From NCBI GenBank assembly GCA_016839785.1, contig JAEOTQ010000230.1, positions 1 to 37,410 of the forward strand: a stretch of 37,410 nt of DNA, written 5' to 3'. Source of the DNA: Candidatus Hodarchaeota archaeon. Lineage in GTDB: Archaea > Asgardarchaeota > Heimdallarchaeia > Hodarchaeales > Hodarchaeaceae. Of the stretch, positions 1 through 37,410 are shown in pieces. Numbering within the stretch: position 1 is the stretch's first letter; the number at the start of each line of letters is the position of its first letter. A model generated the notes under the pieces. It was not told the origin of the DNA, did not search any database, and saw nothing but the letters and a program-made list of their open reading frames with translations. Both the position numbers and the translations under genes were made by a program.

Positions 1-2
1 AC

Positions 3-131
3 ACGCCAGAAGCTCTGGATATCATAGTTGAAATTGCTGCTTCAGTTAATCCACCAATTAGAGATGAGATTAGGAAAGAGGTCGGACAATGGAAAGAATT
101 GTCTCTAGATTTCTTTAAACAAGGATGTTAA
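3..131 (+). CDS. 3' end of a gene truncated by the window edge; resembles the C-terminus of the DENN-like protein at 13358..14449
   Basis: Frame 3 is open from the edge (TPEALDIIVEIAASVNPPIRDEIRKEVGQWKELSLDFFKQGC*). TAA at 129-131 lies 4 bp before the next ATG. Confidence 0.65.
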   Translation, partial: TPEALDIIVEIAASVNPPIRDEIRKEVGQWKELSLDFFKQGC

Positions 132-135
132 ATTA

Positions 136-1305
136 ATGATTACTCAAAACGCAGTTACAGATGTAAACATGGTCTACGTACTTGCATTTATAATTCAAGG
201 TTTATATTTTGTCGGTTTTGTGAACTTAATGAACACTTACAGACAAACTCGAAGGATTAGCACTCTCGTAATGGCTGCTTTCTTCGTAAGTATGGCAGTA
301 GGAGGAGTTGGTTCTGCTATTATTCTCATAGCGGCCCCAGAGTTAGAAATTGTTGTACAAATAACTCAAGTCCTTGCATTCATGTTCTTAATGATTGTTG
401 CACTTGAAGTGGTAGGATATCTCAAATTATGGCCAATTCCAGTTGCTATTGCTGTAGTAAACATGTTTCTGATCTTCATTATTGCAGAGTCGGATCCATT
501 ATTCAAAGTTGTCCGTTTCGGTGGTACATTTATTTTTACAATCCCAGTTATCTTGCTTTTTTTATGGTCATTCTGGAAAACAAAATCGGGAAAAGCTTTA
601 GGATTTTCTTTAGGATTAATTCTCTTGAGTATCGGTGGTGCGGTCAGTAGGGTTCCAGATGTCGGATTTAATCTATTTGGAATCTTCAATCTATTATCTA
701 TGTTCATGATCCATGCAGGACTCTTCGGAATGATTGATGATTTTCTTTCCTCTCAACCTAAAGACATTGACGCCTCGAAGATATCAATATTTTATGGAGA
801 GGTGTTTGCGTTCCCTTTTATCTACTTGGTTGGAGCTGTCGTGCATTTCTTATATGAATGGACAAAATTCCTGCCAATAACAATTATTTCTCCCGTAAAC
901 GAAAGTGTTTGGGAACACTCTAAGTTAGGTATAATTACGGCCATTCTGTTCCTTGGTCTGCAATTTTTCTTTTTTAAAACTCAAAAAAAGTCGAAAAACC
1001 TCTTAATGGCAACAGTTAGCTACCTATATGTCTATCCAATAGTAATGGTTACTTGTTTTTATCTCTGGTTGAATTTAACTGAAGGTTTTGATCTTGTTTC
1101 AAATTTAACAATTTTTGCAATAGCTATTATTATCGGGTTGATTGTTAAATATTTCGTATTAATTGGTCATTCCTATAACGCCGAAACTATTGCCGTAATC
1201 GGTATAATATTTATCCTTGTCTTAATCGGGGTATTAACTTTTTTCCCATTTGATTGGCCAATGTTCCAAGATCCTATATCGGGGAATATTGGAATACCAA
1301 ACTGA
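136..1305 (+). CDS. Polytopic membrane protein: N-terminal Asgard-type 7TM domain fused to a C-terminal DUF6512-like domain
   Basis: Seven hydrophobic helices in aa ~10-200, then a polar linker. HFLYEWT...SPVNESVWEHSKL matches the DUF6512 motif, and further TM helices follow. Confidence 0.7.
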   Translation: MITQNAVTDVNMVYVLAFIIQGLYFVGFVNLMNTYRQTRRISTLVMAAFFVSMAVGGVGSAIILIAAPELEIVVQITQVLAFMFLMIVALEVVGYLKLWPIPVAIAVVNMFLIFIIAESDPLFKVVRFGGTFIFTIPVILLFLWSFWKTKSGKALGFSLGLILLSIGGAVSRVPDVGFNLFGIFNLLSMFMIHAGLFGMIDDFLSSQPKDIDASKISIFYGEVFAFPFIYLVGAVVHFLYEWTKFLPITIISPVNESVWEHSKLGIITAILFLGLQFFFFKTQKKSKNLLMATVSYLYVYPIVMVTCFYLWLNLTEGFDLVSNLTIFAIAIIIGLIVKYFVLIGHSYNAETIAVIGIIFILVLIGVLTFFPFDWPMFQDPISGNIGIPN

Positions 1306-1319
1306 TTAATAGAAATCGC

Positions 1320-1397
1320 TTGATTTTTATCTTTTTTAGTAATCAGCCCTACTTTTTCCTCTTTTTTCTTCACTTTCTAATTCGCTTTCTTTTCCTC
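1320..1397 (+). terminator. Probable archaeal oligo-T terminator region
   Basis: Long pyrimidine/T-run tract just after the 1305 stop codon. Confidence 0.45.
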
Positions 1398-1417
1398 GAA
1401 AAAAAACATACTATTAT

Positions 1418-1502
1418 CAAAAGATATAAATAATATCATTCTCAAAATCAATAATAAATTAGAATTCCAATTTGCGAAGAGTTAATATTTGGAAAGATAT
1501 TA
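1418..1502 (+). promoter_or_regulatory. Putative BRE/TATA promoter and candidate operator of the wHTH-wHTH-vWA operon
   Basis: caaaagATATAAAT at 1418-1431. Imperfect inverted repeat taatatcattctcaaaat (1431-1448) / atttggaaagatatta (1487-1502). Confidence 0.35.
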
Positions 1503-1545
1503 CTAAAACCTGTGAATTTGTGAAAAAATTAAAGGAAGCACCTAT

Positions 1546-1917
1546 TTGTTAATAACCGATAAAATTGATATTTTAGTACACATTTTTAATAATCCACATA
1601 CATCATCTAATCAGCTCAATTTTTTTCTAATGACGAAATATAAATCGAAGAAAACAACGTCATCTATTTACAGATATGTGCGTGAGCTAGTTTCTGATGG
1701 TTATTTGACGAAAACTGGGTCTAGGTTTAAAAAATTAGCACTTTCAAGGAAAGGAAGATTACTATTGGATTCGCTTGCAAGAACACCGATTAAAGATAGG
1801 AAGAAGAACCAAATAATAAATGTAATTATAATAACACCACCGACTTGCTATTTAAATTGTAATTCACAGTTTAATCTTCATTTAAAATGCAGATATAAAG
1901 GAGGATCTTTCTATTGA
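1546..1917 (+). CDS. Winged helix-turn-helix protein (putative transcription regulator)
   Basis: SSIYRYVRELVSDGYL...LALSRKGR matches a wHTH recognition helix and wing. TTG start. The stop overlaps the next start. Confidence 0.7.
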   Translation: MLITDKIDILVHIFNNPHTSSNQLNFFLMTKYKSKKTTSSIYRYVRELVSDGYLTKTGSRFKKLALSRKGRLLLDSLARTPIKDRKKNQIINVIIITPPTCYLNCNSQFNLHLKCRYKGGSFY

Positions 1918-2447
1918 TTGATCTTCTTGCAGCTAGAGGATCTGTAGAAATCCTCATCTTTTTGAATACTCATAATGAATCTATCCCGATCATGGAGATA
2001 AATAAATATTTTCAGTCAGAGAAGAGAGAATTAAGGTTAACATCAGCTACCGTTTACAGAAGAGTAAAAGAGCTTCAACTGGCAGGTTTTATTGAAAAGA
2101 ACAAAGCCAATGAAGTTTCGTTATCGAAATTTGGCAGAGAAAAACTAATTGATATTCAAGGAAAAGAAATTCGTCTGAAGAGGTCTCGACGTGAGATTCT
2201 CAATGTTATTCAAGAAGAAGAGGGTATTAGCGTAAATGAACTTCAACAACGTGGTTTTTCACCCACTACAATTAAGCAATCAATAGATGATCTTGAACAA
2301 CTAGACTTGATAAAGCAGTACGTGGAGAAAGCAATGAGCCTCGGATCTAAAAGAGTTGGACGTCCAAAGAAACGTCACCAACTAACCAAAAAAGGGCTGA
2401 AAGCATTAAAAAAGCAAGAAGAATTAGAAGAAGAGTTAAAAAAATAA
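1914..2447 (+). CDS. Tandem double winged-helix DNA-binding protein
   Basis: Two wHTH units: SATVYRRVKELQLAGFI...LSKFG and PTTIKQSIDDLEQLDLI...GRPKKRHQLTKKG. GGAGG SD at 1900-1904. Confidence 0.8.
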   Translation: MIDLLAARGSVEILIFLNTHNESIPIMEINKYFQSEKRELRLTSATVYRRVKELQLAGFIEKNKANEVSLSKFGREKLIDIQGKEIRLKRSRREILNVIQEEEGISVNELQQRGFSPTTIKQSIDDLEQLDLIKQYVEKAMSLGSKRVGRPKKRHQLTKKGLKALKKQEELEEELKK

Positions 2448-2461
2448 AAGGAGTAATAGAA

Positions 2462-3748
2462 ATGAAAAAAGAAATTGAATTAATGAAACATGTCAAAATT
2501 GGAGTATCTCCCTCAAGTGAATATGCCCTAGAGAGTGGAGAAACTCATCTCTATGCTCAGCTTGAACTGGAAGCGTTAGAGGAAATTATTGAAACAGAGG
2601 AGAGAGTCCAACTAAATTTGAGTGTGGTTCTAGATCGATCTGGTTCAATGGGGGGATCAAAGATTGACAAAGCAAAGAAAGCAGTTGAATTCATTGTAGA
2701 GAATCTGTCGAAATCAGATATATTCTCCCTTGTGATATATGATGATATCATCGAAACAATCGTACCAGCAGGTAAACTCACAGAAAAGGCATCTATTCTT
2801 GCAAAAGTTAAAAGTGTAACCGCAAGAAACATGACGAATCTTCATGATGGAATGATGGAAGGAGTGAAGCAGGTTGAATTAAATACGAATTTAGAGTATA
2901 GGAATGTTGTTTTACTATTATCAGATGGATTAGCTAATGTTGGTATTACATCTAAACGTCAAATAGCCCTATCTGCAAAAAATACTCATGACACCGATGG
3001 GATAACTATTAGCACATTTGGAATTGGTGATGATTTTGATGAAGATATGCTTGTTAGTATTGCTGATTCCGCTTCTGGAGAGTTTTACTACATTGAATCG
3101 GCTGATGACATCCCGAAATTTATAGAAAAGGAGTTTAAGGGCTTGTTAGCAACAGTTGCTTCAAATATTAAAGTTAAAGTAGAACCTGCAGAAGGCGTTC
3201 GTATACAACGAATACTAGGTGTTTCACTCGAAGATCAAAATATACAACCTTTGAAACTTGGAGATTTGAGGTCAGGAAACAATCGATTGATCATCCTGGA
3301 TCTTATGCTATCATCAGGGAAACCAAATTCTCAAAGGGAGATTGTTAATTTTAAAGTCGAATGGATCCCCGTGCAATTTGGGGTGGAAAAGATTGTTCAA
3401 CAATATCCATGTGCTGTAACATTTACTAATGATGAAGAATTGCTCGCAACAGAAAATCAAAAAGTTTTGGATAACGTCGTGATACTTGAAACTGCTCTGA
3501 TTAGAGAAGAAGCTATCCATTTAGCTGATCGGGGACAATTTTCAGAAGCTCAGAAGCTAGTTTCAGAACAACAGTCGAAATTGAGGTATCGTGCGGATTT
3601 AGTTGGAGCATCTCCTAAATTAGAATCAGTATTTGAAGAAAATAAGGAATTACTCTCGAAGACACTGGCTAAAAGTTTATACACAAAAGGTTCTCGAAAA
3701 ATGGCCTCAAGTATGATGTATTCATTACGCAAACAAAGGAAGGAATGA
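2462..3748 (+). CDS. von Willebrand factor A domain protein (YfbK/Sll0103-like) with beta-sandwich and helical C-terminus
   Basis: MIDAS motif VLDRSGSM, plus TNLHDG, LLLSDGLAN and TFGIGDDFDED. AAGGAG SD upstream. Confidence 0.9.
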   Translation: MKKEIELMKHVKIGVSPSSEYALESGETHLYAQLELEALEEIIETEERVQLNLSVVLDRSGSMGGSKIDKAKKAVEFIVENLSKSDIFSLVIYDDIIETIVPAGKLTEKASILAKVKSVTARNMTNLHDGMMEGVKQVELNTNLEYRNVVLLLSDGLANVGITSKRQIALSAKNTHDTDGITISTFGIGDDFDEDMLVSIADSASGEFYYIESADDIPKFIEKEFKGLLATVASNIKVKVEPAEGVRIQRILGVSLEDQNIQPLKLGDLRSGNNRLIILDLMLSSGKPNSQREIVNFKVEWIPVQFGVEKIVQQYPCAVTFTNDEELLATENQKVLDNVVILETALIREEAIHLADRGQFSEAQKLVSEQQSKLRYRADLVGASPKLESVFEENKELLSKTLAKSLYTKGSRKMASSMMYSLRKQRKE

Positions 3749-3796
3749 CATTCAATCGTTTTTCTTCCTCTTTTTTCCCTTTTAATAGGTAAATAG

Positions 3797-4219
3797 CTAT
3801 CTATCTTCGGAAGTTTCAAGTGTTTTAAGTGAATTCAAAACATTTTGATTCTGCTTCTCTAAATGGTCCAATTTGGAGAAAACTTCCTTCCAGATAGGAG
3901 AAATATTCCTAGTTAGCTGTTGTTCTGCCTTATACGTTCCTTTCTTGAAATCTAGCCAACCTACTACTACTGCTATTGGAAAATAAATTATTCCAAAGAT
4001 TATGAAGAATACTGAGAAAGATTTTAGATACTCAGGTATAAAGAACAAGTTTACAAATAGTAGATTATAGAAAATTAATGTAAAATTTATCAATGAAAAC
4101 ATTAACGCAAACCAGTTACCATGGCCTCGTAAGAAATATTGTCTTACTCGTGCACCATCATCAATGAATTTTCGAAGGGATTGTTTTGTTCCGAGATAGT
4201 TCCTTGGATTTTTTGACAT
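3797..4219 (-). CDS. Hypothetical two-TM membrane protein with C-terminal coiled coil
   Basis: ORF with two hydrophobic helices and a heptad-like tail. ATG at 4219 is preferred over the upstream start at 4243. Confidence 0.7.
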   Translation of the reverse strand: MSKNPRNYLGTKQSLRKFIDDGARVRQYFLRGHGNWFALMFSLINFTLIFYNLLFVNLFFIPEYLKSFSVFFIIFGIIYFPIAVVVGWLDFKKGTYKAEQQLTRNISPIWKEVFSKLDHLEKQNQNVLNSLKTLETSEDR

Positions 4220-4445
4220 ATTATTCACCAAATTTACATACAAATCCCTTATTGATTAACAATTACTATTTTTGAAAATCAATAAAATATACACGATTTT
4301 TCCATTTTTATGTAAATTTGGAATTAATTATCTTCATATCAGCGTAAATGCGCCTTTTGAGCGATCTATTATAGAAGACTTTATTAAGAGGGAAATCCCA
4401 ATATTACCCAGAGAAATGGGAATTCTAGTAAGAAAAGTAAAATTG

Positions 4446-4535
4446 ATGATGAATCTCATAGATATCATCTTCACTTATGGAGTAGGGTTCATCTTCATCT
4501 TTGGAATCATTTTTCTGCTTTACCTTCTCTCGTAA
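4446..4535 (+). CDS. Possible 29-aa single-TM microprotein
   Basis: MMNLIDIIFTYGVGFIFIFGIIFLLYLLS in an otherwise empty intergenic gap. It is the 3' part of the 4272..4535 ORF. Confidence 0.35.
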   Translation: MMNLIDIIFTYGVGFIFIFGIIFLLYLLS

Positions 4536-4595
4536 GTCTAGAGAAGGCAAAGAAAATAAATTTTTCGTACCCTTATGGTCTCTTTTATATCTTTA

Positions 4596-6695
4596 TTATG
4601 CATGATGAGTCATTGTCAGTTTTATCTGAAGAGTTGCCCTTTCTTCAGTGATTTCAAAGAATGGGAAGATTGATGTACCTTGATATTGCTCTTCGTATCC
4701 ATTTTCACTTTTTGCGTACGAAAATATGGGAAAAACAATGCAATGGATAGGATCTGAAAATATTACCTTCAATTCTACTTGTTCAAGTTCATTTAGATCC
4801 TGGATAGTAATTAATTCACTCTTTTCCTCTGAAACTAGCTCCTTAAGATTAAACTTCTTATGATTTATGTACCCATGTGTTTTATAGGGGTAGGAGGCTC
4901 CAAGGAAATTCAATTCTGGAGAAAAATACAAATTAGTATCGAAATTACGATCTGGAAATATAATCTCATAATTCACAATTATGGATGAATCCTGAATCTT
5001 GAAATTTTTCTCTATTGAAACAGGTGTAATTCTTCTAGTTGAATCTTTGACAACCGCAGACCTACTTAGAACAATTCCTCCTTCAAGGTCTTGTTCAATA
5101 TTGTACTTTTGATTTGCAAAATCTCCTATATCTACGTATTGATTTGTTTGATATGTTTCAACATCCTTTATCGTGTGGAAGAAGTGATCTTGAAATGTCC
5201 ATTTTTCAATACTGTCTTCAACAGCTGGTACATCTCCTGTGTGATAGGCCTCAATAATTCGTCTTAAAACATTAAGATAATCATATCCACGTTTCTTAAA
5301 ATTAAGAGAGAATATTGACCCTCCTTTAAGTGACGAAATAAAACAAGAAATTTTGTTATTCTCTAAAACGCCATCCATTTGCCCGTCTAACAGAACATCT
5401 TGAATTAAAACGTTAGGTAGGTCGATTTTAGCATTCTTACATACCCGATCAATCAAAAACTCCGCTTTAATTATATGTTTTAGACAGGTGTGACGAAGAA
5501 ATCTGTAGTAGACCCCTCCAAACATTCCTGACCAATACGCATCATTTGATTGACTAGCAAGAATATGATCCAGTATTTCCTCTCTGTCAGCTAAGGGAAT
5601 AGTTGATTCAATTCTTCTTAATTTATTTCTACAATATAACATTCTCTTATGCATGACATTAGCTTGCGAGTATTTTACCATAAAATTCTGCCACAAGGAT
5701 CCTTTAGAAAAAGTTAACACATCTTCAGCATATGATACCTCACCCTCTTCTGCTTTCTTACGTAAATGTTCCAACCGTTTACGTAAAGTTGTAGGTAGGG
5801 CCCAAATCGCCATCTTATCGTAAGAACTTGTGGGTAAGTAAATGAGCCCTCGTGGATCATGCTTTTTCAAATATGTACTTATCAATACAGGTTTAATCCA
5901 ATCTTGATGGAGTAGCGACTCAAAAAAACTGTCCATCCATCCTTTTTTTCCATCATAACCACTGATATAGCAAATATCATGAGTCGTCCGATCTCCAGCT
6001 GGCCAAACACCCATTTTTTCAGCATCTGAAATCATGACAACAATCTTTTCATGGTAAGGGTCACGGGCCTTACTGAGATAGTGGATCATTTCTGAAGGGG
6101 GCTTCCAAGGTACTAAATAGCGAATAGATTCATTAATGGGAAAAATTGTTGTAGATCTTCCTTGGTACTCAGTTTTATATGCATAAAAAGTCTCTTTTTC
6201 CGAAAACCCCGCCATATGAAGTAAATAATCATCGATAAAGACAAATTCTATATTTAACTTATCGAGTGTTCTTGGTAGGTCAGGAACCCACACTCTTTCT
6301 GCAAGCCATAATCCTCTCGGAGTTATTTCGTAATGCTCCTTCCACCATTCAATCGTTTTTTCAATTTGTCTGAGACGATCTGCTTCAGGGATTACTGCAA
6401 GAACTGGTTCATAAAACCCTCCGCCAACGATCTCCAGTTGATTCTTAGAGGAAAGAGAGGAAATGTGATCGAGGTAGTCAGAATGATGCTCTTTCAGCCA
6501 ATTCAACAAAGGACCCGTAATATGAAGATTTATTCTAATCCTTGGATATTTTTGAATGGTTTTGAGAAGGGGCAGATAGGATTTTTGATAAGCATCCTCA
6601 AAAACCCAGGGAAAATTTCCTACAGGTTGATGCATATGAAAGACAATCGGAAAATATACTGTACCTTGGTTTTGCAGAGTTGTCAAGCTCTTCAC
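4596..6695 (-). CDS. GH57 alpha-amylase / 4-alpha-glucanotransferase with DUF1925/DUF1926-type C-terminal domains
   Basis: HMHQPVGN, GGGFYEPVL, WLAERVW (nucleophile Glu), SDAEKMGVWP (acid/base Asp), QSNDAYWSGMFGGVY and SENGYEEQYQG. Confidence 0.93.
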   Translation of the reverse strand: MKSLTTLQNQGTVYFPIVFHMHQPVGNFPWVFEDAYQKSYLPLLKTIQKYPRIRINLHITGPLLNWLKEHHSDYLDHISSLSSKNQLEIVGGGFYEPVLAVIPEADRLRQIEKTIEWWKEHYEITPRGLWLAERVWVPDLPRTLDKLNIEFVFIDDYLLHMAGFSEKETFYAYKTEYQGRSTTIFPINESIRYLVPWKPPSEMIHYLSKARDPYHEKIVVMISDAEKMGVWPAGDRTTHDICYISGYDGKKGWMDSFFESLLHQDWIKPVLISTYLKKHDPRGLIYLPTSSYDKMAIWALPTTLRKRLEHLRKKAEEGEVSYAEDVLTFSKGSLWQNFMVKYSQANVMHKRMLYCRNKLRRIESTIPLADREEILDHILASQSNDAYWSGMFGGVYYRFLRHTCLKHIIKAEFLIDRVCKNAKIDLPNVLIQDVLLDGQMDGVLENNKISCFISSLKGGSIFSLNFKKRGYDYLNVLRRIIEAYHTGDVPAVEDSIEKWTFQDHFFHTIKDVETYQTNQYVDIGDFANQKYNIEQDLEGGIVLSRSAVVKDSTRRITPVSIEKNFKIQDSSIIVNYEIIFPDRNFDTNLYFSPELNFLGASYPYKTHGYINHKKFNLKELVSEEKSELITIQDLNELEQVELKVIFSDPIHCIVFPIFSYAKSENGYEEQYQGTSIFPFFEITEERATLQIKLTMTHHA

Positions 6696-6712
6696 AAGAG
6701 GAATTAGATTGT

Positions 6713-7501
6713 TTAGATTATAAATTGTTTGATTTCAGTAATTTTTGATTCTACTTCAGTTATTGCTTCAGAGGGGGCTATTTTTGGATTAGAATCAATA
6801 AGTAGGAGTAAACCTTCACCTAAAATATAAACAAAGATATTTGAGACTCCACTCACTGCAAGAAAAAATACTGGTTGTTCTAAATGAGCAGCAAATGCCC
6901 CACGAATTACTCGTACTGCAGCAGGAAGGATTTTTGAATCCATCTGATTTACAATTACCGCTCCTGTGAAAGAGGAAATACACGCACCTTGAATGGCTTC
7001 TTCATTTTTTATCCAATTCACGAGAATTTGATCAACAGATTGTTTCATGGATTCACCCATATATCTACTTTCTCCAGTCATAACTGTCAATATCGCTTCA
7101 TCAAATTCTTTCTTCTCTTTCGAGGTAATTCTGATGGATTTTCTCCCAAATTTATAAGAGAAACTTCCTAGGAACAAAGTCATCAAGGTTCTTAATTTGA
7201 ATTCTATGTCCAGTAATGAAGCAGAAGCTGAAGAAATTAATGAAAACAGACCTTCACCCCGCATTATGCCTGCAATACGCATAGATGCAAAATCCACGTA
7301 AAAAATCTGTCCTGGATCAATCTGCTCTTCTTTAAGTCCTTGAGAAAGGTCAAATGCTGATTGAAGGAGAGAAAAAATCTGTTTAGGTGAAAATTCGTCA
7401 GCAACTTTGGTTGGACGAAAATCCTTAGTAATTAGTGGACGTCCTTTGTCAGTAAAAACAAAAAAACCTAGGAAAATCTCAAGTTCATCAAACGAAACCA
7501 T
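6713..7501 (-). CDS. Longin-domain + roadblock/LC7-domain fusion protein (putative small-GTPase regulator)
   Basis: The N-half has a longin pattern (GFFVFTDKGRPLITKDF...IFSLLQSAFD...FSLIS...IEFKLRTLMTLF). The C-half has a roadblock pattern (VDQILVNW...IQGACISSFTGAVIV...IFVYILGEGLLLLI). It lies 5 bp downstream of the GTPase gene. Confidence 0.7.
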   Translation of the reverse strand: MVSFDELEIFLGFFVFTDKGRPLITKDFRPTKVADEFSPKQIFSLLQSAFDLSQGLKEEQIDPGQIFYVDFASMRIAGIMRGEGLFSLISSASASLLDIEFKLRTLMTLFLGSFSYKFGRKSIRITSKEKKEFDEAILTVMTGESRYMGESMKQSVDQILVNWIKNEEAIQGACISSFTGAVIVNQMDSKILPAAVRVIRGAFAAHLEQPVFFLAVSGVSNIFVYILGEGLLLLIDSNPKIAPSEAITEVESKITEIKQFII

Positions 7502-7506
7502 AACCT

Positions 7507-8046
7507 TTACTCTCCTAAGATCAGCGTACCCATTTGAATGAAAGCATCTTCTACTTTGGATCCTGTTTTAGCAGACGTAGTAATAAATTCCTCTGCTTCG
7601 AGTTTCTCCATTATTTCTTCCTTAGAACCAGGAACTTTTCCTTCAGCAAGATCCTCCTTATTACCAATAACTATGATTTTGGCGTTTGGACTCTGCTCTC
7701 GCACATCATTTCGCCATCGTTCAAGTTTAGTAAATGTTTCTTCAGGTCTAGTCAGGTCAAAAACGAGAAAAACGCCATGAGCCTTTTTTAGATATAAATG
7801 GCGAAAGTTGGTGAAACCACTCTGTCCTGCTACATCCCAGATCTGATAGATTAGCTCTTGTTTCCCTTCATCCATTTCTAATATTACAGTTTTGGACAAG
7901 AAGTCCACTCCGAGGGTAATTTGGTAACCTTCCTCAAAGAAGTTATCCACATAGCGTTTAATCAGGCTAGTCTTTCCTACTTCTGGTTCTCCTACTAGTA
8001 GTAACTTAAAAGCGAATTTACCCGTTTTTCCTTTCTTCTTCGGCAT
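7507..8046 (-). CDS. Rab-like small GTPase (Ras superfamily)
   Basis: G1 GEPEVGKT, G2/RabF1 TLGVDF, G3 WDVAGQ, RabF5-like LVFDLT, G4 NKED, G5 SAKT. No C-terminal Cys. Confidence 0.95.
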   Translation of the reverse strand: MPKKKGKTGKFAFKLLLVGEPEVGKTSLIKRYVDNFFEEGYQITLGVDFLSKTVILEMDEGKQELIYQIWDVAGQSGFTNFRHLYLKKAHGVFLVFDLTRPEETFTKLERWRNDVREQSPNAKIIVIGNKEDLAEGKVPGSKEEIMEKLEAEEFITTSAKTGSKVEDAFIQMGTLILGE

Positions 8047-8223
8047 GATACTGACTCCTCGTAATGGTTGGGTTACAGACTTGTGTTCTTTTTAATGATC
8101 TTTTCTGAAAAGTATTTTCTTAAAAGGATTCGCCAATTTCAACGATTTATAACGAATTAGGTTAATATTATATTAATACATAATTATATGGACTCAGCAA
8201 TAATTTAAGATTCGTGAAGTCCT

Positions 8224-10818
8224 ATGCCTGAGAAATGTCAAATCAGCTTCAATTTACAAGCAGAAGGGAAAGCTAAAGTTGAGTCCTTCCGTTTCAATGT
8301 CAATTCACTTACTGATCCTTCAGTTGAATTTCCGAGTTTTCCAAAAGAAAAGATGTTACGGGCTTTAAGGGAACATAGTCATAGCAAACAATATGGATTC
8401 GCACATGGCCACCTTAAGAACTTAAAATTTAAGAAATGCGATGCTCTTAGTGATGAAGAAGAAATTCATATCTTAATGTTAGTATTTGAAAAAATTGGTC
8501 CAATCTCTCTACTTTTTCACAATAAGTTTGAATATTTGGTATTAGAAGGAATCGATGCCCAGTATAACTACATTGGATACAAAACACTCGTTAATCTTCT
8601 CATTCAGGTAATTAAACCAGATACGGTACCTATTCAAGGACTAGGGAAGATAAAAGCCATTTATCATGCCTCTAATACTCAGGAATTAAAACGAAAGGCT
8701 TCATACGTTCCAATCCTTGATACAACCGAAGGAAAAATTACCCTATTCGCATTAAGTATTATTTTACCGACAATAGCGGTGATTGTTCTCCCCATAAGTT
8801 GGCTAGAAGAAGTGGAAACATATCTTTTTGCTCTAGGCTTACTCTCGATCTCAGTTTGTATATATCCCATAGCTAAGCGATCTTTTCGTCATTCTCCCCT
8901 AGCGTTACTATCTTTAATTGCTTCTTATTTAATTGTAGAAACACTGATACATTTTGACATCTTAATAGCGGGATTAAATCCTTGGGGGATATTCAATAAT
9001 ATTTCACGACATAATTTAGTAGGAATTTTGCGAAATCAACCAATTGTGAGCTCAATTGGTCCTCAACTCTTCATGGGATTTGATCTACTTGGTGCAATTG
9101 TCCCATTCCTAGATATTATCCTGTTAGGTATTATTCCATTTACCATTGGCGCTGGTTTATCGGGATTGCTGGAAAAGGTTGAAAAAAAGCTATCAATACG
9201 CACGATTACAGTTAAATCATTATTTGCTGCATTATTTTTAATTTCGATTATAGCCATACCAACCACTTATCATGCAATTGGAAAAGGCATGGAAGGGACA
9301 TTATATGCAAGTATTGGAGTTACAGACACTGCAGAAATATTTTCTGAGAAATTTTTCACTAATCTAGAAGACAATATCAATGATTTATGGGTATTAATCT
9401 ACTCTGCTCAATTCAATTTTGATAAAGCGGGAAATTCATTTCAGCAGTTTGCTGAAAATCCTCTTATTGCATATCTATTACCGTTTATCATACCTGAAGT
9501 TGCTGGAATCCCACTGAAGGATTTACCAAAGATTTTAGATCTAACAGAAGTTGTTTCTGAATCGTTGGCATATGTTCCTAATATCCTTTGGTCATTAACA
9601 CATTTAGAATCAGGTATAAATCTAACATTCTCAATTCTCCAAGATACCATTGGACAATCACTCATAGGTGGTTATGGCTCATCACTTACTGCGACTTATG
9701 ATCCTTCAATGCGTGCCGCTCTTAATCTCCTATTACAGGGTACAAACAATCTATCAGAAATTGAATCTCCTCTTCTAAGTTTATTCTCCCAAGCAAGGGA
9801 TAAATTAGGATATTCAGTGTTTGCAGAAATCTCTTCAGTTTTAACAGAATTAGAGTTCGTACTTCCAATATTAATTACGATTTTAAATGGATTGACTCCT
9901 TGGGTAAATAGTACATACAAATTAACACTTGTGATAGATGATTTATTTGATTTTGAATTCAATAGCGAGTATTTAGCAAGTGCTGTAGATGATTTTGATC
10001 AATCAGCTTCAATTCTTGATATTGATGTTGATACTTTGCCAAACACATCAATTATACCTATTCGGGACCTAGCAGATTTCAGTCTAAATCTTCATTCCGT
10101 TACAAAGTATTTTCTCTATACTATCCAAAATGGAACACAGATGTTTCAGCAGCTTAACAATACTTTAAAACTCTTTCAAAATGTAACTTTTTCCAATGCT
10201 TCGAATATTGATGATCCTATTTGGCAAGAAATCAATCTTGGATTGACTAACACTGAAAATTACTTGAAAGCAACGCAGGATAGCTTAACCGAGATGGGGA
10301 ATATTGTCTCCTCTCAAAGTGAATTGGACTTTGAAGTGTTAAATTCATTCTTAGGAGAACTACAAACCTTCATCGATGAAACAACAGCTGAATTCGATGT
10401 CGTGGAGGAGTATTTTGATGCACTCGCAGGGACATACGATGCCAGTTCCGCATTTTCTCTCGGTATAAAAGTGCTAAATGAAACCATAATGCAAGATCTT
10501 GTCTCCCCACCTACAACAGACTATACTGCTGCTAAAGGTAACTTTACTCAAAGCCAAATTTATGCTAATCAGACCTTTGATATCTTGGCCAATGTACCCA
10601 CCCACCTTTTGAATCAGAGTGCTATTACTAATTGGCAAAACTTAGTAAAAGGTGATATCCAAGATAATACTTCCAATTCAATATATGTCAATTCTGCCAA
10701 TTGTTTGAGCTTAATTGATGCAATTGAATTTGTTGGGTCTGCTAATCCAACCGACTTATTGAATTTCGAGATGATATTAATTCCCGCAGATACGATGGGC
10801 TGGAACATCTTTTCTTGA
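8224..10818 (+). CDS. Large hypothetical membrane protein: soluble N-domain, ~5-6 TM helices and a long amphipathic helical C-terminal region
   Basis: 864-aa ORF with hydrophobic segments at aa ~170-350. The Asn/Ser/Thr-rich acidic tail has many N-x-S/T sequons. Confidence 0.75.
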   Translation: MPEKCQISFNLQAEGKAKVESFRFNVNSLTDPSVEFPSFPKEKMLRALREHSHSKQYGFAHGHLKNLKFKKCDALSDEEEIHILMLVFEKIGPISLLFHNKFEYLVLEGIDAQYNYIGYKTLVNLLIQVIKPDTVPIQGLGKIKAIYHASNTQELKRKASYVPILDTTEGKITLFALSIILPTIAVIVLPISWLEEVETYLFALGLLSISVCIYPIAKRSFRHSPLALLSLIASYLIVETLIHFDILIAGLNPWGIFNNISRHNLVGILRNQPIVSSIGPQLFMGFDLLGAIVPFLDIILLGIIPFTIGAGLSGLLEKVEKKLSIRTITVKSLFAALFLISIIAIPTTYHAIGKGMEGTLYASIGVTDTAEIFSEKFFTNLEDNINDLWVLIYSAQFNFDKAGNSFQQFAENPLIAYLLPFIIPEVAGIPLKDLPKILDLTEVVSESLAYVPNILWSLTHLESGINLTFSILQDTIGQSLIGGYGSSLTATYDPSMRAALNLLLQGTNNLSEIESPLLSLFSQARDKLGYSVFAEISSVLTELEFVLPILITILNGLTPWVNSTYKLTLVIDDLFDFEFNSEYLASAVDDFDQSASILDIDVDTLPNTSIIPIRDLADFSLNLHSVTKYFLYTIQNGTQMFQQLNNTLKLFQNVTFSNASNIDDPIWQEINLGLTNTENYLKATQDSLTEMGNIVSSQSELDFEVLNSFLGELQTFIDETTAEFDVVEEYFDALAGTYDASSAFSLGIKVLNETIMQDLVSPPTTDYTAAKGNFTQSQIYANQTFDILANVPTHLLNQSAITNWQNLVKGDIQDNTSNSIYVNSANCLSLIDAIEFVGSANPTDLLNFEMILIPADTMGWNIFS

Positions 10819-10832
10819 AGCAGTGATTTCCT

Positions 10833-12311
10833 TTAAAGAAAGGACAATTCAGATTGTTCTTTTAGATATGGTTGTGGATCCATGTCCCAAACAGATAGAT
10901 CAAACTCCCCCCGTGCCACTGCTAAATCTCGAATCACAGCTCCAACTTGCGTAGCTGCATCCCCGCGCCAGAATTCCTCACCAAATTCATCAATCATTTG
11001 ATTCATCCATTCCTTAACTCGAACACTTGCGAGCATATACGAGGGGGCATAAACGTCATAATTCGGTGTAATATGATGTGTTAACCAGTAATCGCCTGGA
11101 ACCTCCCAAAAATATCGTTTTGTCAACTCTTGGAATCTTCTAGAGGCTTCTTCGTAGGAATAATCTTGTTTCCAGTATTCGATTTTCATTAGTGCATTTG
11201 CGGCATAAAATACCAAGAAATATAAATTCACAAAATGTCTACGATCCAATATCTCTTGAATAACGTCTTCATTCAGTCCTAGTTCGTTTTTGAGATATAG
11301 TGGTTGTTGTAATAACATCTCAAGAAATATTGAAAATGTTTCAGCGACGCTCATTGGAATAATGTAACGTTTCCAGAATGGATCGGTGTCTATCCCTGAA
11401 GCACCATGAATTCCATGTCCATATTCATGAAAAAGGCTTGTAAAATCACTAAAAGGTGACACGCGCTTATACACAACACGTACATCGTTGGGGATTTGAA
11501 TACCAAAACAAAAGGCCGAGGGTGACTTTTTTTCACGATCCTCGTTATCGACCTTGATTTTATGCAGCTCCTCCCCAAAACCCAAATTCGTCAATACTCT
11601 TTCAATCGATTTCTGAGGATTCTTCTTTGTGAAGTGTTGGTTAAGTGGTGAATATATTCGCCCACGTGCAAGATAAAAGTCATCATAATAATCAAATGAT
11701 TCTTTTCCGAGAATTTCTGGAGCAAAATGATCTGCGGCTTCTAAAAATGATTTTCTTGCTCCATCTCCTAGGATATTGACAAAATCTTTCAGTTTATCGT
11801 AAGTTAAAGACTCTCTCTCTAGATAAGCGTTCAAAGGATTTGATTCATAGAGCTTGTAAACTTGACGGGAAATATTGAAACGTTTTGTGATTAAAGGGGC
11901 AAGTTCTGGAGCTTTCTGAATGAATTCATCGTAAACCTGTTTTCGATTATTATCTTCTGGATCAGTTGCATTAAATTGTCTCCATGAACCCCAATTAACT
12001 GGTTTTCCATGAATCTTGAACTTTGTACTAGACAAGATCTTTGTCCGTTTTTCATAAAGCTCCAATGTAACTGGGAGTTTACGGGCTTGAGATATCGTCG
12101 CAATACAATGTAGATAGAATGAGCGAGGTTCTTTGTATTCAGTAAGAAAAGACGTACTTAGCTCCACTAGTGATTCGCTTGCACCTTCCATTACAGCTTT
12201 ATCGTATTCCAACCCACTTGTTTGGTTATAGCGCTGCTCAGAGAGTTGAATATGATACTTTTCGAATTCCACACCGATCTCATCAATTTTATTATCAGAA
12301 GAAGAGTCCAA
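10833..12311 (-). CDS. M3-type (oligoendopeptidase F-like) zinc metallopeptidase
   Basis: HEYGH zinc motif, downstream AETFS Glu ligand, REKKSPSAFC, and HH...YAPSY. Confidence 0.8.
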   Translation of the reverse strand: MDSSSDNKIDEIGVEFEKYHIQLSEQRYNQTSGLEYDKAVMEGASESLVELSTSFLTEYKEPRSFYLHCIATISQARKLPVTLELYEKRTKILSSTKFKIHGKPVNWGSWRQFNATDPEDNNRKQVYDEFIQKAPELAPLITKRFNISRQVYKLYESNPLNAYLERESLTYDKLKDFVNILGDGARKSFLEAADHFAPEILGKESFDYYDDFYLARGRIYSPLNQHFTKKNPQKSIERVLTNLGFGEELHKIKVDNEDREKKSPSAFCFGIQIPNDVRVVYKRVSPFSDFTSLFHEYGHGIHGASGIDTDPFWKRYIIPMSVAETFSIFLEMLLQQPLYLKNELGLNEDVIQEILDRRHFVNLYFLVFYAANALMKIEYWKQDYSYEEASRRFQELTKRYFWEVPGDYWLTHHITPNYDVYAPSYMLASVRVKEWMNQMIDEFGEEFWRGDAATQVGAVIRDLAVARGEFDLSVWDMDPQPYLKEQSELSFL

Positions 12312-12505
12312 TATCTACACCCATAATGAAATGAGTAACTCCCAAAAATATGCAAAGTGGATTTTTTCGAATCGATTAAAGTGTTTTTTGACTTCAAAAT
12401 AAGATTCAGATCTTGTCGTAAAGTTTTTGAGTATAGGTAATTACTTTTTAACAGTGACTTTTCTATAAATCTGACGTTATTTTAAAGGTTAATTGGTGAT
12501 ATTTA

Positions 12506-13339
12506 ATGGAAACTACAGACATAATCGGGGTTGTATTCGTTGTTTTGGGAATTATCTTTTATTTAGCACTCGGTACCCGCCTCTACCGTTCGTATAAAGT
12601 TTCGGAAAAGAAACAAACTTTGTACTTGTCATTACTTCTCTTATTTGGTGGATTGGCATTACTCTTACTTACACTTGAACAGTTGGTATTACTTGTAAAT
12701 GCAGATCCTCTTGATTCGCAAACGATTTCTGATGCTATTAGTATCTTTAATTATTCAACCATTGATGTATTCTGGGTCGGGTTTTTGTTTGCCTCTCTCG
12801 CTTGGATAACCAGTGGTTTGGCCATTGTTTCCGCAAACTTCTTTACTCAATCATTTTTCCCTGAAAGTAATAAAAAATTAGTACTAATTCCAATAATACT
12901 TATTTTTGCCTATTTAATCCTCATAATTTCCTCTCCCTTTTATTATGAATACAATGGGTCTGATTGGAGTCCAAGTCATGATGCTTCTACGACATTTATC
13001 TTGTGGATTCTTTTCCTAATCCCTCTTTGGACTGTTTCATTTCTGTTCTTGTACTTGAGTATTTCATTAAAAAGGAAAGGTACACCAGCGTGGCGTAGGG
13101 TTGGATGGTTTTTTTTCAGTCAAGTAATCCTGTCTATTGGATTTACGATTGAAGTACTCAGCCCAAGTTCCTTTACCACATTTTTTGATAGTATAGGAAT
13201 GACTGTTGAACTTTTATTGAATGACTCTCTCTGGTCGATCTCTGCTAGGTTCATGATTATGATATATGCAATCCTAATGTGGATTGCTGTCTATACGCCT
13301 AATTGGGCAAAAGGTTGGTTAGGTGCTTCAAAAAGCTAA
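12506..13339 (+). CDS. Asgard-type seven-transmembrane protein
   Basis: Seven hydrophobic helices and a TPNW tail. It shares loop and TM6 motifs with the N-half of 136..1305. Confidence 0.75.
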   Translation: METTDIIGVVFVVLGIIFYLALGTRLYRSYKVSEKKQTLYLSLLLLFGGLALLLLTLEQLVLLVNADPLDSQTISDAISIFNYSTIDVFWVGFLFASLAWITSGLAIVSANFFTQSFFPESNKKLVLIPIILIFAYLILIISSPFYYEYNGSDWSPSHDASTTFILWILFLIPLWTVSFLFLYLSISLKRKGTPAWRRVGWFFFSQVILSIGFTIEVLSPSSFTTFFDSIGMTVELLLNDSLWSISARFMIMIYAILMWIAVYTPNWAKGWLGASKS

Positions 13340-13358
13340 AACCCCCCTTTTTTCTTTT
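13340..13358. terminator. Probable terminator between convergent genes
   Basis: aaccccccttttttctttt oligo-T run between the convergent stop codons. Confidence 0.4.
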
Positions 13359-14449
13359 TAAAATCCATCAATCCAATCCATAAATCGAGACGAAACTTGT
13401 TGAAAGAGTAATTCACGAATCAAAGGATTTCTCTTTGCTGAAAGATCCACTGCTACTTCAATAAGGGCTTCGTCGTGCTTATCACGAACATCCACAATCA
13501 TTTTCTCCCGTTCTTCTTCAGGATAAGTAAATACATCGATCAAAAGGTTTGCCACCTCTAAAATTTGAGTATATGCTAGAGTAAGTATATTTTCAGCCCG
13601 ATTTGGTTCTTTTTTAACCTGTTTAAGAATTTCTTTTGAATAATTACACGTCTGTCCATTTTTTACCTGCTTTTTATTACTATCAATTAGAAGCTCTTGG
13701 GGATAACGTTTCACAAGATTTTTTGCTAAACCTATAATATCTGCTTGTTTTGGGTCAAGAACATCCTCTGTATAGCTTATTTTCCGAAGAATAACCTGAG
13801 GAAGGAGAAGATCTACACTGTGGACTATAAGATCTATCATTACCTGTGATTCTCCCGTTACGAGAACTGGATTACCTCGGTAAATCGCACCTAGTATCTT
13901 GTCCTCATTCTTTTTTATTTGAGAAAACAAGAAATCGAGATTGCCTCCCTCTGTTCTTTCTGAATAAGTTACCCGCTTTTCAATAATCTGTACCTGTGTT
14001 GTTGTATCTGTATCAGTCACTTCCCAAGCGTCTAGTGTCTGTTGTAACTCCTTAGGGAATGTTGAACCTTTTTCGAATGTATACTGTTGTTTAATCTTCA
14101 AAGAAATGTCATCTGCAGTGTGTTTCAGGAAAGGTACCTTGGAATATAAAAATGCCTGCTGCTCATGAGAAACAAGATAAATAAGAGCCGCTACGCAATG
14201 AGGATTAGCAGGATCCTGTTGGTTGATTTGGAATAAATAGATAAATCCAATTCGCTTTTTTGCAAGACCAGGAAAAGGTAATATAGCCTCAGTATTATCC
14301 AATTCTGAACTAGTCATCATTGAGAGTGGCATTGTAGATTTTAATGCGACTTGTGAGGCTTCAGAATCTGACAGGTTATGTTTTGTATAAAAAATAGGCA
14401 AAGCTTGCTTTTGGGTGGTAAAAACACAAAAGAGAACATCTCTATTCAC
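13358..14449 (-). CDS. DENN-like protein (uDENN/longin + cDENN + helical dDENN-like)
   Basis: Longin-like N-terminus (VLFCVFTTQKQALP...AILPFP...IGFIYLF...AALIYLV). cDENN-like core ILGAIYRGNPVLVTGES...VHSVDLLLP...DIIGL...LLID. Helical C-terminus. Confidence 0.65.
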   Translation of the reverse strand: MNRDVLFCVFTTQKQALPIFYTKHNLSDSEASQVALKSTMPLSMMTSSELDNTEAILPFPGLAKKRIGFIYLFQINQQDPANPHCVAALIYLVSHEQQAFLYSKVPFLKHTADDISLKIKQQYTFEKGSTFPKELQQTLDAWEVTDTDTTTQVQIIEKRVTYSERTEGGNLDFLFSQIKKNEDKILGAIYRGNPVLVTGESQVMIDLIVHSVDLLLPQVILRKISYTEDVLDPKQADIIGLAKNLVKRYPQELLIDSNKKQVKNGQTCNYSKEILKQVKKEPNRAENILTLAYTQILEVANLLIDVFTYPEEEREKMIVDVRDKHDEALIEVAVDLSAKRNPLIRELLFQQVSSRFMDWIDGF

Positions 14450-14570
14450 TTTGGTTCAACTCATTGTATTATAAAAATTCATTACTTGTTTGGAATTTAT
14501 GATATATGAACTTGATGTAATTTCTCGTATAGCACAGGGTTTTAATAAATAGTTACCTAGGTGCACATGA

Positions 14571-15209
14571 ATGGCTGCAATGATATCTAGGGCAATAAAT
14601 TCCTTAGGAATGCATGAAAGACGTGTATTAAGCAATAAGTGGTTTCTATTTCTTTTAATAGCTGGAAATTTACTTGGAGCCTTAATTGGATTTCAGTACT
14701 ATTTTGATATTATCGGAATTACAGATTTTCCTCCATACTTATGGATTTTGATTCCTGATTGCCCTATGGCAGTTTTTCTTTTGATCGGATTTTACCTTCA
14801 AGGACATGATCAGCGATATCTGAACTACAACTTTTTCGTCTTTATTCAAGGAGTTAGGGGTGCAATATTTACATATTTAATTGTTGCTAACTTTTCATCG
14901 CTAGATATTGAAATCGTTGTTCTTGGACATACATTTTTGCTACTTCAAGCTTTCTTAATTCTCCCTTTCTTAGCAAATCTACAAGTAACAAAAGCAACGA
15001 TTTTATCAATTATTTTAACTTTCTTCAACGATTTTATGGATTTTTTCGGCTTTTTCTCGCTTACTCCTCCAACTCTAGCACAGCTTCCCACGATTCAACC
15101 ATTGTTTTCTTTTTTCTTAGTGACAATTGTTGGATTAGATATTCTGATGGTGGTCATTGGCCTCAGTATTCGTCCTCTATCTGAGAGATATATAAGAACG
15201 AAAAACTAG
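14571..15209 (+). CDS. DUF1405 (YpjA-like) integral membrane protein
   Basis: NLLGALIGFQYY, WILIPDCP, GHTFLLLQ and FFNDFMDFF motifs in a multi-TM protein. Confidence 0.75.
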   Translation: MAAMISRAINSLGMHERRVLSNKWFLFLLIAGNLLGALIGFQYYFDIIGITDFPPYLWILIPDCPMAVFLLIGFYLQGHDQRYLNYNFFVFIQGVRGAIFTYLIVANFSSLDIEIVVLGHTFLLLQAFLILPFLANLQVTKATILSIILTFFNDFMDFFGFFSLTPPTLAQLPTIQPLFSFFLVTIVGLDILMVVIGLSIRPLSERYIRTKN

Positions 15210-15229
15210 GTAGAAATCTAAAAGCATAC

Positions 15230-15655
15230 CTATTTTTCGATCTTCTTGATAAAAGCATCAATTTGAGCAATCAATTGTGAATGGGTGTGATATTTTATAA
15301 CTGAAAGTAAAGAAGATGTATTTCCTGCAATCATAGCTGATATTGGTTCGAAATTTACATCGTATGCTGCCATAACAGGTTTATTGGTACATAACGCATA
15401 CGCGATTTCATATCCGACTCCTAAACTTGGAACTGATACCTCTGCTATTACACAGTCACATTCATTCAACCAATTTTCGTCATTTCTGAATATTTCGCCT
15501 TCAGTCAGTGAATTTTCCATCTCCAGCACATCCTGTGACGCCACGTGGTATGTAAGCACCTCATGATTGCCCTTTTGCAGAAAATCAAGGATGATCTCAT
15601 AGGTTTTCTGAAGCTGTCGTCCCCCACGTATTGCACCAGACAAATAAACTTTCAT
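15230..15655 (-). CDS. 2'-deoxynucleoside 5'-phosphate N-hydrolase (RCL/DNPH1; nucleoside 2-deoxyribosyltransferase family)
   Basis: KVYLSGAIRGGR, EVLTYHV, DCVIAEVSVPSLGVGYE and SAMIAGN. Confidence 0.92.
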   Translation of the reverse strand: MKVYLSGAIRGGRQLQKTYEIILDFLQKGNHEVLTYHVASQDVLEMENSLTEGEIFRNDENWLNECDCVIAEVSVPSLGVGYEIAYALCTNKPVMAAYDVNFEPISAMIAGNTSSLLSVIKYHTHSQLIAQIDAFIKKIEK

Positions 15656-15689
15656 TTATCTTTCAACTCGTTATCTAACTTCATCTAGA

Positions 15690-16496
15690 TTATCTTTTCA
15701 GAAATAAGTTAATATACTGTTTCACCTTTGGATCTGTGACTTCATCACCAAAGAGGCGCATAACATGGGACATTTTACTACTAAAATTCTCAAACGATAG
15801 ATTTTTTTCTTCACATAAAGCAACTACCATGTTATAAAGTACTGGATTTGTTCTCAAGAGTTGAGATAGCAGATAGAATGTGATTTTGTCATCATTTGTC
15901 CGTTTTTGCAGAAATTTCAGTATCTGCTTCTCTGATCGCAGATACCGAGACGAATTGATTAACTGAAATATGATAGGATAATATTCCTCAGATTTCATTT
16001 TCTGCCAATCACGAATTTCATGAATTCCCCGAATAGTCTCTTGGTAGTGTTTCTCCATAGCAAGGTTCGCAAATCCAATTTTCTCCCAAGATTCAAGTTT
16101 GGCAACTAATGACTGATATTCTTCATGAGTTTCTATGTTAGCTTCAATCGATCGAATACTATACTCTAGTAAACCCAGGATAAACCCAGGAGAATATGAT
16201 TCTAAGCTAGAACCAAGAGTCGGGGCAGATATTACTTCTTCCTGGATATTTTTCAGAAATTGTCTATTTTTTTCTAAGGTTGAACTTTCAATACTGTCCT
16301 CTAAAGAATCCAAGGCCCAGTATATGAATAGAGCTTTTTCCGAATGTTTTGATTCTGTTATGAAGGGTCGCAATTCTTCTTGTTCTTTTAGAAGTTGTTT
16401 GATCTCTGAAAAAACGATTGGTTGAGCCAAATGCAATTCCTCAATATTTCTTATTTTCAGACATGTTAAATGTCGCTCAAAAATGTTGACATTCAA
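15690..16496 (-). CDS. Hypothetical all-helical protein
   Basis: 268-aa ORF with a TTG start, co-oriented downstream of the HEAT-MHD gene. No family recognised. Confidence 0.7.
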   Translation of the reverse strand: MNVNIFERHLTCLKIRNIEELHLAQPIVFSEIKQLLKEQEELRPFITESKHSEKALFIYWALDSLEDSIESSTLEKNRQFLKNIQEEVISAPTLGSSLESYSPGFILGLLEYSIRSIEANIETHEEYQSLVAKLESWEKIGFANLAMEKHYQETIRGIHEIRDWQKMKSEEYYPIIFQLINSSRYLRSEKQILKFLQKRTNDDKITFYLLSQLLRTNPVLYNMVVALCEEKNLSFENFSSKMSHVMRLFGDEVTDPKVKQYINLFLKR

Positions 16497-16565
16497 AAAT
16501 TAGTTAATTTCGGAAAAACAAGAAAAAAGGATAACACCAGAAAAAAAGGGAGAAAGGTGTTGGTT

Positions 16566-18785
16566 TTATCCAACAAGCATTCTATAAACTTCAGCGGGAT
16601 CGTGTTCTCCAGGTGCCCTGATTTTAAATCGGATTTCGACTTTCTGCTCTGGTTGAACTTCCTCGAAAATCCACTTCATGGCCTGACCATTGTTCACTGA
16701 AGAGTGTTCTTCAAAACCAACTTCAGGATCCTCATGAGTTTCACCTACCAATTCAAACCCATTGGGCAAAAAGTCTGTTATTTCGACATTTTGTATGACA
16801 GCTGTTCCATCGTTAACACCACGAAGAACCACTTCATACTCATTAGTTTCTTCTGAAGAGGTTGAAGATACCATTTTACCAATTTTCAATTTGCGTCGCT
16901 CATGTACAACAGTTATTGGACCAGCTTCGGCTTCAGCAGAAATTGGTTTTACTTCAGGATAGATATTACCTAAGACTGTAACAGTTCCAGTAAATTCTTC
17001 TTCAGGTTTTGCAGTGGCATATAGAGGATATTTTACAAGAATTTCTTCATCTTGTGCAAGTGGCCCGAACTCTGAATCTTCTAAGTGTTCCATAGTAATT
17101 ACTACATTGCTGCCAGAGAGATCAAAGTCGAAGTCCTCAAGTTGTTCACTTGCTTTAAGAATCTCTATCTGCTCTCGCTCAGGACCTTCAAATCCTTCAG
17201 GAATTGCTTCAGATAACTGTATATACATGATCTCTGTACTACCAATCGATTTAACGACTTGTTCGGAGACAACTTCTGTCCTTCTAAATGAAGGGATAAC
17301 GAGGGGTTCATAGGTCTTAGTCACTTCTATACCCATGAAGGGTAATGCATACCCAGATAATACACATTCTGCAACAACTTCAGCATCAAAAAGGTATTTA
17401 ACACTTAAATCAAGTTCTCTACCGAACTGAGGAATCATATTATCATCCTCAACGGTAATAGTCCAGGGGTCTAGCGAGAATGTTTCACCAGGATCAATAG
17501 ATCGCTCTTCTTCGGGAAAATCAGTGCCTAACCACTCAATACGAACATTTCCTTCGTCGAGGGGTCCTTCAAAGATTTTTACTTCTTTTAAATCCATTTC
17601 AAATTCGCTGGTATTCTCAAGCTCAAACAAACAATCAAAATCACCAGGATTTTCTTCTTGTTCTTCACGTGAGATAAACTGAAAGACTGATGAACTACCA
17701 GTTATCGTATCTAAGCCTAAGCCAGAAAGACTCTTCTCTTTGACTTTGTATGTGATTTTCGTATCACCAATAATATAGGGATCGTTACCTTCTTCTGGTA
17801 AAGTGACTTTCATTACACAGCTTGCTTCTACTGTGTCACCCGCTTCAATTTCTTCAATTTCCCAAAGGACATGACTTCCTTCATCATCTGAGCTCTGCTT
17901 TAAGCTCCCAATGCTAGCCTCAAAGCCTTCAACAGTAGTTGAATCATCTAAAATGTATTTTTTAACTACTACATCATTCAAAGCATCATCAAATTCGTTA
18001 GTCAGCTTTATGGTGAATTTCATGCCAGATTCTTCACCTCTAGCGAATAATGGAGGTGAATCTTCTTTTTCTAAATCCCAAAAATCTTCTTGCACTGATA
18101 ATTTGGGTGCTTCAACTTGATACTCAAACGGGACGTATTTGGATGATTTCGGGTCTAATTCTTTTAAGGCAAATGAATTACCGAATACGGCTGTACCCTG
18201 TGCTTCATCTGCATTGAATATAACTTCATCTACGCCTTCTAATACCGCATCAATAGCCCAAATTCTATCTTTACTACCAGTGTTAACAATCTCAAGCTTT
18301 CCAGTCCCAACAAGGCCGCTAATTTCTTCGCCTTCTTCATCGACTAGATTATTATCTCTGTCAATCCGATATTGAAGAGATTCTTGAATTTTAACGTATA
18401 AGCCAGCTTGTCCTTTTTCAGATTCTTCCAACGCTCGATAGTCATCAGCAGCTCTTTCTTCATCTTCTTCTGAGAATTCACTTTCACCTAAAGGTCTTCC
18501 AAATTGCTGAATCCTATTGGCACCGTCTTTAGCCTTATTACGAGCTCCACGATCTTTATCATCTCGTTGAATTCTCTGTAGTACAGAGACTGCTTCAGGA
18601 TCGTTTAAAACTACAATTGAATCGATAGCGGATTTACGTACGTCTTTGTCCTGATCTTTCAGGGCAAAATCACATAATATGTGCAATGAACTCTTATTTC
18701 GTTGTTTTTCAAGAGTTTTTATTGCACTCATTTTTTGCTCTTTGCTGATATTTCTATACTCGTCATATGACAATTTTACAGTCAC
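16566..18785 (-). CDS. HEAT-repeat + mu-homology-like domain + tandem Ig/DUF11-like beta-sandwich protein
   Basis: HEAT repeats at aa ~15-95 (DQDKDVRKSAIDSI, DDKDRGARNKA). MHD-like region at aa ~129-365. DUF11-like repeats follow (EVTKTY...EAIPEGF; IGKMV...NDGTAVIQNVEITDFLPNGFEL). Very acidic, with no signal peptide. Confidence 0.65.
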   Translation of the reverse strand: MTVKLSYDEYRNISKEQKMSAIKTLEKQRNKSSLHILCDFALKDQDKDVRKSAIDSIVVLNDPEAVSVLQRIQRDDKDRGARNKAKDGANRIQQFGRPLGESEFSEEDEERAADDYRALEESEKGQAGLYVKIQESLQYRIDRDNNLVDEEGEEISGLVGTGKLEIVNTGSKDRIWAIDAVLEGVDEVIFNADEAQGTAVFGNSFALKELDPKSSKYVPFEYQVEAPKLSVQEDFWDLEKEDSPPLFARGEESGMKFTIKLTNEFDDALNDVVVKKYILDDSTTVEGFEASIGSLKQSSDDEGSHVLWEIEEIEAGDTVEASCVMKVTLPEEGNDPYIIGDTKITYKVKEKSLSGLGLDTITGSSSVFQFISREEQEENPGDFDCLFELENTSEFEMDLKEVKIFEGPLDEGNVRIEWLGTDFPEEERSIDPGETFSLDPWTITVEDDNMIPQFGRELDLSVKYLFDAEVVAECVLSGYALPFMGIEVTKTYEPLVIPSFRRTEVVSEQVVKSIGSTEIMYIQLSEAIPEGFEGPEREQIEILKASEQLEDFDFDLSGSNVVITMEHLEDSEFGPLAQDEEILVKYPLYATAKPEEEFTGTVTVLGNIYPEVKPISAEAEAGPITVVHERRKLKIGKMVSSTSSEETNEYEVVLRGVNDGTAVIQNVEITDFLPNGFELVGETHEDPEVGFEEHSSVNNGQAMKWIFEEVQPEQKVEIRFKIRAPGEHDPAEVYRMLVG

Positions 18786-18819
18786 CTTTTCATTTTTATG
18801 TTAGTTTCATTTGTACAGC

Positions 18820-18952
18820 TTGTTCACTATGATTCCCAGATGTGAACAAACAAAGATTGATTAATCTTTATTCAAACGTTCTTTCAATTAATTATTAGTA
18901 AAAAAATTTGTTGTTTCTTCTCGCCCACATTCGAATGTCGTAATTAATTACG
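18820..18952. promoter_or_regulatory. Cluster of four palindromes/inverted repeats upstream of the HEAT-MHD gene
   Basis: ttgttcac-N14-gtgaacaa (18820-18849), aaagattgattaatcttt (18852-18869), acattcgaatgt (18927-18938) and cgtaattaattacg (18939-18952). Confidence 0.5.
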
Positions 18953-19060
18953 TTTTGTTTTTCGGTTAATCTGGAATTACTGCATGAAGAGGTTTCTTTT
19001 TGAAATTTCATACCGACAAAAAATTGCAACCCTTCTGCTTAATGGTATAAACAGCATTAA

Positions 19061-20467
19061 TTAACTATTACCAGTGAATTTTTTTATGAATGCAGTGAAA
19101 CGCGATTCTGACATTCGTAACACCTTTCTTAGACTTTCTGGTTCTTCAAAACTAATGAGATCATTTAGAGTGAAAATATTGAGGACATTAAGTTTTTCTA
19201 CTGTCTTTAACCCTATTCCTGGGAGTGTTAATAGTTCACTTGGAGATTCAACAACAATTGGAACTTCAGAATCTTCAGTTAATGGTACTCCCACATAATG
19301 TGAGGCATTTCGCATCCATTTCTGATAGGTTTTTTCTGTAGTGATGTTACTCAACATTTCAAAAGATGAATTTAGGAGATTATCTACGGTTATGATTCCC
19401 ACCGATTTCAATTTTTCTGTAGTTACCTTTCCTATACCTTTGATTACAATCACTGGTTGATCAAGTGGTTTTACAAGTTCGGGTTTTCGAACACTTTCAG
19501 GTTCAATTATTCGACCTATGGATGCTAATATTTCCCCTAACTCATTCGTAGAAATATCAAGACTCTTCTTCAAGAGTTCTATATCGGAAAAATCAAGCAA
19601 TTCCGTTTTTGATCTTACTCCTAAATTTGCTAAGTGCTTGATGTAATTAGTAGTAAGTCCTTTGACCATCCTTAAATCGTCAGGAACAATTTCCTCATCA
19701 GGTTCTATGTCTAATCTACCAATTTCTTCAGCTTTCTCACTTAGTAAAAGCTCCGCATCTTGGAGCATTTTCTCCAGTCTCTTATCGCTAATTCGCATAA
19801 TTTCAGCCAGGTAGATACGATCTTTGTGATACCACAGATCTGAAACTGTCATAACATTGACTTTAGCCAAGCGACTTGCATATGTCTGTCCAATTCCCCG
19901 GACTTCTGTGATAGGTATTTCCTTCTCTAAACCAGCTGTAGGAGGAGATGATTCTGCTATTTCTTCCTGAACCATAAGAATGGCATCAATAGGTTCATCT
20001 TCTCTTAGAATTTCTTCTTCAATTATTGGTACGAGTTCTGGGAGTTGATAAATTATATCTCCACCAAGTAAAGGAAATTCCACTCTTTCTGATTTCTCTA
20101 CAAAAAAAATTTGGCTGAATGCTAAAAGTTTTCCATCTTCTTCAACTAATTTTTGTGTACCTCTCACGTTCTTAATACTATTTACCTTTACTTGCCATAT
20201 CCCGAGATGGTCATCCCGTATAGATGTTGGGATTGGCCAGTTGTTTACTAATATATCACTTAGACCTTTTCCATATCTGTTCAAACGTGAGTTCTGCTTA
20301 TGATCAAGAATTTGTAGACGATAGCGCCCTGGTATCAACTCACTTTCAAATGCAACGTGAATATTAATTCTTTCACCTGGTTTAAACGCAAAAACACTTA
20401 GAATCGGATCATTGGCTAAGCAGATACAAATTGAGGGCATTTCATACACATTTCTAGGACTATGCAC
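19061..20467 (-). CDS. MG2-like Ig domain + four helix-hairpin-helix (HHH_5/DUF4332-like) modules
   Basis: HhH motifs VRGIGQTYASRL, VKGLTTNYIKHL, IKGIGKVTTEKL and LPGIGLKTVEKL. The N-domain reads FKPGERINI...LQILD...WPIP...LGIWQV. The true start may be the ATG at 20440. Confidence 0.8.
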   Translation of the reverse strand: MHSPRNVYEMPSICICLANDPILSVFAFKPGERINIHVAFESELIPGRYRLQILDHKQNSRLNRYGKGLSDILVNNWPIPTSIRDDHLGIWQVKVNSIKNVRGTQKLVEEDGKLLAFSQIFFVEKSERVEFPLLGGDIIYQLPELVPIIEEEILREDEPIDAILMVQEEIAESSPPTAGLEKEIPITEVRGIGQTYASRLAKVNVMTVSDLWYHKDRIYLAEIMRISDKRLEKMLQDAELLLSEKAEEIGRLDIEPDEEIVPDDLRMVKGLTTNYIKHLANLGVRSKTELLDFSDIELLKKSLDISTNELGEILASIGRIIEPESVRKPELVKPLDQPVIVIKGIGKVTTEKLKSVGIITVDNLLNSSFEMLSNITTEKTYQKWMRNASHYVGVPLTEDSEVPIVVESPSELLTLPGIGLKTVEKLNVLNIFTLNDLISFEEPESLRKVLRMSESRFTAFIKKFTGNS

Positions 20468-20502
20468 TTATAGATATTGTCAGATAATCGAGGTATTTAG
20501 AA

Positions 20503-20826
20503 CTATTCACCAGTAAAGAACTTCACTTGATTCTTAACCTCGAAGAATAATTGGAATTTTTCGCTTTCTGACTCGATATAAATCTGCCACAGCCCAAAAT
20601 GTCGATCTTTCAACAATTTAGGAATTGGCCATTGGAGTTCGATTCCTTTTTCTGAACCTTTCCCGTATCTATTAAGTCTAGTATTTTCTTTACGATCTAG
20701 GATTTGTAACCAGTATTTATCAGGAATATGTGAGAATTTTGCTTTAAATGAAAACTTTTGACCTGGCAAATATGTATAAAGTGCTTGATCTGTATCATTC
20801 GCGGATTTAAGAGAGAATTCCTTCAT
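20503..20826 (-). CDS. Stand-alone MG2-like beta-sandwich protein, paralog of the N-domain of the downstream gene
   Basis: YLPGQKFSF...LQILDRKENTRLNRYGKG...WPIP...HFGLWQI aligns with the neighbouring protein. Confidence 0.75.
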   Translation of the reverse strand: MKEFSLKSANDTDQALYTYLPGQKFSFKAKFSHIPDKYWLQILDRKENTRLNRYGKGSEKGIELQWPIPKLLKDRHFGLWQIYIESESEKFQLFFEVKNQVKFFTGE

Positions 20827-20880
20827 TTGCTAGATATATAATACTTCCCCCGATAAAGAAAGACAATATCGAGATAATAT

Positions 20881-22197
20881 TCACAGAGTATCTTTGGTAA
20901 CCTCTCTCCGTTTAACTTTCCAGAGAAGTCCACTAAATAAAATGATTCCGATTAAAAGGACAATACTCGCAGCAAGGAATGCATATCTATATGCCAATAC
21001 TTCTGCTACACCCGCGAAAATTTGTGTATCAATGATTGGTCCTGTTAACAATGTGCCAGCTAGACCCCAACTCAAAAAAAATGTCGTATTAAAGATACTG
21101 AATCCTTTGGCCCGTTGTTTTGCAGGTATCAATTCAGATACATATGCATATGATGCTGAGGTCACGATTACATCTCCTACGCCTCTCAAAGCACTTGCTA
21201 CATAAATTAGAGGGAGAAAAGTGCTGAAAGTGATAAGTAATAACGCCACGATTGCAATTCCAGAGCCTAATAATGTTGAATTCCCATCACCAATTTTTGC
21301 ACCCAATTTTCCAACAAGTAAACCCACAACTATAATTCCGACTGATTGGAAATTTAAGAGAATACCTAATTCTCCAGACCCCATGTTAAAACCAGAATCT
21401 AACACCATATATTGAGAAAAAATCACAGCTAATGAATTTTTTCCGAAATTAATAAAAACCATGGCAATTAAGAATATGATGAAAATACCACCTGTTTTTC
21501 CTTGTTGTGATAGCTTCATGGGTTCTTGTACAGATAAATTATCAAAATTTGTCTTCGTTTCTTTTTTTATCCCACCTTCTGGCATAAAAAACATTGGAAC
21601 CGTGGAGATAAACATTACTGATGCAGCAATAAAGAACAAAGGTCCATCATAAAAACCCCATCCTGGATATAAACGGCTCAACCCATCGTACAAGGCTCCT
21701 CCTATCAATATGCCAATAATCCTGCCAACTCCACCAATACTAGAGAGTTGTCCTTGTATTTCTTGCCGAGTCTCATATTCGTATAGATCAGAGATTAATG
21801 CACTCCATCCAGTATTAGACATACTCCAGAAAAACTCAACACCACTTAAGCCTATGATAATAACCCAGCCTGCAACAAGCGGATTTACTACCATCCGATG
21901 AGCAAAGAAGACAAGTAGAGTGCTAAAACCAGCTGAAAGTTCTCCAATTATAACTAACGTCCTTCGTAACTGGTATTTATCTGAAATAATCCCCCAGAGA
22001 AATAATTGACATGCAGAATTGACAATCATTGGTAGTGATGCAAAGAGTGTGGTTTCTGTTACACTTAATCCAAGAAATTCTCGCAAATAGATTGATAGAT
22101 AAGTATAGAACAGTCCTCTCCTAAACATTGCGAGGACTTGAAAAGATGATAAGCCAAAGAAGATAGTCGATTTGCTAGTTCCCTTTTTTTTAGACAT
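20881..22197 (-). CDS. Major facilitator superfamily transporter
   Basis: About 12 TM helices, motif A-like GIISDKYQLRR, and ALISDLY / YVSELIP. Confidence 0.92.
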   Translation of the reverse strand: MSKKKGTSKSTIFFGLSSFQVLAMFRRGLFYTYLSIYLREFLGLSVTETTLFASLPMIVNSACQLFLWGIISDKYQLRRTLVIIGELSAGFSTLLVFFAHRMVVNPLVAGWVIIIGLSGVEFFWSMSNTGWSALISDLYEYETRQEIQGQLSSIGGVGRIIGILIGGALYDGLSRLYPGWGFYDGPLFFIAASVMFISTVPMFFMPEGGIKKETKTNFDNLSVQEPMKLSQQGKTGGIFIIFLIAMVFINFGKNSLAVIFSQYMVLDSGFNMGSGELGILLNFQSVGIIVVGLLVGKLGAKIGDGNSTLLGSGIAIVALLLITFSTFLPLIYVASALRGVGDVIVTSASYAYVSELIPAKQRAKGFSIFNTTFFLSWGLAGTLLTGPIIDTQIFAGVAEVLAYRYAFLAASIVLLIGIILFSGLLWKVKRREVTKDTL

Positions 22198-22459
22198 AAT
22201 TTTTCCTCATATCTCCGATGTGTCTAGCTAAAGAATCAATCAATCTCAATCCACTATTTCCTTCAAAAGATATTTGAAGATCAATCCTAGAGAAGTCTTT
22301 ACGGCACCTAACAAGTCCTTCATAATGAAGGATTGACCAATTAATTGTATTGAAAAGGAATTGGCTGTTAAAATAAATATTTACCCCTTCGATAACCAAG
22401 TTGGCATTTAGGAGCAAGATAACCGAATTATTCTCAAGGAAATTATTGAGGAAAAAAAT

Positions 22460-22855
22460 TTGAGTCCCGGTAAGAAAACAAAAAAGAAGCCGAAAAGAGG
22501 CAAAGGTAGAGGATTTGCTCCAGATCCAGGTTTTTCAAGGAGAACACGATATCCTAGTGAAGCAGAAGTAATTGGAGTAGTCATTCGGAATCTTGGAGCA
22601 CGTAGAATGGACGTATTATGTGCAGACCAAGTTAAAAGAGTTGCACGAATTCCTGGTCGTTTCAGAAGAGGATACAGGATTACTGTCAACGACGTTGTAT
22701 TAGTTGAACCATGGGATGACCTTTCAGGGGATAGAGGGGATATTACGTATCGTTATCGCAAAAACGAGATACGTCCCCTTTCAAGAAGATACAAAAAGGA
22801 ACTAGATTCATTAGATGTTGAAATCCCAAGGGTTATGGAAGAACAACCTAGGTAA
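22460..22855 (+). CDS. eif1a: Translation initiation factor aIF-1A
   Basis: VIGVVIRNLGARRMDVLCAD...ARIPGRFR...DVVLVEPWD...RGDITYRY OB-fold signature. Confidence 0.93.
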   Translation: MSPGKKTKKKPKRGKGRGFAPDPGFSRRTRYPSEAEVIGVVIRNLGARRMDVLCADQVKRVARIPGRFRRGYRITVNDVVLVEPWDDLSGDRGDITYRYRKNEIRPLSRRYKKELDSLDVEIPRVMEEQPR

Positions 22856-22924
22856 ATTGAATGACTTCTTAACCTTTTTTCATTTTTTCTATTCTATTAC
22901 TTTCTTTCTGGAGAGGTTATTGTT

Positions 22925-23680
22925 TTGACGTATATCATTGCTCATCGTGGGTTTTGTAAAGTAAATGAGCCTGATAATAGTCTTCCAGCTTTTCAAGCGG
23001 CACTTGAAGCCAATGCAGATGGAATTGAATTCGACATCAACCTTTCTTCTGATGGCCATTTCGTCTGTTTTCATGATCCGACGCTAACGAAATTAGGGCG
23101 TTCAGAACAACTAAATGAACTAAAACTTGAAGAGCTTACTGAAATCGAACTGTCAGAAGGAGTAACCATTCCATCACTCGAGGATGTCCTAGAAAAATTT
23201 GGTAATAAAATACTGCTGAATATTGAATTGAAACCTCAAAAAAATGGAACAAAAGAATTGATTCACGTAATCCATCAATATAGCCTCGATAATACTCCTA
23301 ATAAAGTTATAATTTCATCTTTTCATGGAGAGGCATTAGCAGAGATAAAAAAAATTGACCCAGACATTCCTACTGGTCTTTTAGTTAATTTTGCAAGGAA
23401 TCAATTGCCTATAGCCCAAAAGTTGGGTTGTGATGCACTTCATCCGTACTACGACAAAATTCCCGAAGGATGGACCAACCTGCCATATTGGATTGCTTCT
23501 TGGTTCCATAAATATTATGCACATAAGTGTTTTGACGAGGCAAAAAACAAGGGTATATTGATCAACCCATATACAGTAAATTCTGATCCATACTTACTGA
23601 ATTGCTTTAAACGAAACGTTTATGGTGTAATAACAGATGATGTGGATCGTGCCTATCAGATTAAGCAATATTTAGATTAA
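22925..23680 (+). CDS. Glycerophosphodiester phosphodiesterase (GDPD)
   Basis: IIAHRG, GIEFDI, CFHDPTL, NIELK, IISSF, YTVN and VITD. GGAGAGG SD upstream. Confidence 0.93.
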   Translation: MTYIIAHRGFCKVNEPDNSLPAFQAALEANADGIEFDINLSSDGHFVCFHDPTLTKLGRSEQLNELKLEELTEIELSEGVTIPSLEDVLEKFGNKILLNIELKPQKNGTKELIHVIHQYSLDNTPNKVIISSFHGEALAEIKKIDPDIPTGLLVNFARNQLPIAQKLGCDALHPYYDKIPEGWTNLPYWIASWFHKYYAHKCFDEAKNKGILINPYTVNSDPYLLNCFKRNVYGVITDDVDRAYQIKQYLD

Positions 23681-24177
23681 TCACGGCCAAAAGTCCACCA
23701 ACTAATGCCAGTATTTCGATAGAGGAATTTGCCTTCGATTATCTCATTAGTTTCCAATAGTTTTGGAGTAAATATTCGATCTCCTCCCCACATGTTCTCA
23801 TACGGAACTTTATCCTTTAGAAACCACTGTAATTCCCCTTCAGAGTTAGTAAAAGATCTTTTTTCTGTAACCTTTGCAGTGTATATGAACACTAACCAGT
23901 TAAATGCTGGTAAATCCTCTGAATCTTTCTTTCTATTGATTTCATCAAAATAAATATATCCTCTAAAATCCACTTCCGAGGTTTCAAATTCGTATCCTGC
24001 TTCCTCCTTGATTTCACGAATGATGCATTCGAGAGGTGTTTCCCCAGGTTCAAGTCTGCCACCTATTCCTACATACTTCCCTTCATGAAAATCATTCATC
24101 TTCTTATTGCGATAAAGCAGTAGTACTTCATTTTCATAAAGAAGATAGGCTAATGTCGCTAATTTATGCATAGGCAT
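23677..24177 (-). CDS. Nudix hydrolase, 8-oxo-dGTP diphosphatase (MutT/MTH1-like)
   Basis: Nudix box GGRLEPGETPLECIIREIKEEAG, plus EGELQWF and MWGGD. ATG at 24177 is preferred over 24231. Confidence 0.9.
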   Translation of the reverse strand: MPMHKLATLAYLLYENEVLLLYRNKKMNDFHEGKYVGIGGRLEPGETPLECIIREIKEEAGYEFETSEVDFRGYIYFDEINRKKDSEDLPAFNWLVFIYTAKVTEKRSFTNSEGELQWFLKDKVPYENMWGGDRIFTPKLLETNEIIEGKFLYRNTGISWWTFGRD

Positions 24178-24385
24178 TCTATTTTTCTTCCATGTAACCT
24201 CAAATTTTGAACATTCAAAATATTTCGCCAAATATTACCCGTCAACCTACTAATGGTAGGATTATTCAGTTATAATTAGTGTAGTTTTTAGGAGAAATCT
24301 CCAATTTTACTCTATCATTTAACTTTAAATCATTGAGATTAGTCAACCGACTCCATATTAGAAATCGATCCCCCAGAGAGTAAAG

Positions 24386-24883
24386 ATGAAAAACACAGAG
24401 ACAACTCCCTCAAAACTGAAGATTGAAATTAGACAAAGTAAAACTTCTGATGTTAGGGAAATTAATGAATTAGAGAGGTTAGTTTTCTCTTCAAAGATGA
24501 GATATGGCCCTTCTTTAATTGTAGCTATTATTAATACATCCTTATCTCATTTAGCATTAACCGCGGAGTTAAAACATCAAAATAAAATAGTAGGTTTTAT
24601 AGCTGGAGAGATTGATGAAAAGATAGAAAATCTTGGGAGAATTATTACTATCGAAGTTGATCCCGCCTTTCAACACCACCAAATTGGACGGCAATTGCTA
24701 CAAGTAATCGAAAAGAATTTTATCACTCATTATTCCATTGAAAAACTTGAACTCCAGGTTCACTTTGAAAATGAAAAAGCTATTGCTTTTTACAGAAAAC
24801 ATGGATTTTCTGAGGTCAAAAAATTGAAAAATTATTACTCAAGGAAAGAGCATGCAATTCTTATGCAAAAAACGATCAGTTAG
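24386..24883 (+). CDS. rimI: RimI/Ard1-like GNAT N-acetyltransferase
   Basis: IITIEVDPAFQHHQIGRQLL, LQVHFENEKAIAFYRKHGF and NYY...AILM. Confidence 0.85.
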   Translation: MKNTETTPSKLKIEIRQSKTSDVREINELERLVFSSKMRYGPSLIVAIINTSLSHLALTAELKHQNKIVGFIAGEIDEKIENLGRIITIEVDPAFQHHQIGRQLLQVIEKNFITHYSIEKLELQVHFENEKAIAFYRKHGFSEVKKLKNYYSRKEHAILMQKTIS

Positions 24884-24890
24884 TCGCATC

Positions 24891-25643
24891 CTACTCATTT
24901 AATGCATTTAATATTTGGGGGAATACTTCTCCAGCTTTTCCATGAATTACCACCTCTGCAGATGTATCTAGAGGAGTTGGTTCATCATTTACTATTATCA
25001 AAGGAGCTCCTGTTTGGTTAACTACATAAGGTAATGCTGCAGCTGGGAATACACTTATGCTACTTCCTACTACTATTACTAAATCAGCTCTTAGTAACTC
25101 TCTTCTAGCTTCTTCAAAAACGTTAGCTGGAAGAGGTTCACTAAATAATACGACGTTTGGTTTTATCAAACCATCACATGTCGGACACCGAGGTACTGTG
25201 GTTATTTCAATGAATTCTTCCACGAGGGTGCGATCAAATTGTTTTTGACAACTTAAACACGATGCAGTTTCCCCTGAACCATGTAATTCAAGTACACGTG
25301 AATTTCCTGCTCGTTGATGTAAATTATCAATATTTTGAGTTATTACTGTCTGTAGCTTCCCTATTTCTTCCAGTTCGGCTAGTGCTAAATGAGCTGGGTT
25401 CGGTTTAGCCGATAATACTAAATCAGATAACTCTGAATGCATTGTCCAAAATTTTTCTGGAGTTTTTAAAAAAGCGGAATATTCTGCATACTCATTTGGA
25501 TTATACCTTTCCCATAACCCTCCTGCACTTCTAAAATCAGGAATACCAGACTCTACACTTATTCCCGCACCTGTAAATGCGACAATATAAGATTTACTCT
25601 TAATAAGTTCCGCAGCTTTATCATATAGATTCTGCAAACTCAA
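24891..25643 (-). CDS. cobB: NAD-dependent protein deacylase (Sir2 family)
   Basis: TGAGISVESGIPDFRS, TQNIDNLHQRAG, ELHGS, a CxxC...CxxC zinc site, KPNVVLF and VVGSS. Confidence 0.95.
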   Translation of the reverse strand: MSLQNLYDKAAELIKSKSYIVAFTGAGISVESGIPDFRSAGGLWERYNPNEYAEYSAFLKTPEKFWTMHSELSDLVLSAKPNPAHLALAELEEIGKLQTVITQNIDNLHQRAGNSRVLELHGSGETASCLSCQKQFDRTLVEEFIEITTVPRCPTCDGLIKPNVVLFSEPLPANVFEEARRELLRADLVIVVGSSISVFPAAALPYVVNQTGAPLIIVNDEPTPLDTSAEVVIHGKAGEVFPQILNALNE

Positions 25644-25646
25644 TCC

Positions 25647-26807
25647 TCAGGGTATGTACGCATATAATGCAAAATCGATCCGCTGTCCTTCATCTCCAAC
25701 TAATGAAAGATATTCGACTCGTGGAAGACTGTCTAAATTTATTGGTACTTCAATTCTTCCGATATTTTTCTGTTGTAAACGGACATTTTCAAAAGCATGG
25801 ATAACAACCTTTAGAGGTCCTTCATGATCCAGTTTGATTTGATTGGTGTAAATAATCATCGGATTTTCGGGAATAGCAATTTTTTGATTAGGTGCTATAA
25901 ATCCTTGACGAGGGTATTGCTGAGTTAAATGTCCTTGTGAATGAATCCAAAGGGAAACTGGAGATTGTAGATTGACCAATGTGAGAAGACGAATCTTAAA
26001 AATAGCGATTTGAGGGATTAAAAATGGTTGAACCAGACGAAAAACAATCTTGTGTTTATGAACACGTAGATGGGTCGATCCAATAGAAATATTCACAGCA
26101 TCTGGTAATGGGATAAATCTTATTATATTTCCATTCTTGCTTGTCGACCATACAGACCCCCCTATGTTAATTTGTGTAAGAAAATAGAGCTCTTTTTCAC
26201 TGATTGTCGAATTTATATCCTCAAAATAATCTATAGCTTGCTCTATCTCTTCTTTAGTTGGCTTATTTTTTCTTTGGAGTAGATTTAGGTACTGGGTCTT
26301 ATCATGAGGACTACCAATCATCGCTAAAACCCTGATATGCGCCGCTCCATCCTGAAACTTGGTATAAAAACGTGTTAAAATCCCCCCCGAACCATGTGCG
26401 AGTACCGAAATTTTGTGGGCATTAGTGATTTCTTTGATAATCTTCACATTCTTCCCAAGATTTACGCTAGCACTATTTAAATCGACTAAACTTGAAATAT
26501 CAATGGCAAATATGTAACGAAAACCATACTTCCACAATTCTTTGGCGAACCAGTTGAAAATTGTGTGTTTGGAATTAAAACCGTGAATAAGCATAATTGG
26601 TTCGTTGAATCTTGCATGAGTTATATCTGGAAGGTATTTTTCTGTTAAATCGGTATCAAGATAGGCAAAACGCCATAATCTCCATTCACTAACCTTTTTT
26701 TCAATCTCTATCCAAAAATGATCAAGTTCTTTTAATCGCTCTGTTTCTGGTGTGATATCGACAAATTTAGCTTGATTTCTCTTCCGATCCTCATCTTCAA
26801 ACATCAT
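25647..26807 (-). CDS. Alpha/beta-hydrolase (lipase-like) fold, probably inactive, fused to a C2-like domain
   Basis: PIMLIHGF oxyanion motif and IGSPH. The elbow reads AHGSGG instead of GHSxGG. The beta-rich C-terminus reads KIRLLTLVNL...VVIHAFE...NIGRIEVPI. Confidence 0.7.
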   Translation of the reverse strand: MMFEDEDRKRNQAKFVDITPETERLKELDHFWIEIEKKVSEWRLWRFAYLDTDLTEKYLPDITHARFNEPIMLIHGFNSKHTIFNWFAKELWKYGFRYIFAIDISSLVDLNSASVNLGKNVKIIKEITNAHKISVLAHGSGGILTRFYTKFQDGAAHIRVLAMIGSPHDKTQYLNLLQRKNKPTKEEIEQAIDYFEDINSTISEKELYFLTQINIGGSVWSTSKNGNIIRFIPLPDAVNISIGSTHLRVHKHKIVFRLVQPFLIPQIAIFKIRLLTLVNLQSPVSLWIHSQGHLTQQYPRQGFIAPNQKIAIPENPMIIYTNQIKLDHEGPLKVVIHAFENVRLQQKNIGRIEVPINLDSLPRVEYLSLVGDEGQRIDFALYAYIP

Positions 26808-27056
26808 ATTGCCCGATATCCCAGTTATTAGTTGAATTTAATCAAGTAGTTCTTACTATAACCTTATGATTGAAAAATTTTCTGGATCTCATTATCCGAA
26901 TTGAATTTATTTTAATATTCAAGAAATCCCACAATCAGTCCATAAGAATGAATAATTATCAAATTTCTTAGACCAAACACCCTGTTAACTATTAACCTAA
27001 CATTTTTATTCTAAATTCCCATAATTCTTCAATTAATATATCGGGCAAAGATGTGA

Positions 27057-27596
27057 GTGGATACAGAAATGGCTAAGTACTGCCCATCATGTGGACATAA
27101 AACAGAACCAGATTCAATTTATTGTCTAAATTGTGGAAAAAAACTACCTGAAAAAACTTTTGCGGAACCTGGAGCTAGATGGGAGGCTCCCACTCAACCT
27201 TCCAAGCCTGTACCATATCAAAGTCCAGACTATAAAACAGTTTATCAACCACGACTATTTCATCCAAGTATGAAAGCACCACTTGGAGAACGAATTATTG
27301 CAGCTCTAATTGATTCCGCTATAGCAAGTGTACTTAGCTATGTTTGTATAGGAGTTTTTTATGGCTGTTTCCAAGATGGAATTCGGGATGGCCAATCATT
27401 CGGAAAAGGAATCCTGAATCTTAGAGTTGTCGATTATATCTCTGGCACACCTGCAACCTTAGGTCAATCTTGTGTACGTAACTGTATATGTGGGTGGGTA
27501 GATGCCATGTGTTGCTATTTAACTGTTTTTATATCTGATGAGGGACGTCGTATAGGAGATCAAGTAGCGGGAACCGTTGTAATTCGTGATCAATAA
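27057..27596 (+). CDS. Zinc-ribbon + RDD family protein
   Basis: YCPSCG...YCLNCG and a Pro-rich linker. RDD motifs RIIAALID, GQSFGK...LRVV and RRIGDQVAGTVV. The start may be the ATG at 27069. Confidence 0.88.
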   Translation: MDTEMAKYCPSCGHKTEPDSIYCLNCGKKLPEKTFAEPGARWEAPTQPSKPVPYQSPDYKTVYQPRLFHPSMKAPLGERIIAALIDSAIASVLSYVCIGVFYGCFQDGIRDGQSFGKGILNLRVVDYISGTPATLGQSCVRNCICGWVDAMCCYLTVFISDEGRRIGDQVAGTVVIRDQ

Positions 27597-27741
27597 GCAT
27601 TTGGAAGGTTTCACTCAGTTTTTCGGATACGCCAATTTCATATCTCAGGACAATTTATTTCTCAAAATAGTACTCAGAATTATGATCACGATTCTATTAA
27701 TCTAATAACATTCAACACTGATTCGGAACGAGTTTAACAGA

Positions 27742-29247
27742 ATGAAGGATATTTTCCAAAAGATCACGGAACTTGAGCGCTTAGGTGAATTCGGAAAGAT
27801 AATTGGGCTTGTAGAAGAGGAGCTTAAAAACGAATCAAACCAAGAAAGAAATTTTCAACTTGAATTAGTTCAGTTAGAAGCGAATTATAACCTAAGGAAT
27901 TTCCAACATGCAAAACAAAGTGTAGAGAAGCTAATAAGGCAACCTATGTTGGAGAAATATCCTGCAATACTGGGTGGAGCTCATAACCTATTGGGAAAGA
28001 TATTTAGAATTCATCAACGATATGAAGAAGCTCTAAAACATTATCAAATTGCAGAAAATGCCTATAAAGCAGCTCGAGATAACCCAGGTCTTACTAAAAT
28101 TAATATTAACATTGGTAATGTCTACATTTTTCTAGAAAAGTTTAAATTTGCTAAAAAATTCCATAAAAAAGCATTAGACCTGGCAATGTCAGATGAAAAT
28201 TCTGAATTAATCGCAAATTGTTATTTGAATCTTGGAAGCTTGCATTATCAGAACGGTGAAGTTGAAGATGCATTTAATTATTATAAAGAAGCATTAAAAA
28301 TCTTTGAAGACATTAATGATATCCCAGCACTAGCTGCAGTTCACCTAAACATTGCAGAAACATTTTTTCTTCGGAAGAATTTTATTGAATCTGCTAAATA
28401 CAGTGCTACTTCAATTGAATTGTACAAACGACAGCAAAATACTTTGGGTCAAAATTTAGCTCTCAAATCTTTTGCAAGAGCTGAAAGGGGTGCAAGAAAT
28501 TATGAGAATGCTATAAAATCATTTGAGGAATTACTTAAACTACAAGATTCCTCATTAAATGAAGAGATTTTATTAGAACTGGGAGAATGTTATCTTGAGT
28601 TAAATGATGCATTTAGTGCTGAAGGTATATATCAGACCTTACGTAATACGCCGAGTTATTCCCCTCAGTCAAGAGGACAGGCATTGAATTATCTAGCAAC
28701 CATATCAGGTGGAAAACGTAATTTTAACCTCTCCATCAAGTACTATACGGAGTTAATGGAGATCCTGAAATCGCTACCCGTTGATGATGTGGATAGTAGA
28801 GCATCAACTCAAGGAAATCTTGGGTACATGCATCTAAAGCTTGAAGATGAGGAAAAAGCATTCAAGAATCTGGATACTGCATTAAAGCATTTTCGCAAGA
28901 AAAAGATTTGGGAAGATGCTGCTATCCTACTAAATAATTTTTTGGGTGAATTTTTCATTAAAAAGAAATATTTCAAATGTGTATCTTTTATTGAGAAGTT
29001 CGCACTTCCTATTGCCAAAAAAGCAAAGAATAATGATTGGCAAACGCAACTCCATTCCGATATCGCTTTCATTACTCATCTTACTGGAAAATCGGATGAG
29101 GGAGTTCGCTACTGGAAGAAATTTTGTCCTCAAGATTCATTATCTCAATACAAACCTTTTTTCGTTTCTCTCACTGATATCCCCGAATCAGAAAGGGAAC
29201 GATTAGATGGAGAGCTCAGAGACTTCCTCAAACTGATTTCAGAGTAG
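27742..29247 (+). CDS. Tetratricopeptide repeat protein
   Basis: Repeated TPR consensus (LLGKIF...EEALKHY; NIGNVY...AKKFHKKAL; NLGSLHYQNGEVEDAFNYYKEAL). Confidence 0.92.
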   Translation: MKDIFQKITELERLGEFGKIIGLVEEELKNESNQERNFQLELVQLEANYNLRNFQHAKQSVEKLIRQPMLEKYPAILGGAHNLLGKIFRIHQRYEEALKHYQIAENAYKAARDNPGLTKININIGNVYIFLEKFKFAKKFHKKALDLAMSDENSELIANCYLNLGSLHYQNGEVEDAFNYYKEALKIFEDINDIPALAAVHLNIAETFFLRKNFIESAKYSATSIELYKRQQNTLGQNLALKSFARAERGARNYENAIKSFEELLKLQDSSLNEEILLELGECYLELNDAFSAEGIYQTLRNTPSYSPQSRGQALNYLATISGGKRNFNLSIKYYTELMEILKSLPVDDVDSRASTQGNLGYMHLKLEDEEKAFKNLDTALKHFRKKKIWEDAAILLNNFLGEFFIKKKYFKCVSFIEKFALPIAKKAKNNDWQTQLHSDIAFITHLTGKSDEGVRYWKKFCPQDSLSQYKPFFVSLTDIPESERERLDGELRDFLKLISE

Positions 29248-29326
29248 ATAAGAGTTCTTATATCTAAAATCAACTATTTCTATTTTCGATACTTAAAACT
29301 TATATTAAAAGGTTTATATTGTTGAA

Positions 29327-29935
29327 TTGAGGAAAAACTGGTTGACGGCCCGCGATCTTAAGCGACGAATACTAGGTCCATATCGAATTTCCCATCACCC
29401 TCTATGTGACAATTTTAGCGATCACATCTATAAGATTCAAGGTAGTAGGGTGTGTAGGGGGTGTGTTATGCAATATTCAGGTATGAGTTTAGCTGTTTTT
29501 CTAATATATTTTGACTTCTTTTTTCAAGTCTTATTTTCTACATTGACCGAATTTCAATTTGGGATAGTTCTTTATTTTTTGATTCTCCCCACATTTTTAA
29601 CAACATTTATTATTAAAAATCGTGTACTAAAGGACATTTCACGATTCATGCTAGGATTAGCCTTCACTTTTGCCATTTTCCTTGTGTTTACATCCCCTGA
29701 TTGGATTGTAAAGGGATACATTCTATTGAATTTTATTCCAGGGTATTATTACTTACAGAAACGTCGAGAGACAAAAAACGAAGATATCTGCATTGAATGT
29801 CAAGAGTATGAACATAGACCGTATTGTCCGGGTTATCAAACATATCAGGATCGTGAAAGTATATTTCTTTCCCAAGCATCTCAGGGTGGAATCCAGGATC
29901 CTTTTGCTTTGTCACCCGACTCCCTAGATGATTAA
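29327..29935 (+). CDS. DUF2085-like membrane protein with Cys/His metal-binding motifs
   Basis: SHHPLC...H...VCRGC...YSG, about four TM helices, and a C-terminal CIEC...CPG. Confidence 0.6.
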   Translation: MRKNWLTARDLKRRILGPYRISHHPLCDNFSDHIYKIQGSRVCRGCVMQYSGMSLAVFLIYFDFFFQVLFSTLTEFQFGIVLYFLILPTFLTTFIIKNRVLKDISRFMLGLAFTFAIFLVFTSPDWIVKGYILLNFIPGYYYLQKRRETKNEDICIECQEYEHRPYCPGYQTYQDRESIFLSQASQGGIQDPFALSPDSLDD

Positions 29936-30003
29936 CTACTTAAAAACCAATTCCGATATTTCCAATAGCTTTTTTAACATCGAGGTTTCCTCTAGAATAG
30001 GTC

Positions 30004-30360
30004 TTGAGATATATTTTATCTCAATTATCTATGGAGAATTATGGAATGTCAAGTCAACAAGCATTATTAAGAAAAACAGCTCCATGTATGGATCGATGTA
30101 TAGCTTCGATAATTGACGGCTTCTTATCTTGTATACCATGTTATCCTCTCTGGAAGGATGGTATTCGAGATGGTCAGAGCTTTGGCAAAGGTATGATGGG
30201 TCTCCGAGTGGTAAAGTTTTCCACAGGTCGGCCTGCTACCATAACAGATTCTTGTCTTAGAAACTGTTTCTCATGTTGTGAACCCCTACTCTTAATAACC
30301 AGTGGTCGAAGACGCTTCGGCGATTATGTAGCTGGTACAATTGTCATTAAAGACGCCTAG
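30004..30360 (+). CDS. Minimal Cys-rich RDD family protein, paralog of 27057..27596
   Basis: RCIASIID, DGIRDGQSFGK...LRVV and RRFGDYVAGTIVI. The true start may be the ATG at 30031 or 30046. Confidence 0.82.
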   Translation: MRYILSQLSMENYGMSSQQALLRKTAPCMDRCIASIIDGFLSCIPCYPLWKDGIRDGQSFGKGMMGLRVVKFSTGRPATITDSCLRNCFSCCEPLLLITSGRRRFGDYVAGTIVIKDA

Positions 30361-30437
30361 AACGTTATATCACGTGTCTAGTCGTTATCTCTTTTTCTAA
30401 TTTTCTTAGATTAACCACGAAATAATAATTAAGTTAA

Positions 30438-31427
30438 ATGAGGATGGGTTGTGAAATACCAACTATCGAGCTAAGTGATGTTAAAGGAAAAAGGTTTGAG
30501 ACAATTTTAATATTTATAATTAAAAATCGACTGTTAATCGGGCTTCTTTTCGGCTTTCCATTTATGCTATTCGGTTTATTCACTGAATTGGCAATCCAAC
30601 ATTGGGATTTAACATTACTTGCAGATAATTGGATGAGGATTATTGCAGCAATTATAATATCCATCTCTTTACTTCCCTATATCTGGATGATTAATGATTA
30701 CTATGATGCCCCTTTTGACAAATTAGATGTGAAAAAAGGGGAACGCAACTATTTTTGTAGTTCCAATATTCAAGATAAACCATATCTTGCCAAGATTATG
30801 CTCTTAAGTCCAGTAATAATAAGTTTATCTTTCAGCATAATCATAAATATCGAAACTCTGTTTCTTGTATCTTTTACGTTGTTACTTGGGCATTTCTATA
30901 GTGCACCTCCTCTACGTTTCAAAGAACGACCAATTTTCGACTTAATCACACATGGTTTGTATGCCTCTGGCTTATTTTTTCTATTAGGAGGATTAATCGT
31001 TACTCCATTTGCATTCCTTGTTCAACAACCTCTTTTTCTTGTTTTTCTCATGTTGTCGATAATTGATGGGATCTGGCTTCAATTCAATTCACAACTAATT
31101 GATCTTGAGATTGATATGCAGGGGGAACAACAAACAACTTCGGTAGTCCAGGGAGTGCAGAAGAGTATTTTATTGCTTCGAGGGCTAATTTGTAGTATGT
31201 TATTAACGTTGACCTTCTATTTAATTCTAAATACTCCATTAAGAGATTATTTACCTGATATAGTCAACCAGATTTCAATTTTATCGTCATTTTTTTTAAT
31301 ACTTCTCTATTTAATCCAATCTTATCGATTGAGGGACAATTTTGATTATATACGAAAACATTCAGCCTGGGTTAGAAGAAATTTTGTGTATATTTTTTGT
31401 ATTATCGGGATTTTACTTATTAACTAA
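30438..31427 (+). CDS. UbiA-family prenyltransferase
   Basis: INDYYDAPFD Asp-rich motif, YSAPPLRFK, QLIDLEID...TT, and multiple TM helices. Confidence 0.9.
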   Translation: MRMGCEIPTIELSDVKGKRFETILIFIIKNRLLIGLLFGFPFMLFGLFTELAIQHWDLTLLADNWMRIIAAIIISISLLPYIWMINDYYDAPFDKLDVKKGERNYFCSSNIQDKPYLAKIMLLSPVIISLSFSIIINIETLFLVSFTLLLGHFYSAPPLRFKERPIFDLITHGLYASGLFFLLGGLIVTPFAFLVQQPLFLVFLMLSIIDGIWLQFNSQLIDLEIDMQGEQQTTSVVQGVQKSILLLRGLICSMLLTLTFYLILNTPLRDYLPDIVNQISILSSFFLILLYLIQSYRLRDNFDYIRKHSAWVRRNFVYIFCIIGILLIN

Positions 31428-31530
31428 GATAAATCATTATCAGATGAAAATAATAAAATGATGGAGGAACATTCTTGATTGAGGGTATGAAAATCTTCCT
31501 CTACAAACGATTCTACCGTGAAGTGCTTAA

Positions 31531-31896
31531 ATGCCTAAAGACGGGTATAAACAATTAAAACTGGACCCCAAAAAAATGGCTAAATGGTGGCAGGATGCTG
31601 AGGAACAAGTTAGACTCGCTCACCCCCATGAATCGAGAAAAAATCAAGAAAAACTTACGGAAAAATACTTACAATCTCAAATAAGCAGAATCATGCTAAA
31701 AAAGAAAAGTAGACCTGATCCTGGTGAGAAACAGATAGCAGAATGGTATCGAAATGAGCTAGTACACTTGAGGCTTGAAATTCCTGAAACACCATTAAAA
31801 CAACGAGAAAGAATGGCAGCGGAAACTGTAGCAAATAAAATCAAACATTATCGACGTACTATTCAGCTCGACACCTTTTTTGAGAAGATAGAGTAA
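31531..31896 (+). CDS. Small basic protein with an internal duplication and a PIP-like C-terminus
   Basis: Two similar ~45-aa helical units and the C-terminal TIQLDTFFEKIE. Confidence 0.7.
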   Translation: MPKDGYKQLKLDPKKMAKWWQDAEEQVRLAHPHESRKNQEKLTEKYLQSQISRIMLKKKSRPDPGEKQIAEWYRNELVHLRLEIPETPLKQRERMAAETVANKIKHYRRTIQLDTFFEKIE

Positions 31897-31985
31897 ACAA
31901 TCTACTTAGTAGTAGTCATAGAACTGGAATTTTCAAACCTTGTGTTTTTGGATAATAGTGACCATGGAGATATGGAGAAACAAAT

Positions 31986-32705
31986 ATGACTAAACGGATG
32001 TACCTAGTAGATAACTACGTAAAAGATTTTAGGTCAACACTGATAAAAACAGAAACAGAGGGGCTAGTATTAAAGGAAACCTACTTTTATCCTGAGGGAG
32101 GAGGACAACCAGGGGATAAAGGAACTTTATTTATTAACGATCAAGCTGTAAAGGTAAAAAATACCCGTATTAAGCAAGGGGAGATAATTCATGAAACCGA
32201 TACTCTAGATTTTCCAGTGGGAGCGGAAGTAGAAGGAAAAATAGACTGGAAATACCGCAATATACTGATGAGAAGTCATTCAGCACAACATGTACTTAGT
32301 CGCTATTTTCAATTTAATTATCAAGCGGAAACAGTCAGTACACAATTGAAAGCTGCGAAGAGTAGAATAGACTTTCAACCACTGGGAAAAATAACACCAG
32401 AAGAATTAGAAAAAATCGCAAATGATATCAATATGATCTTGGCGAAGAATTTGCCGATATCTATTAAAACATTACCCAGGAAAGAAGCTTTTTCTTATCT
32501 TCGAGAGAAGAAATACCAAATTAAATACCTTGAAATGGTACCTAAATCAATTAAATCTATACGAATTATCTCTATTGGCGAATATGATTTTGCAGCTTGT
32601 GCTGGAACACATGTAAACAACACTTCAGAGATTGGGAAAATTTCTCTTATAAGTACGAAGAATAAAGGAAAATTGCGAGAGCGAATCTTCTATTCTGTGA
32701 GTTAA
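31986..32705 (+). CDS. alaX: Alanyl-tRNA editing protein AlaX (AlaXp-M type)
   Basis: TYFYPEGGGQPGDKG, HSAQH (HxxxH) and CAGTHV (CxxxH). Confidence 0.93.
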   Translation: MTKRMYLVDNYVKDFRSTLIKTETEGLVLKETYFYPEGGGQPGDKGTLFINDQAVKVKNTRIKQGEIIHETDTLDFPVGAEVEGKIDWKYRNILMRSHSAQHVLSRYFQFNYQAETVSTQLKAAKSRIDFQPLGKITPEELEKIANDINMILAKNLPISIKTLPRKEAFSYLREKKYQIKYLEMVPKSIKSIRIISIGEYDFAACAGTHVNNTSEIGKISLISTKNKGKLRERIFYSVS

Positions 32706-32724
32706 TATGAATTTAGAATAGTAA

Positions 32725-33780
32725 TCATAGTTCACAAATCTCTAACAATACTGGTTGGTGAAAATATCTTCTCATCCACTTTCTGAATCGGAATTGATTT
32801 TTAGAATCCAGCTGATAATTTATGGAGACTTTTTTAGGCACGATTGTATGTGTTTGATAATAGTCCTGTAGGAAATATAGAATAAAAACTTCTAACGACA
32901 AATTATCAGCCTTAAATAGATTCTGGCTTTTTTTAGAGACTAATTTTCCATCTCGGTATGCAGTAATCGTCGTATGTATCTGGTTCAGAATATTCGGAGT
33001 CATTTTGAATGTGAATTTATTCTGATCAAAAGGGTATCCAATACCTGCATAACGTCGTTGTAAGACCTTCAGCGCTTGTAGTGAAATATTCAGTCTCTGT
33101 GCTGCTTCAAATTGCATCTTTTCGATATGAATATCAATTTGATTACTCCATTCGTTCAGGAGAGTAGAATCAGCTGAAGTTAATGCATTAATAAATTTAG
33201 TTAACTTATTAGTGCCCAGACTCGGCTTTGATCCGTTCGTTTGGATACAATTACGAGAACATAAATTTAATTGATATTCCCAGCAAGAGTTATCTTTAGC
33301 TGTAGTACATAGCTTCAATTTTTTGCGGATTTGATCAATTAGCTCTTCTAGCTTTTTGGAATGTAAATTAATTCTAAAAATTCGGTCGTGCTCCTTTAAC
33401 CTGTCAAGTATATCATTCGAACTACATAAGAGATGATAATGAGGTTCTTTTCGTAAAATAAGATATGAAAAGGAATGAATCCCATTACTACGGATATTTA
33501 GCCGAGGACGGTTAGTCCAAATCTGTAATCTCTCTGCTTCGAAAGCGGACTCTTGATTTTCGAATTCTTGGTATTCAATGTACCTTGTAAGGATCTGAAT
33601 CTGTGAATGTTTCTTTTCTTTCAACTTAGAACGTCTAAAGTATTGTGAAACACGATTTTGAAGATTTTTGGAAGCACCGATGTAAAGAATTTCTTGATGT
33701 TCATCGATAAATCGATAAATTCCAGGACTAGTGGGAATGAGTGAGAAATCCTTCAATGGTGTACTGATCCGATTAAACAC
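32725..33780 (-). CDS. GIY-YIG nuclease, truncated UvrC/Cho-like
   Basis: PGIYRF...LYIGASKNLQNRVSQYF, catalytic E (AFEAE), PRLN, a four-Cys cluster, and UVR-like MQFEAAQRL. No RNase H or HhH tail. Confidence 0.85.
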   Translation of the reverse strand: MFNRISTPLKDFSLIPTSPGIYRFIDEHQEILYIGASKNLQNRVSQYFRRSKLKEKKHSQIQILTRYIEYQEFENQESAFEAERLQIWTNRPRLNIRSNGIHSFSYLILRKEPHYHLLCSSNDILDRLKEHDRIFRINLHSKKLEELIDQIRKKLKLCTTAKDNSCWEYQLNLCSRNCIQTNGSKPSLGTNKLTKFINALTSADSTLLNEWSNQIDIHIEKMQFEAAQRLNISLQALKVLQRRYAGIGYPFDQNKFTFKMTPNILNQIHTTITAYRDGKLVSKKSQNLFKADNLSLEVFILYFLQDYYQTHTIVPKKVSINYQLDSKNQFRFRKWMRRYFHQPVLLEICEL

Positions 33781-33940
33781 GCAAGGTTACACCTATGATC
33801 CAATCACAGTCTAACTCACCATTAGTAATGATTATATATATTTATGTCGGGTTCAATCTTGATTTGTTCCACTCACGGAAACTATAAATATGAAAACCTT
33901 TTTAGTTAAAGAGGAAGAAAAGGTGTATGGAGGATTTCCA

Positions 33941-34084
33941 ATGTCAGAAGATGAACAAAAAATACCAGATGATTTAAAGAAAGAATTGCTTAAAAAGACT
34001 AAAGATGACGGTTTTAGGGGTGGAATTGAGGAAGCTAAGGCTAAGTTGGAAGGAAAAATTCCTACGAAACCCAAGGAGGAATAA
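33941..34084 (+). CDS. Small charged hypothetical protein (47 aa)
   Basis: GGAGG SD at 33929-33933 before the ATG at 33941. K/E/D-rich sequence. Confidence 0.55.
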   Translation: MSEDEQKIPDDLKKELLKKTKDDGFRGGIEEAKAKLEGKIPTKPKEE

Positions 34085-34204
34085 TATAAAGAATTACTTC
34101 CAAACAAATACGGGGAGGGATTGAAATCGTCTTATATCTTAAATTATACTTTATTCTTTCATGAAATCAATTTTTTCGGGTAGAAAAGAGTTATATTGAA
34201 TTCT

Positions 34205-34924
34205 TTATCCTGATAACATTTCTACTTCAGGAGAAATGATAATTCCTTGACTCGTTATAGATAATGGAAAGAGACCCCGCTTATGATTTATCCCTCTCAT
34301 TTTTACAATTTCGATTCCACGTTGTCTTTTTGATCCCAAACGTTCATTGTACAGTCTGATGATGCCTGCGGCAAGAAATTCTTCTACAGTAAACTCTTTA
34401 GAGTAACTGCTTTCAGTAATGGCTAAAGAAGTTACACCAAAACGACGGATAACATCAAAAAAGCGTAGGAAATTATAACGAACCTCACGAATATTATCGA
34501 AAAGAAGTGAAATAATAGTAAGAGGATCAATGACAAGACGTTTGGCGTTGATTTCATTAATAGATTCCTTGATACTTTTGGTCAGTGCAGGAAGATCAAC
34601 CTTGGTTTGTTGCAAAGCTAGTTGACCTTCTCCTAATGCTCTACCATAAGAAAAATCTAATATCTTTAATCTTCCAGTTTTTTCTAATTTTTCCAAATCA
34701 TAACCAAATGACTGCTGAGTAAGAAATAATTCTTTGCGAGATTCATTAAAACTGCAAAAAATTCCAGATTCGTTGTATTTATTAATACCTTCAACGAGAT
34801 AACCAACAGACAAGCACGTTTTCCCGCATCCAGGAGCTCCAGAGAGAATTGTTGTCCATCCAGTAGGAATTCCACCTCCAAGAAGTTCGTCCAATCCTGG
34901 AATTCCAGTTTTTGTTAGCTCCAT
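34205..34924 (-). CDS. Single-domain KaiC/GvpD/RAD55-family RecA-fold ATPase
   Basis: TGIPGLDELLGGG, Walker A GAPGCGKT, Walker B LVIDP, and IVKMRG. Confidence 0.92.
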   Translation of the reverse strand: MELTKTGIPGLDELLGGGIPTGWTTILSGAPGCGKTCLSVGYLVEGINKYNESGIFCSFNESRKELFLTQQSFGYDLEKLEKTGRLKILDFSYGRALGEGQLALQQTKVDLPALTKSIKESINEINAKRLVIDPLTIISLLFDNIREVRYNFLRFFDVIRRFGVTSLAITESSYSKEFTVEEFLAAGIIRLYNERLGSKRQRGIEIVKMRGINHKRGLFPLSITSQGIIISPEVEMLSG

Positions 34925-35043
34925 TTTATCACGACAGAGGATGAAGTTACTGAAATGATACTTCTAAATACATTAGAACGATCATCACTTAAAAACAATG
35001 CAGAACGTAGACTGGAATTAGTGTAGAGATCGATCCTAATTTC

Positions 35044-36462
35044 CTATTGTAGAGGAGAATTCTGCTCCATATCTGCAGAATTAACAAGTAAAAGTTGAAC
35101 ATCCATCACGTTTGTGCCTGTTGGACCTAATAAGATCAAAGATTTACCTAATTGGAGAAAGAAATTAGTTAAATCATTATTCTCTTGGTAACAGTCTACT
35201 GGAACTTTCTTTTCACGAAAGAGATTAAGTGTGAATGTGTCACAAATCGCACCTGAATATTCAGAATTCCCATCAATTCCATCTGTACCAAATGAGATCA
35301 ATGAAATGTCCAGAGAAGGGTCAAAAGTACTTACTTCTCTAAGAAAAGCTGCCACAACTTCTTGATTTCTTCCTCCAATTCCATTCCCCGTAACTTTTAC
35401 TATAGGTTCTCCCCCTGAAATGTACAATACGGGAGTAGATTTTTCTTTGGAAATTTGGAGTCCTAATTGTGCCAAATTCGTCCCCACGATCCTAGCATCT
35501 CCATCTACTAGATGATCCTCAACAATTACTTCCATTCCGACTTGATTTACCGCCTTGTATATGGCTTGTCTAGCAACGTTATTTGAGCCAATAATAGAAT
35601 GATGAAATCGTGAAAATGAGGGATCTTTTGGCTTGGGTGTCTCGGTAATTTCACCATTAAGTCCCCTAGTCACTACTTCATATATACTAGTAGGTAGAAC
35701 ATCCTTCGATAAATTATACTTTCTAAATAAATTGATCACGTCATGATATGTACTCGTATCAGGAGAAAATGGACCTGATGCGATACTCTCCAATTGATCT
35801 CCGATTACATCCGATAGGAGGAGAATAAGAGTTGTTGATGGTATCATTCGTGCTGCTTTGCCACCTTTAATCCGTGACATATGCTTTCTGACTACATTAA
35901 TTTCATGAATTGACATCCCTGAATGGAGAAGTGTTTGATTCAGGCTTATAAGATCAGTTATTGTAATGGGGGGTATTGGAGCCGACCATAATGCAGAACC
36001 TCCACCACTAATTAAGCTAATAACAAGATCATCTTTCGATATTTCCTTTATATATTCTATAGTTCTTTCTGTGTTTTCCAAATTAATTTCTGAGGGTAAT
36101 GGATGGGAGGATTCCACACATTGAATTTTTTTAAGAGTAAGTGAATTTCTTACTCCTTCTGGAACACATATAATTCCTGATAAAGGAACTCCTTGTAATA
36201 CTTTTTCGATTGCTTCAGCCATACGTCCTACAGCTTTCCCTGCCCCTATTACATGAACTTGTTTATCAGTAAGATCAAACTCCGAGTTGGAAACCATTAG
36301 AAGTTTGGATACTGAATTGTATTGAAGGCTTCTAGTAACGATCTCAAAAGGATTAACAGCATCTAATCCAATTTTGAGAAGTCTAAGAAGAAATTCTCTT
36401 GCACAAATTTCACTCGAGCCAAAGGGTAGATCAAGAAGATCTTTATAATTCTTAATTTCCAC
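35044..36462 (-). CDS. Glycerate 2-kinase (MOFRL family)
   Basis: GAGKA, HPLP, LISGGGSAL, RKHMSRIKGG, SDVIGD, GGRNQE, TDGIDGNS and TGTNVMD. Confidence 0.95.
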   Translation of the reverse strand: MEIKNYKDLLDLPFGSSEICAREFLLRLLKIGLDAVNPFEIVTRSLQYNSVSKLLMVSNSEFDLTDKQVHVIGAGKAVGRMAEAIEKVLQGVPLSGIICVPEGVRNSLTLKKIQCVESSHPLPSEINLENTERTIEYIKEISKDDLVISLISGGGSALWSAPIPPITITDLISLNQTLLHSGMSIHEINVVRKHMSRIKGGKAARMIPSTTLILLLSDVIGDQLESIASGPFSPDTSTYHDVINLFRKYNLSKDVLPTSIYEVVTRGLNGEITETPKPKDPSFSRFHHSIIGSNNVARQAIYKAVNQVGMEVIVEDHLVDGDARIVGTNLAQLGLQISKEKSTPVLYISGGEPIVKVTGNGIGGRNQEVVAAFLREVSTFDPSLDISLISFGTDGIDGNSEYSGAICDTFTLNLFREKKVPVDCYQENNDLTNFFLQLGKSLILLGPTGTNVMDVQLLLVNSADMEQNSPLQ

Positions 36463-36474
36463 AAATGTTCCCTA

Positions 36475-37410
36475 TTACCTTTTTCCGTATCCTCCGCCAC
36501 CAGGAGTTTTAATGGTCAATATATCCCCGGGAGAAAGCTCAGTGATGGTCCTTCCTGGAAGTATCAACACTTCACCACTTCTCTTTTTAATCTGGTTAAC
36601 CCCTTTCTTTCCAGGTTCCCCTCCGTACAGTCCATATGGAGGAAAATTTCTTCGTTCAGACTGTATTGAGACTGTAGTATCCACTAAGCAGACTATCTCT
36701 TTCTCGATTCCATTTCCTCCGACTAGTTTACCATCCCCACCTGAATCCTCTCTAATTGCATATTTTTGAACTCTAAATGGATAAACAAGCTCAAAAACCT
36801 CAATTGGAGTATTTAAAGTGTTAGTCATATGACTGTGGATGGCAGATGTCCCATTGTGAAATTTTCCAGCTCCCGTTCCTCCTCCTAAGGTTTCATAATA
36901 AGTGAAAGGGATATCACCTTTTGAAGATCCAAGTGAGATATTATTCATTGTACCTTGGGAAGCTGCTGGAATTTCGGGAAAAGCAGGAGCTAATGCTCCC
37001 AAGAGTACATCAACTATCCGTTGTGACGTTTCTACATTTCCACTTGAGACCGCTGCTGGAATTTTTGGATCAAGAAGGCTATCTTGGGGAATTTCGATTT
37101 CAATGTTTCGAAACAGACCTGCATTTGTCATTATTAGAGGATCCGTAAGTACTCGAAATACAAAATACACACATGAGTATACCACACTTTTTGGGCAATT
37201 AACATTACCTATCTGTTGTTTATCTGTTCCCTCAAACGATACACTAACTTTATCCTTAATTTTACTGATCGTTACCTGAATCTTCACAGGATTATCAGTA
37301 ACTCCGTTGGAGTCCAGAAAATCAGTGAAAAAAAGTTTCTTCTCTGGAAATTTTCGAAGATGTTTGCTAAAAGAGAGTTCTGAAAGTTTCATTAATTGTA
37401 CTACTGAAGA
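36475..37410 (-). CDS. Hydantoinase B / 5-oxoprolinase subunit B, C-terminal part (5' end beyond the window)
   Basis: GNVETSQR, QGTMNN, YYETLGGG, HMTNTLNTPIE and TPGGGGYG. The frame stays open to the window edge. Confidence 0.92.
   Translation of the reverse strand, partial: SSVVQLMKLSELSFSKHLRKFPEKKLFFTDFLDSNGVTDNPVKIQVTISKIKDKVSVSFEGTDKQQIGNVNCPKSVVYSCVYFVFRVLTDPLIMTNAGLFRNIEIEIPQDSLLDPKIPAAVSSGNVETSQRIVDVLLGALAPAFPEIPAASQGTMNNISLGSSKGDIPFTYYETLGGGTGAGKFHNGTSAIHSHMTNTLNTPIEVFELVYPFRVQKYAIREDSGGDGKLVGGNGIEKEIVCLVDTTVSIQSERRNFPPYGLYGGEPGKKGVNQIKKRSGEVLILPGRTITELSPGDILTIKTPGGGGYGKR

Follow-up and report, generated by a model that had tools for sequence, protein, structure and literature searches.

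A pan-Asgard protein family with a predicted mu-homology fold and DUF11-type repeats in one chain

In clathrin adaptors, in COPI and in the coats related to them, sorting signals are read by the mu-homology domain (MHD), for whose origin we know of no established account. In the muniscins (FCHo/Syp1/SGIP1) and the stonins, the domain is attached through a long disordered linker to a head other than a longin. Beta-sandwich repeats of the DUF11/TIGR01451 type are found in bacterial and archaeal proteins that are usually located at the cell surface. In Asgard archaea, sparse homologues of all AP/COPI domains have been reported, and the sections of that report considered here, which name neither architectures nor individual proteins, describe the Pfam PF00928 domain as sparsely distributed and as unfused to any of the other four (Eme et al., 2023; PMC10307638). 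The mu C-terminal domain proteins of these sections probably belong to the family described below, and their description as not fused is not contradicted by a HEAT head, since HEAT does not count among the five AP domains. The presence of a mu C-terminal domain in Asgard archaea was already known, and what we did not find in the published literature is the architecture presented here or a link between DUF11 and the MHD.

The gene studied here is encoded on the minus strand at positions 16566..18785 of a contig of Candidatus Hodarchaeota archaeon (JAEOTQ010000230.1), of which the whole analysed stretch of 37,410 nucleotides is hereafter called the window. Its product of 739 aa, followed by a stop codon, is a HEAT-headed member of a pan-Asgard family whose body consists of an MHD-like unit and three modules termed D3, D4 and D5. 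The frame starts with GTG and is the longest possible one at this location, so that no hidden N-terminal extension exists, and the gene is real and conserved: 53 close homologues (557-750 aa, 46-99% identity) were collected, and 20 genomic loci were available from named Hodarchaeota/Heimdallarchaeota-type MAGs. A helix-hairpin-helix (HhH) repeat protein (19061..20467, minus strand; Pfam HHH_5 and related families) is encoded upstream in 17 of these loci, the remaining three having less than 510 bases of upstream flank, and a syntenic gene for a 268-aa protein (15690..16496, minus strand) follows downstream in 15 of the 20. The latter protein was assigned to no family and gave neither a Pfam match nor a PDB sequence match; a conserved 363-aa neighbour likewise had no match among PDB sequences. 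An operon-style functional linkage with the HhH and 268-aa proteins was considered and not adopted, the synteny being one among fairly close genomes. Also encoded in the window are a small GTPase of the Ras family and further domains of trafficking type.

Beyond the close homologues, 117 further relatives bear Loki-, Thor-, Heimdall-, Hermod- or Promethearchaeota names. When core members are defined as proteins with the MHD-like unit plus at least two of D3, D4 and D5, the family comprises 220 of them. These are proteins of about 700-780 aa, with the body MHD-D3-D4-D5 in fixed order across Asgard lineages. The head alone varies: some members have HEAT repeats, others an unrelated domain of some 80 aa, and others no head at all. 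Fusions to TPR or NACHT are rare.

In the protein from the window, the head (aa 1-100; 18486..18785, minus strand) is composed of about 2.5 PBS-lyase-type HEAT repeats, for which AlphaFold2 (AF2) models five helices within aa 15-95. Pfam HEAT_2 (PF13646) matches aa 18-85 with 33.4 bits, above its cutoff of 27.7, reaches 38.2 bits when aa 1-100 are scanned alone, and was present in all 31 orthologues scanned, which bears out the N-terminal HEAT repeats of the original prediction. Designed alphaRep HEAT proteins are the best PDB sequence matches of the protein, and their chains are matched by the family profile down to E 8.7e-30; a single-sequence phmmer search against PDB sequences returned HEAT matches only, and a full-length orthologue profile only alphaRep/HEAT matches. 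The likeness to PBS-lyase HEAT-like and alphaRep proteins (PF13646, PF03130) thus consists of head matches at 33-38 bits, whereas only some 2.5 repeats are present and these are joined to a beta-rich body. To the adaptin trunk of about 600 aa, by contrast, the head is unrelated: at E<=10, Adaptin_N (PF01602) does not match aa 1-100, which are matched solely by HEAT_2, HEAT and HEAT_PBS, and the head is found in 56 core members and missing from the other 164. It is a PBS-lyase/alphaRep-type element of about 90 aa and not an adaptin trunk, and its earlier description as trunk-like is not supported. The acidic linker that had been noticed behind it (aa 101-128; 18402..18485, minus strand) is present and probably disordered, with AF2 pLDDT below 50 at aa 102-105 and 114-125; aa 96-128 contain 12 D+E against 4 K+R, with a pI of 4.08. 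The other head types of the family are followed by acidic linkers as well.

The unit behind the linker can be divided into lobe A (aa 129-248; 18042..18401, minus strand), with eight predicted strands and no Pfam match of its own, lobe B (aa 249-356; 17718..18041, minus strand) and a junction (aa 357-395; 17601..17717, minus strand) that overlaps the start of D3. The sequence strings in which an MHD pattern had been recognised all occur in the translation in the order given, and the blocks of the family profile that match them are aligned by HMMER to residues 300-403 of AP-2 mu2, so that the blocks of lobe B and of the putative first return strand follow the same order as in mu2. The last of these blocks (SLSGLGL...) is aligned to mu2 398-403, and the final 23-27 positions of the Pfam profile are left unmatched. 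In mu2, the chain runs back from lobe B in its C-terminal strands, at about 394-435, and these complete lobe A; the junction, which carries a near-invariant GSSSVFQ[FY]I motif found in 51 of the 220 core members, is a possible equivalent of these strands.

The Pfam profile Adap_comp_sub (PF00928) matches aa 249-360 over profile positions 121-232 of 259 (E 6.9e-5), a match that covers lobe B only and, at 22.7 bits, stays below the curated cutoff of 31.6. The same profile is found at E<=0.01 in 19 of the 31 orthologues (best 9.3e-8), one of which is also matched by the muHD profile PF10291 (E 0.0015), and, among 77 wider relatives, in 39 at E<=0.001 and in 11 above the Pfam cutoff. In six of these 77 the profile covers both lobes (from positions 6-18 to 184-236), two of the six scoring above the cutoff. 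Precomputed PF00928 calls exist for 5 of the 53 close homologues and, counted by eye, for about 43 of the 117 further relatives. A wide-family profile searched against PDB sequences gave AP-2 mu2 as its top 17 distinct sequences (E 0.0025-0.012); a profile of aa 125-368 built from orthologues only gave no match. No canonical mu subunit of eukaryotes came up when 1.84 billion proteins were searched with a profile, and none of the 87 Pfam-scanned proteins among the 106 matches of this search contained the longin domain PF01217 at E<=0.001; in the protein itself, no longin was detected at E<=1.

The AF2 model of aa 125-368 (pLDDT 83.9, pTM 0.76) was compared with the PDB by Foldseek, and each of the 43 matches listed within the first 50 ranks is an AP-1/2/4 or COPI entry (E 1.3e-8 to 1.6e-6, query-normalised TM 0.55-0.68, 241-274 alignment columns). 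The chains matched are mu or delta MHDs, presumably including 5nzu chain D, and no pilin, adhesin, CARDB tandem or tandem Ig is among the matches listed. Sequence identity to the matched chains is 10-16%, and TM values of this size imply that both lobes must superpose simultaneously. The same MHDs are matched by the full-length model (target-normalised TM 0.67 for 5wrk_A and 0.59 for 4o8q_B). Integrin legs, PrgB and antigen I/II, which top the full-length Foldseek search, were set aside as strings of unrelated Ig-like matches (rmsd 16-45 A, TM 0.13-0.29). The alignments behind these predictions were shallow, with 21 and 31 sequences, and the two-lobe beta-sandwich in MHD geometry is thus a property of a predicted model and not of a solved structure. 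Within these terms, a mu-homology fold for aa 129 to approximately 365 is supported by the structure search, as had been proposed, and common descent with the eukaryotic MHD may be inferred from it.

The remainder of the body agrees with the original prediction in consisting of three further beta-sandwich modules, for which AF2 strands are predicted at aa 366-500, 501-630 and 631-723. D3 (aa 366-500; 17286..17690, minus strand) is the most conserved module (mean identity 81%, invariant columns 37%); it is modelled partly with low confidence, belongs to no known family, and has only DUF11-like leads below 0.9 as language-model neighbours. D4 (aa 501-630; 16896..17285, minus strand) has no Pfam match and is recognised as a DUF11-type sandwich by profile-profile comparison only. 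D5 (aa 631-739; 16569..16895, minus strand), which ends in a short helix (730-738), is the one module of the three that reaches Pfam DUF11 (PF01345; 41 bits in the whole protein, 27.9 for D5 alone, cutoff 24.6), and it is also matched by TIGR01451. In lobe B, DUF11 (21 bits, below the cutoff) and Adap_comp_sub (18.8 bits) match the same residues. Comparison by hhalign connects lobe B with D5 (97.9%), lobe B with D4 (94.5%) and D4 with D5 (97.1%); these three are therefore mutually related repeats of DUF11 type, from which lobe A and D3 stand apart. The outcome named beforehand as refuting, that aa 129-365 fold as ordinary DUF11 repeats lacking MHD topology, is thus borne out in part: lobe B is DUF11-like in its sequence, but the predicted two-lobe arrangement is MHD-like. 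A profile of the C-terminal part (aa 366-739) found nothing significant among PDB sequences, a fimbrial subunit appearing at E 0.32.

It has to be asked whether the whole protein is an ordinary multi-sandwich of the DUF11/CARDB kind, for example an envelope or adhesive protein exported by a non-classical route, whose likeness to an MHD reflects a generic lobe B and a chance arrangement of neighbouring domains in the model. The DUF11 matches in D5 and lobe B and the homology of the latter with D4 and D5 speak for it, as does the cross-reaction of PF00928 with a classical adhesin-like DUF11 repeat protein (P0115, 42.2 bits), in view of which the lobe-B matches to PF00928 are not specific. Every language-model neighbour of aa 125-395 is a DUF11 cluster (26 of 30 matches in one set); some of these clusters come from Thermoplasmatota, and none bears the name of an adaptor. 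Close homologues are named 'uncharacterized repeat protein (TIGR01451 family)' by two sources; NCBIfam gave only TIGR01451 fragments in the protein and six relatives, which do not account for the name 'COG1470 family protein' used by NCBI. Moreover, hydrophobic segments resembling signals or anchors are present in most of the giant proteins with a match to the lobe-B part of the MHD-region profile, and one of the giants with a signal-like N-terminus, P0097, matches the whole profile twice, so that the unit of lobes A and B is not confined to cytosolic proteins.

However, a chance arrangement accords poorly with structure matches that are, in 43 of the 43 cases listed, MHDs over the full 244 residues (TM <=0.68), and lobe A, which PF00928 covers in the six relatives mentioned above, is not a DUF11 repeat. 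Surface DUF11 proteins also differ from the protein studied here in that it has no signal peptide or anchor and bears a head of cytoplasmic type. Its highest 19-residue Kyte-Doolittle mean (1.48, at aa 470) lies inside a predicted beta strand and its N-terminus is not hydrophobic, in agreement with the earlier statement, as far as a crude hydropathy screen can tell, that signal peptide and transmembrane helix are missing. By the same screen an N-terminal hydrophobic stretch is missing in 217 of the 220 core members, P0020, P0103 and P0132 being the exceptions. Because of this, and of the fusions to HEAT, TPR and NACHT, which are cytoplasmic domain types, the protein is probably cytosolic, as had been suggested. 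Overall, we regard the reading as an ordinary DUF11/CARDB protein as unlikely.

The interpretation that we favour, with some confidence, is that of a soluble, strongly acidic protein of the order HEAT, linker, MHD-like unit, D3, D4 and D5, which represents the HEAT-headed branch of the pan-Asgard family and would serve as a cytosolic interaction scaffold. A conserved partner would be bound by the body, which is itself conserved, and most of all by the MHD-like unit and by D3, which is near-invariant; partners specific to each lineage would be brought in by the head, which varies and is carried on a flexible linker. Such a scaffold would parallel the eukaryotic proteins built of head, linker and MHD, such as the muniscins, and the protein shares this layout with muniscins and stonins; it differs from muniscins in that its head is HEAT and not F-BAR, and in that its MHD-like unit is not C-terminal, three sandwiches following it.

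The likeness to the MHDs of AP-1/2/4 mu and delta-COP lies in the predicted two-lobed all-beta fold, superposed over about 245 columns, and does not extend to the rest of the protein, which has no longin and belongs to no detectable heterotetramer; the MHD-like unit is, moreover, strongly acidic and is followed by three more sandwiches. In mu2, the residues F174, D176, K203, W421 and R423 form the pocket for YxxPhi signals. With the mu2 numbering of F174 and D176 checked in the alignment, which is weak at beta-1 (1.4 bits), F174 corresponds to Y130, a position occupied by Y, K, H or N among 21 orthologues, and D176 to K132, which is K or R in 20 of the 21. Canonical YxxPhi recognition is unlikely on this basis. 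Together with the pI of 4.2 of the MHD-like unit, these substitutions tell against the cargo-binding role that had been ascribed to the domain. The pI of the whole protein, 4.32, is the lowest of any protein in the window. The MHD region contains no basic patch, and the only basic cluster (HERRKLKIGK, aa 628-637) starts in the D4 part and extends across the boundary with D5. No element for membrane binding was identified. The appendage families PF02883, PF02296 and PF09066 do not match D3, D4 or D5 at E<=10, and the AF2 model contains no alpha/beta platform. A gamma-ear lead (1gyv_A, E 0.067 with the wide profile) was dropped, as it was missing with the C-terminal profile. The description of the sandwiches as appendage-like is thus not supported, D4 and D5 being of DUF11 type.

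A one-chain proto-adaptor, in which a solenoid resembling a trunk, an MHD that binds cargo and sandwiches resembling appendages would together sort membrane cargo into buds or vesicles, is very improbable despite the predicted MHD-like fold, the Asgard host with its small GTPase and trafficking-type domains in the window, the AP/COPI homologues noted at the outset and the non-significant gamma-ear match, because the short PBS-lyase head, missing in most core members, is not an adaptin trunk, neither longin nor appendage or platform domain was detected, the F174 and D176 equivalents are not conserved in the weak alignment, and the protein is so acidic. The protein is not a single-chain adaptor complex.

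It is possible, if rather doubtful, that the pan-Asgard family keeps a pre-eukaryotic form of the MHD that was later excised and joined to longin or F-BAR heads. The domain would then have arisen in archaea by the coupling of a unique sandwich, lobe A, to a DUF11-type repeat, lobe B, within a cytosolic multi-sandwich scaffold, and the motif-recognition module of AP, COPI, TSET, muniscins and stonins would have been taken from such a protein during eukaryogenesis. The archaeal proteins of the family may already be recognising motifs of partners at membranes. For annotation, the results call for caution, and archaeal Pfam matches named 'adaptor mu' should not be taken as evidence of adaptor complexes. 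For the biology of the Asgard archaea, the family shows a predicted MHD fold that has been conserved across lineages inside a quite different protein, with one lobe of the MHD being a DUF11-type repeat and, by the weak alignment, the classical tyrosine-signal residues not in place. With this combination, the ancestor of the MHD has a concrete candidate in the family, which is also a tractable target for structural work and for pull-downs in cultured Asgard archaea.

The target protein, 739 aa long, is encoded at 16566-18785 on the minus strand from a GTG start, and no longer frame is possible there. The original prediction had presented it as a one-chain proto-adaptor, and every feature it listed is present. 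At the N-terminus, HEAT repeats are recognized by Pfam HEAT_2 above cutoff at aa 18-85 and modelled by AF2 as five helices (aa 15-95). They are followed by an acidic linker at aa 96-128 (12 D+E against 4 K+R; low AF2 confidence), the sequence blocks quoted as a mu-homology domain (MHD) pattern, all found in the translation in the order described, and three more beta-rich modules in the AF2 model. The reported lack of a signal peptide or transmembrane helix agrees with a hydropathy screen, in which the 19-residue windows stay at or below 1.48 and the N-terminus is polar. The interpretation built on these features stood in part: the MHD fold is supported by AF2/Foldseek and by profiles, but the one-chain adaptor is left with no Adaptin_N match and no appendage family.

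The fold itself was approached through a domain AF2 model of aa 125-368, computed from an alignment of the target with 20 genomic loci (pLDDT 83.9, pTM 0.76). In a Foldseek comparison of this model with the PDB, all 43 matches listed to rank 50 are AP-1, AP-2, AP-4 or COPI entries and the matched chains are mu or delta MHDs, with E from 1.3e-8 to 1.6e-6, query-normalised TM of 0.55-0.68 and 241-274 alignment columns. Since TM is this high over 244 residues, both lobes of the unit, lobe A (aa 129-248) and lobe B (aa 249-356), superpose together. The full-length AF2 model also matches MHDs in Foldseek (target-normalised TM 0.59-0.67); multi-Ig proteins that ranked above them were rejected for very poor superposition (rmsd 16-45 A). 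An MHD fold of aa 129-365 is thus supported at the level of predicted structure.

The sequence case for an MHD from the target by itself is weak. The Pfam MHD profile, Adap_comp_sub (PF00928), gives 22.7 bits, under its cutoff of 31.6, and covers only profile positions 121-232, which correspond to lobe B. Scanned alone against Pfam, lobe B matches DUF11 (21 bits) and Adap_comp_sub (18.8 bits) over identical residues, and lobe A has no match. As a control, P0115, which resembles an adhesin and contains seven DUF11 repeats, reaches 42.2 bits against Adap_comp_sub, above cutoff and wholly within profile positions 129-200, so that lobe-B matches to this profile are not specific. Such cross-reaction of PF00928 with DUF11 repeats can lead to prokaryotic proteins being wrongly annotated as "adaptor mu subunit". 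Among 77 wider relatives, Adap_comp_sub is found at E<=0.001 in 39 and passes its cutoff in 11; in six the match begins no later than profile position 18 and ends at 184-236, and therefore takes in lobe A. A wide-family profile, built from 48 diverse members and run against PDB sequences, has AP-2 mu2 as its best 17 distinct sequences (E 0.0025-0.012), followed by delta-COP and mu1 MHDs (E 0.39-0.53), and its alignment to AP-2 mu2 reproduces the block-by-block correspondence originally claimed. Common descent of the target's MHD unit with the MHD is probable.

The remaining parts do not resemble an adaptor. The head, proposed to be trunk-like, is of the PBS-lyase/alphaRep type and has no Adaptin_N match, and the supposed appendage-like sandwiches, D3 (aa 366-500), D4 (aa 501-630) and D5 (aa 631-739), match no appendage family in Pfam at E<=10. 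A gamma-ear kinship of the C-terminal part, suggested by a wide-profile match (E 0.067), was discarded when a C-terminal profile failed to reproduce it. In local profile-profile comparisons of the wide alignment, the DUF11-type sandwiches are homologous to one another (lobe B-D5 97.9%, D4-D5 97.1%, lobe B-D4 94.5%), and lobe A and D3 are unrelated to them (15% or less). Conservation among orthologues peaks in D3 (81% mean identity, 37% invariant columns), followed by the MHD unit (57%, 14%) and the HEAT head (47%, 8%). D3 (17286-17690, minus strand) is the best-conserved module, yet it has the lowest AF2 confidence, with pLDDT <50 at aa 391-430 and 450-458; no relative of it was found in any library searched.

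Cargo binding by the MHD, also part of the original prediction, is not supported. In mu2, F174 and D176 take part in binding the tyrosine signal. Their numbering was checked against the wide-profile alignment, whose beta-1 part is weak (1.4 bits); in this weak stretch F174 aligns to Y130 (Y, K, H or N in 21 orthologues), D176 to K132 (K or R in 20 of 21) and E179 to E135, invariant in all 21. No other protein in the window is as acidic as the target: its pI is 4.32 (median over 36 ORFs 6.67) and D+E make up 21.7% of its residues (median 12.2%). Its MHD region has a pI of 4.19, and its sole basic cluster lies at the D4/D5 boundary (aa 628-637), a pattern present in 100 of the 220 core members, which combine the MHD unit with at least two of D3, D4 and D5. 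Because of these F174/D176 equivalents, the acidity and the position of the basic cluster, canonical YxxPhi binding is unlikely, as is lipid binding via a mu2-like basic patch.

Close homologues (n = 53, 46-99% identity) are, where named, mostly from Hodarchaeales, Hodarchaeota or Heimdallarchaeota, and five carry a precomputed PF00928 call; 20 loci lie in the genome contigs searched. When the MHD unit was used as a profile in an exhaustive search, 106 proteins were retrieved at E<=0.001; no canonical eukaryotic mu subunit turned up among them, PF01217 being absent from all 87 that were scanned with Pfam. A search with non-HEAT members gave 117 proteins, almost all between 700 and 780 aa long, whose names point to Loki-, Thor-, Heimdall-, Hermod- and Promethearchaeota, with two odd-looking labels (Bathyarchaeia, Zixibacteria) and a precomputed PF00928 call on about 43 (counted by eye). 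Per-module HMMs assigned 220 of 276 collected proteins to the core, whose median pI is 4.49. Heads vary between a short HEAT (56 of 220), an unrelated domain of ~80 aa or none, and an acidic linker follows each of the heads listed. By hydropathy, 217 core members lack a hydrophobic N-terminus (exceptions P0020, P0103 and P0132); in 25 further members the only flag is a marginal internal window (1.61-1.89), which in 23 lies at aa 444-470, homologous to a predicted D3 beta strand, and in P0146 and P0148 elsewhere internally. In rare fusions an MHD-like unit precedes TPR repeats (P0105) or, in P0121, a NACHT NTPase. Giant proteins with repeated lobe-B matches mostly bear hydrophobic segments that resemble signals or anchors.

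Gene content across the window is typical of an Asgard chromosome and includes a Ras-family GTPase, eIF-1A, an MFS transporter and GH57. The order MFS, 107-aa ORF, helix-hairpin-helix (HhH) repeat protein, target, 268-aa ORF, deoxyribosyltransferase-like gene recurs across loci, with the HhH protein upstream in 17 of 20 (the other three having almost no upstream flank) and the 268-aa ORF downstream in 15 of 20; as these genomes are fairly close relatives, no functional link is drawn. The 107-aa ORF (20503-20826, minus) is paralogous to the first ~90 aa of the HhH protein (19061-20467, minus; 40% identity, E 1e-23). In more distant loci both tblastn queries land on one shared stretch, and the small copy thus appears to have arisen by duplication in the closest genomes alone. 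A conserved 363-aa protein (13358-14449, minus), found in 11 of 20 related loci at an unchanged relative position, has a weak Folliculin_C (DENN-like) Pfam match (E 0.049, aa 189-245) and no match among PDB sequences; it is possibly a longin/DENN-type GTPase regulator. The Ras/Roc-family small GTPase (7507-8046, minus; Pfam, 130 bits) has, within 6713-10818, two flanking ORFs without a Pfam match, one of 262 aa and the other of 864 aa and acidic (pI 4.57). A TPR protein (27742-29247, plus) has an additional Pfam SNAP (soluble NSF attachment protein) match (E 2e-7) and lies between RDD-family ORFs at 27057-27596 and 30004-30360.

The survey of Asgard AP/COPI-type domains, including the mu C-terminal domain, describes them as sparse and "not fused to each other" (Eme et al., 2023; PMC10307638). 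The literature searched contains no description of the target's architecture or of a DUF11-MHD relationship. The target is a new architecture within a known kind, that of MHD-fold proteins, was probably already counted at domain level among Asgard "adaptor mu" matches, and is not a one-chain adaptor. The whole MHD unit is matched twice in P0097, one of the giant proteins (4745 aa), which has a signal-like N-terminus as well as Big_13/SBBP domains. For aa 125-395, the Atlas neighbours all belong to DUF11 clusters, and some of these come from Thermoplasmatota; the unit may therefore predate the Asgard archaea. It is conceivable, if somewhat doubtful, that the eukaryotic MHD derives from this archaeal family and was put together from a unique lobe and a DUF11 repeat.
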